Shown one piece after another: positions 1-5,808 of a stretch of DNA of 5,808 bases. A program made the position numbers and the translations under genes. Numbering within the stretch: position 1 is the stretch's first letter; each line of letters starts with the position of its first letter. This stretch comes from an uncultured Candidatus Saccharibacteria bacterium. Lineage in GTDB: Bacteria > Patescibacteriota > Minisyncoccia > UBA6257 > UBA11618. Below the pieces are notes generated by a model. That model ran no database searches. It was not told the origin of the DNA and was given only the letters and a program-made list of their open reading frames with translations. The stretch covers positions 1 to 5,808 of the forward strand of contig CAYSNH010000009.1 of the NCBI GenBank assembly GCA_964432405.1, written 5' to 3'.

Positions 1-183
1 GAGATATACGCAACCTTTTTCATGAGTAGCACACTGAGGCGCAGGGCACTGACCATTATCACCAGCCTCTACAGCAACTTGCTCTTTAGATAAAAAACCG
101 CCAAACAAAAGAACGGCTATTACCAAAGCCAAAATAATCCAAAAGGCTTGCTTATCACTATCGCTGCTTTTATCTCTAGCCAT
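1..183 (-). CDS. Partial CDS (5' end only, runs off left edge): N-terminally membrane-anchored Cys-containing hypothetical protein, paralogue of 268..711
   Basis: The ATG is the complement of 181..183 and the frame stays open for all 61 codons to position 1. Hand translation: MARDKSSDSDKQAFWIILALVIAVLLFGGFLSKEQVAVEAGD then NGQCPAPQCATHEKGCVYL... The first 42 codons are base-identical to those of 268..711. FWIILALVIAVLLFGGFL is a single hydrophobic anchor helix. Confidence 0.6.
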   Translation of the reverse strand, partial: MARDKSSDSDKQAFWIILALVIAVLLFGGFLSKEQVAVEAGDNGQCPAPQCATHEKGCVYL

Positions 184-227
184 ATAGAAAAATTATATCA
201 CTTCTTTATTAAATAAGTTATCCCCAA
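58..227. repeat. Copy 1 of a 170-bp perfect direct repeat (partner 586..755, offset 528 bp)
   Basis: Compared base by base with 586..755 and found identical. It covers 126 nt of coding sequence (codons 1-42 of the minus-strand gene) plus 44 nt upstream of the ATG. Identity stops abruptly at both ends (57 vs 585 and 228 vs 756 differ). Confidence 0.97.
192..200 (-). promoter_or_regulatory. Extended -10 box (TGaTATAAT on minus strand) for the 1..183 gene
   Basis: Minus strand reads gTGaTATAATttttctatATG, a perfect TATAAT with a TGn extension only 8 nt before the ATG. The hexamer at the -35 position (TAACTT) is poor. AT-rich DNA produces -10-like hexamers by chance. Confidence 0.4.
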
Positions 228-246
228 TAGTGATGAGGGATAACTT
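215..246 (-). terminator. Hairpin downstream of 268..711, a possible intrinsic terminator overlapping the next promoter
   Basis: The 10-bp perfect stem AAGTTATCCC (215..224) / GGGATAACTT (237..246) has a 12-nt loop and starts 21 nt after the stop at 268. On the minus-strand RNA it is followed by AUUUAAUAAA, a weak U tract. Confidence 0.4.
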
Positions 247-267
247 TTATGACCTACTTTCATTCTT

Positions 268-711
268 TTAATGACTTACTGGATTACCATATTTATCACA
301 AGTAGGGTAAATATGGTAGTGTTCTGCTTTCTTAAGATAACAAACAATAGGTTTACAACCAGGACCACCAGGATAAATTGTTTCTACAGTCTCATTAGGG
401 TGTTCGTAACTAAGAGCAAGACAAGGGGACATAAATGATGATGATGATGTTTTACCTACTGTACATTGGCTATTCGTTTCTTCTTCAAAATCATCTGTAA
501 GTTGGCTCATTTCTTCCTGTTCACCAAGTTCTTCAGAGAATTCCATTGCCCATAATAGTTTATCTTTATAAGAGTGGTGATCACCATCACCAGCCTCTAC
601 AGCAACTTGCTCTTTAGATAAAAAACCGCCAAACAAAAGAACGGCTATTACCAAAGCCAAAATAATCCAAAAGGCTTGCTTATCACTATCGCTGCTTTTA
701 TCTCTAGCCAT
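268..711 (-). CDS. Hypothetical N-terminally membrane-anchored protein with acidic linker and Cys/His-containing C-terminal domain (147 aa)
   Basis: Complete ORF. It has one hydrophobic helix (residues ~14-31), an acidic stretch (EFSEELGEQEEMSQLTDDFEEETN) and 5 Cys (83, 97, 119, 124, 138). The His/Tyr-rich end is KAEHYHIYPTCDKYGNPVSH. I recognise no family. The gene is co-oriented with its neighbours and has its own promoter-like box. Confidence 0.7.
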   Translation of the reverse strand: MARDKSSDSDKQAFWIILALVIAVLLFGGFLSKEQVAVEAGDGDHHSYKDKLLWAMEFSEELGEQEEMSQLTDDFEEETNSQCTVGKTSSSSFMSPCLALSYEHPNETVETIYPGGPGCKPIVCYLKKAEHYHIYPTCDKYGNPVSH

Positions 712-755
712 ATAGAAAAATTATATCACTTCTTTATTAAATAAGTTATCCCCAA
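586..755. repeat. Copy 2 of the 170-bp perfect direct repeat (partner 58..227)
   Basis: Identical to 58..227. It covers codons 1-42 of 268..711 plus the 44 nt upstream, and ends 1 nt before the stop codon (757..759) of the FAD oxidase gene. Confidence 0.97.
720..728 (-). promoter_or_regulatory. Extended -10 box (TGaTATAAT) for 268..711
   Basis: Same sequence as 192..200 because it lies inside the repeat. It sits 8 nt upstream of the ATG at 711, within the 45-nt gap after the oxidase gene. Confidence 0.4.
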
Positions 756-756
756 G

Positions 757-2346
757 CTACTTCTTCTTTAGGTGTTTGATAGCGTAGCTTAGTTTGCCAT
801 CAACCTTTTTGCCAGGATTGAAAATATTATTAGGATCAAAGATCTTTTTTGTTTCTTTGAATAACTGATACATTTTGCGGCCATACATTTTTTGCATGAA
901 AGGAGTTCTGATTAAGCCATCGTTATGTTCCGCTGACATCGAGCCATCAAATTTGAAGACGAGGTCGTAAACTTTTTTAGATAATTCGGTAATAATCTGG
1001 CCGGATTTTTTGTCAGTTAAATTCATGAGAGGAATAATATGGAAGTTGCCATTACCTACATGACCAGCGATGGTGTAGGTGATATCATATTTATTAAGGA
1101 TTTTCTTTAATTGAGGTAGGAATTGAGGCAGTTTCTCAGGTCGCACTACAATATCATCAATAAAAGGAGCGGTTTGCTTGTCTTTGATCTTTTGACGTAA
1201 CAAGTTAAAGCTTTCTCGTCGGACCGTCCAGTATTTAGCGGTTTCTTTAGCGTTTTTAGTGATTCGAGTGGGAAGTTTGAAGTGAGCGATGTCTTGTTGG
1301 GCAGCAAAGGCCTTCTGATCTACCTCATCTATAGAGTCACCAGTGAATTCAGCTATCAATACTAATTGAGGTAGGCCGCCTTGCAGGACCATTCCTAGTT
1401 CAGGTAGAAATTGAAAAGCAAATTTCCAGAAGAGATAGCGCATCCCTAACTTCAAAGTATTATCATCGTATGATTCAAAACTTTCAGGGTTGTATTTCAA
1501 GATCTCATTAACTATCTTGCCTAAGGGCTTGAGATCGCTAAGAAAAATAACTAACAACTTAGAATGTTTTTTAGGTTTGATAAGGCCAACCTTTATTTCG
1601 GTAATGAGGCCAAGGGTGCCTTGAGAGCCAACAAATAGATTGGCTAGATTAAAGGTCTGACCATCCCAGACATTCCAGAGATAGTAGCCGGAGGAGTTTT
1701 TGGAGACTTGCGGCTTAGCTTTTTCAATTAAAGATTTATTGTTTTTGATTAGGCTGTACACCTTTTTATATACCCGCCCCTCAAAATCTTGCTGTTTTAT
1801 TTTTTTAGCTAATTCAGTTTTATTAAGATCTTTAAAGGTATATTGTTGACCATCGGCCAAGATCACCTTCAGTTCTTGGATGTAGTCTTCGGTCTTGCCA
1901 TAAGCGAGGGTTTTCTCTCCACCAGCATTATTAGAGACCATACCGCCCCAGGCACAGAGGTTTTTGGAGGCGGGATAGGAGGGGAATAATAGGCCTTTTT
2001 TCTTAGCCCTCTTTTCAAAGTCTCGATAATAGACACCAGGCTCCACTACAGCAAAGGTTTTACCAATCTTCTTTATCTTATTAAAATGCTTGAAATCAAC
2101 AACAATTGATTCGGTTAATGGTCCGCCGGTCATATCGCTACCACCCGCTCGACCCGTGAGAGAGAGGTCTTTTTTCTTATTAACAAAAGTAACTAATTTT
2201 TTAAGATCAGAGGAGTTTTTAGGAGAGGCTATTAATTGAGGTTTAACCTCAAATAGACTGGCGTCTCGGCTGTATTGAGTGAGCTTTTGACTACTATCAA
2301 AAACCTCACCTTTAAAAAAGGATTTAAGTTCTTTTTTAAGTTTCAT
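757..2346 (-). CDS. FAD-binding oxidoreductase, GlcD / D-lactate dehydrogenase-like (PCMH-type FAD-binding domain plus FAD-linked oxidase C-terminal domain), 529 aa
   Basis: The N-terminal half matches the FAD_binding_4 pattern: PQLIASPKNSSDLKKLVTFV, GRAGGSDMTGG, VVEPGVYYRDFEKRAKKKGLLFP, NLCAWGGMVSNNAGGEKTLAYGKTEDYIQELKVILADG. The C-terminal half carries the family hallmarks GHVGNGNFH, GSMSAEHNDGLIR and IFDPNNIFNPGKK. Substrate cannot be assigned from sequence. Confidence 0.92.
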   Translation of the reverse strand: MKLKKELKSFFKGEVFDSSQKLTQYSRDASLFEVKPQLIASPKNSSDLKKLVTFVNKKKDLSLTGRAGGSDMTGGPLTESIVVDFKHFNKIKKIGKTFAVVEPGVYYRDFEKRAKKKGLLFPSYPASKNLCAWGGMVSNNAGGEKTLAYGKTEDYIQELKVILADGQQYTFKDLNKTELAKKIKQQDFEGRVYKKVYSLIKNNKSLIEKAKPQVSKNSSGYYLWNVWDGQTFNLANLFVGSQGTLGLITEIKVGLIKPKKHSKLLVIFLSDLKPLGKIVNEILKYNPESFESYDDNTLKLGMRYLFWKFAFQFLPELGMVLQGGLPQLVLIAEFTGDSIDEVDQKAFAAQQDIAHFKLPTRITKNAKETAKYWTVRRESFNLLRQKIKDKQTAPFIDDIVVRPEKLPQFLPQLKKILNKYDITYTIAGHVGNGNFHIIPLMNLTDKKSGQIITELSKKVYDLVFKFDGSMSAEHNDGLIRTPFMQKMYGRKMYQLFKETKKIFDPNNIFNPGKKVDGKLSYAIKHLKKK

Positions 2347-2355
2347 TTGTTATTA

Positions 2356-2364
2356 ATAATAACA
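2356..2364 (-). promoter_or_regulatory. Candidate extended -10 (TGtTATTAT) for the FAD oxidase gene
   Basis: Minus strand reads TAAgtttgTGtTATTATtaataacaaATG, placing the box 9 nt from the ATG at 2346. It lies in the 23-nt gap after the methyltransferase stop, so co-transcription with the methyltransferase is equally possible. Confidence 0.3.
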
Positions 2365-2369
2365 CAAAC

Positions 2370-3092
2370 TTATTCCACAGATTCTTTTTTTATTAAGAAG
2401 TGGAAGGTGCTGGGATGAACTATGCTGATTAGTCGGTAGGCTATGAGGGCTGGTGTGAGAAGTAATTTGTGAGGATACTTGTTAGCAATCTTTTTTTCAC
2501 GACCATCTTTGATTGAAAAGCCAAGGCTTTTTACCAATCTACTGATCTGACCGCGGGTGTAGTAGTGCATTTCTCTTAGATTTTGATGACCAGTGGTCTT
2601 AGACTCATAATTTTTATGTTTCTTAAAAAAAGAAATATATAAGTTACAAAGTGATCGAGGTAACCAGTTAACAAAATAAAGATGAAAATGAGGGTCGTAG
2701 ATGCCAAACCTATTAGGAACACTCATATATGCTCGGGCATTGGGCTTTAATACGCGATGAACTTCTTTGAGGACTGATAAAGGTGACTCTACGTGTTCAA
2801 TAACTTCAGCCATGTTAATAAAATCAAAAGAGTTGTTATCAAAAGGCATCTTTTCTCCTACTCCAGAAATAACTTTGATGGAGACGTTTTCCCGGGCTGC
2901 TTTTTCTTTGGTGATCTGGATATACTCCTCACTTTTTTCTAAACCTATAACATCCAGCCCTTTTTTAGTGGCCTCTATCAAAAAATCGCCTCGACCAGAG
3001 CCAAGATCGAGAAGGGTTATATTATCTAGATGAGGCATGTGTGATCGCAGTTGATCAAAGTGGGTTTTTTTCATGGTTATTATTCGTCCCAT
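2370..3092 (-). CDS. Class I SAM-dependent methyltransferase (Methyltransf_11-like), 240 aa; true start may be the ATG at 3074 (234 aa)
   Basis: SAM motif I is LLDLGSGRGDF, with the acidic loop VIGLEKS. The post-I and motif II/III region is FDFINMAEVIEHVESPLSVLKEVHRVLKPNARAYMSVPN. The ATG at 3092 overlaps a TATAAT box and lies 6 nt from a terminator hairpin. The internal MKKTHFDQL start at 3074 is therefore plausible. Confidence 0.88.
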   Translation of the reverse strand: MGRIITMKKTHFDQLRSHMPHLDNITLLDLGSGRGDFLIEATKKGLDVIGLEKSEEYIQITKEKAARENVSIKVISGVGEKMPFDNNSFDFINMAEVIEHVESPLSVLKEVHRVLKPNARAYMSVPNRFGIYDPHFHLYFVNWLPRSLCNLYISFFKKHKNYESKTTGHQNLREMHYYTRGQISRLVKSLGFSIKDGREKKIANKYPHKLLLTPALIAYRLISIVHPSTFHFLIKKESVE

Positions 3093-3099
3093 TATAACA
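3091..3099 (-). promoter_or_regulatory. Extended -10 box (TGtTATAAT) upstream of the methyltransferase
   Basis: Minus strand reads tttgTGtTATAATgggacgaataataaccATG(3074). The box is 16 nt from the 3074 ATG and shares the 10-mer TTTGTGTTAT with the oxidase upstream region. Confidence 0.4.
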
Positions 3100-3125
3100 C
3101 AAATCCCCCATAATGGGGGATTTGT
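3099..3125 (-). terminator. Intrinsic terminator-like hairpin after the small acidic protein gene
   Basis: The 11-bp stem 3099..3109 / 3115..3125 has a CCCCC/GGGGG core flanked by A-U pairs and a 5-nt loop. It starts 22 nt after the stop at 3148. The minus-strand RNA is ACAAAUCCCCC-AUUAU-GGGGGAUUUGU followed by GUUAUAAU. Confidence 0.55.
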
Positions 3126-3147
3126 TTAGTAGTATAGATGAGAGTGC

Positions 3148-3348
3148 TTATTCAGCAGCTTCATCTTCCATGTCGTCAGAGTCAGCGTCAGCATCGTCAC
3201 CAACAACTGCTTCAACGTCAGCTAGTACTTCGGCTTCTTCAGCAGCAACATCTTCTTCTGCTGGAGCAGCGTCTTCGCCGCCCTTAAACATAAACCAAGC
3301 ACCTAGAACGATGATTACAAGGATAATAATCCAAATCCAAACTTTCAT
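3148..3348 (-). CDS. Small membrane-anchored poly-acidic protein (66 aa)
   Basis: MKVWIWIIILVIIVLGAWFMFK forms an N-terminal hydrophobic helix. The following 44-residue tail has 20 Asp/Glu and no basic residue by hand count. It has the same architecture as the two anchored proteins at the left end. A terminator hairpin sits downstream on this strand. I chose it over the antisense ORF 3113..3355. Confidence 0.6.
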   Translation of the reverse strand: MKVWIWIIILVIIVLGAWFMFKGGEDAAPAEEDVAAEEAEVLADVEAVVGDDADADSDDMEDEAAE

Positions 3349-3414
3349 GATGTAAATTCAGTTAAAAATATATTGGAAACAAGACCGACCTTTTTCTTTC
3401 CTGTTTTATTCAAA

Positions 3415-3441
3415 ATTAAAGCATTGGAGTTTAATTGTCAA
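3415..3441 (-). promoter_or_regulatory. Candidate sigma-70 promoter for the small acidic protein gene
   Basis: Minus strand has TTGACA (3441..3436), a 15-nt spacer ending in TGc, then TTTAAT (3420..3415). The spacer is shorter than optimal. This would give a 5' UTR of about 60 nt. Confidence 0.3.
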
Positions 3442-3468
3442 ATGGAAAGGGTGGGATAATCAATAAAT

Positions 3469-3497
3469 TTGACTAAGGATTAATTTAATGTCATAGT
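3469..3497 (+). promoter_or_regulatory. Candidate sigma-70 promoter for the ECF sigma operon
   Basis: TTGACT (3469..3474) is followed by a 17-nt spacer ending in TGt, then CATAGT (3492..3497). The candidate at 5736..5764 has the same layout and the same TGTCATA core. The -10 lacks the first T. Confidence 0.35.
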
Positions 3498-3537
3498 ATG
3501 CGGAAAGTGTAAGAAATTAGATTCTTCAACGTCTTAT

Positions 3538-4041
3538 ATGGAGCAACTAGATAAATCACAACAATTTTTAGCTGATTACGATAGTTTTTCGGAAGTGATC
3601 TTTCGGCATTGCTTTTTTCGTGTTTCTGATAGAGAAACAGCGAGAGATTTAATGCAGGATACCTTTGTTAAGGCCTGGAAGCAGGTTGTAGCGGGGGCGG
3701 AAATCAAGAATATGAGAGCTTTTCTATATAAAGTTGCTAACAACCTCATTATTGATGAGTATCGGAAGAAAAAGGCCTATTCCCTTGATCAGATGCAAGA
3801 AGCTGGTTTTGAACTAGCTAGTCAGGATCATTTAAAGATAGAAAAGATAGTTGAGGGTCGAGAGGCGTTAAAAGTGCTTGATCAGCTTGATGACAAGTAT
3901 AAAGAGGTTATTGTTATGAGATATATAGACGATCTTTCTCCTCAGGAGATTGCTGAGATAGTAGGAGAGAGTGAGAATCTGGTATCGGTTCGTATTCATC
4001 GTGGTTTGGTGCGCTTAAGAGAGTTAGTTAATAAAGAATAA
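3538..4041 (+). CDS. ECF-type (group 4) RNA polymerase sigma-70 family factor, 167 aa
   Basis: Region 2 is FRHCFFRVSDRETARDLMQDTFVKAWKQV ... FLYKVANNLIIDEYRKK. The region 4 helix-turn-helix is VIVMRYIDDLSPQEIAEIVGESENLVSVRIHRGLVRLRE. The size and the absence of regions 1 and 3 are typical of ECF sigmas. Confidence 0.92.
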   Translation: MEQLDKSQQFLADYDSFSEVIFRHCFFRVSDRETARDLMQDTFVKAWKQVVAGAEIKNMRAFLYKVANNLIIDEYRKKKAYSLDQMQEAGFELASQDHLKIEKIVEGREALKVLDQLDDKYKEVIVMRYIDDLSPQEIAEIVGESENLVSVRIHRGLVRLRELVNKE

Positions 4042-4043
4042 GT

Positions 4044-4952
4044 ATGGATAAAGAACTAAAAGACATTATTAATAAAGCAAAAGAGGTGAGATTGAATGAA
4101 GAGGACAAGTCCCAAGTAAGGGAGAATTTAGTTACTTTCATGAATAAAGATTTGGGGGATGTAAGAAATGAGGAGTTAGTACGTCATAATACTTGGCACC
4201 CTAAAATTTGGTCCGGTTTCGCTCGAGTTCCAGCCGCAGCTGTTCTCTCTGTCTTCTTAATGACAGGAGTCTCATTAGCTGCTGAAGGTTCTCTACCCGG
4301 CGACACTCTCTATCCATTGAAGGTCAATATCAATGAAGAAATTCAGAGTTTAATGGCTTTCTCTCCTGAATCTAAAGCGAAGTTTGAAATTAAGCGCGCC
4401 GAACGTCGTTTAGATGAGGTAGAAAGATTAGCTCTACATAATAAATTAGAGGCCCATTGGAAAGATAGTTTAGATGGTCGTTTAGAGAGACAGATCGAGC
4501 GAGCGAGTAAGCGTATTGCAATGCTAGAAGAAAAAGGCGAATTGCAAAAAGCAGCTCAGATTAATAATCGCTTGGAAGTAGTTCTTTCTGTTCATGATCA
4601 GATCCTAACTGATTTGGACAAAAAGAAGATTACCGCCAAGAAGATTAAAGAAAAAGTTAAGAAGGTAGCTGCTCAACGTCAGATTCTAGAAAAGAAGTTG
4701 TTGACTGGTAAGGTGATTGATAAATTGATCGAGGAGAAAGATTTAGTGGAAAAGAAGATTACTCCTAAAGATATTAAAGTTATCCAAAAACAACAATTAA
4801 AACGGCAAGAAGAAAAGAAAGCTTACATCGCACTTCAAAAAGCTAAAAGAGCTGTTGAGAAAAAGGTTTTATTAAAGAAGACCAATCAACGCCTAAAGAG
4901 CTTCCAATCAAAAACAAAACCAACCAAATTGAGGGATTCCGTTAGTCGTTAA
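4044..4952 (+). CDS. Putative single-pass anti-sigma factor (non-zinc type) with helical extracytoplasmic domain and lysine-rich C-terminal tail, 302 aa
   Basis: The start is 2 nt after the sigma stop, which suggests translational coupling. A ~60-aa N-terminal soluble segment has no HxxxCxxC motif. One TM helix follows (VPAAAVLSVFLMTGVSLAA, residues ~62-80). Next comes GSLPGDTLYPLKVNINEEI, which from memory resembles the start of DUF5667-type domains found next to sigma factors. The rest is helical or coiled-coil. The anti-sigma role is inferred from position and topology. Confidence 0.65.
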   Translation: MDKELKDIINKAKEVRLNEEDKSQVRENLVTFMNKDLGDVRNEELVRHNTWHPKIWSGFARVPAAAVLSVFLMTGVSLAAEGSLPGDTLYPLKVNINEEIQSLMAFSPESKAKFEIKRAERRLDEVERLALHNKLEAHWKDSLDGRLERQIERASKRIAMLEEKGELQKAAQINNRLEVVLSVHDQILTDLDKKKITAKKIKEKVKKVAAQRQILEKKLLTGKVIDKLIEEKDLVEKKITPKDIKVIQKQQLKRQEEKKAYIALQKAKRAVEKKVLLKKTNQRLKSFQSKTKPTKLRDSVSR

Positions 4953-4972
4953 TAATCAATTTATTTTTAACT

Positions 4973-5680
4973 ATGAAACGTTTACTTCCCCTATTACTAT
5001 TATTTAGCTTCGTGGTTCCCGCTTCCTTCGCTAATGCTCAAACTTTAGCAGAGCCACAGCTATTAGACGCAGATCAAGTACAGGTAAAGCCTGTCGCAAG
5101 AAAACTTAAAGCTTCCTTCTTATCACGTTATGCACCAAACAGAAACCTACGAGTAGCAATTACTTCTCCTAATGGTGGTGAAACTTGGAAGGCAGGTAGT
5201 AAAGAAACTATCACTTGGGATTACAAATACGCTAAAGTCCCTACCATTGCTCAACATGTGGACGTTAAAGCCTCTCTCTTCTTAATTCATGGCCGAAGAG
5301 GTAGTCTTTCTCGAAGACACATTGCTGATGTTAAATTAGCTGATCGTAAGTACACTTGGGCAGTGCCTGCAGATGTTAGAAGCAGCAAAGGTTACCGAGT
5401 GCTAATCGTTGTTAATGGTAGCAAATGTAAAGTTACCACAAGCTCTGACAAGAGATGTCAGGCATCTGAGGTTCGTGATGCTAGTAACCGATCCTTCAAG
5501 ATTATTGGCAAGGACGGCGTTATTAAGCCAATGCCAAAACCAAAGCCAAAGCCAATGCCAAAGCCAATGCCGCCTAAAAGTGCAGAAGCTATCAAGAAGA
5601 GAATCGACCTATTGCAATCTTTTGTAGATAGAATAGAAGCTCGTATCACTCAACTAAGAGAGATGTTGGCTAATCTATAA
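4973..5680 (+). CDS. Secreted protein: signal peptide, beta-sandwich domain (bacterial Kre9/KNH-like 'Ser-Thr-rich GPI-anchored family' type), Pro-Lys linker and C-terminal amphipathic helix, 235 aa
   Basis: The Sec signal peptide is MKRLLPLLLLFSFVVPASFANA, with an AxA cleavage site before QT and no lipobox Cys. The domain pattern is VAITSPNGGETWKAGSKETITW ... RKYTWAVPADVRSSKGYRVLIV ... C..10..C ... DASNRSFKI. KPMPKPKPKPMPKPMPPK follows, then the helix SAEAIKKRIDLLQSFVDRIEARITQLREMLANL. The domain name is recalled from memory, not searched. Confidence 0.85.
   Translation: MKRLLPLLLLFSFVVPASFANAQTLAEPQLLDADQVQVKPVARKLKASFLSRYAPNRNLRVAITSPNGGETWKAGSKETITWDYKYAKVPTIAQHVDVKASLFLIHGRRGSLSRRHIADVKLADRKYTWAVPADVRSSKGYRVLIVVNGSKCKVTTSSDKRCQASEVRDASNRSFKIIGKDGVIKPMPKPKPKPMPKPMPPKSAEAIKKRIDLLQSFVDRIEARITQLREMLANL
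5525..5572 (+). repeat. Four tandem 12-bp units inside the CDS, encoding (KPMP)(KPKP)(KPMP)(KPMP)
   Basis: The units are aagccaatgcca / aaaccaaagcca / aagccaatgcca / aagccaatgccg. Units 1 and 3 are identical and unit 4 differs by 1 nt. All are in frame with 4973..5680. Confidence 0.9.
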
Positions 5681-5703
5681 AGATTGATACAATATAAAGG
5701 AAT

Positions 5704-5734
5704 CTCCCAGAGTGAGGCTGGGAGTTCTTTTTTT
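5704..5734 (+). terminator. Rho-independent terminator of the sigma / anti-sigma / secreted protein operon
   Basis: The 7-bp GC-rich stem CTCCCAG (5704..5710) / CTGGGAG (5718..5724) has a 7-nt loop. It is followed immediately by TTCTTTTTTT (5725..5734), 24 nt after the stop codon. Confidence 0.85.
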
Positions 5735-5735
5735 A

Positions 5736-5764
5736 TTGACAAACATATTAAGATGTGTCATATT
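5736..5764 (+). promoter_or_regulatory. Candidate sigma-70 promoter for a downstream feature beyond the window
   Basis: A consensus TTGACA (5736..5741) is followed by a 17-nt spacer ending in TGt, then CATATT (5759..5764), directly after the terminator. No credible ORF starts in the remaining 44 nt. Confidence 0.45.
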
Positions 5765-5808
5765 GCCCCACAGTACAGATACAAATCAACCTCAATGGTT
5801 TTTTAAAA

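Follow-up and report, generated by a model that had tools for sequence, protein, structure and literature searches.

A constant-head, variable-payload gene family, probably reshuffled by recombination between heads, in a genomic island of Patescibacteria

How do two adjacent genes come to agree at every base of an upstream region and 42 codons and then continue into unrelated proteins? The question is raised by genes A and B at one end of the 5,808-nt stretch of contig DNA analyzed here (the window). Comparison of the window with itself confirmed the base-perfect 170-bp direct repeat that an earlier, sequence-only reading had described: on the minus strand, two copies are identical at 170/170 positions with an offset of 528 nt. 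Neither end of the exact match can be moved outward by even one base (leftward, the next 8 bases agree at 5/8, and past positions 227 and 755 the flanking sequences are unrelated), and chance is ruled out as the origin of such a repeat in 5.8 kb of DNA with 38% G+C. Its content had also been read correctly, with 44 nt before the ATG, including TGATATAAT, followed by exactly 42 codons (MARDKSSDSDKQAFWIILALVIAVLLFGGFLSKEQVAVEAGD). We refer to this module as the head and to the remainder of each gene as the payload; coordinates are collected in Table 1.

Table 1. Features at the variable end of the window and its left border gene
Feature	Position	Strand	Remarks
Gene B, first 61 codons	1..183	-	Start at 183; runs off the left end of the contig (translation)
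Head copy 1 (gene B)	58..227	-	Upstream/putative promoter region of 44 nt plus codons 1-42; 170/170 vs 586-755
VEA, codons 38-40	64..72	-	AxA-like possible signal-peptidase site; A equivalent 592-600
Hydrophobic helix WIILALVIAVLLFGGFL (predicted from sequence)	91..141	-	Residues 15-31 of B; A equivalent 619-669
Putative extended -10 promoter TGaTATAAT, gene B	192..200	-	8 nt between the box and the ATG (181-183)
Palindrome GTTATCCC-N12-GGGATAAC	217..244	.	Arms 217-225 in head copy 1 and 237-244 outside the repeat
Recombination scar	245..272	-	27 nt identical to an anchor-2 gene start (MKVGHK..., the following gene in the island), overlapping the A stop codon
Gene A, 147 aa	268..711	-	Head, acidic linker, 5-Cys C-terminal domain (FMSPC...CKPIVC...YPTC...GNPV)
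Head copy 2 (gene A)	586..755	-	Abuts the FAD-oxidase stop codon directly
Putative extended -10 promoter TGaTATAAT, gene A	720..728	-	ATG at 709-711
FAD-binding oxidase gene, 529 aa	757..2346	-	Conserved left border of the island; Pfam FAD_binding_4 + FAD-oxidase_C

Anatomy of the head and its two payloads

The 42 head codons encode a short charged N terminus, a single hydrophobic helix, and the motif VEA|G. In the AlphaFold models, a helix spans residues 8 to 27/28 with moderate pLDDT. The hydrophobic stretch itself has 17 residues and a C-terminal flank of net negative charge; the VEA site follows 7 to 9 residues past the stretch and sits 2 codons short of the repeat end. V38, E39, and A40 are invariant in eight heads, and in alignments payload divergence begins at residues 41 to 43. 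The 42-codon segment could be a membrane anchor or, equally, a cleavable signal peptide (VEA|G, residues 38 to 41); membrane topology or cleavage of the head-bearing proteins is judged here from their amino acid sequences.

Upstream of the start codon, conservation in a multi-locus alignment starts at TGGGGATAAC, immediately past the stop codon of the adjoining FAD-oxidase gene. The -10 box lies only 8 nt from the ATG, and no Shine-Dalgarno sequence is present between them, which together suggest a leaderless or near-leaderless start. The promoter assignment rests on the invariant TGnTATAAT block (AAGTGATATAATTTTTCTATATGGCTA is unchanged in 10/10 aligned family copies), and we infer promoter activity of the head from it; a consensus promoter scan does not list this promoter because a -35 hexamer is absent.

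Beyond the head, the two genes are unrelated. The full form of gene B was recovered from other assemblies as a protein of 118 aa (P0004/P0009), whose head is 100% identical to that of window B and whose first 19 payload residues are the same. It consists of the head, a 7-Cys domain, and a D/G/P-rich tail with a final F, and 6 of the 7 Cys are conserved across four aligned B-type proteins. The Cys counts of the sequence-only reading (5 in the A payload, 3 in the 19 visible payload residues of B) were correct, and a test of its unrelated C termini with full-length B revealed no homology to A (BLASTP E = 0.34). The only relatives of gene A are P0002 (64% identity) and P0003 (51%); an exhaustive HMM search with the A-type alignment among 1.84 billion representatives yielded no further payload relatives, and an 845-aa repeat protein (E = 1e-4) in the A-type profile search was judged spurious. 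Pfam and NCBIfam gave no match for gene A, an exact look-up returned no record, and its last 33 nt had 0 exact matches in JGI contigs. Structure models are of low confidence (pLDDT of 51.1, gene A; 55.0, gene B), and Foldseek matched the A model to nothing in the PDB below E = 0.5, so no fold was assigned. A Spo12 Pfam match of P0004 (E = 0.083) was dismissed as spurious. Both the gene A allele and the tandem rest on one 5.8-kb contig.

A family of heads on unrelated payloads

Head-bearing (anchor-1) genes were defined by 40 to 42 alignable N-terminal residues with 26 invariant positions and, upstream, by GGGGATAAC-N19-TGATATAAT-N8-ATG. Both window genes fit exactly the family pattern MAR/KxK...KQxFW[IV][IV]LAL[VI]IAVLLFGGFL[ST]KE...VEA, and the proteins P0001 to P0008 and P0016 to P0020 all bear the head. 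Mean column identity among eight aligned heads is 88%; nucleotide identity across the family ranges from 76 to 100% over the 126 coding bases and from 81 to 100% over the 170-nt module. Payload identity stays at a background level of ~15 to 30% unless two genes carry the same payload type. Heads are carried by at least seven payload architectures, drawn from several unrelated cysteine-rich domains, in assemblies from several marine studies. A WAP domain is present in P0019 (40.9 bits vs a Pfam cut-off of 20.8, E = 2.5e-10), and the stretch VCGxxGxTYxNxC of P0008 is Kazal-like (E = 0.003, below the Pfam cut-off). Neither WAP nor Kazal Pfam domains were found above the gathering score in payloads A or B, so an inhibitor function is not transferable to these two. 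A second head class, the anchor-2 genes, likewise joins a conserved head to a variable payload, and anchor-3 genes have a related N-terminal motif.

The palindrome at the outer edge of head copy 1 is also a recurrent element. Its exact pattern is present in L003 (two copies), L006, L007 (two copies), and L018, and a variant with C at the first base precedes the L004 A-type gene. These copies lie in front of anchor-2 genes and of anchor-1 genes that are not the first, once per non-first gene, and heads adjoining the FAD-oxidase gene, copy 2 included, have the inner arm only. Folded as RNA, the palindrome reaches -14.8 kcal/mol (z = -2.2); no homopolymer tract occurs from the palindrome arm to the -10 box, and Rfam gave no RNA family match across the whole window.

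Related loci were found, and identified as Patescibacteria, with the FAD-oxidase protein as the query. The 42-aa head alignment as query confirmed no related loci in genome or metagenome contigs, short transmembrane-rich patterns being unspecific. The head family is so far present in a few marine assemblies only, with a Patescibacteria (CPR) MAG as their nearest genome. IMG/VR viral contigs contained 0 head matches and thus give no sign of a phage origin for the head. We found no account of the family in the literature on secreted cysteine-rich or hypervariable surface proteins of Patescibacteria/CPR and on Heavy_Cys/PF27854; the nearest paper concerns a PTD-repeat gene that is hypervariable in a Gracilibacterium (PMC6851277), which is a different phenomenon.

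In two of three genomes, heads cluster by genome and not by payload. The window A head is 100% identical to the window B head vs 92 to 95% to A-type heads elsewhere. In L007, two heads that lie 2.6 kb apart and precede unrelated payloads are 98% identical, vs 86 to 92% to the heads of L003. The two L003 heads are only 82% identical to each other, so homogenization is episodic and not constant. Between genomes, head identity is ~92 to 93% vs 97% for the FAD-oxidase gene. In addition, the window A head ends in VEAGD, as in B, whereas all other A-type genes read VEASH, which indicates a mosaic 5' end of window gene A.

The sequence-only reading had offered three explanations, namely, very recent partial duplication, ongoing gene conversion, and a constant-anchor/variable-ectodomain cassette family; the range of payload architectures and the grouping of heads by genome favor the cassette family together with gene conversion. 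With a probability of roughly 0.7, we consider A and B to be members of a family whose exported proteins combine a constant head with a variable payload and which is reshuffled by head-head recombination. The head would be a self-contained expression-and-export unit (inner palindrome arm, extended -10 box, and 42 codons) that puts the following payload outside the cytoplasm, either tethered by a signal anchor or, if cleaved, released. The payloads would be interchangeable small disulfide-type domains (A, B, WAP-like, Kazal-like, and others); they are probably extracellular and possibly act in protease inhibition or in host/partner interaction under diversifying pressure. Recent, recurrent recombination of heads, by gene conversion or crossover, would account for their identity, rather than unusual selection on every base, and a crossover between two heads would delete, or conversely insert, the 528-nt unit.

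The variable slot, the 528-nt unit, and the scar

The FAD-oxidase gene, whose NCBIfam matches (YdiJ/GlcD) all fall under the cut-off, has 95 to 100% nucleotide identity in L001 to L007 and L015 to L017; in its relatives at 48 to 57% identity (L009 to L014), the island is absent. The slot that follows it is occupied by B in L001, L002, and L015 to L017, by an A-type gene in L005, by P0005 in L003, by P0006 in L006/L007, and by the WAP-bearing P0019 in L021. All of these slot genes bear the head, and extended B variants are among them. Besides the A+B tandem, the slot has five single-gene variants, in strains whose FAD-oxidase genes, where both could be compared, share ~95 to 100% nucleotide identity.

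Five other assemblies (L001, L002, and L015 to L017) correspond to the window minus exactly the 528-nt unit, which consists of payload A, spacer, and head, at 99.83 to 100% identity over 5,223 nt. L016 matches the window at 100.000% over 5,223 + 227 nt, with only this unit missing; L001, L002, L015, and L017 have the same absence at 99.83 to 99.98% identity, and the head copy 1 module is 100% identical in all five. Removal of 528 nt by way of the repeats had been predicted from the window, with RecA as the agent; the matching haplotype exists in these five assemblies, whereas the role of RecA is one that we infer and do not see. Either form may be ancestral, and the event may have been a deletion or an insertion.

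The spacer from A to B contains, in order, an anchor-2 start fragment, a unique 18-mer, and a palindrome arm. The fragment (ATTAAAAGAATGAAAGTAGGTCATAAA), here termed the scar, matches L016 around 5704-5730 and L001 around 5490-5516; after 27 nt it leaves the anchor-2 sequence for the 18-mer AGTTATCCCTCATCACTA, present in no other locus, with the microhomology GTTATyCyTCA at the join. Judged by its bases, the scar is a real recombination junction and no copy of anything in the B-only haplotype. A very recent partial duplication in its simple form is contradicted, since the spacer holds 27 nt of the start of a third gene, and the tandem consequently arose by an illegitimate join.

The locus might record a neutral rearrangement that happened once, through a single illegitimate recombination, with identical heads that mark young age, take part in no continuing exchange, and are no recombination handles. 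This account explains the scar after A as its one join and accommodates the L003 heads, which stay at 82% without homogenization, and the detection of a single tandem whose heads directly adjoin. It is nevertheless very unlikely, for it leaves aside the five single-gene slot variants and the tandem behind an FAD-oxidase gene of ~95 to 100% identity, a B-only haplotype that differs by exactly one head-to-head unit, the L007 heads as another nearly identical pair in front of unrelated payloads, and the repetition of the pattern in anchor-2 genes.

Alternatively, the tandem could be an assembly chimera, in which a B-only strain and head-A-spacer-head DNA from another strain or locus were threaded into the order FAD-oxidase, head, A, head, B; the 170-nt head would be longer than the assembler k-mer, and no single genome would have the assembled order. 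The contig halts one base before a G/A SNP (D62/N62) that separates the B alleles, 57 nt past the head, which places at least two strains in the sample, a condition for repeat-mediated mis-joins. The A allele is found in the window contig alone (cluster size 1), and the order FAD-oxidase, head, B occurs in five other assemblies from three pipelines. Contigs L018 to L020, from other samples, begin 23 to 44 nt ahead of an A-type start codon, inside the head promoter region, which implies that heads do break assemblies. We regard a chimera as unlikely, however, because the junction from A through the spacer to the head has the unique 18-mer and the truncated anchor-2 start, absent from every other locus; it therefore represents real DNA, in which A precedes a second head-bearing gene wherever it is located. 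Both flanks are 100% identical to L016, which makes the assembled placement the simplest, and the order FAD-oxidase, head, A-type gene is seen independently in L005. Moreover, an assembler that breaks at one SNP should presumably break at an unresolved repeat with two entries and two exits, unless reads or pairs resolved it.

Related systems and significance

Recombination between heads of a constant-head family has partial parallels elsewhere. In the vpma genes of Mycoplasma agalactiae and the vsp genes of M. bovis, the 5' UTR and signal-peptide region are conserved and the rest is non-homologous, and Mycoplasma variable lipoproteins carry a lipobox cysteine, e.g., AAKC (PMC2268961). The island shares with these families a conserved 5' UTR and signal region on non-homologous clustered genes, a clustered multigene organization in a small-genome, host-dependent bacterium, and payloads often with low-complexity repeats; the analogy is one of architecture, with no sequence similarity. 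Unlike the Mycoplasma lipoproteins, the heads have no lipobox, as Cys is absent from residues 1 to 42; the flanks (L001, L003, L015, and L016) have no recombinase Pfam domain, whether Xer1-type or other, the repeats are in direct orientation, and the genes are each served by a promoter of their own in place of a shared expression site. Variation here takes the form of gain, loss, or replacement between strains and not of demonstrated high-frequency switching. In Mycoplasma, vlp and vsa are further families of variable surface lipoproteins.

The conserved 5' region and variable remainder shared with vpma/vsp might also point to programmed variation, either by a vsa/vpma-type site-specific recombinase with silent genes or by a diversity-generating retroelement (DGR), and CPR genomes are rich in DGRs. 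Such a program is extremely unlikely at this locus, as the repeats have direct instead of inverted orientation, a complete promoter of its own precedes every family gene, and no recombinase, integrase, or RT domain was detected in called genes within ~8 to 10 kb on each side (L001, L003, L015, and L016). The repeats are identical, without adenine-specific mismatches, and the variable part is unrelated sequence and not point-mutated. DGR targets differ further in the position of the repeat, which here, at 170/170 identity, is at the 5' end and not the variable end. A DGR, an integron, an inversion switch, and a phage cassette were rejected, given the lack of such enzymes in these flanks, the direct repeats, and the absence of the head from the IMG/VR viral contigs. 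Integron cassettes do resemble the unit in the promoter-proximal gain or loss of one-payload units, and the 528-nt unit could excise as a one-head circle; unlike integrons, the flanks have no IntI integrase and no attI/attC, and 170-nt direct repeats flank the unit. The "attachment site" would here be 170 nt of ordinary homology, itself promoter and coding sequence, used by homologous recombination.

In phytoplasmas, the SVM signal (PF12113) is a conserved N-terminal signal on unrelated small secreted proteins, such as SAP11 and SAP54 (PMC8026896). The resemblance lies in one N-terminal signal motif on otherwise unrelated small proteins of a reduced-genome bacterium, but conservation in the present family, unlike in SVM, reaches the promoter and the nucleotide level. 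PF12113 had no match in A, B, or the other heads, and its only trace is in a 166-aa island protein of L004 (E = 0.27, 11.7 bits vs a cut-off of 22.4). In phytoplasmas, the regions that carry SVM genes are associated with potential mobile units. Conotoxin and other venom superfamilies also combine a conserved signal with hypervariable cysteine-rich mature peptides that diverge near the processing site, and the head ahead of a variable cysteine-rich part follows the same plan. Conotoxin genes are eukaryotic, with introns, exons, and a propeptide, and vary by accelerated substitution and duplication; in the bacterial island, by contrast, variation would come from head-to-head recombination.

For metagenomics, the head supplies a 170-nt probe for family members, the 528-nt indel is a marker for recombination in a natural population, and assemblers and annotators should be cautious, as such heads break or mis-thread contigs. 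CPR bacteria are thought to be attached to or dependent on other cells, and to our knowledge very little is known about the molecules that they expose or secrete. The locus provides a trackable island of small exported cysteine-rich proteins that differ between strains 99.8 to 100% identical over 5.2 kb, and shared promoter-plus-signal heads can explain the turnover of payloads by a simple sequence mechanism. The WAP and Kazal-like members suggest protease inhibition. A bolder and doubtful possibility is that heads are docking sites of a homologous-recombination cassette system in CPR, with head-plus-payload units that integrate at any head. Units would then come from a related strain or from a circle excised head to head and be expressed at once from their own leaderless promoter, and the window haplotype would be a captured intermediate that could yield the B-only form via the 170-nt heads or an A-only form via the 27-nt anchor-2 repeats. 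A near-clonal population would in this way gain rapidly exchangeable exoproteins that are rich in disulfides and eukaryote-like (WAP, Kazal-like, and novel folds), a repertoire that would serve against or with hosts, grazers, or phages.

The repeated head and its cysteine-rich payloads

The two repeat copies agree at every one of their 170 positions and lie 528 nt apart, with no further matching base at either end, so that the perfect direct repeat claimed in the sequence-only reading is borne out. Each copy is a head (promoter plus first 42 codons), one belonging to gene B and the other to gene A, next to the stop of the FAD-oxidase gene. On the minus strand, the head consists of TTGGGGATAAC, 19 nt, TGATATAAT, 8 nt (TTTTCTAT), ATG, and the 42 codons. 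The promoter block has neither a –35 hexamer nor a Shine-Dalgarno sequence, and for want of the former it is omitted by a generic promoter scan. TGATATAAT is predicted to be an extended –10 promoter; a transcript with little or no leader is expected from its short distance to the ATG. AAGTGATATAATTTTTCTATATGGCTA is invariant in 10/10 family copies aligned. The 42 codons encode a 14-residue charged N terminus, a 17-residue hydrophobic stretch, and SKEQVAVEA-GD, and AlphaFold models have a helix at residues 8 to 27/28. V38, E39, and A40 are invariant in the heads aligned and payloads diverge 2 to 3 residues further on, so that the repeat stops almost exactly at a possible signal peptidase (AxA-type) site; instead of an anchor, the head may be a signal peptide that is cleaved off.

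Full-length gene B was recovered by database search as a 118-aa protein (P0004/P0009) with a head 100% identical to that of the window and the same 19 payload residues. Its head is followed by a 7-Cys domain (CPAPQC...GC...GC...PC...LC...WC), six of whose cysteines are conserved in four aligned B-type proteins, and then by a D/G/P-rich tail with F as its last residue; in the product of gene A, an acidic linker joins the head to a 5-Cys domain. The C termini are unrelated, as had been claimed: with B complete, comparison of the two payloads shows no homology (BLASTP E = 0.34), and a refutation through homologous C termini does not apply. Neither payload has a Pfam or NCBIfam match, structure prediction gave no usable models for them, and a fold search with a predicted model found no match.

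The head family is very rare, with only 11 proteins at E <= 1e-3 among 1.84 billion representatives, all from marine samples; no description of it was found in the literature searched. The closest genome by FAD-oxidase protein (97% identity) is a Patescibacteria MAG, UBA11618. The head carries A-type payloads (proteins P0001 to P0003), B-type payloads (P0004 to P0007, some of which have an additional Cys domain at the N or C terminus), a Kazal-like payload (P0008; Pfam E = 0.003, below the cut-off), a WAP four-disulfide-core payload (P0019; E = 2.5e-10, above the Pfam cut-off), and those of P0017, P0018, and P0020. Occurrence on several unrelated payload types in related loci supports the proposed family of constant anchors with variable ectodomains. 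Head-bearing genes join a cysteine-rich payload to a hydrophobic N-terminal segment behind a promoter-like block, and some payloads have recognized extracellular inhibitor domains; we infer that the head drives expression and Sec-dependent export and that the payloads form disulfides and fold extracellularly, tethered or released.

Small disulfide domains of eukaryote type are thus found on this bacterial head, which we call anchor-1. A Kazal-like stretch, YKPVCCDGKKYGNKC, was also seen by eye in a 256-aa anchor-2 protein of locus L004, and P0020 has a precomputed match to PF27854 (Heavy_Cys_CGP) that was not reproduced in our Pfam scan. Long low-complexity G/D/P/K/N tails (GDKP, GDNGN, and GGEPGP repeats) end most payloads, as observed in P0004, P0005 to P0008, P0017 to P0020, and L016 (6800-7020), usually with an aromatic residue among the last few (…GNGF, …GGFDM, …GGFGM, …NWY); these ends may be a sorting or wall-association signal. 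The tails cause assembly gaps, for instance, an N run in L003 (~12100-12260).

Positions of features in the window and in related loci (L numbers); the anchor-2/anchor-3 rows give the regions in which these head classes occur
Sequence	Feature	Position	Strand	Details
Window	Head, copy 1 (gene B)	58-227	minus	
Window	Gene B	start at 183	minus	61 codons, then left contig end
Window	Palindrome	217-244		
Window	Anchor-2 remnant ORF	245-263 into 198-200	minus	21 codons
Window	Anchor-2 fragment	245/246-272		27 nt
Window	Gene A	268-711	minus	147 aa
Window	Head, copy 2 (gene A)	586-755	minus	
Window	FAD-oxidase gene	757-2346	minus	
Window	Methyltransferase gene	2370-3092	minus	
Window	Perfect hairpin	~3097-3126		
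Window	Acidic-tail ORF	3148-3348	minus	66 aa
Window	Conserved trio	3538-5680	plus	ECF-type sigma factor (167 aa); DUF5667 protein (302 aa, possible anti-sigma factor); secreted Kre9_KNH-domain protein
Window	(K/M)P repeat of Kre9_KNH-domain protein	5525-5571		
L021	P0019 (WAP)	4319-4783		
L022	P0020	383-1186		
L016	Anchor-2/anchor-3 heads	5713-6300; 6293-7024		
L003	Anchor-2/anchor-3 heads	10695-12262		
L004	Anchor-2/anchor-3 heads	1369-2139		
L005	Anchor-2/anchor-3 heads	502-1386		
L007	Anchor-2/anchor-3 heads	1187-3007		

The A-B junction and the 528-nt haplotypes

The 40 nt from the stop of A to the next head are not a random spacer. The 27-nt fragment ATTAAAAGAATGAAAGTAGGTCATAAA is identical to the start of the anchor-2 gene that stands after B in L001 and L016 (its ribosome-proximal region plus the first six codons, MKVGHK); after this, the sequence switches to an 18-mer, AGTTATCCCTCATCACTA, present in none of the related loci compared, and then to the head. 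In L004, L005, and L018, a full anchor-2 gene starts 4 nt after the A-type gene. By the anchor-2 start, the switch, and this arrangement, the left part of the window is collinear with an A-first order, and its right part follows the order palindrome arm, head, B. Microhomology is found at the join (GGTTATTCTTCA of anchor-2 versus GTTATCCCTCA of the palindrome arm), and the spacer is an illegitimate-recombination scar, so that the event was not the simple partial duplication first suggested.

The palindrome, GTTATCCC-N12-GGGATAAC, comprises the 18-mer and the first head bases. Elsewhere it precedes anchor-2 genes and those anchor-1 genes that are not first, in most cases closely behind a strong terminator, ACAGCCCTTCGGGGCTGTTTT; folded as RNA it reaches –14.8 kcal/mol, and it may act as a weak terminator, as an operator, or in both roles. 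In heads adjoining the FAD-oxidase gene the inner arm alone is present, which accounts for the point at which the repeat starts. The anchor-2 remnant opens a short ORF, MKVGHKSYPSSLLGITYLIKK*, whose stop is the TGA of gene B's extended –10 box; it probably has no meaning, although ribosomes translating through the palindrome could influence the B promoter region.

Aligned as its reverse complement, the window matches the 27-kb JGI contig L016 without a mismatch over 5,223 nt and, once more, over the final 227 nt; the two differ solely in that L016 lacks payload A and has a single head. Mismatches to the window number 1 each in L017 and L002, 4 in L001, and 9 in L015. This B-only form is certainly real: it was recovered in five assemblies, which stem from three pipelines and at least four samples, and among which a Logan contig reads through the head unbroken. 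Near-identical haplotypes that lack exactly the 528-nt unit support the repeat as a recombination substrate, the B-only form being the expected exact product of a head-to-head crossover or the expected substrate before insertion of payload A, spacer, and head.

The tandem could instead have been mis-threaded in assembly, to which a 170-nt repeat is open. The A allele was found on one NCBI contig of 5,808 nt in the protein database, the whole of which is the window, and nowhere else by protein, exact look-up, and JGI contig searches. The left contig end lies one base before a G/A SNP in codon 62 of gene B (L001 5281; L016 5495), which is GAT (D62) in L001 and L002 and AAT (N62) in L015, L016, and L017; the sample was therefore a mixture of at least two strains, and the contig ends are graph branch points. 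However, the junction from A through the scar to the head is unique sequence and hence exists in real DNA, so that a head-bearing gene follows A wherever A sits; both flanks are identical to L016, and the order FAD-oxidase, head, A-type is present independently in L005. The A-B arrangement is thus likely to be as assembled.

Contigs from other samples (L018 1-45, L019 1-24, L020 1-38) start 23 to 44 nt upstream of an A-type ATG, inside the promoter region of the head, so assemblies break at the head elsewhere, as expected for a multicopy or variable element. The right end of the window (5808) and the starts of L001 and L002 (position 1) lie within 25 nt of one point (L016 214), past which L015 to L017 continue into a pentapeptide-repeat gene; presumably, strain-variable or repeated sequence makes this a further assembly break point.

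The variable island and probable exchange between heads

A head-bearing gene directly follows the FAD-oxidase gene in every locus that includes the latter: B in L001, L002, and L015 to L017, an A-type gene in L005, P0005 in L003, P0006 in L006 and L007, and P0019 in L021. Further downstream are two other head types, anchor-2 (MKxGxxGYSxNxNLFWTVF...QPLA) and anchor-3 (...NSFWTIF...AEA); anchor-2 genes are 79 to 100% identical over their 5′ 132 nt, with nonhomologous payloads. An N(K/Q)xxFW motif common to all three classes suggests derivation from one ancient head. Some genomes have a second anchor-1 gene ~2 kb away, and more distant relatives (FAD-oxidase 48 to 57% identical) have no such island. 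We put the probability that this family and island picture is right above 0.9.

The A head of the window, 100% identical to its B head, is 92 to 95% identical to A-type heads elsewhere and ends ...VEAGD, as in B-type genes, versus ...VEASH in all other A-type genes. L007 has two heads 2.6 kb from each other on unrelated payloads; these share 98% identity, as against 86 to 92% with the heads of L003. The two heads of L003 itself are 82% identical, indicating that homogenization is episodic. These comparisons are evidence for recombination between heads and concerted evolution. Because the head is less conserved between genomes than the FAD-oxidase gene (92 to 93% versus 97%), the perfect identity in the window reflects recent exchange, not extreme constraint.

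On the other side of the FAD-oxidase gene, the methyltransferase gene is wholly absent (region 2369-3093) from L003, L006, and L008, and the gene calls of L021 do not include it. To its right (sigma/anti-sigma/Kre9 side), nucleotide identity to the first three loci is ~84 to 86%, and to its left (FAD-oxidase) ~96 to 97%, which marks a second indel and recombination breakpoint adjoining the island. The acidic-tail ORF (MKVWIWIIILVIIVLGAWF...DDMEDEAAE; one N-terminal membrane helix) is conserved in all related loci at 62 to 66 aa, and the hairpin 3′ of it, AAATCCCCCATAATGGGGGATTT, is probably its terminator. The trio adjoins the island in every related locus and may be linked in regulation to the island promoters or the palindrome.

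Known systems and biological meaning

The architecture of the head family is like that of conotoxin superfamilies. It is also like that of the Mycoplasma vpma/vsp/vlp families, in which the 5′ UTR and signal peptide are conserved and the remainders are nonhomologous (PMC2268961), but the head family has no lipobox and no recombinase in the flanks examined. The phytoplasma SVM signal common to SAP11 and SAP54 (PMC8026896) is similar in architecture, but the head family has no PF12113 match. Neither reverse transcriptase nor integrase occurs in the flanking gene lists of head genes, and the head family belongs to none of these three groups. A Gracilibacterium has a hypervariable PTD-repeat gene (PMC6851277), which is a different phenomenon.

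The repeat with its cassette family is real and biologically coherent, and its reading as a cassette family plus recombination substrate is supported and extended, with the A-B tandem itself likely rather than certain. Fast payload replacement between strains that are otherwise nearly identical suggests that partners, predators, or phages exert diversifying pressure. The underlying concept is already known from other systems; here it provides a neat case, open to testing, of how the repertoire of presumably exported proteins changes between strains of a CPR bacterium.
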